Position numbers and translations under genes: made by a program. Below, one piece after another: positions 1 through 64,000 of a stretch of 64,000 nt of DNA (positions within the stretch are counted from its first letter, which is position 1; every line of letters starts with the position of its first letter). The DNA comes from Octopus sinensis. Lineage: Eukaryota. The DNA lies in contig NC_043010.1 in the NCBI RefSeq assembly GCF_006345805.1, positions 65,038,001 to 65,102,000 of the forward strand, read 5' to 3'. The notes under the pieces are model-generated. The model was not told the DNA's origin. It saw nothing but the letters and a program-made list of their open reading frames with translations, and ran no database searches.

Positions 1-1300
1 GGAAAAATACCTGCTCAATTCCGTCATATTGTCTGAGAAAATTGTTGGTGTTATCTTCACGTTATACATTAGAGCTACATTTTTGGTAAAACAGAATTCT
101 AACCTCCCTCTCTCTTCCTTTCTCTGTATATACATATATATGTAGATATGTGAAGTATTATCACTGTTAGAAACAGTAATAATGAGGTGGCTAGCAAGAC
201 TTCTACATAAACAGTTATAATATTTGAAAAAAGAAGGGTAAAAATACCGCTTGCAAAAAATTAAAGTGAAAGCTTAAGAAAACCCACCAATTCTGCGATA
301 AATACACACACGAGCAATTTAATGAACATTTTAAAAATAGGCCTGCCTTCAGGAGGGAAATTGAAGGCAGTTTTATTACATATTCCAACATCAATTGATT
401 TCATGCTGTGCATGATAAAACATGCCCGGCAATCCTCATTTGAAGGCAGTATTAACATCTATTTCTAAAATATTTAAAGTATTTAACATATTTTTCTAAA
501 ATATTCATTACGTCAACTCGTGTGCGTTTCTAGCTTTTGGGCAATGAAATGTTACCGAAGTATTTATCACGAATATAGTAGTTACATTACTACCACCCTT
601 TATCACTATACACCTGTGATAAGTTGTAAGTATGGAAATAGTGGCATTTATTCTGTTCCTGACATTTTTAATAAGTCTATTGTTGCCAGGTCATAGTTCA
701 GATTGTTTCTATATTACGTGTTTTGCACATTTCTTGCGTTATCATATCAATACATTAATGCGTGTACCTCTACGGACACAGGAAAACTAGTGATTTATTA
801 ATTACTGTTTTCCTGTTTCAGTAGAACTAAATTTGTTTAAATATTCCATGGCTACTGAATACCTGCAACAAATGACGGTGAAAAAAAAAATCTAGATTTA
901 AACAATTTAACGTTTCGTCTGATTTTTATCACAACACATGGATGTGAGATGTGATCACGTGACGAACGCCGCAGTTTTGTGACTTTGTGCAGTATATCCA
1001 CGTACATTAAGTAAGAATTATATATATGTGTGTGTGTGTGTATGTTTCCGAATGATTATGTAACACACACACACGCACGCGCACACATACAGATATATAC
1101 ATAGTCATTACGAGTCAAATATTTCCTGATTTTTTTACGAAGATTCTTGTGAATGAATGCTTGAAAAGCATAATTGTTATAAACCGGTGTAGTCCTCATT
1201 TCCACTCGCACATTATTAAAATACCAGGAAATATTTAGAAAGAGACAAATTCACAGGCTGAGACATATTTTTTAAAATATAATGTAGACTTAAATTATAC

Positions 1301-1435
1301 CTTGTTGACAATTGTCACCGTCATATCCAGCAGCACACCCATCTGGACATGTCCCATTTCGTCTGTCGCACTTTTTGTTGTCAACACAGTGACATATATC
1401 TTTACAATTTACACCAAATTTATCTCCTTCACATT
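1301..1435 (-). CDS. EGF-like exon, 135 bp, B-type: CEGDKFGVNCKDICHCVDNKKCDRRNGTCPDGCAAGYDGDNCQQ
   Basis: ttttcag acceptor and G|gtataa donor. Length divisible by 3, phase 1-1, 8-Cys laminin-EGF-like spacing. The gene continues beyond position 1. Confidence 0.88.
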
Positions 1436-1676
1436 CTGAAAATATTGGTATAAACAAATTATATTAGATATCATTTACTGAATATAATAAAAGGTATATC
1501 TATAATACTTTTCTACTTCAGAAATATAATTAAGATATTGTATGCCTGTAAACAAACATTAAACATTTGTTTCGCTTAACGTAATATGTTATCATAAACA
1601 AGATTGAACAGGTAGAGACATTAATTGAAATATAAAAAATAATTTAATAATTTTGGAATAAAGTATAGAAAATTAC

Positions 1677-1791
1677 CTTCTTGACAGCTGGATCCGCTGT
1701 ATCCTGCATCACAATCACCTGGACATGATCCATGTACGTGGTTACATGGTAGGGAACAATGACAATGCTTTTTGCAACCCTCACCAAAGCT
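1677..1791 (-). pseudogene. Broken EGF-like exon, A-type: SFGEGCKKHCHCSLPCNHVHGSCPGDCDAGYSGSSCQE; splice acceptor deleted
   Basis: Donor G|gtaatt is intact. Relative to the copy at 61396-61524, 38 bp are missing (24 intronic including tttcag, plus the first 14 exonic). Confidence 0.85.
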
Positions 1792-1811
1792 GAATCTGGA
1801 GTATTCCGTAT

Positions 1812-1866
<55 letters not shown>

Positions 1867-2045
1867 GTGTGTGTGTGTGTGTGTGTGTATGCTCCTACGT
1901 GATTTTGCATGTGCAGAAATGCAGATGCACACACATGCACACGTTATGTCACTGAAATACATTTATTCACAGTTGTATGGATACCTATCCATCCATGCAT
2001 ACATACATACATACATGTATAAGTACATAAGTGCACAGCACCCAC

Positions 2046-2094
<49 letters not shown>

Positions 2095-2139
2095 AGTGTT
2101 AGTGTGTGTCTGTGTCTGTGAGTGGATGTGTGTGTGAAC

Positions 2140-2409
2140 ACGCATGGCTCAGTGGTTAAGGAGTTTCACTCACAATTGCGAGGTCGTGGGTTCAATTCCC
2201 AGACCGGGCGTTACGTTGTCTTCATGAGCTAAGTAATTCATTTCGCGTTGCTCAGCGATCATTTCGTCTTTGCACCTGTACAAATAATGTCGATTTGATG
2301 GAGGGTGTTAACTTATGTATAGACAAACATTTGATGACTATAAATCATCTGCGTAGTTGTTCGCTAAGATATTGTGGAACCCTCACTTGTTGTTCAAGAA
2401 CGGGTGAGT

Positions 2410-2420
<11 letters not shown>
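2140..2420 (+). mobile_element. tRNA-derived SINE
   Basis: A-box-like tggctcagtggttaag and B-box-like ggttcaattcc. A homologous inverted copy lies at 60313-60550. Confidence 0.7.
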
Positions 2421-2453
<33 letters not shown>

Positions 2454-2479
2454 TATATATATATATAATAAATATTAGG

Positions 2480-3020
2480 GAATAAATCCAAATTTACAGG
2501 GAAAAATCAGATTTAGGATTAAATCCAATTTTATAGTAAAATATTATATAATATTAATTAGAGACAAAACCACTATTTTGCAAAACAAACAAAGAAAGAC
2601 TTAATCAATACATAAAATTTTAATAAAAAGTCAAAATATAACGCTGACTTTTTACAGTAGCGGTAACACATCGTGACGTATATTTGCCATCTCAATATGG
2701 CTACCCCTAAGGGTGGATGCTACTGTAGTTTTTAGCCCCAGGAGGACACACTCCTCCAGCTGGCCATAGACACACTTTCTGTGCCCTGTCAGTATTTGCA
2801 AAGGGAAGTCATCCTTCCCGTCTTCAACTTATGATACACACGGACTCGAGTTTCGAGGTATTGACCTCTCATCAGCGTTATTTATTTTTTACATTCATCT
2901 TAATCTTATTTCGGGCAGAGTTCTTTCGTCACACTCCTGTAACCGCATCAGTGGTCCTTTGCTTTCTTCTTTCTTATTTGTGTGTCTCTCCATACTAACC
3001 GTCAGCCATATTGTATTTCT
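2480..3020 (-). mobile_element. Penelope-type terminal repeat (pLTR)-like non-coding element carrying a hammerhead
   Basis: Contains the minimal hammerhead at 2840-2878. Segment 2681-2815 recurs, rearranged, at 35939-36103. Confidence 0.55.
2840..2878 (-). ncRNA. Minimal Type I hammerhead ribozyme
   Basis: Minus strand reads ACG CUGAUGA GAGGU-CAAU-ACCUC GAA ACUCGAGU C/CGU. Core intact, 5-bp stem II, palindromic stem III, GUC cleavage triplet, only 3-bp stem I. Confidence 0.8.
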
Positions 3021-4020
3021 ATTGTATGTGTCTTCATTTAGGCATGCGTATATCTCTATGAGTGTCTATGTTTAGTTAGTGTGTGTGTGGGGGTGATGCC
3101 TGTAATATTTGTATCTCCTTTTTATATATGTTCGTGTAATGCACGCCCGAAAAATACATAAACCACACCCACACACGGACACACACAGAAACCCTGACAA
3201 TACAACACACTCTAACACACACACACACACATACATATGCACCTTCACACACTCATACGGTTGCACAGACACACACATACACAACATGCGGACAATTATA
3301 ACAACACAAACATACTCAGACAGAGACACACATATTCACGTACACGCACATAACATCACCACCAACACAACACACACAAACATACACTCGAACACACACA
3401 GACGCACACATACACACACACGAACAAACGCATACATGTAAAAAACACATACACACATGCGCACACACAGCACCCCGAGAAATACAAATCACACATATAC
3501 ACACGCACAAACATTCACACATATACACGCACCATCCTGCTAAATATAAACCACACACATATACACAGACCCATACACACTACACACTAAACTCTAAGTC
3601 CAATAGAAAAAACCAACACACACAAATACAAGCATATATATACACACACACGCGCGCTCACATTCACTCACACCGTTTTGAACTCTAAACCCAGTCCTCT
3701 TTTTAAATCATCTAATAAGACGCTTCTGCACCGAAAGACGCACCACAACTGGTCAATAAGTTTCGCACCCGAGTATCTTCTCAAATTACACCAAAATCTC
3801 GGACAATAACACATAATATCGTATTTATTGTCTGTGAAAATTATAGAATATGAATCAAATTGGATAAAAACTTATACTCACTTTTCTGACGAAAACAATG
3901 CTGTTCTGAACATTTTGGCCGCAACTGTATATTTACATGTATATATATATATATATATATATACATATATATATAAAAGCATAAATACATATATATATAT
4001 ATGTATACACACACACATAC

Positions 4021-4051
<31 letters not shown>

Positions 4052-4070
4052 ATATATATATATATAATAT

Positions 4071-4200
<130 letters not shown>

Positions 4201-4466
4201 GTATAAATACATATATATGTGTATGGACAAATACATATCCATACATATATACACCATTCATAAAAGCGCTTACAACCCATATATCTCAATATATCTCAAT
4301 ATGAATTCACGAAGTATTTAATGAATGTAAGTTTGGAAAATAAAATAAACTGGTTAGTCTGCGTCTTCATTACCACGTTAATTAAGTGAAAGGAAAGTTA
4401 GAATAAGAATCAGATGCAGAGGTTTAAACATAATTTTATGAAATGTATCGTAGTTCTATATCATAC

Positions 4467-4601
4467 TTTGTTGACAATTGTAGCCTCTATATCCAGCAGA
4501 ACATCCATCTGAGCAGTTTCCATTTGTTCTGTTGCAGTTTTCCTCGTCAATACAATGACATGTCCGTCTACAATTACTACCAAATCTACCAGCTTCACAT
4601 T
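4467..4601 (-). CDS. EGF-like exon, 135 bp, B-type: CEAGRFGSNCRRTCHCIDEENCNRTNGNCSDGCSAGYRGYNCQQ
   Basis: ttttcag acceptor, A|gtatga donor, phase 1-1, 8 Cys. Confidence 0.9.
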
Positions 4602-4862
4602 CTGAAAATATTAATACAAAACACAATAGGTTAGATATTATTAACTCCACACAATAAAAGTTATGGCTGTAAGAGCTCTCTTCTACAAATATATGTGAGA
4701 TATCAAAGACACGCTTTTTTATTATCTTATCTTAAAGCATAACTCATGAGTTAACATTGAAGTAGTCTTTGATGATAAATAAGAAAGTTGATTTACGCTA
4801 AGAAACACTAAATCAAATGTAGAGAATTTTGAAATGGTGGAATAAAAAGTATTGGAAATAAC

Positions 4863-4991
4863 CTTCTTGGCAGTTGTACCCGGTGTATCCTGCATGACAC
4901 AATCCTGAACACGATCCATTTATGTGGTTACATGTTGCGTGACAATGACATTTCTTTGTACAATTGCGACCAAAATAACCCCTGGAACATT
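4863..4991 (-). CDS. EGF-like exon, 129 bp, A-type: CSRGYFGRNCTKKCHCHATCNHINGSCSGLCHAGYTGYNCQE
   Basis: tatttcag acceptor, G|gttatt donor, phase 1-1, 8 Cys. Confidence 0.9.
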
Positions 4992-5344
4992 CTGAAATAA
5001 TAAAAAAAACGTTGGCTATGAATTGCTATTATAAGAGAGTTTTATGGTATCTTATAGATGATTCAGTATGCCAGATATTGTTATATATTTTAGCATTACA
5101 GACACTAGATAGAGATGAGTATATACTTGATTCCTCATTGTATTTCAACGTGGATCAATGAAATGTCACTATAGATTATAAGATGAAAGTATTCGTTTAA
5201 AATAAAATTGGATGAAATATCAAATATAGATAATTATAGAGAATCACGAGAAGACAAGCGACTTCCTTCAGCATCTTTTGCATACGTCGCCTCCCTATAT
5301 CAGAAATGGTGTTCAATGGTGATAGAGTTATTAATGAATGAAAG

Positions 5345-5490
5345 CTTGGTAAGAAGCTTGCTTCCCAACCATATGGATCCGGGTTCAGTCCCACTGCATA
5401 GCACCTTCTGCATCTGTCTTCTATTATAGAGTCGAGTCGACCAAAGCCTTGATAGTGCACTTGGTAGGCGGAAACTGAAAGAAGGCATCG
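5345..5490 (+). mobile_element. Octopus-type tRNA-derived SINE, 5' head
   Basis: ggtaagaagcttgcttcccaaccatatgg..ggttcagtcccactgc..ggaaactgaaagaag. Same family as the full copy at 30301-30731. Confidence 0.8.
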
Positions 5491-5560
5491 AATACATGCA
5501 TACATACACACACATACACATAAATATATATGTATATAGATAAATATATATATATATATT

Positions 5561-5604
<44 letters not shown>

Positions 5605-5610
5605 AATGTA

Positions 5611-5651
<41 letters not shown>

Positions 5652-5652
5652 A

Positions 5653-5718
<66 letters not shown>

Positions 5719-5969
5719 TGTAAATATTTATATTTAAATATATTAATATATGTATTTTTTCCTTGGGGTTGGCCAGATTGGGGGAATCTCAAGTATAACC
5801 AGTCGCAATTGCAAAGATAATCTGGAACTTGACTGAGGAAAGAAACCTCCGAATGACCCGTCCTTATTTTCTTTGTACTATCAATATGGATGGTTTGTTA
5901 TAACTTTTTTGTATCATCTAACTGTCTGGATGTTTGCGTTCTTGTCCCATTTTGTATTATATATATATA

Positions 5970-6014
<45 letters not shown>

Positions 6015-6135
6015 TAAGGGTAGAAATTGATATTAATCAATTAAAACCAGTGGCCTAGCATATTTTAAGAAATCCGAAGATTAAAAATTTTTTTCATACA
6101 AAATTTAGAGGACTGACCACTAAAACTGGACAGCC

Positions 6136-6571
6136 TATACGCTAGATATTGACGTCAAAATCGTCATTTTCCCCGAAGAATGTGTTCTCAAGAATAAACT
6201 TAGCAAAAATACAAAGTGTAAAAATATGCAAAAAAAATGAAAATATACGAAATAAAAAACGATTACATATGTACTAATTACTTTCACTTGATAACATTTT
6301 CGTAAATGGATACACAAACATCTGCAAGATCATCAGCATAGTCTTTCGTTTACAAAACACAATTTCCAGAACTAGATACAGAACGCTCAACCGAAATCCA
6401 GCATGCATATAGGAAAAAAACTCAGCAACAAACCAAAGTGTAAAAATAAGCAAGACAAATGAAAACATACGAAATAAAAAACGATTACCTATGTACTAAT
6501 TTGTTTTTTTTTTTCTTCAGAACACATTCTTCGTGTAAAATGACCATTTTGACGTCCATATCTAGCATATA
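6136..6571. mobile_element. MITE with ~58-bp imperfect terminal inverted repeats, TA-flanked
   Basis: 6136-6194 is the reverse complement of 6513-6571. An internal ~75-bp direct repeat lies at ~6205 and ~6425. Confidence 0.75.
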
Positions 6572-6594
6572 TGTATGTATGTATGTATGTATGT

Positions 6595-6802
6595 GTGTGT
6601 GTGTGTCTGTGTTTGTCCCAACATCGCTTGACAACCGACGTTGGTGTGTTTACATTCCCGAAACTTACTGCTTTGGCAAGAGACCGATATAATAAATACT
6701 AGGCTTACAAAGAATAAGTCCTGGGGTCGATTTGCTCGACCAAAGGCGGTGCTCCAGCATGGCCACTGTCAAATGACTGAAACAAGTAAAAGCGTAAAAG
6801 AG

Positions 6803-6805
<3 letters not shown>
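6595..6805 (+). mobile_element. Octopus-type SINE, 3' half
   Basis: catcgcttgacaaccg..aagaataagtcctggggtcgatttgctcgac..aaatgactgaaacaagtaaaag; matches 30301-30500 reversed. Confidence 0.85.
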
Positions 6806-6842
<37 letters not shown>

Positions 6843-6915
6843 CATAAATATATATATACATATAAATGTATATATGCACATATATATACGTAAATATATA
6901 TACTGATATACATAC

Positions 6916-6966
<51 letters not shown>

Positions 6967-6994
6967 TACATATGTGTTTATGCATGTATGCGTC

Positions 6995-7200
6995 TCCATT
7001 TTCCCGTACGTTGCTTGATAACCGATGCTAGTGTGTTTACGTCTCCGTCAATTAGCATTTCGGCAAAAAGGATCGATATTATGAGTACTAGGCTTACAAC
7101 GGATAAGTCTTGGGGTCGATTTATTCGACTAAAGACTGTGCTCCAGAATGGCTGCAGTCAAATGACTGGAACGAGTAAAAAAAATAAAAGAATAACAAAT
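6995..7200 (+). mobile_element. Octopus-type SINE, 3' half (older copy)
   Basis: Same motifs as 6595-6805, more diverged. Confidence 0.75.
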
Positions 7201-8699
7201 ACAAACACACCTCAGTTCTGTTTATTTATACATTTTCTAAGCGCTGCCATTGCATTGAATCGAATTCAATTACGTCTCGGATTTTCATAAATTTTAGTCG
7301 AACAATATTGAAATATTTTCACCATCCCAGGAGTGAAGCCAAGTAACTCCGACACAATAGGTTAATATATTAAAATTCTTATAACTGTTCGGTGTAAAGT
7401 ATCGATATCTCACATTGATTCGTGATATTAATTTTAATCATTTACATAATTTTCACGAGGACGACAGAAATAATATTACATTCTCCTTCCTCATATGTAT
7501 ATTTATGTTTATAATAAAAACCATGATAGATTGAGAGGTCTATGAACACATTTGTGTGGGTGTGTGTGTGTACGTGTATGAATGTGTACGCGTGTATGTG
7601 TGCGTGTCTCTGCTCGTTTACATATAGTCTTTTCACCCTCTGAGAATTAGTATCCCTTTCACGTTTGAGTTTACTATTTTAAGAAAGGGAAAAGACATTG
7701 CAAAATATATAGTATTTCATGTTTTAGGGCTTCCTCTCTCTCTCTCTCTCTCTCTCCCTCCCATGCCTACAATCGTCGGCAGACTTGGACCTCTCTACCA
7801 TAGTCTGAAGATTCTTGATTTTCCTTGTGCAAGATACAGCATTAGATTCCCGTTACCTACTGCGATTTATTTACAGTTTAATCTTTTAGTCTCCTACTCT
7901 CCTAATTTTATCCTTGAGCCAGAAGGCTTATTTAATCTCTAAACAGTGGAAGAAGTTCACGTGATATAAGGACATGTCCACACTGCGGTAGGCTTACGTG
8001 ACCTATGTCTTAGAGCAGACTCTACTCCGAATCCTGGGTGTCTTAGCCTCAATAATCGCTTCTGCTAATTTCATCCCTCACTGGTATTACCATCTCAGGC
8101 CAGAGATACGATTTGTGGTGACTAAAAAGTAACTTTATACTCCCTAAAGTTGGAACCTCATCATGAGATGCAGGTTAATGTCTAGCTTAGGACATGTTAT
8201 TAAAAGACACCAGCAAAAACATGCTGCCGTTTTCGTATTTTCCTTACTTCGAATTCGTTTCAGCCACTCTCCTTCACTTTCTCTTAATTCTGCCTGTCTC
8301 GCTCTTATTCTTTCTTTCTGTCTGTCTCTCTTTCTTTCCTTCTTCCTTTCTTTCTTTCTTCTTTCCTTATTTATTTCTCTCTTCCGTTTTCTATCACGTC
8401 TAGATATATGTTTTCTTTTTTTTTAAGGTATCAGAGATTCTTAGGACCCAAGAGAAATCTGCAGTGAAATATGTCTATAACTAGCGAATACCATAACACC
8501 AGTTCCATTGACAATACTATATAGCCCTTTATATATTTTCGGATCTGCTATAATCGGATCCCTTATTTAGCAAGTTCTTATTGAGTATGTTTACCTGTGT
8601 GCAAAGTTTGGGATGGAATTCCTATTCTAAAGTTAACAGAAAATCTTTAGTGCTGCTTTCGACTATACCTTCCTTTGCTTAATGCCACTGCTATCCAGC

Positions 8700-9790
8700 G
8701 GTTACAGATAGAAAATGTACTGTATGAGAGAATATCTTAATTTTACTTTACGATTTACATAAATAGGTGGGACGGCATCCATGAATCTTCAAGCCTCCCC
8801 ATACAGGTGAAATTAGTTGAGATGATTGATAGTTTGAAAATTTATAGAATGGTGATCCTGATAGTCACCGGATAGTTATAGATCTGAGAGGGAAGAACGG
8901 GAGGAAGAGAATTTAGTGAATGTTTAATGGGGTTCAGAGATGGTTAGGGTATGGTGAATGGATGTAGTTATAGAAATATTATTCAGAAAACTACAGAGGA
9001 ACGGTAGAAGACATATTAAGCAATAATAAAAAAGAAAAATGTAGAAGAAACGTGTCTATAAGACATTGATTGGTGTGTGTTCGTGAGTAAATTATTGTCC
9101 GTCAGTTGAATAGACTTCTTTTCATCGAGAATATTCGTGGCAACAGCGTTGTCCCATGGATGTGAGCAAGAAACTGTTTGGGGACTTAGTTGCGTATTAT
9201 AGACAGCGCTGATCATGACTCAGGCATTTGCAGTCTCCGAGGATGCTTTCTATATTATGGGAAGCATTTGAGACGTGCATTTCTGAGGTTTCATCTGAGA
9301 TGCTAAGCCATAGTATTTGTAGCAATTTAAATAGTTTTAAGTTCCTGTTATTTCTGATGAGAAAGTATTAAGTACATCACTATATTCTTGGTTTGTGTAG
9401 TGATTCAGTTTCTGGGTTTGTAAAAGAGACAAAGACATCATGTACACTCTGACGGATTCTCTCAAAGTTTCTTGTAATGGATTCAGTGTATTCCTGACAT
9501 GAGTTGATTAAATAATCTGTTGACGCCAGCTGTTGATGACGAGGAAAAATGTTGCATCATCTACATAGCTGTGCATGTTTTCAGAGGTGACAGGAAATAG
9601 TTCAATAATGTAGTGTGAGGGACTGTACTTAATGATGGATAACTCCAAAGCTGAGAGGGTGTGAATCAGGGACAGTTTCATCGGCACAGTTACCAATAGT
9701 ATAGTTGAAGAGGAAACTTCAAATCGAAGAAATGACAAAAGTGCAAACCGTAGGTGAATAGTGTAATGAGCAATGTAAATGTAGGTGAGC
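8700..9790 (-). mobile_element. Degraded Penelope-like reverse transcriptase remnant
   Basis: Minus-strand frame contains HSYVDD (RT catalytic motif). Many stops and frameshifts. Confidence 0.45.
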
Positions 9791-10774
9791 ACATTAGAAA
9801 GGTTTCTTTAATATGGAGAGCTCTAACACTTCTTTTACTGATGGTTTCAAGAGCAGAGGACCCAAATTAATCATTCAAGGTATCACGTACCCGGTAAATA
9901 TGACATTACGAAAGCCATATCCCTCCTCATTGAAAGTTAATTGTAAGATGAACATCCCCGTTTTTTGTTTTCCAGAAATACTCTATGTACTGTTACAACA
10001 CGCATTATCCCAGTCTCCTTTTAAGGAGGTGATATATACTTCTCTGAATATTTTGCTGGTATTTCCATCATGTCGAGGGACCACGTAGGGAGACCACCCA
10101 TATTGGCTCACGTTCAGTTTTGGTGTTTGGAGCACAGATGTGATGATGATTAGAGGACAGGAGACATTGATCAATATATTCTAGCGGTAAACATTCATTA
10201 AAGTAGAGCCTATAGCGCGTTTATTGTGACAATGCAAGTATAAAATGGCTGTTTTACATAGTGCAGAGTTCTGATTTACTTCGGTCATCTTTAATTTCGG
10301 CATAACAAAGATTCTAGACAGTCTGCCTTTGCTGGGAATGTTAAGAACAATATATATTTGAAACTAAGAGTAAATTGTATATCTGTAAACTGAACAGAAA
10401 AACTGAAAAACAACAATTGAGACCGAAATCTTAAAATAGGGAATGACACAGAAGAAAAGAAGAAAGATATTACAGGGAAAGCAATCTGTGCCATAAACAG
10501 TTGTAAGATTTCTAATATATTTCCGCATAAAAATTAATATCTCGGCGGTAATAGTAGAAAGTAATCGAGTTAATGAGACAGATTAAGTCCCATAGATTTT
10601 CCAACCAGAATATTAAATAATGATCATACCACATCATATAAGGTTGATAATGTTAATATTCAAAGGTTATTGCGGATATGGATATTTATAGAAACTGATA
10701 TAAGAAAGATTTACAATGAAATCTAATAATCCCTCAGTAATATTATTGAGCAGGAGACTAAAAGTTTATCTAAC

Positions 10775-10918
10775 CTGTGCAATTCTGGGAACCATAGGGC
10801 ACGTAATATCCTATGATGCAACCTTCCTCACAGCGTCCCGTGAATTGATCACATTTAGCGCCTTCACAGAGTTCACAACGTTCCATACACATATCTCCAT
10901 AGAATCCAGGAACACATT
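10775..10918 (-). CDS. EGF-like exon, 144 bp: CVPGFYGDMCMERCELCEGAKCDQFTGRCEEGCIIGYYVPYGSQNCT
   Basis: ttgttattgcag acceptor, G|gttaga donor, phase 1-1, 8 Cys. Absent from the ORF track; found by manual translation. Confidence 0.9.
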
Positions 10919-11049
10919 CTGCAATAACAAAAATGATTCAAAAAGAAAATATCACGGTTGCTGTATGTATTTCACGAGCGTTAGCACCTAATATTAAGTT
11001 GTAATGATATTTTATAGAATGAATATGGTTTAAATTTTATTATTAGTGG

Positions 11050-11200
11050 CATATCATCCGTCTTTACGTTCGGGGTTCAATTTCCGGTGGAGTCGATTTT
11101 CACATTTCAGGCTTGATAGGATAAGTACCAGTCAAGCACTTGGGTCGATGTAATCGACTTGACTCCTCCCACAAAAACTTTAGGGCTTGAAAGAAGAAAT
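11050..11200 (+). mobile_element. SINE fragment (second family)
   Basis: cgttcggggttcaatttcc..gtcgat..aagtaccagtcaagcacttgggtcgatgtaatcgactt. Related fragments lie at ~11640-11760, ~42160-42420 and ~48670-48760. Confidence 0.6.
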
Positions 11201-11855
11201 AAGGAGTAATATTTTAGTGATCTCAAAAATGAACATAACCATGCACAAGTCGAATATTTGTAAACACATTATGTTATCGAATCGTGTAAAATGAAATAAG
11301 ATGAGTGAATGAAAGTTGGCGAGAGTGTAATGGTATATAAAATTATATATATTTAGTTTATAAAGTACACCATTGAAATATTTGTTATATCAATCTTAAT
11401 TAGCTTTATCAACACTCCAGTGAACACCAGTCGGAAATTTTATGGTCAACAGAATGACTTTGTTCATTGGATATAGAGTTCTTGACTGTAGGTAAGCAGT
11501 ATGCAAGTATATTTGACAAGTGTTTGCTTAGCCTGTAATAGTGAATTGAAATTGTATCACTAAAGCGTTCCTATTTAGGAAAACTATGGCGGGGGAGGGA
11601 CAAAGAGGTGGGGAAGCAGAAAGATTTCAAAACCGAACCAACCGTCTAATGGTAATTAATATGTTCATTTATGTTCGGAGTTCAAACCCCGCTCAATACA
11701 TTTTACCTTTTTAAACATTCAGGATCGCTAACATAGTTATCAGTCCACTATGGAAGTCAAGATAAACGGTTGTACTTTATCTCAAAATCGATAGCTCTGT
11801 AACATTCTCATAAATCAATATTTACCAAGTGAAATAACAAATAAACATAACTTAC

Positions 11856-12038
11856 GTAACACTTCCACTTCACAAAGAGTAAGCATTCTCCGATCTCCAT
11901 CTAACGATATCCTGACTGAATTTGCAGTGAGTGGATTTCCACATTTAATATAAATTACATCTTCATTGTATTCATAACTTTGACTTTGAAAACAAAGTGA
12001 TGATCCAACAGAAACTTTAAATCCTTTCAGCCTGTCAC
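11856..12038 (-). CDS. F-type lectin (FTP/fucolectin-like) domain, C-terminal half: RDRLKGFKVSVGSSLCFQSQSYEYNEDVIYIKCGNPLTANSVRISLDGDRRMLTLCEVEVL
   Basis: ttttggttctag acceptor, C|gtaagt donor, 183 bp, phase 1-1. The RLxGFxVxVG...C...C...LxLCEVEV pattern is typical of F-type lectin domains. Confidence 0.92.
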
Positions 12039-12169
12039 CTAGAACCAAAATATAAAAGTAAAATTGGAATCAGATGTTATTTATATTGAGAATAATTTGA
12101 AAAGAAAGATCATCAAGCGAAGAGATTACCATTTTAATAATTTGTCTAATTAAATAATCGGTAACACAA

Positions 12170-12470
12170 TATGTACTGGCACTCCGCCGGTTACGGCTAC
12201 GAGGGTTCCAGTTGATTTGATCAACGGAAGAGCCTGCTCGTGAAATTACCGTTCAAGTGGCTGAGTACTCCACAAACAACTGTACGCTTAACGTAGTTAT
12301 TAGGGAAATTCAGCGTGACGCAGGCTGTAACGAGGCTGGCCCTTTGAAATACAGATGCAACTCATTCTTTCAGCTGAGAGGACTTGAGCAATGTGAAATA
12401 AAGTCGCCGGGAATTGAACTCACGACTTTTCGATCGTTAGCCGATTACCCTAACCACTAAGCCACACGCT
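12170..12470 (-). mobile_element. tRNA-derived SINE (third family)
   Basis: Minus-strand head gcgtgtggcttagtggttaggg..gagttcaattcccggcga. A related fragment lies at ~50810-50960. Confidence 0.65.
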
Positions 12471-12535
12471 TTTACATCGATAACACAATGAGTTGAAAAA
12501 AATCAAAAATACATATACATATATGTACATAAGTA

Positions 12536-12536
12536 C

Positions 12537-12623
<87 letters not shown>

Positions 12624-12630
12624 TAGATAA
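12536..12630. repeat. (GATA)n/(GACA)n microsatellite
   Basis: Direct reading. Confidence 0.95.
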
Positions 12631-12878
12631 ATTTAATTGAAAACAAGGAAATTATCTTTAACAAGGTGGTGTATACTTCTGTGTCTGTATCTGTGGTTAT
12701 TTGCCTTGTGCATCATTAATATGTGTAGTAACGTATGAATGTGCGTGAATGAATACACAGGAACATCCACTTCTCTCTACGTGGTACAGCAAACAGACAT
12801 TGACAAAAATTTCAGACTGTTTAATTTAATTCCAACTAGCTTTGAGATTAAAATTTTACAGTGGAGATATTTTAGATA

Positions 12879-13572
12879 TACGAGGGTGGGCTGAAAGATT
12901 CATAGGACGACTATGAAGGAGTGATGCTAGGGCTGTGAAATCTTGCATTCATTAATTTTCAACTCTACTTCTTAATATTTGTATTGTTTCCTTCCAGGTA
13001 AACTGACATCTGACTGTTGAAAGAAGACTTCAAATATTACTAATAACGACTTATCTTGAAAATGAACGAAATTTGACACTGTGCTGTTATCAAATACCTT
13101 GAGAGAGGGAAATGAAAATACTTTGTACAATAAACATGATGAACTTGTCATGACGAATGTTTCTGCGTGGTGGGTGGCACTTCTATTGGCACTTGATGAA
13201 AAGCGCACCAGTCGTACAAAATCACTGGAAAATCTGACATTTTTTGAGGCAGGTTTAGCTAGTTTCCTTAAATATTTCCTAAGCTAAGATGAGTTTTGGG
13301 TTTATCACTTTGAGACGGAGTCAAATAGACAATAGATGGAGGAGAAATACCCCACCTCTTCTGCTTCAAAGATGGCCTAGGCCGTTACACAAGCAGCAAG
13401 TGATGGTTTCAGGTTTTCAGGATGCAAAGGTATTGTATTTATTGACTATTTTTGAATGGGCTGACACATAAATGGCGGGTACTATGCCAAGTTGCTGAGG
13501 CAGTTACAAAAATGTATGAAGACTAAGCGCTAAAGAAATCTGATGAAAGGTATTTTGTTTCATCAGGACAAT
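12879..13572 (+). mobile_element. Mariner transposon remnant
   Basis: TA|cgagggtgggctgaaag terminus. Fragmented transposase with DAKGIVFIDYFE, YYAKLLRQL and KGILFHQDN. Confidence 0.8.
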
Positions 13573-13859
13573 CGTCTGTATGTACGTGTTTGTGTGTGTT
13601 TGTGTGTGTGTGTGAATTTGAGGGAGAGTGCTGTCTAAGTGACACACACTCTCTCTCACACACACACGCATACATAGATAAAAGAAATATGTTTATTATT
13701 TATATATGTACGTATATATGACAATACACCCCTCTCTCTCACTCTCTCTCTCTCTCTCACTCTCACTAACACACATCCTCTATTTCCTCTGTGGTTTGAT
13801 ACTGTATGTATATATATATATATGTGTGTGTGTGTGTGCTTGTGTGTGCGGGCTGGATT

Positions 13860-14742
13860 CTACAATCGTCAGAAAATAGGAGAGGAATTTTCTTTCTTGA
13901 TGCTCTTTGTGACACATAAAAAGATTTGTAACATTACGTCTCCCCAAATTAAGGCAAAACAGAAAAAAAGAATTGCAGTTGATGAACCATTGTCTGGCTT
14001 TGCTGCCACCATTGTTACAGGTGGACGAACAGCTCATTCGGCTTTTAAATTACCAATAAACCTCGTGACAACTGACAGTCTAATTTGTAACGTAAGCAAT
14101 GATTCAGGTTCAGCAGAAGTGTTATGCCCATGCCACCATATCATTTAGGGTGAACGCACCATGTCACATAGAGGTGAAATGGAAGTTCTTGGTAACACCT
14201 TAGAGAACATCAGAGGCAACAATAAATTTATGGGAGAAATACAAATCAGTTATTTCAGTCCTTGATGAAAATCAAGCTGTCCATTACCCAACAGAGTTCC
14301 TTAATTCTCTTGAGCCACCTGGAATTCCTCCACATAAACATTTTCTAAAGGTAGGAGTCCCAATAATGCTTCTAGGAAATTTAGATCCTCCTAAATTATG
14401 CAATGGGACAGGGATGATTGTCAAGACATTGTCACCTAATGTGACAGTAGCTACCCTCATCACTGGATGTGCCTCTGAAGAAGAGGTTTTCGTTCCAAGA
14501 ATTTCAATCAAACCAACAGATATGCCCTTTGAGTTCAAACGAACACAATTCCCACTGCGACTTCTCTTTGCAATGTCTGTTAATAAAGCTCAAGGTTAGT
14601 ATTTGAAATCTACTGGCTTGATTTTCTTATAGTCAAATTCTTATGGTGAAATTTGCTCCAGTGTAGGTCGTTTGCAAGACCTATTTATCTATTCTCCAAA
14701 CCAGAAAACAAAGAATGCTGTTTACCTAGAAGCTCTTACATA
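13860..14742 (+). mobile_element. Helitron PIF1-like helicase remnant (internally deleted)
   Basis: [33 protein letters not shown] and [16 protein letters not shown], with stops and frameshifts. Confidence 0.9.
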
Positions 14743-14879
14743 ATTTCCTTCAACTAATGTGGTAGACTTTATCTTCTTGCATAAAAGTGACAAATTTTGT
14801 ACTTTCGTTTATTATTATAAACGGATATCTCTGGTAACAACAATACGATAAATCGTATCTCTTTCTTGATAGATACTGA

Positions 14880-15190
14880 GGGTTGTTGGAGGATATGCAG
14901 TTTTTCACAGAGGCAGAGCTGGCAGATGGGGACGTCGGGTGAATATGGTGGGGCTAGTCACCTTAATGCTGGATATTTCATCTCGGAGATCACGGACTCT
15001 CCAAAGAAAAAGATATAGAGACGTAGAGTTCCCACTCACCCTGGATCTGAACGAGTGCATATACGGGGAGTATGTTCCCTTGGAGTCAGTAGCTGTCATA
15101 CCCGTATAGTGCCTAGTAAGGCCATCGGATGGAGTAAGAGTGGTTCTGTATACTACGGCCCTTAAGACAGAAGAACCTTCTGGAGGGCAC
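14880..15190 (-). mobile_element. Penelope-like GIY-YIG endonuclease remnant
   Basis: RAVVYRT..YTGMT..HSF..NSTSL..W and, after a frameshift, CQLCLCEKLHIL. Confidence 0.7.
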
Positions 15191-15783
15191 GTGGTAGGGT
15201 TTCAGAAATAGCAGGTTGGGGTTGGGGGAGGTGAGGGTGCATTTTTACGTCTGATGATGCGTGAGGTTAGATGTGAGTGTACGTATGCGTGTGTATGTGC
15301 ATACGTGCTTGTTTAAGCACGCGCGTATATGTGTGTGTGCAAATGTGTGCGTGTGCGCCTATGCACAAACGTGCTCTCACGCGTACACAAAACTATATGA
15401 ACGCATCTACACACCCACTTATAGAACTATATACTTGCACATGTCGCCACTTCTTACTAACCGCCAACAACCTGACTGACTTCTAGTCTATTTCTTGACC
15501 TCCACGTGGTCAATTTCCTGTTCACCATGCGGTATTTTCCAGTTAACTGTTTTCCATATACCAACAATAAAACACGACACTGCGTGACCTTCCTCGACCA
15601 ATCGCAGTCCATCCTACACTAATAACAATCAACTTTTGTTATTCAAATTCAAAATGGCTGACGACTAACATCGTGCTTTGAAACTCAAGAGTACCAAGGA
15701 ATTTGAATCAAACTATTTTGATCCATACTTGTAACTACTAATAAATTGGTCGAGTGCCATTTATTCGTCTGTCCACTCACTCG

Positions 15784-15867
<84 letters not shown>

Positions 15868-16124
15868 CATATATATCCCACTTTATTCATTGAAATATTT
15901 TCGGCAATTGGTGAGCGCCTTAGTCGTCTCAGTATGGTGGGCATGTCAAAGGTTTCTTATTTTGACCGCAATTAAAGAAATAATTGTTTGGCTATATTGA
16001 AGAATGTTGTCAATAACATTCCTCTTTTCGTTGAATTATATTGCTACGATTCCTACAATTTTCCAGAAATTTTAGATTTCAATCAAATCAATGTTAATAT
16101 GCGTAACACTACCAACATCATTAC

Positions 16125-17212
16125 CATCTATTGTCCATTTAAAACGGGTTTGAATTTATCAGTAAAATTACTTACTCTTGACATCACTTGAGTCGTGTAG
16201 TTTGTAGAATGGAACATTATACACATTTTCTAACCACATGTTGCTAGAATGTTGCTTAAAGTGGTCTGATGGGCATCAGGGTCTCTGATTTGTTGTTGGT
16301 ACTTATGTTGATGTACCGATAATTCATTCCAGTCTGACCAACGTATTTCTCTTCACAATTCGGGCATCTGATGCAATAAATTACATATCTGCTTTTGCAG
16401 TTCCTATTTGCATTGGCAAATATTCTTCGATTACCATTGCATTTGGATACAACGAATGAATCATCATTGTCGTTTAGCTCAAACTTTGCCTTTGTTAACA
16501 AGTGTGTCACGTTTTCGCCTGTCTTTTACTTAGAAACAAAGCTAGATCCGTGATTCTGTTGTGTCTGAGGAGAGTCATTTTCCTTTTGTGCTTTATAATG
16601 TAACACACTCACCAGTAAAATTTCCAATTATTTCTTATTTTTATTTTCCCAAAATTTTTATTTTCCTAAAAGTTTCGTTGCGTCTTGCAACCTTTTCAAT
16701 ATTCTTTAAGACAATTGAAAATTTTGCAAGACGCAACGAAAATTTTAGGAAAATAAAAATAAGAAATGATTGGAAATTTTACCGGTGAGTGTGTTACATT
16801 ATAAGGCACAAAAGAAAATGGATCTCCTCAGACAAAACACAAATATGCTTCAACACACGAACTCATATAAAGAGTCTTGCAAACAAAATCCCAAAACGAA
16901 ATAGATCCATGATTATATCCTTTAATTCATTACTTTGAGCAAGTTTGCTAGTTTTACTGCATCAAATGCCCGAATTGGGAAGGAATAAACGTCGGTCAGA
17001 CTGGGAATGCACTATCGGAACGTTCACATGTGCACCGACAGCAAATAAGGGACCCTGATATCCGCCAGACCCCTATAAGCGACCATTTGGGTGCATGTGG
17101 TCAGAAAATGTTTATAATATTCCCATTCTACAAACTACACAACTCAAGCGAAGTCGAGAGAAAAGACAGAGAAAGAATTTCATTGACAAATTCAAACTCG
17201 TTTTAAATGGAC

Positions 17213-17215
<3 letters not shown>
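16125..17215. mobile_element. Penelope-like fold-back: two GIY-YIG arms pointing outward from a central ~275-bp palindrome
   Basis: Left arm (minus) VIYCIRCPNCEEKYVGQTG; right arm (plus) FYCIKCPNWEGINVGQTG. 16561-16698 is complementary to 16712-16835. Confidence 0.85.
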
Positions 17216-17277
<62 letters not shown>

Positions 17278-17424
17278 AATAATAATATAATAATAATAAT
17301 AATAATAATAATGTGATGCATGTGCCTGGTGTACCTTTATCAGACGGGTAGTCATGATGGGTATATTGGGCTTCGTATATTTTACCCCAGTATCACTTTG
17401 ATGGCATGAACTGCTCTCTCACTC

Positions 17425-17490
<66 letters not shown>
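17215..17490. repeat. (AAT)n microsatellites flanking a short insert
   Basis: Direct reading. Confidence 0.9.
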
Positions 17491-17491
<1 letters not shown>

Positions 17492-17649
17492 GTTATAGCT
17501 ACGGTGATGATAATAATAATGGTTTCAAAATTTGTGGTGCTATATATTGTACGTTGATTTCCAATACATATTTTGGATATTTTTGAAACAAATTGCCTTA
17601 CTGATATTTCAAGGAGCTCCAGGTCCAACTACATTGACTGTTTTTCTTT

Positions 17650-19428
17650 GAGCATTTGTTTCGACTCTTTTGTACCAAGAAGTCCCGCAACATTACACTC
17701 AGTATGTAACAGAGAATGAGTCAAAGCTTTTGAATGAACAACGGACAGCTTACAATTGCATCATTCCAATGACTCAGGGAGGAAAATGGTGGCCTGTTCT
17801 TTTTGGCTGCTCCTGGGGTTACTGGCAAGACGTTTTTGATAAACCTTTTGCTAGCAAATGTCAGTCTAGATGGGTGCATTGCATTGGCGGTAGCATCTTC
17901 AGGAACAGCAGCCACTCTCTTGTCAGTGAGACGAACAGCTCATTCTACTTTCAAGGTGCCCTTAAATTTACTTAGGATAGAGACTCCAATTTGCAACATT
18001 TCTAAGACATCCGCAAAGGCCAAGGTCTTGCAGCAGACGTGCTTGGTTGTCTGGGATTAATGCACCATATCTCACCGTGGAGCACTTGAGGCTGTTGATC
18101 GGAGCCTAAGAGATTTGAGAGGAGAGGACATTGTCATAGGTGGAGGCACTGTAGTTTTGGTTGGAGATTTCAGACAAACCCTCCCTGTGATCCCAAAAGG
18201 TACAAAAGCAGATGAACTACAGGCCTGTCTCTTAACTGTGGAGCCAGATGACTAAACTGCAACTGACAGTTAAGATGAGGGCCCAATTATTTGGTGATCA
18301 AACCGCCGGGTTGTTTTCACACAAGCTTCTGAAGATAGGGAATGGGCAACTACCATATGCCAGCCAAATGCAACAACACCGGCTACCCTGTGGTGAGATG
18401 GTACCAACTATCATTGATCCCATAATGCATGTGCTCCCAAGCATTGCAAACATTTTAGCAACAGTGAATGGATCTGTGAGCGAACCATCCAGGTAATGAT
18501 GTCGACAAAATCAACTGGGATCTCTTGCAGTTGATGCCAAGACAAGAGCAATCTTTCAAATCCCTCGACACTGCATTGATCAAGAACAGGCTGTAGTTTT
18601 TCCAATTGAGGTCTTGAACTCTCTACAGCCATCTGGAATGCCACTTCACCACTTAACAATTAAAAAGGGGGCCCCCAATCATGCTTCTCAGGATTATGGA
18701 GCTACTTAGTCTTTGCAATGGCACCACAGTAGTAGTGAAAGCGATGCGACCCCATGTCCTAGAGTCACCAATTATGACAGAAGTATAAGGGTGAGAATGT
18801 CTTCAATCCGCGGATCCTGTTAATCCCATATGACCTCCCCTTTGAATTTAAACGGTTCCAGTTCCCAGTGAAACAAGTCTTGAGGACAATCTCTCAAGGT
18901 TGTTGGATTTCATGTTGCTTCTCCTTGCATCTCTAATGGGGAATTATATGTAGGATGTTCGCGAGTTGGAAGTACCCAAAATCTTTCCATTTATACTCCA
19001 ATTAATGGACACACTCAAAATATCGTATATTAGAAGCTCTAGATAATTAAATTGTGATTGATTTCTAAATGTTTTCAATACATTTGTTTATACTCAAGTC
19101 ATCTGATAGAATTGTGGCTAAATGTACTTATTAAGAGGATAGGAGCGCCCACAGACCGGTTCTCAAATTTATGCATTTTCAAGTGAAACGTGTTCAAATA
19201 TGTACTGACAATTGAAGGTGATTGCCAAGACAAAGAACTACCTGGTTTCAAAGAATTTTAAAAGTGAGAACATCGGACGAAACATGCTATTTAGATATAC
19301 AGTTGGTAGCTCAGCTAATAACTGTTGAGAACTGCATAATCCATGTTTCATTTTACTAAGAGATTTAAAAGACATACTAAAATTTCATTATTTTCTTTAA
19401 CCCAGACAACGCTGGGTATTTCTGTTAG
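17650..19428 (+). mobile_element. Helitron 3' part: PIF1 helicase pseudogene plus 3' terminus
   Basis: APGVTGKTFLINLLL, TAHSTFKVP, GDFRQTLPV and QNIVY motifs. Terminal hairpin cccagacaacgctggg (19401-19416), then ctgttag|t, a degenerate CTAG-T end at 19428. Confidence 0.9.
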
Positions 19429-19469
19429 TATGAAACATGTGTGACGAGTATTAACTGTTTCTTCTGACT

Positions 19470-20831
19470 CGAATAAACATTTCAACTTCCCTTACATCAA
19501 TAATCAGCAAGATGTTCGAAACCATCCTTAAGAAAAGTATGATGCCCCACCTCCTAAACACAGCCTCTATCTCTGATTCCCAACACGGCTTCGTGCCGAA
19601 GAGATCATGCTTGACCAACTTACTAGTAATGCAAGAATTGGTGACGCGCATCCTCGATGATAGTGATGCTGTTGACATCGTTTTATTGGACTTTGCCAAA
19701 GCTTTTGACTCGGTGAACCACCGCCTATTACTTGTCAAGCTTCAAGCATATAGTTTCCATCCGGATATTGTACGATGGGTTGGTGCCTTCCTCTCAGATC
19801 GCTCCTTCCAAGTCCAAGTTAATGGTTCGCGGTCCGACGTTTCCAGTGCGAGCAGTGGCGTGCCTCAAGGTTCAGTGCTTGGGCCCTTGTTGTTCTTAGT
19901 CTTCATAAATTACTTGCCCGACGACCTCACGCAACACACCCTTCTATTTGCCGACGATATCAAACTGGTCGCTCCTCGCGGTAATATAGAGGATCTTCGT
20001 CGATGCCTCCACCAAATTTGGAAGTGGTCTACCGATTGGGACCTGTGTCTGAACGTGTCAAAGGGCTGTCATCTGCCTGTCGGCTCTACTCCTGCAACTC
20101 AACTTGATTTCGAGCCGGGTCGTCTGCTGCTGGAGAGGACCGATCAGGTAAAGGACCTGGGTATCTTGGTGGATTCCTCCTTTTCGCCTTCGGCCCAGTG
20201 CGTCCATGCTGCCAACAAAGCACGCGGAATTCTGTTCTTGATTCGACGGTCATTCGGAATGCTCACAGCAGCCATATTCCTACCACTCTATGTCACGCTG
20301 GTGAGACCAATATTGGAGTATGGGATTCGAGCCTCTTCTCCTTATCTCCTCAGAGACATACAGCATCTCGAAAGAGTCCAGAAGCTGGCTACCCACATGG
20401 TTCATGGTCTCAAAAATTTGTCCTACGAAGAAAGGCTGAGGACGCTCGACCTTTATTCTCTTGAAAAACGCCGCCGCCGTGGTGATCTCATTCTCGCCCA
20501 CAACATCATAAGCGGAAAGTGTAACCTCTCGAAAGAGATGTTCTTCACTCCTGCTCCAGAGCGTCGGCTGCGGGGTCATTCCGAAAAGCTCTACCTGCGA
20601 CGATTTCATCTCAATCGAAGGAGAGGAGCTTTCTCCGTTCGGGTTGCGGATCCGTGGAACTAGCTGCCAGACGAGATGGTGAAGATGCCGACGACCGCTT
20701 TGTTCAAAGCCTCCCTGGACCTCAAGTGGCCTGAACTCTTTACATGAACACCACCCTGTACTTAACTCCATGTCCCCCTACATGGCCTTGCTATTTGCTT
20801 TTGAGCCAAATTAACTAACTAACTAACTAAC
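19470..20831 (+). mobile_element. 5'-truncated CR1/L2-group LINE with a largely intact RT (ORF 19512-20663; original stop at 20745-20747)
   Basis: QHGF, DFAKAFDSV, GVPQGSVLGP, LFADD and YEERL..L.SLE.RR.RGDLI motifs. One premature TAG; (TAAC)n tail. Confidence 0.95.
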
Positions 20832-20838
20832 ATATATA

Positions 20839-21052
20839 TAGAATGGTCGTAGGGACACCGTGAAACACGGTGTCCCTAGATGCAGTTCCGGCGGTTGGGG
20901 TGTTTGTCTCCTCTTCGTATATGTATATAAGGACATAGGGAAAAAAATGTGTCGAAGCTGTCAGGAGGCGTTCGATGCCTCCTAGGGCTATACAACTGTG
21001 TGTACCCCCTACTGTCACGTTCTTGTTAGATTGACAGTATACAACCATTCTA
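20839..21052. mobile_element. Small MITE-like or highly structured element
   Basis: 13-bp terminal inverted repeats tagaatggtcgta / tacaaccattcta (1 mismatch). Internal perfect hairpins at 20850-20878 and 20963-20983. Confidence 0.55.
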
Positions 21053-21991
21053 TCGCCCCACCACCGTACATGTCTCTACGAGAGATTTAGAAATTCAATA
21101 TTTCTTATATATATATATATATATATTTATATGTATTATTACATCAGTGTCCTAACACATAAAAATTACTGTATAGGTAGCATTACTTATTTACGTATAT
21201 AATTATAAAGATATAGTTATAAATAAGGGCTGCTGGACATGACCAGCGCCGATGCTAGAAGTAGATGTCAAATACCTACACTCCACTGTAAAACGTGTTC
21301 TCTATATTCAGTCACAGGTACGATTATATTTTTATCGAGATGCGCTGGAGGATGAAAAGTATACGCGGCAAATATGTGTGTGCATTGGTATCTATTTATT
21401 TACTACCCACAAGGGGCTAAACAGAGAGAGGACAAAGTAATGTGCAAAAATTAAATAATTAGGTGGTATATTTATCAAGTAATATTACATTTAAGTAAAT
21501 TAGTTTTTATATTATTTGATATTTTCGGTCAACTATATTATTGTGTGATACATTAAATCTATAGATACTGCATATATATTAATCATATAGTTAGTTTATA
21601 TAATGGGTGTGTCTATATTTGAACCATTTCTTATTTTAATTCCAGTATTTATGGCTTGTACAGCATTGTGTAAATTAATTAAATTTAAGGTTTATAGTAT
21701 TAATTCCTTAATGAGTATTAGACTATATTTGCATGTTTATTAAATAAATATATTAATTAATAATCTGATTTAATGTATATAGTTTAAAGAGTTGTATTTA
21801 ATTTTCAATTAATGCATATTTTGTATCATATATATATATATATATATATATGTTAAAGAATATTTTGATTTTTAAAGATTATTTACGTATATTTATTAAT
21901 TATTTTATTATTGTAGTTATTTTTAACCTGTTGGGTGGCTATATTTATATTGAAGGGTTTTACATCTACTACAACGACAACAACAACAACA

Positions 21992-22037
<46 letters not shown>

Positions 22038-22084
22038 TTCTTACTATAATCATTTCTTAAATATAACCATGAAACACATGGCGT

Positions 22085-22139
<55 letters not shown>

Positions 22140-22162
<23 letters not shown>

Positions 22163-22464
22163 TACATACATATATGCACACACATGTCCATATACACACA
22201 CACATACACATATGTGTACATATACATACATACATATACACACATATGCATACATAGACATATACATACATACCCATACACATACGTACACATACACACA
22301 TACACCCATATACACATGTACATATGTACCCATATACATGTATCTACGTACACGCCCATACCCATACTCATACATACACTTATATATGTCTACACACATA
22401 TATATATAAATATATAAAGAAGTGGGGATATACACTCCCATACACTCACGCTCACATATCCATA

Positions 22465-22511
<47 letters not shown>

Positions 22512-22580
22512 CATATATATATACACACACACCCATATACACATATATATACATACATACATACACATACATATCCATAC

Positions 22581-22612
<32 letters not shown>

Positions 22613-22649
22613 ATATATGTGTATATGGGTGTGTGTGTATATATATGTG

Positions 22650-22689
<40 letters not shown>

Positions 22690-22987
22690 TATGGATATGT
22701 GAGCGTGAGTGTATGGGAGTGTATATCCCCTCTTATTTATATATTTATATATATGTGTGTGTAGACATATATAAGTGTATGTATGAGTATGGGTATGGGC
22801 GTGTACGTAGATACATGTATATGGGTACATATGTACATGTGTATATGGGTGTATGTGTGTATGTGTATGTATGTGTATGTATGTATATGTCTATGTATGC
22901 ATATATGTGTGTATATGTATGTATGTATATGTACACATATGTGTATGTGTGTGTGTATATGGACATGTGTGTGCATATGTGTATGTA

Positions 22988-23028
<41 letters not shown>

Positions 23029-23055
23029 GTGGGTGTATATATATATATGTATATG
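22140..23055. repeat. ~900-bp imperfect palindrome of complex (TA/CA) microsatellite
   Basis: The non-trivial segment 22320-22470 is the reverse complement of 22690-22850. Centre near 22590. Confidence 0.9.
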
Positions 23056-23327
23056 TATAAGTGAGAGTCTCCTTATTTACCTAAAACTCAATTTTTCTAT
23101 TTATTCTTTTATTCTTTTATTTATTCTTTTATCTACTTTACCACCGATTCCTTGACCACTCCCCTAAGAATGATAGTTTGCGCCATGCCTACCCCCAAAA
23201 AGTCCCCCACCACCACCCTTTTAAACCTGCCTAAATGTATAAATGCCAAACAACTCTTGTCAACTAGCTTCCTGATGATTTCTTTTGAATGAAACAGTTC
23301 TAGTCCTGTAGAAGCTCCTTCTATATA

Positions 23328-23364
<37 letters not shown>

Positions 23365-23505
23365 ATATAGAGGGCATTATACATACATGCCAGAAGGCAT
23401 TATACATACATGCCACACGCTAAGAGGGACAATTAGTCATTTCTACCAAAAATATTACTAATCCCACCGAATGCAATTTTTCAAAGTAAGACATTTAAAA
23501 AAAAT

Positions 23506-23553
23506 AGACCTGTATCACAATGATTTCATACTTACGTATTCATCAGCACGCCT
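23506..23553 (-). ncRNA. Type I hammerhead ribozyme, unit 1 (one G-G mismatch in stem I)
   Basis: AGGCGUG CUGAUGA AUAC-GUAA-GUAU GAA AUCA-UUG-UGAU A/CAGGUCU; predicted cut after 23513. Confidence 0.85.
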
Positions 23554-23983
23554 GAATGTATTATAAATAAACAACGACCCTGCCCCGCTTAAGCCGATCA
23601 GCTAACTGATCAACATCAACGAAGCACATGGGTGAGTTTACATATATTACATCCGGATAAATGGCAAACTTTTACGAATTGCATTTCGGGAGAGGAAAAG
23701 TCTTTTCGGAATAAAAATTTAGCAATTAAGGACAACTACTTAATAAGGAAAACTTAACAAGAAATTGTCAGGTAGATAGCGTGAAAACCTCATAAGAGAA
23801 AAAATTCGAAAATAATTATTTCTTATTGAACATATTAATTTATATATAGAGGGCATTATACATACATGCCGAAGGCATTATACATACATGCCACACGCTA
23901 AGAGGGACAATTTGTCATTTCTCAAAAAAATATACTAATCCCACCGAATGCAATTTTTCAAAGTAAGACATTTAAAAAAATAT

Positions 23984-24031
23984 AGACCTGTATCACAATG
24001 ATTTCATACTTACGTATTCATCAGCAGGCCT
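23984..24031 (-). ncRNA. Type I hammerhead ribozyme, unit 2
   Basis: AGGCCUG CUGAUGA AUAC-GUAA-GUAU GAA AUCA-UUG-UGAU A/CAGGUCU. 7-bp stem I, 4-bp stem II with GNRA loop, 4-bp stem III; cut after 23991. Confidence 0.92.
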
Positions 24032-24461
24032 GAATGTATTATAAATAAACAACGACCCTGCCCCGCTTAAGCCGATCAGCTAACTGATCAACATCAACGA
24101 AGCACATGGGTGAGTTTACATATATTACATCCGGATAAATGGCAAACTTTTACGAATTGCATTTCGGGAGAGGAAAAGTCTTTTCGGAATAAAAATTTAG
24201 CAATTAAGGACAACTACTTAATAAGAAAACTTAACAAGAAATTGTCAGGTAGATAGCGTGAAAACCTCATAAGAGAAAAATTTCGAAAATAATTATTCTT
24301 ATTGAACATATTAATTTATATATAGAGGGCATTATACATACATGCCAGAAGGCATTATACATACATGCCACACGCTAAGAGGGACAATTAGTCATTTCTA
24401 CCAAAAATATTACTAATCCCACCGAATGCAATTTTTCAAAGTAAGACATTTAAAAAAATAT

Positions 24462-24509
24462 AGACCTGTATCACAATGATTTCATACTTACGTATTCATC
24501 AGCAGGCCT
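24462..24509 (-). ncRNA. Type I hammerhead ribozyme, unit 3
   Basis: Identical to unit 2; cut after 24469. Confidence 0.92.
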
Positions 24510-24940
24510 GAATGTATTATAAATAAACAACGACCCTGCCCCGCTTAAGCCGATCAGCTAACTGATCAACATCAGCGAAGCACATGGGTGAGTTTACATA
24601 TATACATCCGGATAAATGGCAAACTTTTACGAATTGCATTTCGGGAGAGGAAAAGTCTTTTCGGAATAAAAATTTAGCAATTAAGGACAACTACTTAATA
24701 AGGAAAACTAACAAGAAATTGTCAGGTAGATAGCGTGAAAACCTCATAAGAGAAAAAATTTCGAAAATAATTATTTCTTATTGAACATATTAATTTATAT
24801 ATAGAGGGCATTATACATACATGCCAGAAGGCATTATACATACATGCCACACGCTAAGAGGGACAATTAGTCATTTCTACCAAAAATATTACTAATCCCA
24901 CCGAATGCAATTTTTCAAAGTAAGACATTTAAAAAAATAT

Positions 24941-24988
24941 AGACCTGTATCACAATGATTTCATACTTACGTATTCATCAGCAGGCCT
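24941..24988 (-). ncRNA. Type I hammerhead ribozyme, unit 4
   Basis: Identical to unit 2; cut after 24948. Confidence 0.92.
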
Positions 24989-25400
24989 GAATGTATTATA
25001 AATAAACAACGACCCTGCCCCGCTTAAGCCGATCAGCTAACTGATCAACATCAGCGTGTGGCATGTATGTATAATGCCTTCTGGCATGTATGTATAATGC
25101 CCTCTATATATAAATTAATATGTTCAATAAGAAATAATTATTTTCGAAATTTTTTCTCTTATGAGGTTTTCACGCTATCTACCTGACAATTTCTTGTTAA
25201 GTTTTCCTTATTAAGTAGTTGTCCTTAATTGCTAAATTTTTATTCCGAAAAGACTTTTCCTCTCCCGAAATGCAATTCGTAAAAGTTTGCCATTTATCCG
25301 GATGTAATATATGTAAACTCACCCATGTGCTTCGTTGATGTTGATCAGTTAGCTGATCGGCTTAAGCGGGGCAGGGTCGTTGTTTATTTATAATACATTC

Positions 25401-25448
25401 AGGCCTGCTGATGAATACGTAAGTATGAAATCATTGTGATACAGGTCT
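25401..25448 (+). ncRNA. Type I hammerhead ribozyme in the inverted unit
   Basis: aggcctg ctgatga atacgtaagtat gaa atcattgtgat a caggtct, read directly on +; cut after 25441. Confidence 0.92.
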
Positions 25449-25738
25449 ATATTTTTTAAATGTCTTACTTTGAAAAATTGCATTCGGTGGGATTAGTAAT
25501 ATTTTTGGTAGAAATGACTAATTGTCCCTCTTAGCGTGTGGCATGTATGTATAGTGCCTTCTGGCATGTATGTATAATGCCCTCTATATATAAATTAATA
25601 TGTTCAATAAGAAATAATTATTTTCGAAATTTTTTCTCTTATGAGGTTTTCACGCTATCTACCTGACAATTTCTTGTTAAGTTTTCCTTATTAAGTAGTT
25701 GTCCTTAATTGCTATATATATATATATATATATATATA

Positions 25739-25766
25739 TCTTTGTATATATAAAACTGAGAATGTG

Positions 25767-25801
<35 letters not shown>

Positions 25802-26482
25802 GTGTGTGTTTCCCTAAAACTTGAGAACTACACGACCAATTTCATTCAAATTTTACACATGCCTTACTTAGGGCCCGGGGAGTGTCATCGGCCAAAAAAT
25901 TTTCAGCTTCTCTCCTAGAGCGAGCCCATAGCAATATCATATCTTCTCCACTATTTCAGTATTACGAGTTAAAAGTGAAACAAAAACGTTTCTCTATTTT
26001 ATGTCAGATGCTTTCACTTTAACAATAAAAATAATAATAACAATTGAATTATATGTAGTAAGTATAATTAAAATCAAACTAAAGTATAATATAATCGTAA
26101 AATACAAAAGTAAAAATAGCACTTGGTATAAAATTGCATCAATGATTTGAACTTGAATAAGTGGTTTCACATGAATGGGAATAAACTAAAAATATAATTA
26201 GCGTGCAGAAATGGAATAGTCCAGGGGGATAATAAAAAATTAAATTAAAGAAAAGACTATTGTCTATAAAGTATACAATGTAGAGAAAAAAAGAAGAGCT
26301 AACAATTCCAGTCTGTTATATATTTTGGGTATTGTTATCACGAGCGATATCAAGATATAACTTTGTATTTTGCCCGGTATGTGTAGATGTATATATATAT
26401 ATATATAGATGTACATGCATTATGTACACATATATACATGCACTAGCACTATGACCCGGCAGCGACGGGTCTTTAATGCTAG
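25739..26482 (+). mobile_element. Non-autonomous Helitron, apparently complete
   Basis: A|TC 5' end (tctttgtatatataaaac), internal (GTCT)n, 3' hairpin gacccggcagcgacgggtc, then CTAG|T. Confidence 0.85.
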
Positions 26483-26499
26483 TATATATATATATATAT

Positions 26500-27560
26500 A
26501 TGTATGTCTGTACGTATATATATAGTAAAAATTTACAAAAAATACAAGACGAAGACAGTTGTGTAAAAAACAAACAGATGTATTAGTTTAACGCTCGGGA
26601 AGTGAGAATATCTTAAACGTTTCGAGCCTACGCTCTTCGGCAGAAAGGAACACAGAAATAAACAGGGAGAGAAAATAACGAATGTTTGGTGGCAAGCATT
26701 CTATCATGGCGAATTCCGGACAGAGGGGGACAAGAGTGGGGTGTAGGTTAGACTGAGTGTGGGGATAGGGTTGGGGTATGTGGGAGGGAGGTGAAAAGGA
26801 TGCAGTGGTAGTGGGATGGGTTGTATAGGGAAGATGAAGTTGGATACTGTAGGGGTGGGTTGACGAGGGAGGTGTGCCGATGAAGTGAGAGGGGAGAGTT
26901 AGAGAGGAGAGTGAGAGGGGGAAGGGAGAGGGGAAAGGAGAGGGATGTGGGAGTGAAGAGAAGTAGGTGTTAGAGCAAGAAAGATGAGGTGGTTGCGAAG
27001 ACGTAGGAGTGAGAGGAAGAGAGGAGAGGGGAGGAGGGTTAGATGAAGAGGGGAGGAGAGTTGAGTCCATGAGGCGCAATGAGCAAAGAGAAAAGATTAA
27101 TTGCTGTTCACGTGGAAGACGGGATTCCGGATGGCCCCTGTGCAAGGACAATCCGAACACAAATTGGTGTTGCAAAGAATGACTGGTAGAACGGAAATGT
27201 CACGAGACCGCGGTATCATTTCCGAGTCGGATATCTCGGAGGTGTTCCGAGAACCAGTCAGCCGAGCGGCGTCCTGTTTGACTGATATACAGAGAAAGAC
27301 AGAAAGAACAGAAGATGCAGTAGATGACGTTGCTAGAAGTGCAGGGGAAGGAGTCGGCGATATGATAGGGTCGGTGATGGGTGCCTGTGAGGAGGGTGGT
27401 GTTGGAGAGGTGAGGGCAAGTGTGGCAGCGTTGGCGGGAGCTGGGGAACGAGCCGGGTTGGGAGGCTGCGTTAGGGAAGAAGCTGTGGACCAAGAGGTCA
27501 CGTAGGGTGTGGGCGCGTTTGAAGGAAGGTTAGGGAAGATGTGATACGCGTGTTGATGCA
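26500..27560 (-). mobile_element. Penelope-like element 3' part: GIY-YIG, polypyrimidine 3'UTR, pLTR with variant hammerhead (26613-26647, CUGCCGA)
   Basis: CTSSNVIYCIFCSFCLSLYISQTGRR..EHLRDIR. Confidence 0.88.
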
Positions 27561-27769
27561 TGCTTTATATATCAATGCATTAGATTCAACTGTTTCTGCT
27601 ATAACACTGTATTAAAACAACGTAATTTTAATACAAAGAAAACATTTCATCATTTAATAACGATTCAGTCATAAAAACACAAACGCCATTCATTAAAATC
27701 CACTATGATCTAAATTCACGCAATGCACTGGCAATTAAAAGTGCTATGGATGGAAAGGAATTTTAATAT

Positions 27770-28525
27770 TATTTACATTTGACGGATATTTGACCTCGTC
27801 TTGTCTGTTGTTAACGCAACGTTTCGGCTGATATATTCCCCAGCCTTCATCAGGTGTCCTGGGTAAATTTCGAACCTGAGTTCTCATTCCTAAGGTATTT
27901 TCCTGAGGTTATTTTATTATTATAATCGAGCTCGGAATCTTGGGGTTAGTAACCTGCGCCCTTTACCACAACGCCATATGACCGTGGACAATTATGGACT
28001 GAATATTAGAGCTTATAAATCTAATATTTTCCTATCCTTCCTTAATACCGGTTCCCATATGTTGGTCATATCTGCACTCAGTCTGCTTAGGAGGTTACTA
28101 TGTCCTACCATATGTGCTGTTTCTTTTAGTTTTCGTATTTTCCAGTGCTGTTTTATGTCTATTATTTTAACTTCGCCCCACAAGCGGAGGTGGTATCCGT
28201 ATTTTTCTATACATGATCAGCTATACCCGATTTGTCAATATCTCCTCGTGTCACAGCTTTGCGATGTTCCTTTAGGTTAAGAGCGCGGGCTACTATCCCC
28301 AAGATTCGAAGTTCGAATCCAGGCAGTGACCGAATAATAATAATAATAATAATAATATAATAATAATAATAATAATAATAATATAATAATAACAACATCG
28401 GTAAAATTCCTTAGGAATGAGAACCCCGAAACGTTGTGTTAACAACAAACAAGATGCGTACAAATATCCATGAAATGTAAATAATGTAAATAATGTACAT
28501 AATTTCTCATCTCTCAAATATAGAT
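27770..28525 (-). mobile_element. Penelope-like element: GIY-YIG C-terminus (27980-28274), 3' pLTR (27770-27975) and inverted 5' pLTR copy (28275-28525)
   Basis: LKEHRKA..SGIADH..EVKIID..HWKIRKLKE..IWEP on minus. The two flanks are mutually inverted and contain a tRNA-like A/B-box segment. Confidence 0.8.
27814..27857 (-). ncRNA. Minimal Type I hammerhead ribozyme in pLTR
   Basis: ACAC CUGAUGA A GGCUG-GGGAAUAUAU-CAGCC GAA AC GUU/GCGU. Intact core, palindromic AACGUU stem III, one stem I mismatch. Confidence 0.75.
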
Positions 28526-28814
28526 GAGAAAAGAATTTTTGTTGGATGGATATTATCTCCTGAGTTCATAGCCACAATATTATTAAATCAATACAAGTTT
28601 CTACCAATCATAGTGTTTGTCTCTTCTGAAGTTCAAAGTAAAATGTAAACAAAACATTATTTCCATACTCAAAGAATCAGTAGTGGAGAGAAAACAGTTC
28701 AAATTTCACCAACTATTATAATGTTCTTTCAATTAACTGTATAATAATTACATACGGCCACACCTTGAAACAGTTCAAATTTCACCAACTATTATAATGT
28801 TCTTTCAATTAACT

Positions 28815-29433
28815 GTATAATAATTATATACGGCCACACCTTGAATACTGCTGCCCACTGTGGTCTCCCCATACAAGACAAAACATCTCCAGAATTGAGT
28901 CTCCCCAGAGGGCACTCACTAAACGAATTGAAGGCATGGCCGCTCTCGATTATTGGGATCGCCTTAAAGCCTTGAAACTTTACTCCTTCCAGCGTCGCCG
29001 TGAGCGGTACATCATTTGTACGATGTGGAGAATATACCACCAACTTTGCCCAAACGACCTTAACATTAGCTTCAAGGTTCATCCAAGACTGGGACCACGG
29101 GCCATACGACCCTTGCCCAGTTCAAGATCACAACATACATGTACACTGCAACACAATTTCTTTTCCTCAACAGGCCCTGCCCTATTTAACATTGTCCCGA
29201 AGGAGATCAAAGAGGAAAAGGATCCCATCAAGTTTAAACGGAGTCTGGATAGATTCCTTCAAAGAATAAGCCACCCATAATTGGATTCAACTCACCCAAC
29301 AAGAACTCACTACTTGAGAAAAACTTGCCTTAAACAGGATTCGCATAATCCTATCAGGTGGTGCTATTAAGTTAGACATGGCCTGGACCAATCTTTGGTC
29401 GAAACATATCTATGTTTATCTAAGTCTAAGTTT
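28815..29433 (+). mobile_element. CR1/L2-group LINE 3' fragment
   Basis: IRPHLEYCCPLWSP and YWDRLKALKLYSFQRRRERYII..LFNIVPKEIK..FKRSLDRFL; short ctaagt tail. Confidence 0.88.
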
Positions 29434-29667
29434 ATACACTATTTGAACGCAAATGAACAAACGTAATTTGAATCGACAGGGCTTGTAACTTGCCGCTGGA
29501 ACTATTAAAAATAGCAACATCGACCTTCCTGTCAAACCACACATCAGTGTCTTAAAAAAGATAGGATGGTCACAGCTGGAACCCCCTTGGTCATCGTCCT
29601 GCTTAATCAGGCCTAAATGAGACTAAGTAACAACAGTAACGGGAATATCATTTTAAACAATACTTAC

Positions 29668-29922
29668 GGCTTTTCATTCGATTGTATATTCTCAGTTGAT
29701 ATATCTTGTATGGCTTATCAAACGTCACTTGCCAAAATGGGTTTCTTTCCTTAGTATGTGCACATGATTCATGTGTGACTCCAGGATCAAAATTGCCGTC
29801 AACCGCCTTGTCGGATGTCATGCCTACATTCCTGTCAATACATGTTCCATTATAGAAAACACGTGTTCCTGACTCTCCATAAGTACTTGATTGATTTGTT
29901 TGTTTACCTTCAGCAATATTAA
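29668..29922 (-). CDS. F-type lectin domain, N-terminal half: VNIAEGKQTNQSSTYGESGTRVFYNGTCIDRNVGMTSDKAVDGNFDPGVTHESCAHTKERNPFWQVTFDKPYKIYQLRIYNRMKS
   Basis: tctttttcag acceptor, C|gtaagt donor, 255 bp, phase 1-1. NIA..K...QSS, AVDG, CAHT, PFW.V and IYNR motifs. Missed by the ORF track. Confidence 0.92.
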
Positions 29923-30300
29923 CTGAAAAAGATAGGAGCCTGAATTAATAATTAGTACAAAGTTTTAAGTTCAATATATTTTGAAAGCGTATTTTCTGAG
30001 TGACATATTTCTATAGCTCCACTTTTTTGTACATAGTAATAATAATAAAGTAGTATATACTTAAAATATACCACGTTTGTATCATCCCAAAGTACCAAAA
30101 GGAAGATAGCTGTTATAAGACAAAAAATTGACATTTATAAACTAAATATTCATTAAAAAAATCAGGCAAGAATATCGAGAAAGTTAATATTATATCTCAT
30201 ACAATTTCCATAAGTTCTACATAAGGCTGAATTTTTAGCGCTAAATTATTTTATATTACATATTAGATAATTTTCTAAATTGATAACGTAAAATAGTATT

Positions 30301-30731
30301 TCTTTTACTGTTTTACTCTTTTACTTGTTTAAGTCATTTGACTACGGCCATACTGGAGCACCACCTTTAATCGAGCAACTCGACCCCGGGACTTATTCTT
30401 TGTAAGCCCAGTACTTATTCTATCGGTCTCTTTTGTCGAACCGCTAATTGACGGGGACAAAAACACACCAGCATCGGTTGTCAAGCAATGCTAAGGGGAC
30501 AAACACAGACACACAAACACACACACACACACACACACACCACACACACACATATATATATATACATATATACATATATGCAACGTGCTTCTTTCACTTT
30601 CCGTCTACCAAATCCACTCACAAGCCTTTGGTCGGCCCGAGGCTATAGTAGAAGACACTTGCCCAAGATGCCACGCAGTGGGACTGAACCTGGAACCATG
30701 TGGTTGGTAAACAAGCTACTTACCACACAGC
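30301..30731 (-). mobile_element. Full-length Octopus-type tRNA-derived SINE
   Basis: Head gctgtgtggtaagtagcttg..ggttccaggttcagtcccactgcgtgg, central CA/TA microsatellite, tail aagtaaaagagtaaaa. Confidence 0.9.
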
Positions 30732-30819
30732 TGACGAAATTTAATAAATATAAAATTATATAGTACAGTTTCCTCTCGTAAAAAAAAAATCGCTAACGAA
30801 ATATTTCGATAGAATACTA

Positions 30820-31066
30820 TTGGGTTGGTGCATAATTATTGCGGTTTATTTTCAACAAATTTTATTCAACAAAAGCAATAACAATATTTAACAAAATCAT
30901 TTTTAAATGGCGGTCTGGCCCTCTGTGAAGCATATAGGAAGGAGCAATTGAAGTAGATGGTGAATATGCTCTGGAATAATCATTCAAAGATGTTTTATTA
31001 CATGTAGTTGTTTTTGCTGAATAAGATTTGTTGAAAATAAGCCGCAATAATTATGCACCAACCCAA
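30820..31066. mobile_element. Mariner MITE (Hsmar1/MADE1-like terminal inverted repeats), TA target duplication
   Basis: TA|ttgggttggtgcataattattgcgg ... ccgcaataattatgcaccaacccaa|TA. Confidence 0.9.
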
Positions 31067-31135
31067 TAGTATCTTAATTTAATCCACACAAATTAGACGT
31101 ATGAGAAAAAACATTAACATAACTATACACCAATA

Positions 31136-31360
31136 TATTGGGCCATCCCATAAATAATGCAGTTTTTTCAATTGCATAAACTAAAAGTCGGAGGGGGATG
31201 GGATAAACTGATTGTATCAAATTGCTATAAAAGCAGGTAGTACTTTTACGTTGTCTTTATACTCGGCGCAAGTTTTGAGGAATTTGGTTTGCATTGCAGT
31301 TGTATTGTGGTTTAAACATTGTTGTACTGTTCGCTGAACACTTTGGTTTTTGCTGCTTTG
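31136..31360 (+). mobile_element. Mariner 5' end interrupted by a LINE
   Basis: tattgggccatcccataaataatgcagtttttt terminus; a similar terminus lies at ~63822. Confidence 0.55.
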
Positions 31361-33190
31361 TGGCGGTCTCGTTCTGCTTTCCCTCCTCATGGAGGAGGGC
31401 GGGCCGGGTAGAGACGTGGAAGACATCAGATTTTCGGATGGCAGCTGCACTGAGGTGTCCGATCTGGGCGGTCGGGCATTCCGTGAAGCACTGGGAGGGA
31501 GAGAGGAGCAGGGCTAGATAGAAGCTTCGCGGAGGTGGCAAAGGTGTCGGGGTGCAATGTGGATGGAAACGAGTGGAGGGACTGTTCAAGGGTGATAAGG
31601 GGGAGGGTTCTAATGTGGGGGCGGCGACCCCAATGGGTATTATCGTTGATGGGATGGAATATACGGTGGTGTACAAGGCGGACTCGGTGGAAGCAGGAGG
31701 GATCAAAGAGGTAACGAAGAATCAGGTAGATAAGGCGCTGGGGGCGGTCTTGTAGGAAGTCAAATGTCTAACCGGAGGGAGTGGGTTTGGAGTGATTGAG
31801 GGTCAATATGGGAATGCAACCGTGGTAGGTTTGAGTGCTAATGAAGAGGTGATGTTGCCGATGTGTTGTGGAAGGCGTGCCGTGGGGGTCAGCATGGAGT
31901 GAGTCCCCCCAGATGTCGACGTGGCCTGGATGGCGACCGCTGTCTTGTTCGGCAGCGACGAGGAGATGGCGGTTCCCCGAGCCACTGGGACGGAAGCAGG
32001 AGGCTGGAGGGGGCAGTCCCTAAACATGGTGATGCGGGTATCGCGGGAAGTAGTGGAAGAGTTGCCCGAAGCAGTAGCATTAGACTGTATGGTAATGGTG
32101 GTTAGAGTGGAGGGCAGGATTCCCAGATGCTGCAAATGTGGCCAGAAAGGTCACATTAGAGCAAACTGCCCTCTACAGGACAGCGGGAGAGGGGAGGAAC
32201 CAGCAGGAGAAGGAGGGCGAGTGGGTAACACCAGACAGGAAAAGGAAAAGAAAAAGGAGGAAACCAGGTAAAATAAATACAAAACCATATCAGACGACAG
32301 AAAAACTGGAGAGGAAACTAACGAAAATAAAAGGGGTTATTAGGGTGAATCATTCAGAGGGATATAATAAGGATATAAGTTGTATTCAGATGGAAGAAGG
32401 TAAATATAGAACTCTGAAAGAAGCTTTTCCTTCAGATGTAAATCCACTGGGGCCCGAAGTGAGTATTGAACCCAGCGCCCCCGTCGTTAAATATGAGGAC
32501 ATAAAAAAATGACATAAAATGGTATGTTGAGATTATCTTAAAGACCTGTTAAAAACGCTTTGTTTGAAATAATTGAAATCACGTAATCATCCCGGAGCGG
32601 GGCCGGGGTGACCGTTTCACCTTCATTATAAAATTTCCTTTTATTCATTTTTCATGTGTTAATTGCCCCCGCATGTATGTTTGTCCTCTGTATGTTGGTA
32701 CATTTTGGACAATAAAAAATCACTTTATTCTATTCACAAGTCTCTTGTTTGAACTTTTTGCCAGTGTTTCTTGTGTTAAATTTTGAAATGTTGCGGTGAG
32801 TTGCGGTTGTTTTTGCGGTTGTTTTTTTGAAAAAATGTTTATTGCTTCGTTGAAGCAGCTTGTTATCAATCGCCCCACTGCGAGGGAATTAATGTCATTG
32901 TTGAACTGTGCGGCTCTGAGCCAATTCTGTGGGGCGTAAGCCTTTTGTTGGATACACTCAATGTAAGAAGCTTAAGTGTACGTGGCCTGGGGTCAGACTG
33001 GAAACAAGGTCGCTTCCTTAATGACCTCACGTCACATAGTTTGGATGTGATAGTGGCCACGGAAACCAGACTGTGCGGGATGCGGGCCGTTTCTTCCCTC
33101 CAGAACGGCTACAAGCAATTTATTTTCCCATGCCAACCAGGGTGGGGGAGAGACACTCTGCTCTTACGTAAATTGGAGCGAGATCACGAG
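31360..33190 (+). mobile_element. L1/Tx1-like LINE 5' part: ORF1 with CCHC knuckle and start of the APE endonuclease; RT absent
   Basis: VVRVEGRIPRCCKCGQKGHIRANC and TLNVRSL..LDVIVATETR. Confidence 0.8.
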
Positions 33191-34189
33191 CAGTGTGGCC
33201 CATCTGACCTCAACTAAGTCAAACTTTACGAAGCCCAATTTTATTTAGTCCAATGCCTCACTTTCCACATATTTATGTCGAAATCCAAAAATATGACGCT
33301 ACTCTTTACGAGCAAGATTGCCCCTATGGTGACCGCTATTTCAACCACCAGCCTGGAACAAAGTGTTTAATTCAAAGAACTCCAAACATAGCACTCTTGC
33401 TACAACAGAAGCACAACTAAGACCCAAATGAAATCGTACCCCTAATATCTACTGCTGTCCCCAACACAAGATATTTCTACAGCAATATTGTACACTAATT
33501 CCTCTTCCCGGGATCCGACGTACAATCAAAACAACACTCCTAGCCAACATCACAAGCTTCATAAAAACATATTCAGGTGCAGTACTACCAACACGTGATT
33601 TTCCCACAAGTAAAGAAATAAGAAACCATCCATCAGAAACAAGAATAAAATCAACAGACCCAGCACAAACCTTTTCAACAACCCAGTAAACTGGAAAAAA
33701 TACTGTAGCAACAAAAACAAAACAAACAAACGACAAAACCGTCAATGTAACCACAGCTTTATCTACCAAATATTCCTTAACCAGACAAATTATTCTTTCT
33801 TATCCACCCGAAACCTGGCAAAAGAGATTCAGATAAATGTCTTGACTGTCATACTGTGCCTTTGTCGTTACTCCCGTGCATAAACTGGTCCCTCGCTGAC
33901 ATTAAAACATAAGTCCCTTTCGGGACCATTGAAAAAATGTAATCTAGCCACTACTCTAATCTTACCATTTTTGCCGAATGCACAAATCATCAGGTCATCC
34001 TTTAATGCGAAGAGATAAAAGATTTAACACTGGGCTACCGACCAATGAGAAATATCACTGTGACCCGTGCAGATCGCCACGGCAGAAGAAAGAGAGGATT
34101 TGCCGTTTTGCTACATGACGCATTCACTGCAGATGCGGATGTTTCATGCACCATACTGTGAATCAGCAGCTGCGTGTAACAAAACCAAT

Positions 34190-34494
34190 GCTTCTGTTAT
34201 AATTATGGTCACCTCAACTGGCCCTGCTTTCATTAACAGCAGGCCAAGACACATAAAAGAAGAAAAAGATCTCATGGTATTCAGGCATTCCCCGGATGAA
34301 TATCCCGAACAAATTCCAGATAAATCAAGTACACCCGGATAAATCTCTGCAAACAATAACTCTTTACTCGCATGGGCTATGGTACCCAAAACATGTCTGT
34401 AACATGAAGCATGATTAAATGTTTTATTAGTGCTGCTACTAAGTTAGTCATGGCCAGGGTTTATTCTGGCCGAAAGTCATCTAAGTATCTAAGT
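34190..34494 (+). mobile_element. CR1/L2 LINE 3' fragment, same family as 28815-29433
   Basis: STGPAFIN..HIKEEKD; ctaagta tail ends ~30 bp from the donor of exon 34526-34672. Confidence 0.7.
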
Positions 34495-34525
34495 ACCCTC
34501 ATAACCAGAACAAATATGTACTTAC

Positions 34526-34672
34526 CATATGTTTGCATGTCACACTTCTCTCCATACCATCCATCTTCGCAGCCATTACGTTTACACTTTCCAGTAATTT
34601 GGTGACATGATTCCGCTCGAGAACAATGACATTCATTGATACAGTCTTTACCATACAATTGTGGTGGACATC
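34526..34672 (-). CDS. EGF-like exon, 147 bp: GCPPQLYGKDCINECHCSRAESCHQITGKCKRNGCEDGWYGEKCDMQTY
   Basis: caatttag acceptor, G|gtaagt donor, phase 1-1. Joins in frame to the lectin exon (CDMQTY-VNIAEGK). Confidence 0.9.
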
Positions 34673-34948
34673 CTAAATTGATAACATCGAAACAGTTTCT
34701 TTGTAAATGAGCATTAAAATAAAACAGTTATTGAATATAACATTCAATCTTACAAGATCTCACATATAATCAACAAGAGATTCTATGTTTTAAGAGTATC
34801 TCTTGATATAGAATCTCTTGATGTAGCTAACAAGAGATATTATATATCACATTTGCAATCTTAAAATTGCAGAAATTCGCGCACATATATGAAATAAAAA
34901 ATTATGCGATTTCTGTATATATAGAAGCTACATAAGCTACATATGAGA

Positions 34949-35115
34949 CACTAGCGTATCCAGAGTGTGTGCCGCCCGGGGCGGCCCTTTCGTTTGCCGC
35001 CCCGGAACCCACAAAAGCACATATTGCCTATAGCAGACTCAAAAGTAATGCTCCTTTATAAGTGCTGCCAGTGGCGGACCACCCCTACCGCCCCCCAACC
35101 GTAGCTACGCTAATG
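34949..35115. mobile_element. GC-rich MITE (Harbinger-like termini)
   Basis: cactagcgta.. / ..gctacgctaatg imperfect terminal inverted repeats. Confidence 0.5.
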
Positions 35116-35503
35116 AGTTAAGGACACTTTAAAGCATTATAGCTGAGAAGAGAGATTTAAAAGGATTATATCAAACACAAATCAACAGTATGTTAACATT
35201 GCAGTTTTAAGTTACGGGCACACTGGGCAGTTGTGTAGAGGCCTCTTATTTCTAGGGCCCAATTACGATGTATATATCATGTGTCATCCTGTCAGTATGT
35301 AAATATTATAGGCACTAGTTCAATGACTTGCTCGTAGCGAGGGCTACACTGCTACTAAGGTGTGCTAAGGTCGTGTATATGTATGGGTAATACACATATA
35401 TATATATATAGTTACTCCAAACATGAACAAAGAGAAAACACAACAACGCGAGGACGTGGAACAGGTGTAGTGTTATTGGACGCCCAGGAAAGAAGTAAGG
35501 AGG

Positions 35504-35538
35504 ATTTAACGTTTCGAGCGGAGCTCTTCGTCAGAAAC
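35504..35538 (-). ncRNA. Minimal Type I hammerhead in a solo Penelope pLTR (~35410-35620)
   Basis: GUUU CUGACGA A GAGC-UCC-GCUC GAA AC GUU/AAAU; intact core. Confidence 0.7.
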
Positions 35539-35841
35539 ATAGAAAAAGGAAAGGTCCAAGGAAGGGAAGACGGAGAAAGAGAATCGCCAACGATACACAC
35601 GCGGTCACATATTGGACTGACAAGAAGGGAATGGGTGAAGAAAAAGTGCAAGAGAAGAAGGTACGTGTGTGTATGTGCATTCGCTCAGCTCTCTGTGTGA
35701 GCGTGTGTGTGTATGTGTTTTTGTAATAATATCATGTGTGTGTGTGTGTATGTGTGGTTGTGCATAGTATCGTTTACGTTCCTAGGAAGAATTTATAGTA
35801 GGAGTGGCTCCTGTTGTGTGTCTACTTACACATGTGCTTAG

Positions 35842-35905
<64 letters not shown>

Positions 35906-35938
35906 CATATATATATGTGTGTGTGTGTGTGTGAGGTA

Positions 35939-36103
35939 TATTTGCCATCTCAATATAGCTAACCACTAGGGCTGACCTCCCTTTGCAAATACCGATAGGG
36001 CACAGAATGTGTGTCTATAGCCAGCGGGAGGAGATGTTCTCCTGGGGCTACAAGCTACAGTAACATCCACCCTTAGTGGTTAGCCATATTGAGATGGTAA
36101 ATA
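35939..36103. mobile_element. 165-bp fold-back with ~33-bp inverted termini, derived from the repeat at 2681-2815
   Basis: tatttgccatctcaatatagctaaccactaggg vs cccttagtggttagccatattgagatggtaaata. Confidence 0.75.
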
Positions 36104-38818
36104 AACAAGTCGCAATATATTATCTAAGCATATTTTTGGTAAGTTTTCGTGACCTTAACGTTAGTCCAAATGATACTTTACTTTCAGAATGTTTTTCCAA
36201 TGATGTTCCGCCTCTAAATTATTACATCCTGAAAACTTCGAAGCACAGGATGCTATATCCATTGGCAAACCGTTTCTAACTCAAAAGCTATTGTCTCAGA
36301 GAGCACAGATTTTATTGGAGTTATTATAAGATCATTTACTCTCCGTGAGTTCTAAACATATAAATCAATGCAATGGTCATTAAAGTTCTGGGCCACATCT
36401 CGTAAAATAAATCTAAAATTTACTAGATTCTTCCTCCCTCTACACTAAAACCCATATCTATCTTTCGACATTAAATTTCCGTCATATTTTTCTTGTCCGT
36501 TTCCCTAATCGACCTACCAACAAATACCGAATAATACTTCCTCTAGCCTAGTCTTAGTTTACACCCAAACATGTCTGTACAGTTAAGCTTGTACTGCGAT
36601 TGCATTATCATTGATTCTGTCTCTGTATCAAAATATCGCTTTTCTATCTTTCGCCAAGGGCAACACCACTCAACGTTAAATAATAGAAGTTCAATAGTTA
36701 TTGGTTAGACCTTCATCAATCATAACCTAATTTTCTTTGATCGAAAGATGCTTTATCAAACAACACTCAGTCGATCGACTTCTGATGGAATTTATTTTTA
36801 TCGAAACGACTTCTTTGTGAAACGTTATTTCACCGACATTCAAAACGATTTGCATATAAAAGTTTTGCAAATATCTTGTGCACTGATTTCATCTATGGGA
36901 CTGTTTTTAACTCAGGATAATTACAAACATACAATGCATCCTACAAAGCACAAGAATTTTTAATAAAAAGTAACTTTAAATAATATAAAATTAGAATTTT
37001 AATCGAAAGCTTTAATCTAACGGAAAACTTTTAGCCACCTTCGAATATCATTATTTGTATGTGGCAAAATATATTACATAGCTTCATATACATTCCATCA
37101 CACAGACCAAATCCATGTTTTCAAACTGTGTGAAAGAATCAATAAAAAGTTTCTTGTCACTCAATTTTCTAACAAATCCTTCAAATTTAGATGCAGCATT
37201 TCGATGTACATGTGCAAATAGTTGAAATAGTTTGGTAAGAAAGACATGTTTTCTTGTTATAGTGTATCAACTTTGCTCTAACGCTATCCGAAATGAGAGA
37301 AACATACATCCAAATATCTTCTCTTCTTGTAAAATAATCTAAATCCATCCACATACGTAAAGAGCAATAAAAACACACGCATATATTTGTCTTTAGAATA
37401 TAAATAAACTCATTGAAATCTCATTGATTGATTGATTGATTGATTGACTGATTCATTAATGGCCCCTTTATAAAATTTGACGATGACCGAGCAGTAAGCA
37501 TAATGAACAATTAAAGAACATAAAAAAAGAAATAAAGAAAATAGAAGATTCCTAAAATTACGTTTTTTAATCTGAGGTCAATGGAGAGAATGATTTTAAC
37601 TGCACGACACCTCGACAAAGGACGAATCCGTACACTGGATCACAGCAGCTTCCTCCAGTTATCTCACATTCCGTGCTCCTGGAACTCTGGAAGTGACAGC
37701 ATTTCGTTGGTGCAAATATGTGACTCTCCCACCACTGCAATGCAATGGTGCCATCTACGGATGCAAGTAATTTCAGCCATAAAGAATTAATAAGAAACAG
37801 GCCTGACTATACAACATTTCGACACGTGGTGTTTGGGTGAATAAAAAAACACCTACGCTGCATCTTCCATACGCCTGAAACTACCATCCCGACTGTAGTT
37901 CATAGTTGCTGAGGTATGGAAAAAAACCTCAACTGAGTCACCATATCACAAAATATGCCCACTGACAAGATTAAGTCAAGACAACGGAGTTTGTGTGCTT
38001 AAGAAGGGAATTATTAAAGTGGCTGAAGGGATCTCCAAACTTCGCATTAATATCCTAAAACATTATTCCAGATGTTTGCCCTGCATTGTGGCTTCCATCT
38101 CAAGATGAAATTATGTTTCCATTTGTATCAGTTGCTCCTCCTTGGCCAGCCACCGCCAGCAATGAAGCTGTCGAAATGAAGGCTATATAATTCTATCATA
38201 CTTCATCTGAATGAACTGAAAACAAGCCACTAAACATACACATACATTTAATGTGTGCAGTTATACGCATTACCGATGTCCATTAACAACCCTGAATTCA
38301 GCTATCCATTAACAAGTCTTGTTTTTCACTATGTAAGATATATAGTGTCATCTTCCCCACTAAACAAGCTTGATGGGATTATCAGTTTAATCACCGACAA
38401 CCCGACGATAGAAACGGTTGTAACGTTGTATGTTATTGATAGCATTTTCAAAGGAACAACCAGACACAAATTATGGATGATATCCTATACAAGTTACCAC
38501 TGTATCGACCAGACTATCGGATGTTACACTTGCTCGCGTTATCATAGCTTTTGAATAATGCCGCCTCAGGCTGGCTGGGCTGGCAGACCAACATCCCCCT
38601 GAACAGAACACCAGTTTGCCGAAGGTTTAACCATTTACGGCTGAGTGAACTGGGGTAACATCAAAGAAGAATTTTACTCTAGAACTCAACGAATCACTGG
38701 TCCGAGAATTGAAACACCGATTTTACAATCATGGATGCAACACCTTAACCACCAGAACTTTCATTTCTCTCTATCTTTCTCTCTCTCTCCCTCTCTCTCT
38801 CACACACTCACACACACA

Positions 38819-38861
<43 letters not shown>

Positions 38862-39029
38862 TCTCTTTCCCTAACAAGATTTGTTAAATAATTTGAGTTA
38901 TATTTTCAAATGCAAACTATATCTTTATTTGAATTTTATATTTTTATAGGGAAAATTGTTGCAGTCTGTAACACAATTTCTACTGAAAGTTATTATACTT
39001 AAAGTTTTTTACGTAGTTAAAATGGTATA

Positions 39030-39340
39030 GACGCAAGCGAGGCTGTGTGGCAAGAAGTTTGCTTCACAATCAGATTTGTCTGGGTTCAAGTCCTATTGCG
39101 TGGCACCTTGGATAAGTGTCTTCTGCTATAACCCCAGGCCGACCAAAGCGTTGTGGTGGATTTAGCAAACGGAAACTGATAGATTTTCGTGTGTAACATA
39201 TGTGTGTGTGGGGGTGTGTGTTGGTCTCCCACAATATCTTGATGACCAGAATTGGTTTACATTTGCATAATAAGTAATGAGGTCGATTCATTCGACCAAA
39301 CAAAACTTTTCAGGACAGTGCCCCAGTATAATGACTGAAG
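39030..39340 (+). mobile_element. Octopus-type SINE, diverged
   Basis: ggctgtgtggcaagaagtttgc..gcgtggcaccttggataagtgtcttc..gccgaccaaagc. Confidence 0.75.
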
Positions 39341-40346
39341 CAGAAATACCTGTCATCTTTCGAACTTATTTCGTATAACAATTAATACATTCTTTTATTA
39401 TTTGTTTATTTATATTTATATATATAAAATCTTTATGTTAAATTGAAAATTATTTCAAACCGCACAAAAGATACAATTATTTTATTTCTTCATAAATTAA
39501 ATCAATAACATGCCTTCTCTTTTAAAGGTCTGCCTTGAGTCAGTCTGAGAATTATTCTTATGTCTATGAGCATGAATGATAGTTTGTGTGTATGTAGATG
39601 TGTGGTTACTTACAATGCACTCATGCTCACGAACACAAAATCACAAATACAGGCAGACATATGTGTATATATACACAACCGCACAGATACACACACACAT
39701 TTCGTTTATTCTCCCCTCCCCCTCTCTTATAAGCTACTCCTCATCTACATGCACTCATACAAGCATACCTAAACACAGGCGCAGGAATAATTCTCAGACA
39801 GACTCAAGGGAGAAATTTAAAACAAAGGAAATGTCATTGATGAGGTCAAGAATAGCAACGAAATCACCTTGACACACAAGCAAACGATTGCTTAACGAAC
39901 ACATAAAACAAACGATCGATTAGTTAGTTTGTTAGATATTGAACCGTTTGACTAGCAATGAGAATGTCATTTTTAACCAGTACGTATGTTTACTGGGGCA
40001 ATGACCCTCCCAACACAACAAGATTTGTGTCCACACACGAATTCGAAACAAGAGCGTTGCAATCCGCATACAAAAATAAAGTATTTTACAAAATATCTTT
40101 TTAAAAAATTAATTCAATATCAAGAGGCTTAGATAAAAATAAGTATCGTTTCAGTAATATGGTGTCTTTTGAAAATACGTTTTCTTAAAGTTTTTTCAGT
40201 AAAAAAATTGTTTTGATGATAAGATGTGTGATAAATAGTTGTTTGATAATAGATTTTGATGTCACTGATTATGCATGATATGAAATACCACAAATACATT
40301 TGAATAAACAATTGGAAATCGCTCTAAATGTGAGAAATCAACATAC

Positions 40347-40490
40347 CCAATAACTTAATACGATAAATTCCAGCTGTCCCATCAATATCCAATGTAGGAC
40401 CCTTTACGTCACCGATACAAATTGTTCTGTTTGTGTTTCGTTTTACTTTGCATTCCATTCCTGGTGGACAGGTAACGTTCATTGTTGAAT
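40347..40490 (-). CDS. Exon, 144 bp: HSTMNVTCPPGMECKVKRNTNRTICIGDVKGPTLDIDGTAGIYRIKLL (degenerate galactose-binding/FTP-like strand ends)
   Basis: ttctctctag acceptor, G|gtatgt donor, phase 1-1, open frame. IYRIKLL-GC occupies the position of LCEVEVL-QC in the lectin exon. Confidence 0.7.
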
Positions 40491-43299
40491 CTAGAGAGAA
40501 CAGAATATAAAATATACATAAAAATAGAAAATTCATGTCAGTAAATGTTAAGTTTAAGTAAATATAAATAAAATAAGTGTGCATATGTGTGTGCGTGCCT
40601 GTGTGTATTTATACGTCACTAAAGTGAACAAGTACCTGTATTGCTATAAATAAGAATCAAATCAACTCAATAGCCATACATACACATACACATACACATA
40701 TTTATATATATGTCTGCATATTTGTGTATATATCATGAGATCTACTTCACAGCCCTTAACTGCTCCTTTAAAAACTGCAAATCACCATCTTCATCATCAA
40801 CATCATCATTGTATCAACTGAAAATTGAGTATATATGGTATATTTAGCACCCTGTCAGCCAGATCCATGACTACATTTCGATACTAATTTGCAGTGATCT
40901 CATTTTTCTGACATTATCAATGCACTTGAGTAAATATGATTCTTGCAGTGTCCTTTCTGTTAAATATTTTGGGTTTTTTTATGTCTGCATAGAGAAAACT
41001 ATTAAATATCACCGACTGTTTTTCTTAGACGTGCTCTGAAATCAGCCGACATTCGTGAAATGGATAAATATATTGATGAGAGGAAGAGAAGAGAAAGAGA
41101 GAGCAAATGGTTAGGAAAGGTGTACCTTTGCACTGAAATACTTGCATTATTAACATTATTTTAGGTGAAGAGCTAGCATTCATTCCGGTGCTTTCCTCTT
41201 AAAATCCGCCGGGCCCGACTTCGCCTCTAATTCTTCTGGGGTCGAAAAATAAGAACCACCCTGCACTAATTCCAGTTTGGATTTTACACAGACTTGTAAG
41301 AATCTACGTATATACCACGTTGCCAATAATTTCAGAGATTCTGCTCACTTGGAATGATCGTTATAAATTTTCTAATAAGCATTAAAAAACCTGCTCGGTC
41401 AACGTAAACCAATATTTTGATACTTTCATAAAATAATATTATATTGTCATTCAATTGATAATATCTGAATACTGTGTATTTAAAACGAATTAATTTCGAT
41501 TTATTGTCATGAAAAATATAACCACTACAATCATTATCAACAATAAAATATAATATGAAATATTATTTCTCACCCGCAAAATTACTGTAAATTTCTACAG
41601 TACTAAATCTGTATATGTTTCGGAAGTTTATAACTATTTGGGGTTTCTTTGCCTGTTTGTTATCAGAGGAAAATAAATAGGAATACGTGCTCGACTCGTT
41701 CTTTATGAATTCATGATATTTTCCTGTATATAAAGAAATAAGTTTAGATTATTAAACTGAAAGATCGGAAAATGAATGCGAATAGCAACAAACGGGAACA
41801 AGTGTTCAGATAAGTAATGGTATATTTTAGAAACAAAAGAGATTTTTTTACATTTGAATTACAACAAATCCTTAAAATCCTTAAAAAACGTTTTAGCTCG
41901 AAGGCCGCGGCCATGCTGGGGCACCACCGCTGAAATATTAACACAAAGAAACTACAAGTTTTATTCTGATTATAGAAAGAGGTTACAAATATTGTAAAAA
42001 TGTTCTTTTATTTTCCGAAGATGCAGCTGTGTTAGTCCTGGTGTATATACTCGAAGGAACAGCCTTTATCCAGTTTATATTTACATTGTGAAAGAAAATA
42101 CAAAACAATCCTTCCATCACTACGTTATAGTGAAACATGTGGTGAGATTGTGAGATCTAATACTCTGAAGAAGGAAGGCGCTGAGCTGGGAGAAACGTTA
42201 TCACGTCGAACAAAATGCTTAACAGCATTTCGTCTCCTAAAACGGTGAGGTAGGGGAATCGTAAGAACGTCGCGCACGAAGTGCTTAACGGTATTTCATC
42301 CGTTTCTGAGTTCAATTTCCATATTATTTTTCATCCAGTTCAGGTCGTTAAGCTATCAGTTGATCACTGAGATCAATATCATCAACTTCCCACGGAATAG
42401 TTGCCCATGTGCCAGAATTTGAAAAATGAAATTAATAAAAATATATATATATATATATATATATACATATTTATATATATATGTATATATGTATGTATGT
42501 ATGTATGTACACACACACACATATATATATATAATATATAAATATATACATACATATATGTACATACCTTCATATATATGTGTATATACATGCATATATG
42601 GATACAGGACATCAAAAAAACATTGAACACAATGTGAAACGAAAACAAAAACATAGAAAACGAACTTTTTTTCGAACAACGAAATAAACAGAGAAACGAG
42701 ACATGATACACTTGTGTGAGTGAGTGTGTTTATGTTTGTGTGAGAATATATAGATATTGTTACGAATGGGAAAAATTATACTTAGATAATTTCTAGTTCG
42801 CACGACGTGGATTAGAACACTCCTCTCTGGTTTTATAAGCGAAGGCAGTGTGGTTTTGGCGTTACAGGCTGTTTAAGCGAACGCAGTGCGATTTTGGGGA
42901 TCTCAGTCACAGATTTCTTAATTAATTATTTTTTTTGTAACTAAACAGTTTGAAACTTCGGATACTGGTTGAATGTGACACGTAGAACGCGGTTTACTCT
43001 TAATGTTCTTAACAAAATGTTGTATCTTAAAGTTATTTCGTGATAAAAGTTGTCGTGTTAAAGTTGTTTTCAGCTGAAAAAAATTACTGCTCTTTGCGAA
43101 AGTAATGGAAGAGCAGTAACTTCCGGGTCATCGGGTCATGAAAGAGAGAAAAGTATAAAAGAAAAGAAAGGTGGGTGAGAAAAACAGAAAGTTCTTTAAC
43201 AGGGAATACTTTACTGTGTGTGTGCGTGTGTATCCATATTACATGATGTTACATGCTATGAAACGGTCCAAAACTCTAGTCAACAAAATATAAGACTTT

Positions 43300-44160
43300 G
43301 TAAGATTAATAATAACTTTATACTGAGAAGGTCTTACAGAAAAAGAATATGACTATATTACCAATTTTAGATGAATACCTAGACTCTTATATAGCATACC
43401 AAAGTCCACAACACTGAAAATAATAACTAAAGCATGCTAAGGATCTACTGACATATATATCTACTGACATCAATATCTCCTTACCAAATGATTTGAAATT
43501 AAGACAATAATAGCTGGTCCAGCATGGGAATAACTTTATAGAAATCCTTCATGAGTTATTCCTCAAGCATACCAGAAGTTTCATAGCAGATACTAAAGCA
43601 TCTTCCGAAAACAGTCGATAAAAATCACTGATAGAATCTTTCAATTTTCTGAGTCTTTATTCAAACGTCTCTCGCGAAATACGAATATAGGTTATTAAAT
43701 CCTGGTTGGATCATTATAACGATGACTTCCTCACCGCTTGACAAAGTATCTGTAATAGGACAAAAGTTTCTACTTTATGTTCCCATGATAATTTTTATTC
43801 CTATTTTTAAATCATTTCTTTATTCGTATGATATTCTAAGCTATACATACACCCTCTATATAAGATATATATGTCCCTAGCTTATTAATCTAATTCCTTC
43901 CATAAGCATGTAACCATCCTTTTATAAAGAAAAAAAAACACAACTCTGAAGAGATTCTACCCTATATTTTTCAAAATGATAATTAATTCTCATCATTGGA
44001 ATTCTTGAAATTATGCAATTATTTATAGGCTGGAATCGAAACGTACACGCAAGTTTTTCTAAAAATTTATTTGTATTCAGAATTTATCTTGGAATTATCT
44101 AAATGAATTAATTTACACCCTTACCAACTCTCCATTTTCCCAGTTTTAATTAGATAATAC
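43300..44160 (+). mobile_element. Highly degraded Penelope-like RT region
   Basis: PKSTTL, and PSFIADT-like and SRFI-like traces; many stops. Confidence 0.35.
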
Positions 44161-44299
44161 TTACAACAATCCTATACATATTGGGGAGACTTTCCTTGAA
44201 TGTGTTGGCGATTAAACCAGTGAAATTTTGGATATATTAATCCCTTGAGAAGATAATACATCCTCGAATTGACTACACACACACATATATATATATAGT

Positions 44300-44360
<61 letters not shown>

Positions 44361-45646
44361 ATATATATATATGTGTGTATGTGTGTGTATGTTTGTGTGT
44401 GTTTGTGTGTATGAATATATGCATGTATGTACGAACGTATGCATGTGTGTGTGTGGGTGTAACATCATCATTGTCATCATCGTTTAACGTCCAACTTCTT
44501 TGCTCACCTGGATTAACGTTTTGACAGAATGTGACAAGACAGCAAAATGCATCGAGCTCCAGTACCTGCTTTGGTATGCTTTCTACGATTGGTTGCTCTG
44601 CTTAACGCCAAGCAGTTTGCAATGTGCTGGGGCTTTCTTTCTCGGTGATACTAGCGCTAGTTAGGTCAGGAGCAAGTTTCTAAGAGAATACTCCCTCGTT
44701 TGAGTGGGGACACAGTATTGAGGGATGTGGTTTCTATCAGGTGTATAGGGGTGAAAGTATAATAACGTACAGGAACAAGTGTCTTGATTTAGAGGAGATA
44801 TATCACCACCCTTTATGAAAGGTAAGAAATACATTACGGTGATGAGGTGTTAGAGGTTACCCTCAAGGGACAAAGGAAATATAAGTGAGAACAGAGAAAG
44901 AAAATCAGAAAGTGTGGGCAAGCAGTGATAAGTTAGCAATTCTGTGAAAAGAGAATGGGAAATGGTTAGTGATGGGGACAGAGAGGAATCCGGTGAATGT
45001 GGAACACGTACAAGTATCGTTAAGGCTGAATCTCAGTTTTGGGGGAGGGAGTGAAGGGATTAGGAGAGGATGAATGAAGAGGTGGAGGAGAAGATAAGTG
45101 ATAGAATATAATAGAGGGTGTGAAAAGCAAAAGTATAATGCGACCTTAGATGAGAAATGGGGAAGTTTCATGGTGTATGGGGTTTTCGGAATCGGAGTCT
45201 AGCAGGAAATAGAGGTGGAAATTGCGTATATGTGTGTTTGTGTGTGTCATGTATATATGGGTGTATGTGATGTCGTGTGCATGTATGTGCATTTCAAGAA
45301 TGTGATAAATGTTATTTGTCAGTATACAATAATAGTGTAACATATTTTCGTTTATAGGATTTAAACTGTTGTTTTACGGAAACAGGATTATTACTGTTCT
45401 GCATATCTCAAACTTTCTTATATTAAAGGAATCTGTAGTGCAAACTATTTGTTTTTCATATGAATTAATACCTTCATATCTCTGCACGTTAGTCAAACAG
45501 AATTACAATGTCGGTAATGAAAATTACGCTTTAAACAATAGTAATTTTTATCAGTATCTTCAGACAACCAACTTTTAATGAAATTGTAATTTAAACAGAA
45601 TATATAAGAATGTAATGTTCAGCAACCCTGCTACTTTGTAACTTAC

Positions 45647-45799
45647 GTTTTTGACAATATGGCTTTTTATATCCAGGTAAGCATCCATTTTTACATTTCG
45701 TAAAGTTTCTGAACTCACAGTCACTAAGGTGTTTACAGTGACATTGGTATCTCTGGTTTTTACCAAACAAGTCAACTCCATCATGACCTTTACAACTGT
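45647..45799 (-). CDS. EGF-like exon, 153 bp: DSCKGHDGVDLFGKNQRYQCHCKHLSDCEFRNFTKCKNGCLPGYKKPYCQK
   Basis: tgttttcag acceptor, C|gtaagt donor, phase 1-1, CHC..C..C..GC..GY....C pattern. Confidence 0.85.
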
Positions 45800-47108
45800 C
45801 TGAAAACAAATAATACATCAACAATATTACAAAATCTCTTTCAATTATTGTCTTAATACATAATATTGATTTCCTTCATATTAAACTATATCTATGTTAT
45901 ATAAAAAGCTTTAGATGAATATAGCGTTGTGATTCATATAATTTAAAGAGCATTAGCAATCTCAGTGATAAGGAATAAATTAATCTAACTATTAGAATCG
46001 GTTCACAAACGGTTTACTTCTGCGACGCTCCTCTGTCTGCCCTAATCATTAATTTACTATTTATCGCACATTTTTGATTTAAGAAGTGAAAGAAAATTGA
46101 TAATTAGTGTCTATGAACTACAGATTCTGAGGGTTTTAAAATATATTTCGTGTATATATGTTCCTCACATTTAATGACGCGTGCTTAATGCGTGTGTTGT
46201 TATTTAGCCGTCACTTAGCATTGACTGAGTTGATCTACGATTGAAGGCTTTACACCTATGTCTATCCCATTTCTACTCAACCCATCCCATATATTTTTCT
46301 CTCAGAGAATTACTATATGAGTTTATCTGGTCAACTTACGAGAGGAGAGGTGCCACTCATCAATGCAGAATATTAGGTTTGTCATTTTTTTCTAATAATT
46401 CTGAATTATTGAAATTCTTAAAAATTTAAGAGGTTCTTTCCATTTGCTTTATTTACTCCTAGGAAAAACGGTGAGATGTGCCTAGTATTACTGGGATAAA
46501 TTGAAGATTTAACATTCGTAGAGGAGAATACACACACACGTATATTTTTTCTTAAGCTTTGTTAAAAACTGGTTATTCCACATTAACAGCTTTGTCAACT
46601 TTTATTGCGTGGAATATAAATGTTTCACAACCTTCAAAAGAGAGGTCCATTGTACACTTTTATGAACTCGAAAATACAATACGATTGTTTCGACACATCT
46701 AGCATCGATCTGTCACGGGTGGGATACTTCTCAACCGGGTCAGGCGCATCTGACGTGCAGATGTGTCTCTTCGGGTGATTAACAGATATAACTCGTTAAA
46801 ATAACAGTTCCGCAATGTATCTTCTCACTTAGTGTAAAGAAACGTAGCAAATTATAGGACATAGTTTCATTATAAATAAATTACTCCGCGTGTAATAATA
46901 CGGGTGATATTCCCATCACTTTTCGAAGCAAAATAAATCCGAAAAGTATTTGGTATGATAATATAAAATTTATCATATGAACACTGTAAACAAAAACATG
47001 TTAACAATGTTAACATCAGCTACATTTTAATTTTATTTTAACGAAAGGTATCTATTTTGAAAAATTTAGAAATGAATATTTTCTGATATTTAAAATTAAT
47101 ATTATAGT

Positions 47109-47191
<83 letters not shown>

Positions 47192-47559
47192 TATGTAGCC
47201 ATGAGAAAACTTTTCTAATGCTTTCTGCCTAAAATTGATTCATAGTTATCAATTGATACATATTTTCTCTTGCTCTTAGTCATTCTCTGTCTTCGTATAA
47301 AATACGCATCGTGGTCCTCTTTGTCTTCTTTACTGTGATGGTAATTTACAGAACGGAATCAGTATTTCAGACATGTGTGAACATGTACACGTACAGATAA
47401 TTACATATAATAACACTCACAATGCAATAAGAAACCGCACTCTATTGAAGGAATCTAAAACTATTACAGGGTGATGGAACATGCAAAATATGAGAGTAAG
47501 ATCTGTATCATGTTATTCTATTAAATGATATAAAATAACACTAATACTACTAAACTTAC

Positions 47560-47628
47560 CAGGTTTTCTGAAGCAAGTACTTTTATTACAATTATTTTCT
47601 TCCTTCTCATTATCTGCGACACAATCTC
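47560..47628 (-). CDS. Candidate upstream exon: GDCVADNEKEENNCNKSTCFRKP
   Basis: Strong G|gtaagt donor, phase 1 compatible with the next exon (FRKP-D-SCKG). The acceptor (ccaaag) is weak and the 5' end uncertain. Confidence 0.35.
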
Positions 47629-48369
47629 CTTTGGTGATATCACATAAATAAAAATAGATCTTTTAATATCATATAAATAAAAATAGATCTTTTAATTTTT
47701 AAGTAGACATCAAGTGCAATAACTTATAAATCTTGTGGAATATAAAAAAATGATATTTATGTTAATCCCAGCCGTATGAATGCCATAAACCAAAATGTTT
47801 GTTAGTGAAAATAAAAATCTAGTGAAAACTGTTCAGCGAAAACACAAAGTGGTATAATTCTAGAAACGCTTTAATATCCTAATATGCGTAGAGATGTTTT
47901 TGAACACCTTAACTGTTTATGAACGTGTTAATACATCAGTACGCAAAGGGGCTTGCTTCCCCCAGCCCCCGAAAAATAGCAAATAGATTTATGTCTGTTG
48001 ATGGGGAAAAAGTTTACCGTTACACATATCAGGATTACGTCCCCCTGAACTATGAAAGCCCCACATATTCGGTCTTATATAGAAACGATACTGTTTCAGA
48101 TCAGCTCTCTCCACAAACAGATTTGACGAAGCTAACAAGGCGTTATATCTTCTTAAATTGTATCTTACTTATTTCAGTCATTAAATTGGATCCATGCAAG
48201 GGCAACGCATTGAAAAACTTCAGTAGAAAGAATCAGCACAAGTACTTATTTTGTAAGCCTGGTGCTCATCCTATTGGCCTCATTTACCGAATGGCTAAGT
48301 TAAGGGGACGTAAACATAACAACACTGGTTTTCCAGCGGTGGTCTGTAAGAAATACAGACGCAATAAGA

Positions 48370-48520
48370 ATTCTATCAATTTCCGACCACAACTACTCAC
48401 AAGGTATTGGTTGGCCCGAGGCTATCCCAGAAGACACTTGCTCAATGTGCCACGCGGTGGGACTGAGCCTGGAATCATATGGTTGGGAAGAAAACTTCTT
48501 ACAATACAGCTGCACCTTTT
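48370..48520 (-). mobile_element. Octopus-type SINE, 5' head
   Basis: Matches 30600-30731. Confidence 0.75.
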
Positions 48521-49091
48521 TCTTCTCATCAACACAAAATACATTCATTTATATAATACATAAATACACATATATGTATGTGCGTGTGCAGATATACAGA
48601 CAGACACACACACGTATAATCGAGTTTGTTTTGTTTTGTTTTGGAGCGAAGAGAATTGCACTTTTATATTTATTTCTTTACTACCCACAAGGGGCTAAAC
48701 ACAGAGGGGACAAACAAGGACAGACAAAGGGATTAAGTCGATTACATCGACCCTAGTGCGTGGCACACTGGTAGGAGTATCATCTGTATGGACTTCAAAG
48801 CTTAGGTCGCTATTTAATTAGATATTTTAGGAGTTCGTATATAGGTTTACTTATAGAATTATTAATTTACCGATACTGTTTTTGTACATAGGATAAATGT
48901 GTTTCTTTGTTGTAGTTTAATTAATAATGTTAGTGTTTAATCCTTCCTAGAATTAAGATTGAATGAATGTGGTGATATCTAAGGTATGTTTGTTCCTAAA
49001 CAACACTTATTTAAGTGCTGTTGACACCGCTGGATTGAATGGTACTGCCCAGCTGTCGAAACCATAGTGGTATCATATATATATATATATT

Positions 49092-49137
<46 letters not shown>

Positions 49138-50959
49138 TATATATATAATACAAATAAGAAAATGGACAAACAAATTCAGTTTGTTCATCAACTTACGAAT
49201 ATTACAATGTTACATTATTTATTATCCTGTATATTAGTTTCTTAGTGAAATGGTCCCTGGTTGCTATGGATATATCTTTCAGCGATGAATCATTCCATAT
49301 TTTCTCCATTTTTCCAACAGTATTCATTTTGAGGATTCAATATACTATACTTAAATGCATTCACTTATACTAGCAGTACTTCAAATATTGCATAGATAAT
49401 TCATACATATACAAGTATTAGTAATAGATATTCCTCAAATAATTAACTTTAGTAGACGGTAAGATAAGGCTTATGGATGTAACCCAGTATGGGATATCAA
49501 TTATCCAATATACTGTTGGTAAAATACCCAAATTTATAATACACAAATGTTTTTAATTGCAATGCAATTAATTCATTTATAGTGGGTTAAATGAATACGG
49601 AAGACGGAATACGGTCGGTGATCTGAAGAGACATATAAATGGTAGATATGCGCGTAATGAAGCATTAAATGTTTATAAATTCTATCCAAAGGTTAGTGTT
49701 GTCATTACTATTATATTTATCTTGCGTTATATCTGTGCAGCTCGATGCTACCTCAAGAGACTGGTTCACCAGTCAGTATCGTTAGGCTGTGGCCGGCATA
49801 ATGGAATAGGAACTTTATGTGCATATTCAAAAGGGGTCTCGTAAAAAATTTAAAAGACACACACACACACACAGACGAGTAAGCATAAATACAAAACAAG
49901 GTGAAAAAGAACAATACACGAATACCGAGTAAAGTACTTTTTATTAAAGCTACAAAATCATCGCAAAACAGTTACTCAAAGATTCACGCTTCCGTCCGTC
50001 AAACTGTTGTGGCCAGGACTGGAATAAGATTGTGATGTTGCATATAACATATGATTTGATGTCAAATCATAAATGTACCAACAAAATTTTAGTCCGGTTT
50101 TGTGATTTTGTTTTGCAGCTCTAATAAAGAAGTGAACAAAAAAAAAACAGATATTGATATTTCTCTTTCGTTTTGAGTCTTCAACGTCATATCCTGGACT
50201 CAACTCGAGACGAACTGTGTCATTGGTCGGACAGATATATGGAAGTTGAGTAAGTGTACATGCTGATGTGCTCTGTGGTAACACCAGTAGAACAAAATTA
50301 AAGTGGTGTCACGAGCGTGTATAAGTGGATACCAACAACTCCCACTAGATATGAAGGAAAGTTAGAAGCTGGATCGCAAACGGTAGCCAGGAGGCCAAGT
50401 CCTCTATTTAGCTAATATATGTGGTGGGGTTTCGTTTGTTTATTGCTTTATAACTCAATATAAGGGACGCGGGCTTGGTGGTGTGGCTAAGATGCTCGTT
50501 TGGCAATTTTTTTAGTCCTGTTTTTAATCCATCAACGTGAAATTCTTTGTGAGTGTTTTTAATAATCGATCATCTACAGTTTTATGATTTAGTTGATGTA
50601 AACAGTATGGAAGCCCATCGGAACGTCCTGAATCTGTTTTAGGTTTACGCCTACCCTCTCGTTCAGTTTAACACCACCACATGGGTGTTATGTTTAATAA
50701 AAAAATACTTATTTAACTATATAACTAAGATTTAACATTATTTCCTTGGAAATAGTCATCTTGCACAGCAATACACAGTTTCCAGCGTTCATACCATTTT
50801 TGGAATCCTGTCTGGAAGTCGTTTCCCGTAAGTAAGTCGGGGACCTTCTATGATCCGGTCTGGATCTCGACAAGTGTGGTTAAACGGCGACGGGGAAGAA
50901 ATGCCAGTCCTCAGTTGCTAAACCCGGCGAATAGGAATGGTGAAAAGCAACACCATGTC

Positions 50960-51400
50960 GCTTTTGGCGAGAAATTCACGCGTGAGGAGAGCTCGGTTAC
51001 AGGCTGCATTTTCTTCCCGAAGAATCCAATTCTTCGCGCTCCACAGACCCGATGGCTTTCCTGAATGACCTTCCCCAACGCTTCAAAACATCGGATTAAA
51101 AATCCCAATCGATTCTCAGGCCCTGCAGCACAAATTCTCGATGCACAATACTATATTTTCCGGCGTTTCTGTCGTGGTAGGTCTTCCATTTGGTTTATCA
51201 TATTCGAGGAAAGTTGGTCTGCTTTTGAATCGCTCGTTCCACTCGAAACATTGCGTACGATCCATTGCTTCATGGTCGTAAGCATGTTCGATGTCTGTGT
51301 AGCAGACTTCCCAAGTTTAACGCAAAATTTCACGTTGGATCCATCTACTTGTCCATGACAAAATCGCAAACTACAGCATACACGGGATCACAAACTAGAA
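50960..51400 (-). mobile_element. Mariner transposase N-terminal remnant
   Basis: NVKFCVKLGKSATQT HTH-region motif. Confidence 0.65.
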
Positions 51401-51536
51401 GATGCACAACTCGCAAAGTAAACTCAGCAATGTCACTCAGTATATTACCTCATGAAGGCCACTGCTAGCTCTCACTGCACACTCAACCATGTGCTACCAT
51501 CTCATGGCGCGCTACTGTACTGGTTGATACCACTTC

Positions 51537-52332
51537 ATAAGGTGATCAATAAGTATCCGGGCTCTTGCCATAGTAACGAAGCTAATACACACAGTAAAGT
51601 CGCCTGGCAAAAATTAACCGTGAACTCTGCTGTGCAGTAATTTTAACTTTCTAGCTTACTTTCGCTGTTTTCTGCAATACTTGATAGGAAGGTGTGTAGC
51701 GTGTTATAGTCGCATTGACCATGACAGAGGAAGTTGTCATGGTGACACCTGCTCAGAGACCTACACAAAATTGCAGAAAGTATATGGCGAAGAGTGTATG
51801 AGCCGCACGCATATGTACAAGTGTTTCAGACGTTTCCAAGATTGCCGGTATTGACGAACATTCCAGGAAAGTTGCAACCAGAGGAAAACATCGCAGATGT
51901 GCGTGCAGCTCTGAGGGGAAATCGTCGAATAAATATCCGTGAATTATCAGAGGATGTGCAGATTAGTTCCGGTTCAGTTCAGTCCATTATCACTAGCGAT
52001 TTGGGTATGAGACGCGTATCTACCAAGTTTGTGCCAAAACTGCTTTCAGATGACCAAGAAGATACACAGGTTTCAGTTGCACAAGATTTCCTTGATTGTG
52101 TCGAGAACGATGAAAATGTTTTGAAAACTTTGCGTAACCCTCTTAGCAGGTATCGCTAAGCTTTTCACAAACTTTAGCCCAGATTCTCTGCTCAATTTTC
52201 TCCTTCCAAGCACTGCTGCAAAGAAGGGAAGTGAGCTACAATATTAAATCTTAGAGCGCATGCGCAGCGGCTTCACTCTGCGTGCTTTAGCTTCGTCACT
52301 ATGACAACAGTCCGGATACTCATTGATCATAC

Positions 52333-52334
<2 letters not shown>
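51537..52334 (+). mobile_element. Internally deleted mariner with both terminal inverted repeats
   Basis: ggtgatcaataagtatccgggct / agtccggatactcattgatcatacc. NRRINIRELSED..LGMRRVSTKFVPKLLSDDQ. Confidence 0.85.
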
Positions 52335-52391
<57 letters not shown>

Positions 52392-52529
52392 TTATGTATA
52401 TATATATATGTATATGTATGTATGTATGTATGTATGTATGAGAATTTGATGTTATATATATATATATATATTTATATACATATATATATATGTATATATA
52501 CATATATATGTATATATAACGGGAAGCTT

Positions 52530-53657
52530 TATGAAAATAAACAAAAGACGAAGGCAGGTGGAAAACAAACGAACAATTGTATTAGTATGGCGCTCAGGAA
52601 ATATAAATAAAACAAGTCTTTAACGTTTCGAGCCTACGCTCTTCAACAGAAAGATACACAGAGAGAGAAAAACACAGAAAGAAGGAGAGAAACAAAATGC
52701 GTGCAGTAGCTAACGAATCAACATGGCGATCTGATTTCGGCCAGAGGTCAAAGATCAAACATGAGACGCGAGAGCGAAATAAGGGGAGATAATAGGGTTG
52801 ATAAAAGGGTTGAGGGACCAGCTAAATGTGCGTGGGAGGGGTCTGGATGTGTGTATGTATAGGGTTGGTGTATGTATTAGTATGTATAAGGGTGTGTGTG
52901 TGTGTGTGTGTGTATGAGAGAGTATTAGTGCGTAGGATTGGTCTGGACGTGCGTATGTATGGGGTTGGTGTATGTATTAGTATGTATTAGTATGTATTAG
53001 TACGTATTGGTATGTATAGGTGTGTGTGTGTGTGTGTGTGAGAGTATAAGTGCGTATGCGGGGTCTGGACGTGTGTATGTATAGGGTTGGTGTAAGTATT
53101 AGTATGTACTAGTATGTATTAGTACGTATTAGTATGTATTAGTTGGTGTGTGTATTAGTATGGCACATCATATGTGATGTGATGTGTAAAGTCATGTGGT
53201 GTAGTGAGGAGAAGAGGGGGAGGGGGAGAAGAGGGGGGAGGGGAAGAGGAGGGGGAGGAGAAAGGGGGATGAGGAGAGGATGGGGAGAAGGAAAGGGAGG
53301 AGGGGGATGAAGGAGGAAAGAGGGAGAGGGGGAGAGAGAAGGGGAGAGAGGGAGTGAGGGAGCAGAGGGAAGGGGAAGAGGGAGGGAGAAAGAGGGAAGA
53401 AGGGAAGGGGAGTAGGGGTGAAAGGATGAAGGACTGAAGAAGTAGGGGTCGGGGGGAGAAAGGATAGGTGAGGAGGGGGGAGAGTGGGGTTAGATGAGGA
53501 GGGGGGGAGAGTTGAGACCAAATGGCGTATAAGAGCGAAGAGAGAAGATTAATTCCTGTTCACGGCGCAAACGGGAATCCGGATGGCCTCTGTGTAAGGA
53601 CAAACCGAACACAGATAGGTGTTGCAAGGAGTGACCGGTGGAGCGGAAATGACCGGT
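52530..53657 (-). mobile_element. Penelope-like 3' end, same family as 26500-27560; pLTR hammerhead has CUGUUGA (52619-52652)
   Basis: 53520-53657 matches 27070-27210; polypyrimidine UTR; acgtttcgagcctacgctcttc motif. Confidence 0.85.
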
Positions 53658-54019
53658 ATGTATGTATGTATATATGTATGTATGAGAATTTGATGTTGAA
53701 AATGCACCTGAATTTGAAAAACTTGTAATTGTTTTTAAATAAATTTATTTACATAAACACTAATCTAGTTTCAACAATTGTTTGTTCATCAATGGTAAAA
53801 AATTAAAATTGTAAAGTAGAAAAACGTGTTTAAATGATTTAATTCTTACAAAATTCAATAATCTCAAATGATTTAAATGTTCCCAACATTCAATAGCATA
53901 ACAAATATGGCTCATCTTGTTTAAATGCACAAAATTCAGTAGCATTAGAAATAATCGATGAGGACTGAAAGTTGCAAATCCAGCAACTTTTAAGGGCTTC
54001 CAAAAATCTACAAAAGGGA

Positions 54020-54810
54020 AGCCATAAAGGAAGCCTGTAACAAATAAACAACTTTATTCAGGAAAATTCTACATCCGAGAGATCCCAAATGCAACCACAG
54101 ACACAGACCCTATTGACGTCCTCCTAAAACTTATTCTCCAACAATTACCGAGTTTTATAAGGAATGATCTGGACCTTTTAAACCATCTCCCGAACAAAAC
54201 CAGCAAAAACTCCCTTCTGGTTTCATTCGATGTAATAAACTTCTACACTTAGATCCCTTACGAAAGCGAAATACAAGCCAAAAAGTTCTGGCTGAAAAAA
54301 TTCCTAGAATACCTTCCTGACTGAATCGGAAAAGAATTCATCATTGAAGGAATAAAATTCATCCCACAGAACAACTTCTTCAACTTCAACGAGAAGATCC
54401 ATAGACACAACATGGGCACGGCGATGAAAACGATAGTAAACCCTACTTTTGCTAACTTTGTCATGGCATATTTGGAAGTCGAAATATAGGAGCACGCTAG
54501 GCTGAAATTTGGAGACAACTTCCAAAAATACTTACTAACCAACTGAAAATACTACCTGGGTGATTGTTTCATTCTGTGATCATATAACTTTTAGCAACTC
54601 TTAGAATTTAACAACTGAATCACAATATCCAATTTACAATGGGATACAGCCACAAACAATTACACCTCCTGCACATCTTGATCATAAGAACAGATACTGA
54701 AATTGAGATCAACATCTTCTTCAAACAAACGGACTCAAAATAATATCTTCTATTCTCATCCTGCTACCTAAAGCATACTAAAATAAATATACTGTTCAAC
54801 TTAGTAAATT
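54020..54810 (+). mobile_element. Penelope-like RT remnant
   Basis: LVSFDVINFYT, NNFFNFN..GTAM..PTFANFVMAYLE. Confidence 0.8.
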
Positions 54811-54878
54811 TTTTATAGCATGGTGATATAAAAATCTGATAAAAATCATTACTGGGATTCTATTCTTATATTCTATTA

Positions 54879-54919
<41 letters not shown>

Positions 54920-55094
54920 GTATACACAAAATTTCGGAGTATCTACCGAATATTTACATACGTGAATACATACATATATGAGTATATGAATATATGACAT
55001 CCACGCCTGTGTCCATAAATACACGAAAACCAGCATAGCCTTCATTTTTGCAGAGACTGTTGAAATCAGATAATGTATGACAATCTAAATATCG

Positions 55095-55365
55095 CGATAG
55101 AGGTTTCAATGCTGCTGTCATTTATCTTGACTTCAGTAAAACATTCGATAGAGTAGGCCATAACATTCTGCTAGAAACTTTATCCCACACCGGTGTCAGT
55201 TGATTTAATATTTACTGAAAAACATAAGACTATATACTCTGATTGATGCAATTTACTCTAGACAAGCAAAAAACATTTGTGATGTCGCTCAGAGTATTGT
55301 GTTGGATCCACTTCTGTTTATTATTTATAAAAATACCGTTGCAAAAACCATCAACTACAGTGAAT
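55095..55365 (+). mobile_element. CR1/L2 RT fragment
   Basis: AVIYLDFSKTFDRVGHNILL and VAQSIVLDPLLF. Confidence 0.65.
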
Positions 55366-55450
55366 TTTAAAAAAAGCAAACATTATAATGAATCTGTGTT
55401 TCTGAAAGTATTCAAGTGAACATATAATGGAACATACATGAAACAATCCG

Positions 55451-55760
<310 letters not shown>

Positions 55761-57004
55761 TGAAGAATATTCTTAAGGTGAACTTTTACTCATTCACAGC
55801 TATTTTCACGCTTTACTCCTAATACAATTTTAGCTCAATCTTAAATCGGTTTTTGCATTATGATGAGCCAGAGGCAATCTACATTTTGACATTAAAAAAT
55901 CGAAACTTGGTTGAGTAGAAAAACTGTTGTAATAAAACAGTAGGGCCAAAAATGCGAGAGTGACGCCTGATATTTTATTTGACTGGTAACTTCTCGGTTA
56001 TTTGTAAAGCAAATATGTGCGTTTGTATGTGTGTGTTTGTGGGTGTGCGTTTATGTGTGTGTGTGTATTATATATACGTTCATATCTTAATTTATATAAA
56101 TATTTATATATGTACATGCATATACATCTGTGCATATATATATAAGAAGAGGGGGGAGAAGCGAAGAGAGAGAAAGAGAGTGAGAAAAAAAGAGAGAGAG
56201 AGAGGTAGGCTCCGTAGAGAAAACATGAAACATCAAAACTACATTATCAAATAATTAGGATATGCATTAATTACCACTAAATCATGTAATATGGAGACAG
56301 TAATTAAAAAGAAAGAAAGAAAAAAGAAAAATAATAACATACCCGTAGAAATCTGTTTGGCTGAAAGTATCAATAAGATTCCACAGCAGAAAACGATTAC
56401 ATTCACCGCAGACATTTCTCACAACTTCTATGTCCAAAAGAGTAACCAAATCTGATAAGTCTCTGATTAACTATAAACATTTTCAATAATCATATCCGGA
56501 ATAGAGAAAAACAATGCAATAGCTATGTTTTTGTCTCCCTCTAAGAGGAAGAACGGAAATACCATTTCAATGTATCTATACACGGATGTACAAGTTTATT
56601 TCTAAGTGTATCTATACAGATTCCATGACATCTGTCAGCAACGTATAATTATGTGTGCGTGCATGTAAATATGCGTATGTTCAAATATGTATGTGTTGCG
56701 TGCGTGCGCGCACGTGTGTTTACCCAAACCTATAGCTGTAATTCGATTGCATGTGTAACTGTATAGAAAATTATAATTTTCCCCAATTTAAGTGATGAAG
56801 TAGCCACATGTAGATGTTGGAACCCCTCTTAGTCTTTTATTTATTAACCCCGTGGAATAAGAAGAATTTCGTGACAATATAAGTAGATTTAAAAGAGTTT
56901 ATATATATATATATATATAGATAAGCATATACATGCAAGAATACATACATATAAATATATAAATATATATAGATGCAAACAGAAATTTCAAAAGCTTCCA
57001 AGGC

Positions 57005-57104
57005 NNNNNNNNNNNNNNNNNNNNNNNNNNNNNNNNNNNNNNNNNNNNNNNNNNNNNNNNNNNNNNNNNNNNNNNNNNNNNNNNNNNNNNNNNNNNNNNN
57101 NNNN
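57005..57104. other. Assembly gap (100 N)
   Basis: Direct reading. Confidence 1.
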
Positions 57105-57258
57105 CTTGCATTTGGACCTGTGGAAGAACCTAAATGTAGAATAGAACTTATGTTTGCATGAAGAGAATGCTTCATGGTGTCTATTAAATAATTGTGGTGA
57201 ATCCCATTAATAACCATAAATACAGTCTTTCTCCACTTACATATATATATATTATATA

Positions 57259-57302
<44 letters not shown>

Positions 57303-57400
57303 CCAACGATGGTACGGACGCCGCAGTATATATATTATGTAGAAAAATACAAACTGGGACAAGAACGTAAAACAGTTAGAAGACGATACAAAAAACAATT

Positions 57401-57434
<34 letters not shown>

Positions 57435-57497
57435 CATATATGTCTTCTTCTTTTCATTGTATATATATATATATATAATATATATATATATATTATA

Positions 57498-57528
<31 letters not shown>

Positions 57529-57539
57529 TATATATATTA

Positions 57540-57583
<44 letters not shown>

Positions 57584-57600
57584 GTATATATATATATATG

Positions 57601-57682
<82 letters not shown>

Positions 57683-58263
57683 AAAAGAAGAAGACAAGGA
57701 AAATACTTTAACTCATCTTTAATTATAAGTTAAACATGTTTCCATACTGACTCCATTTGCAAAACCAGTTTACGCGAGAATTCTAAAACAAAATTTATGT
57801 TATATATGCTGTTTGGGGCATTGGAGAGGCTTATAGACTTTAATTTAGTATCTGGATATCTCTGACGTTATTTCTTCATTGTTACGTTTAATCCAAGTAT
57901 TATCCTAATACTCTATATTTTTTAAAAAGGAAACTACTTAAATTGTCTTATTTCTTTTGACAAGCTAATTGCAGACGTTGTACATTTATTGTAACAAGCT
58001 AATTATAGACTGTTCCTTACAATTCTTGAAGAGTTCCATAATATTAGTTGTCCTATTTAGAGATTCCATATTATACCCCATTTAATTGAGGGGGTCTTGT
58101 CTTCCGAGAACTTGCTGACATCACTAGTGCTGAATCGTCAGATATTGGTTTAGAGTTCTAGTTCCATGATTGCTGACGGCTGCAGGAATGGAGAGTGATG
58201 GGAGAGAGAAAAATAAAAGAGACACAGAGAGATAGAGAGAGAAAGTGTAAGTCAGCCCAGAAA

Positions 58264-58931
58264 CGGCCCCAGATGTCAAGAAGGTAATTTTCTATACTTC
58301 ATTCCAAAATTATTAAATTATGTTTTATATTTCATTTAATGTCTCTACCTGTTCAATCTTGTTTATGAGAACATATTACGTCAAGCGAAACAATTTTTAA
58401 TGTTTGTTTACAGGCATGCAATATCTTAATTATATTTCTTAAGTAGAAACGTATTATAGACATACATTTTATTATATTCAGTAAATGATATCTAATATAA
58501 TTTGTTTATACCAATATTTTCAGAATGTAAAGGAGATAAATTTGGTGTAAATTGTAAAGATATATGTCACTGTGTTGACAACAAAAAGTGCGACAGACGA
58601 AATGGGACATGTCCAGATGGGTGTGCTGCTGGATATGACGGTGATAATTGTCAACAAGGTATAATTTAAGTCTACATTATATTTTTAAAAATACGTCTCA
58701 GCCTGTGAATTCGTCTCTTTCTAAATATTTCCTGGTATTTTAATAATGTGCGAGTGGAAATGAGGACTACACGGGTTTATAACAATTATGCTTTTCAAGC
58801 ATTCATTCACAAAAATCTTCGTAAAGAAATCAGGAAATATTTGACTCGTAATAACTATGTATATACCTGTAAGTGTGCGCGTGCGTGTCTGTGTGTTACA
58901 TAATCATTCGGAGACATACACACACACACAC

Positions 58932-59027
<96 letters not shown>

Positions 59028-59712
59028 CTTACTTAATGTACGTGGATATACTGCACAAAGTCACAAAACTGCGGCGTTCGTCACGTGATCACATCTCACA
59101 TTCATGTGTTGTGATAAAAATCAGACGAAACGTTAAATTGTTTAAATCTAGATTTTTTTTTCAGCGTCATTTGTTGCAGGTATTCAGTAGCCATGGAATA
59201 TGTAAACAAATTTAGTTCTACTGAAACAGGAAGACAGTAATTAATAAATCACTAGTTTTCCTGTGTCCGTAGAGGTACACGCATTAATGTATTGATACGA
59301 TAACGCAAGTAATGTGCAAAACACGTAATATAGAAACAATCTGAACTATGACCTGGCAACAATAGACTTATTAAAAATGTCAGGAACAGAATAAATGCCA
59401 CTATTTCCATGCTTACTACTTATCACAGGTATATAGTGATAAAGGGTGGTAGTAATGTAACTACTATATTCGTGATAAATACTTCGGTAACATTTCATTG
59501 CCCAAAAGTTAGAAACGTTCACGAGTTGACGTATGAATATTTTAGAAAAATATGTTAATTACTTTAAATATTTTAGAAATAGATGTTAATACTGAGGATT
59601 GCCGAGCATGTGTTATCATGCACAGCATGAAATCAATTGATGTTGGAATATGTATTAAAACTACCTTCAATTTCGCTCCTGAAGGCAGGCCTACTTTTTA
59701 AAATGTTCATTA
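58264..59712 (+). repeat. Truncated copy of the EGF two-exon module, bounded by a ~60-bp direct repeat (58198-58263 / 59713-59788)
   Basis: Aligns with the reverse complement of ~330-1690. Only the last ~20 nt of the A-type exon remain (..GPRCQE|gtaatt). Confidence 0.85.
58524..58658 (+). CDS. EGF-like exon, B-type: CKGDKFGVNCKDICHCVDNKKCDRRNGTCPDGCAAGYDGDNCQQ
   Basis: ttttcag / G|gtataa, 135 bp, no stops; differs from 1301-1435 at 2 nt. Expression unknown. Confidence 0.7.
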
Positions 59713-60159
59713 CAGTGAGCGGAGAGGGGGAAATAAAAGAGAGACAGAGGGATAGATAGAGAGAGAAAGTGTAAGTCAGCCCAGAAAAGCTTACAAGCAA
59801 TGAACCAAGATATTCCAGACAGAAGTATCTCGCTCTTTTCTATATCAAATACTACATTATGCAAAAATCTTTTCTTATCTTAAAACTGTAAAATAGATGC
59901 TGTTTGTAAGAGTTCAAGAGACTATCTACAATCACACACACACACACAGAAAGGTAAATGTATTCATTGATTACTTTATCTCTTATTGTTTTCACGATGA
60001 TTAACACGAGTACATCTAAATATATGCAGAAAGTTCAGATGTGGCTTGCATTGCAACAGGTTGTACTGGGTTATATCTTACCAGTAGCACTCGAAAGTGA
60101 CCTGACATAGCATACATACATACATACATACATACACACACACAGATACGCACACACAG

Positions 60160-60193
<34 letters not shown>

Positions 60194-60829
60194 TATATAT
60201 ATACATGCATATATATTGACATACATATATATTATATATATATATATATTATATATATATATACATGCACACATACACACACACACACACACATGTATAT
60301 TTATATATATATAATGGACTAAACCGTCGTTAGACAATGTCTTAGCAAACAGCGACGCAGATGATTTGTTTGCAGTGATCAAATGAAATCGACATTATTT
60401 GCACTGGGGCAACGGGTGCCCCATGCCAGGTGACGAAATGATCGCAGAGCAACGTGGAATGAAGTGTTTTGCTCTAGAAGACAACGCAACGCCACGTCTG
60501 GAGATCGAACGCATGACCTCGCAATCCTTAACCACTGAGCCATGCGTGTTCACACACACATACACACACAGTCACAGACACACAAACACACACACACATA
60601 TAGATATCTACATATACATACATATATATACATATATATATATACATATATATGTATATATATACGTGTATGCTGTTTACTTGTGTACATATAAAAGTGA
60701 ATATGTATGTATGCATGGATAGGTATCCATACATCTGTGAATAGATGTATTTCAGTGACTTTACGTGTTCATGTGTGTGTGTACCTGCCTTCCTGCACAC
60801 GCAAATTCACGTAGGGGCATAATTGCTTG

Positions 60830-60909
<80 letters not shown>

Positions 60910-60965
60910 CATACATATATATATGCATAAATGTATGCATATATATATATATGCATACATGTATG

Positions 60966-61060
<95 letters not shown>

Positions 61061-61104
61061 TATATATATGCATATATATATATATATAATATATATATAA
61101 AGTT

Positions 61105-61265
61105 AATCCAAACATGAAAGTACAAAGAGAAAACACAAACGCAAGGACGTGGAACAAATATTGTATTATTTGATACTCAGGAGGAAGGGAAGAAGGAGGG
61201 TTTTACGTTTCGAGCGGAGCTCTTTGTCAGGAACATAGGAAAAGGAAAGATCCAGAGAAGGGAAA
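61105..61265 (-). mobile_element. Solo Penelope pLTR fragment, family of 35410-35620; hammerhead core mutated to CUGACAA (61201-61234)
   Basis: acgtttcgagcggagctctttgtcag. Confidence 0.7.
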
Positions 61266-61279
61266 ACACTATGTATATA

Positions 61280-61351
<72 letters not shown>

Positions 61352-61395
61352 AGGCGGAATACTCCGGATTCGTTTCTAACAATACTTTATTTCAG

Positions 61396-61524
61396 AATGT
61401 TCCAGTGGTAGCTTTGGTGATAGTTGCAAAGAGCATTGTCATTGTTCCCTACCATGTAACCACGTAAATGGATCATGTCCAGGTGATTGTGATGCAGGAT
61501 ACAGCGGATCCAGCTGTCAAGAAG
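61396..61524 (+). CDS. EGF-like exon, A-type: CSSGSFGDSCKEHCHCSLPCNHVNGSCPGDCDAGYSGSSCQE
   Basis: tttatttcag acceptor, G|gtaatt donor, 129 bp, phase 1-1. Confidence 0.85.
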
Positions 61525-61758
61525 GTAATTTTCTATACTTTATTCCAAAATTATTAAATTAGTTTTTATATTTCATTTAATGTCTCTACCTGTTCAATCT
61601 TGTTTATGATAACATATTACGTTAAGCGAAACAAATGTTTGTTTACAGGCATACGATATCTTAATTATATTTCTGAAGTAGAAAAGTATTATAGACATAC
61701 CTTTTATTATATTCAGTAAATGATATCTAATATAATTTGTTTATACCAATATTTTCAG

Positions 61759-61893
61759 AATGTGAAGGAGATAAATTTGGTGTAAATTGTAAATATATAT
61801 GTCACTGTGTTGACAACAAAACCTGCGACAGACGAAATGGGACATGTCCAGATGGGTGTGCTGCTGGATATGAAGGTGACAATTGTCAACAAG
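61759..61893 (+). CDS. EGF-like exon, B-type: CEGDKFGVNCKYICHCVDNKTCDRRNGTCPDGCAAGYEGDNCQQ
   Basis: attttcag acceptor, G|gtataa donor, 135 bp, phase 1-1. Confidence 0.85.
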
Positions 61894-62168
61894 GTATAAT
61901 TTAAGTCTATATTATATTTTTAAAAATATGTCTCAGCCTGTGGATTCGTTTCTTTCTAAATATATCCTGTTATGTTAATAACGTGCGAGTGGAAATGAGG
62001 ACTACACGGGTTTATAACAATTATGCTTTTCAAGCGTTCATTCACAAAAATCTTCGTAAAGAAAGCAGGAAATATTTGACTCGTAATGACTATGTATATA
62101 TCTGTATGCGCGCGCGTGCGTGTCTGTGTGTTACATAATCATTCGGAGACATACACACACACACACAC

Positions 62169-62210
<42 letters not shown>

Positions 62211-63088
62211 CTTACTTAATGTACGTGGATATACTGCACAAAGTCACAAAACTGCGGCGTTCGTCACGTGATGACATCTCACATTCATGTGTTGTGATAA
62301 AAATCAGACGAAACGTTAAATTGTTTAAATCTAGATTATTATTTTTTCAGCGTCATTTGTTGCAGGTATTCAGTAGCCATAGCATATTTAAACATATTTA
62401 GTTCTACTGAAACAGGAAGACAGTAATTAATAAATCACTAGTTTTCCTGTGTCCGTAGAGGTACACGCATTAATGTATTGATATGATAACGCAAGAAATG
62501 TGCAAAACACGTAATATAGAAACAATCTGAAACTATGACCTGGCAACAATGGACTTATTAAAAATGTTAGGAACAGAATAAATGCCACTATTTCCATGCT
62601 TACAACTTATCACAGGTGTATAGTGATAAAGGGTGGTAGTAATGTAACTACTATATTCGTGATAAATACTTCGGTAACATTTCATTGCCCAAAAGTTAGA
62701 AACGCTCACGAATTGACGTAATGAATATTTTAGAAAAATATTTTAAATACTTTAAATATTTTAGAAATAGATGTTAATACTGCCTTCAAATGAGGGTTGC
62801 CGGGCATGTTTTATCATGCACAGCATGAAATCAATTGATGTTGGAATATGTAATAAAACTACCTTCAATTTCCCTCCTGAAGGCAGGCCTATTTTTTAAA
62901 ATGTTCATTAAATTGCTCGTGTGTGTATTTATCGCAGAATTGGTGGGTTTTCTTAAGCTTTCACTTTCATTTTTTGCAAGCGGTATTTTTACCCTTCTTT
63001 TCTTCAAATATTATAACTGTTTATGTAGAAGTCTTGCTAGCCACCTCATTATTACTGTTTCTAACAGTGATAATACTTCACATATTTA

Positions 63089-63122
<34 letters not shown>

Positions 63123-63244
63123 AATTTGCCATGATGAATCGGTTTCTGACTGAAGAATGAATGCTCTGAATGACAGTCTGTTTTCCGTGTTCGTCAATTC
63201 GTGAATTTCACGCTCTTTATATACAAAGTTTTATTCTATATATA

Positions 63245-63316
<72 letters not shown>

Positions 63317-63325
63317 ATATTATAC

Positions 63326-63420
<95 letters not shown>

Positions 63421-63544
63421 GAGGAAGGAATAGAGAGGGAGGTTAGAATTCTGTTTTACCAAAACTGTAGCTCTAATGTATAACGTGAAGATAACGTCGA
63501 CAATTTTCTCAGACCACACGACAGAATTGAGGAGGTATTGTTCA

Positions 63545-63790
63545 AAACCAACTATTGAAAGAATCTGCCACAGTGCACTACAAGATAGGTCAACAATCTG
63601 AAGTCGATTTGTTAACTGCAGACTCAAAGAGGATAAGGGAAGTACTAAATAAACAATTCTCGGGTGTCTTCTCTCCACTGGGAAACATCAAGCGCTGCAG
63701 TTCCGTCCAACTCGTCAAGCATAATACCGAAGGGAGACCCAAAACTTGTGAAAGTCTGTGCTTCAGTACGGCCCTAACCCCTGACTGAAA
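63545..63790 (+). mobile_element. CR1-type ORF2 fragment
   Basis: RIREVLNKQFSGVFS resembles the A..LN.YF.SVF motif. Confidence 0.5.
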
Positions 63791-64000
63791 ACAGTAAGAG
63801 AGTAAAAGAAAATATATATACATTCGGTTATCCCATAAATAATGCAGTTTTTTAACCTTCATTTTTTTTTAAACTTAAGATAAATAAAGTACTTTTTTAA
63901 TCTAAATTTTTCTACAATACTTTTCCATCTTGAATGACCAAAACCAAGCTGCTGTACTAGTTCCTCAACAGTTACGATGGGATTTTGTTCCGCCAGAATT

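Follow-up and report, generated by a model that had tools for sequence, protein, structure and literature searches.

The 64-kb stretch of Octopus sinensis DNA analysed here (the window, in whose coordinates all positions are given) contains a 2.4-kb, non-coding element with a repeat unit of 478 nt and an intact-looking hammerhead ribozyme in each unit, raising the question of what kind of genetic element left it there. We consider it likely, at a probability of roughly three in four, that a non-autonomous, non-coding retroelement left the array as its genomic copy, and that this retroelement belongs with the metazoan non-LTR retrozymes. This class has been known since 2020, molluscs included (PMC7229834). 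Set beside the described families feature by feature, the array looks like a new family of known animal retrozymes (small circular-RNA retroelements), of which it is a good example, and not like a new kind of system.

Architecture of the array

The tandem array spans 23352-25056 on the minus strand and holds 3.56 units of 478/479 nt. TRF reports a period of 478, 3.6 copies and 97% matches over 23352-25053. A repeat search, together with BLAST of the unit against the window, places an inverted arm of 1.37 units at 25053-25714 on the plus strand, and the arms 23357-23806 and 25148-25597 display 99% complementarity in an inverted-repeat search. The tandem ~478-nt units and the inverted unit described in a first-pass annotation of this DNA are thereby borne out; the units it called forward carry the ribozyme on the minus strand, the inverted unit on the plus strand. 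The elements of the array are as follows.

23322-23356, no strand: (TA)n microsatellite adjoining the left array end, on the target-site side (TRF row 23322-23369, period 2; sequence read)
23352-25056, minus strand: sense arm, 3.56 tandem units, with the minus strand as the ribozyme sense (TRF, BLAST, alignment and variant table)
25053-25056, no strand: head-to-head junction of the arms, with the 4-nt microhomology AGCG (sequence read; overlapping BLAST coordinates)
25053-25714, plus strand: inverted arm, 1.37 units, with the plus strand as the sense (repeat search, BLAST, alignment)
25713-25752, no strand: (TA)n microsatellite adjoining the right array end (TRF row 25713-25752; sequence read)

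The sense arm begins at unit position 371 (at 25056), covers three full monomers and stops at position ~156-161 (at 23352-23357); the inverted arm extends from position 93 to 479 and on from 1 to 273. Both arms abut (TA)n with their 3' ends and join at AGCG with their 5' ends; these four nucleotides lie at unit position ~371 in the sense arm and also at ~93 in the inverted one. Because the junction is asymmetric, connecting position 371 to 93, a simple mirror fold-back duplication is ruled out.

Alignment of the units agrees with the earlier statement that they differ mostly by single-base indels, which fall in homopolymer runs; a few substitutions come in addition, most of which are private to the unit 23513-23990. 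This unit displays seven changes outside the ribozyme core, while the core is identical in all five copies. Positions 10-11 and 114 carry variants that only the inverted arm shows. At position 373, a variant is common to adjacent units; variants distributed in this way, as read from the alignment, are at odds with copying from one circular template unless the units were homogenised afterwards.

The hammerhead and its RNA

The core string CTGATGAATACGTAAGTATGAAATCATTGTGATA occurs exactly five times, four times on the minus strand and once on the plus strand at 25408-25441, giving five identical type I hammerhead cores.

23506-23553, minus strand: hammerhead copy 1, with a C-to-G stem I mismatch (AGGCGUG) that raises the MFE from -12.1 to -8.1 kcal/mol; predicted cut between 23513 and 23512
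23984-24031, minus strand: hammerhead copy 2, intact; predicted cut between 23991 and 23990
24462-24509, minus strand: hammerhead copy 3, intact; predicted cut between 24469 and 24468
24941-24988, minus strand: hammerhead copy 4, intact; predicted cut between 24948 and 24947
25401-25448, plus strand: hammerhead copy 5, intact; predicted cut after 25441

The predicted minus-strand cuts at 23513, 23991, 24469 and 24948 yield monomers of 478, 478 and 479 nt. These values, like the five folds with an intact core and an AUA cleavage triplet, had been proposed before and are reproduced by the positions of the core string. Each core consists of CUGAUGA, GAA, an A15.1-U16.1 pair and A at H17, with stems of 7, 4 and 4 bp. 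Stem I is formed by the flanking AGGCCTG and CAGGTCT and does reach the 7 bp assigned to it, one G-U pair included; unit 1 reads AGGCGTG and indeed carries the single mismatch attributed to it. Loop 2 is a GNRA tetraloop (GUAA), and helix III comprises four potential pairs with a UUG loop. Four copies, three of them consecutive, match the full type I descriptor (open helix I; CUGANGA, GAA, A15.1-U16.1 and H17; three helices), and the remaining copy departs from it by its one stem I mismatch. No ribozyme is found on the opposite polarity, either with the descriptor or with Rfam on both strands.

The 10.1-11.1 pair is A-U, in place of the conserved G-C. Canonical hammerheads are described as conserving G10.1-C11.1 to a high degree (PMC4209133); Dolichopoda hammerheads display compensatory changes at 10.1/11.1 (PMC2837043). 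No tertiary contact between loop 1 and loop 2 is recognisable, helix I being a continuous 7 bp that opens into a multibranch loop. The hammerheads of a mussel retrozyme family likewise lack the archetypal loop 1/loop 2 nucleotides and contacts, yet cleave at ~0.1 per min (PMC7229834).

The first-pass annotation also credited the ribozyme with a full stem III, unlike minimal Penelope hammerheads, and this overstates the case. On paper the stem has four base pairs, but with a loop of 3 nt the isolated hairpin is unstable (+0.8 kcal/mol). Helix III is absent from both the MFE structure and the ensemble of the hammerhead (-12.1 kcal/mol, with -9.7 kcal/mol for the canonical three-stem structure), because AUCA has a competing partner in UGAU of the core. 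The quasi-palindromic 11-nt segment AUCAUUGUGAU forms a duplex of -7.0 kcal/mol. Helix III is therefore similar to that of classical animal hammerheads, which is weak and prone to dimer formation.

The hammerhead motif is not a chance match. The type I descriptor occurs 0.032 times (relaxed) or 0.008 times (medium) per dinucleotide-shuffled 64-kb window, both strands included, and none of 500 shuffles matches at the observed stem lengths. Rfam 15 at its gathering threshold reports no hammerhead and no ribozyme on either strand of the whole window. At E<=10, slices of 3 kb and 86 nt give no hammerhead and only microsatellite-driven miRNA and snoRNA noise, so that the suggested check against Hammerhead_1 comes out negative at either setting. 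In E-value mode the whole window gives 296 matches; the 150 listed include no hammerhead, and most of these are false positives from microsatellites. The miss could plausibly be due to the A10.1-U11.1 pair, to loop 2 being of the GNRA type and to helix III being longer. Rfam recognition serves to detect hammerheads and does not define a retrozyme family.

Beyond the ribozyme, the unit has a GC content of 33% and, as claimed earlier, no ORF: its longest stop-to-stop frame is 61 aa, and none of its frames has a homologue. Twelve peptides derived from the unit, joined into one query against 5.8 billion proteins, gave nothing at E<=10, and exact ORF look-ups with two unit-encoded peptides gave no match. 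A loop-degenerate hammerhead pattern had no matches in metagenome, viral and prokaryotic genome contigs, a second unit-specific 27-mer none in metagenomes, and BLAST found no second locus of the unit in the 64-kb window. A tRNA/SINE-like origin is ruled out, as the unit contains no tRNA or tRNA-like sequence. The element likewise lacks LTR, PBS and PPT; with a type III hammerhead, LTR and PBS all absent, an LTR retrozyme is ruled out as well.

The predicted fold distinguishes the two strands. The sense monomer reaches -141 kcal/mol, compared with -96.6 ± 5.7 for shuffles (z = -7.8), and the antisense monomer -104.2 kcal/mol (z = -4.8), leaving the sense RNA 37 kcal/mol more stable. The sense strand forms 20 G-U pairs, the other strand 6. 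Hammerhead stem I closes the whole-monomer fold. As a circle, the sense monomer has an MFE of -134.2 kcal/mol with 65.5% of its bases paired.

Neighbours, relatives and rival explanations

A remnant of a Penelope-like element (PLE) lies close to the array.

27074-27565, minus strand: 5'-truncated PLE, C-terminal GIY-YIG endonuclease part only (phmmer, domain content of homologues, tblastn)

Its ORF has 1537 homologues in phmmer, the long ones combining RVT_1 with a C-terminal GIY-YIG domain, and tblastn gives 34-40% identity. Pfam and a word-indexed protein search missed this ORF, and its relatives were found only by exhaustive phmmer. Further PLE fragments are an RT part at 54112-54477 and an EN part at 53511-53651, so that PLE remnants lie 1.4 kb and 28 kb from the array. 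The element at 27074-27565 is a candidate relative of the mobilising machinery, located outside the array. A nearby RT ORF (19512-20663) belongs to a CR1/L2-like LINE, its best matches being bird and turtle elements at only 43-50% identity; no record exists of an identical product. No ORF with RT and GIY-YIG endonuclease occurs within or adjoining 23352-25714, where (TA)n bounds the array.

With metazoan non-LTR retrozymes the array shares a low GC content (<45-50% there), the absence of coding capacity, LTR, PBS and PPT, a monomer predicted as a highly self-paired circle, a seemingly species-specific sequence and the co-occurrence of PLEs in the genome. Retrozyme repeats measure 350-390 nt in Mytilus galloprovincialis, 220-240 nt in Acropora millepora and 330/350 nt in axolotl (PMC7229834). 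Tandem units of metazoan non-LTR retrozymes, which should follow head to tail at least twice and bear a complete type I hammerhead in two or more consecutive units, are ~150-450 bp in size, and 51-972 bp in vertebrate families in a 2026 survey; the monomer of 478 nt exceeds the range of invertebrate retrozyme circles (170-400 nt) and falls inside that of the vertebrate families. The A-U pair at 10.1-11.1, the GUAA loop 2 and the four potential helix III pairs with UUG loop set it apart from metazoan retrozymes, and its cleavage and circular RNA are predicted ones. The earlier proposal of a retrozyme is supported in part, by tandem, non-coding organisation, low GC, at least three consecutive complete cores, a strand-specific fold and PLE remnants, but not in its full stem III nor, with one locus in the window and no match in the collections searched, in a recently mobile family; the Rfam result does not support it either.

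Newt satellite 2, Schistosoma Sm-alpha and Dolichopoda pDo500 are similar tandem satellite-like repeats with a weak helix III favouring double-hammerhead (dimer) cleavage, and are transcribed into self-cleaving multimers. Their hammerheads have a helix III of 1-2 bp, palindromic loops, conserved loop-loop contacts and Rfam Hammerhead_1 recognition, the last of which is missing here. Plant LTR retrozymes and viroid-like satellite RNAs resemble the array in hammerhead processing of multimers, here predicted, to small structured circular RNAs. The plant elements carry type III hammerheads, LTRs, PBS, PPT, 4-bp TSDs and a GC content above 55%, all absent in the array. Viroid-like RNAs have ribozymes in both polarities; the array has them in one polarity only and no ORF, a delta-antigen ORF included.

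One competing source is the pseudo-LTR of an autonomous PLE, of which the array could be a tandem/inverted remnant with the coding part elsewhere or lost; it would then not be an independent, non-autonomous family. PLE pseudo-LTRs contain type I hammerheads and form partial tandems with adjacent inverted 5'-truncated copies, biased to (TA)n and other microsatellites (PMC8557442, PMC4209133); Xenopus retrozyme families are sister to PLE pseudo-LTRs (preprint), and PLE remnants are present in the window. Yet an autonomous PLE has a single ORF for RT and GIY-YIG endonuclease between its pseudo-LTRs, whereas (TA)n lies on both sides of the array with no RT/EN coding sequence inside or adjoining, and BLAST detects no similarity between the unit and the PLE remnants in the window. 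PLE hammerheads are minimal, with a short helix I, a long helix II (6-8 bp), no helix III and a base bulging out ahead of 10.1 (PMC4209133; PMC8557442), unlike the 7-bp helix I and bulge-free 4-bp helix II found here. A short, highly self-paired sequence repeated head to tail in at least 3.5 units fits a retrozyme better. We regard a pseudo-LTR remnant as rather improbable, although the distinction becomes partly semantic if retrozymes derive from pseudo-LTRs. An ordinary satellite, whose hammerhead-like motif is a chance match or decayed relic with no present RNA life cycle, would account for the lack of an Rfam call, the atypical A-U pair and the marginal helix III hairpin, and shuffles extrapolated to a multi-gigabase genome lead one to expect some chance descriptor matches. 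The chance expectation per 478-nt unit is however ~2e-4 even with the relaxed descriptor, stem I closes a monomer fold whose stability and many G-U pairs favour the sense strand, and the core stayed identical while one unit changed at seven sites elsewhere; we regard an inactive satellite as quite improbable.

Two further explanations concern the integrity of the locus and the origin of the RNA. The inverted arm at 25053-25714 might not be an insertion signature at all, being instead an assembly artefact, such as a long read that is chimeric or folds back, or a DNA rearrangement of later date, such as microhomology-mediated template switching in replication, which would equally produce a 4-nt microhomology junction. 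The assembly is scaffolded, with a 100-N gap, and inverted repeats are a known source of assembly errors (PMC8557442). This explanation nonetheless seems unlikely, given the asymmetric junction, the private variants of the inverted arm, its outer end again lying in (TA)n, and a topology equal to that described for PLE insertions. Finally, a small, highly structured, hammerhead-bearing monomer could represent an exogenous circular RNA replicon, viroid-like or deltavirus-like, that was integrated as cDNA; metazoan transcriptomes contain hammerhead-bearing circular RNA agents (PMC7936874). We give this origin hardly any credence, since the ribozyme is confined to a single polarity, no ORF is present, retrozymes typically have a low GC content and a tandem arrangement in the genome, and searches of viral contigs gave no match.

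Proposed life cycle and implications

For a retrozyme of this kind, a life cycle can be outlined after Cervera & de la Pena 2020. The ribozyme-sense strand would be transcribed into multimeric RNA, in which the type I hammerheads would cut after ...GUGAUA, either singly or more likely as a double hammerhead between neighbouring units, because helix III is weak and quasi-palindromic. A host RNA ligase may then close the monomers into a highly base-paired circle. RT and endonuclease supplied in trans, most likely from a PLE, would copy the circle or multimer for more than one round into nicked (TA)n. The present locus would be one such event, with cDNA synthesis primed on either side of a (TA)n break and the two resulting arms meeting 5'-to-5' at the 4-nt microhomology. 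We infer transcription, cleavage, circularisation, PLE mobilisation and the existence of other copies alike.

PLE insertions are known to form partial tandems, to carry an inverted, 5'-truncated copy on their 5' side and to favour (TA)n targets (PMC8557442). The putative insertion architecture of the array, as deduced from its sequence, matches these PLE traits in its (TA)n target, inverted 5'-truncated arm, microhomology junction and variable 3' ends. Tentatively, and with the odds leaning against so specific a claim, we suggest that the array represents an undescribed retrozyme family with a non-canonical hammerhead (A10.1-U11.1, GNRA loop 2, 4-bp quasi-palindromic helix III, invisible to Rfam), and that the locus is a nearly undecayed insertion record: two cDNA arms of more than unit length, each started from one side of a (TA)n break with circular or multimeric RNA as the template, and fused 5'-to-5' through microhomology.

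At this locus, functional-looking hammerheads that simple descriptors find can escape curated covariance models, which matters for genome-wide ribozyme censuses. If active, the family would be a new lineage of animal retrozymes with a variant hammerhead architecture, and would offer a 478-nt natural scaffold for ribozyme-made circular RNA. The PLE-like insertion topology bears on which machinery mobilises retrozymes, a role for Penelope-type machinery having so far been inferred only from co-occurrence and pseudo-LTR similarity. If the insertion record proposed here is true, its structure would be direct evidence that retrozymes move by Penelope-type target-primed reverse transcription.

Tandem units and their hammerhead motif

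The array of 478/479-nt units is real. At 23352-25053 Tandem Repeats Finder (TRF) gives 3.6 copies with a 478-nt period and 97% matches, and from 25053 on the sequence is the reverse complement of the unit, as in the repeat-finder arms 23357-23806 and 25148-25597 (99%). BLAST of the unit against the window gives 97.7-100% identity between units, which differ by 1-base indels in A/T runs and few substitutions. The array has a GC content of 33%, no open frame in a unit is longer than 61 aa, and a search of 5.8 billion proteins with peptides from every frame gave no relatives. There are exactly five occurrences of the 34-nt string CTGATGAATACGTAAGTATGAAATCATTGTGATA, of which four lie on the minus strand and one on the plus strand. 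Its flanks AGGCCTG and CAGGTCT form a helix I of 7 bp including one G-U; AGGCGTG in the leftmost copy introduces one mismatch. The tandem hammerhead units of the first-pass annotation are all found where it had placed them (TRF, repeat finder, string count), and its monomer sizes, missing ORF, mostly single-base indels and single stem I mismatch in unit 1 are likewise borne out.

Array features
predicted cuts 23513, 23991, 24469 and 24948, minus: hammerhead strings, exact matches; monomers of 478, 478 and 479 nt
25408-25441, plus: hammerhead string, exact match
23369-23415, 24324-24370, 24803-24849, 25059-25105, 25539-25585: 23-nt duplication within units

We compared both strands of the window with 500 dinucleotide-preserving shuffles, using a descriptor of type I hammerheads (helix I, CUGANGA, helix II, GAA, helix III beginning with A and ending with U, H17, helix I). 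Relaxed stems (I>=4, II>=3, III>=2) gave 0.032 matches per shuffled 64-kb window, medium stems (I>=5, II>=3, III>=3) 0.008, and the observed stems (7, 4, 4) none in 500 shuffles. Scaled from the shuffles, the relaxed chance expectation per 478-nt unit is ~2e-4. The real window holds four matches, every one inside the array, and neither Rfam nor the descriptor detects a ribozyme on the opposite polarity of the array. In the predicted monomer fold helix I closes the whole molecule, which would place the motif where it should be.

Predicted folds of the monomer
sense, linear: MFE -141 kcal/mol (shuffles -96.6 ± 5.7; z -7.8)
antisense, linear: MFE -104.2 kcal/mol (z -4.8)
sense, circular: MFE -134.2 kcal/mol, 20 G-U pairs
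antisense, circular: MFE -100.6 kcal/mol, 6 G-U pairs

A DNA palindrome is expected to favour both strands alike. The stability predicted here is strand-unequal: the asymmetry of 37 kcal/mol between sense and antisense, arising via G-U pairs, points to structure on the ribozyme-sense strand, with 65.5% of bases paired in the predicted sense circle. Unit 23513-23990 carries seven private changes and a predicted fold 10 kcal/mol weaker, which is what uncompensated decay would give. Each unit also contains a 23-nt direct duplication, GGCAUGUAUGUAUAAUGCC(U/C)UC twice; each copy is a 5-bp hairpin by itself, and the monomer fold pairs both with each other into one long arm.

Anatomy of the ribozyme

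The motif has a complete catalytic core (C3-A9 = CUGAUGA, G12-A14 = GAA, A15.1-U16.1, H17 = A), and helix II has 4 bp with a GUAA cap. Canonical animal type I hammerheads are described with 6 bp in helix I, 4 bp and conserved loop contacts in helix II, 1-2 bp and a palindromic loop in helix III, and G10.1-C11.1 as a highly conserved pair (PMC4209133). The array motif departs from these at the 10.1-11.1 pair, the loop contacts and helix III. Its 10.1-11.1 pair is A-U instead of G-C; Dolichopoda has natural, compensated changes at this same pair (PMC2837043). A loop 1/loop 2 contact is not recognisable in the array hammerhead, as is also the case for mussel retrozyme hammerheads, which yet cleave at ~0.1 per min (PMC7229834).

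Helix III is drawable at 4 bp, with a hairpin (3-nt loop) of +0.8 kcal/mol; it is absent from the MFE and has a pairing probability of ~0.02, since AUCA is also contested by UGAU of the core. At -9.7 kcal/mol, the three-helix structure is only 2.4 kcal/mol above the local MFE (-12.1 kcal/mol). The helix III segment (11 nt, AUCAUUGUGAU) is a quasi-palindrome, with a predicted intermolecular duplex of -7.0 kcal/mol. The full stem III of the earlier reading can be drawn, but given the weak hairpin and stable duplex its contrast with weak-helix-III hammerheads was overstated. The motif looks no less suited to acting as a double hammerhead formed by adjacent units, the mode of newt and viroid multimers. 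Rfam 15 does not report the hammerhead at the gathering threshold, nor at E<=10 with 3 kb or 86 nt as the query, plausibly because of the departures from the canonical type; this negative is a genuine caveat for the hammerhead call.

Insertion architecture and neighbouring elements

The main arm (minus, ribozyme sense) starts at unit position 371 at 25056, runs through three full monomers and stops at ~156-161 (23352-23357). On the plus strand, the second arm starts at position 93 at 25053, crosses the cleavage site and ends with position 273 at 25714. From these orientations and coordinates, the sense 5' ends meet head-to-head, with a 4-nt microhomology AGCG common to both (25053-25056). The sense 3' ends face outward and adjoin (TA)n at 23322-23356 and 25713-25752, the left array end falling within the unit's own UAUAUAUAAAUUA stretch. 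Joined, the flanks give back one (TA)n microsatellite; a target-site duplication is not discernible. Insertions of Penelope-like elements (PLEs) are reported to show the same topology: their tandems are partial, a copy truncated at its 5' end lies inverted on the 5' side, and microsatellites are favoured as targets; for the Naiad clade (TA)n is the reported preference, often hiding any duplication (PMC8557442).

The two arms have differing 3' ends and each is longer than one unit, as expected from a template without a fixed 3' end, such as a circle or multimer. A variant at position 373 is common to two adjacent units; unless homogenisation of the units followed, a single homogeneous circle would therefore not have been the template of the arms. 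The inverted arm could instead be an assembly error or a rearrangement of later date that arose by replication; a 100-N run at 57005-57104 is a scaffold gap, so the window comes from a scaffolded assembly, which bears on trust in this arm.

PLE remnants and hammerhead-like motifs
27074-27565, minus: truncated PLE, C-terminal GIY-YIG endonuclease region only (tblastn, last ~165 residues; 5'-truncated)
53511-53651, minus: second PLE remnant, endonuclease C-terminal piece (tblastn)
54112-54477, plus: second PLE remnant, RT piece (tblastn), ~0.5 kb from the endonuclease piece in opposite orientation
2851-2875, minus: hammerhead-like motif CUGAUGA-GAGGU-CAAU-ACCUC-GAA-ACUCGAGU-C
27822-27853, minus: hammerhead-like core, ~260 nt upstream of the truncated endonuclease

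Pfam and word-indexed protein search both missed the endonuclease at 27074-27565. Exhaustive phmmer with ORF 27200-27493 (minus), 1.4 kb from the array, returned 1537 homologues, of which the full-length ones (816-891 aa) carry RVT_1 together with a GIY-YIG domain at the C-terminus, the canonical Penelope-like architecture. The motif at 2851-2875 combines G10.1-C11.1 with a perfectly palindromic helix III of the dimer type and a helix I of only ~3 bp; it has a degenerate partner ~60 nt upstream (~2925-2954), and Rfam makes no call for it. The core at 27822-27853 shares with Penelope hammerheads the typical bulged A before G10.1, and its GAA is followed by a UUG loop. It offers no drawable helix I and has therefore probably decayed. 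With these two motifs and the PLE remnants in the window, the earlier mention of Penelope hammerheads nearby was roughly right. BLAST finds no similarity between the 478-nt unit and these remnants or motifs.

The window is otherwise transposon-rich animal DNA. The RT at 19512-20663 belongs to a CR1/L2-like LINE and not to a PLE; its best relatives (43-50% identity) are CR1/L2-like LINE RTs of birds and turtles. The two helicase-like ORFs suggest a decayed Helitron-like element. The microsatellite block and similar tracts yield many false miRNA matches in Rfam E-value mode.

Other features of the window
13822-14148, plus: PIF1-like helicase fragment (Pfam E 8.6e-8)
17670-17975, plus: second ORF resembling such a fragment by eye
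19512-20663, plus: 383-aa ORF with RVT_1 domain
22085-23063: compound (TA)/(CA)/(TG) microsatellite block, ~1 kb, long imperfect palindromes
28692-28845: 76-nt unit, exactly two copies, 98% identity, unrelated to the 478-nt unit
28936-29280: LINE C-terminus-like ORF
51794-52159, plus: ORF with weak helix-turn-helix matches, resembling a mariner-type transposase N-terminus by eye

A probable retrozyme-type element

Metazoan non-LTR retrozymes have low GC, are non-coding and are expressed as highly self-paired circular RNAs; they are reported in coral, mussel and axolotl, and many invertebrate phyla have analogous repeats (PMC7229834). A 2026 preprint (10.64898/2026.07.22.740005) defines them operationally by an array found with TRF, two or more consecutive units with a hammerhead, and an MFE < -5 kcal/mol, and reports family consensus lengths of 51-972 bp, <=7 units in 75% of families, and Xenopus families sister to PLE pseudo-LTRs. 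Every sequence-level feature of that definition is present at the array locus. We consider it probable, at roughly three in four, that the array is a retrozyme-type element, with cleavage and circularisation predicted. In the searchable literature we found no description of such an element in cephalopods. The hammerhead is mildly atypical, within an already known class of element. What is most interesting about the locus is its insertion architecture, which is well preserved and points to mobilisation of the Penelope type.
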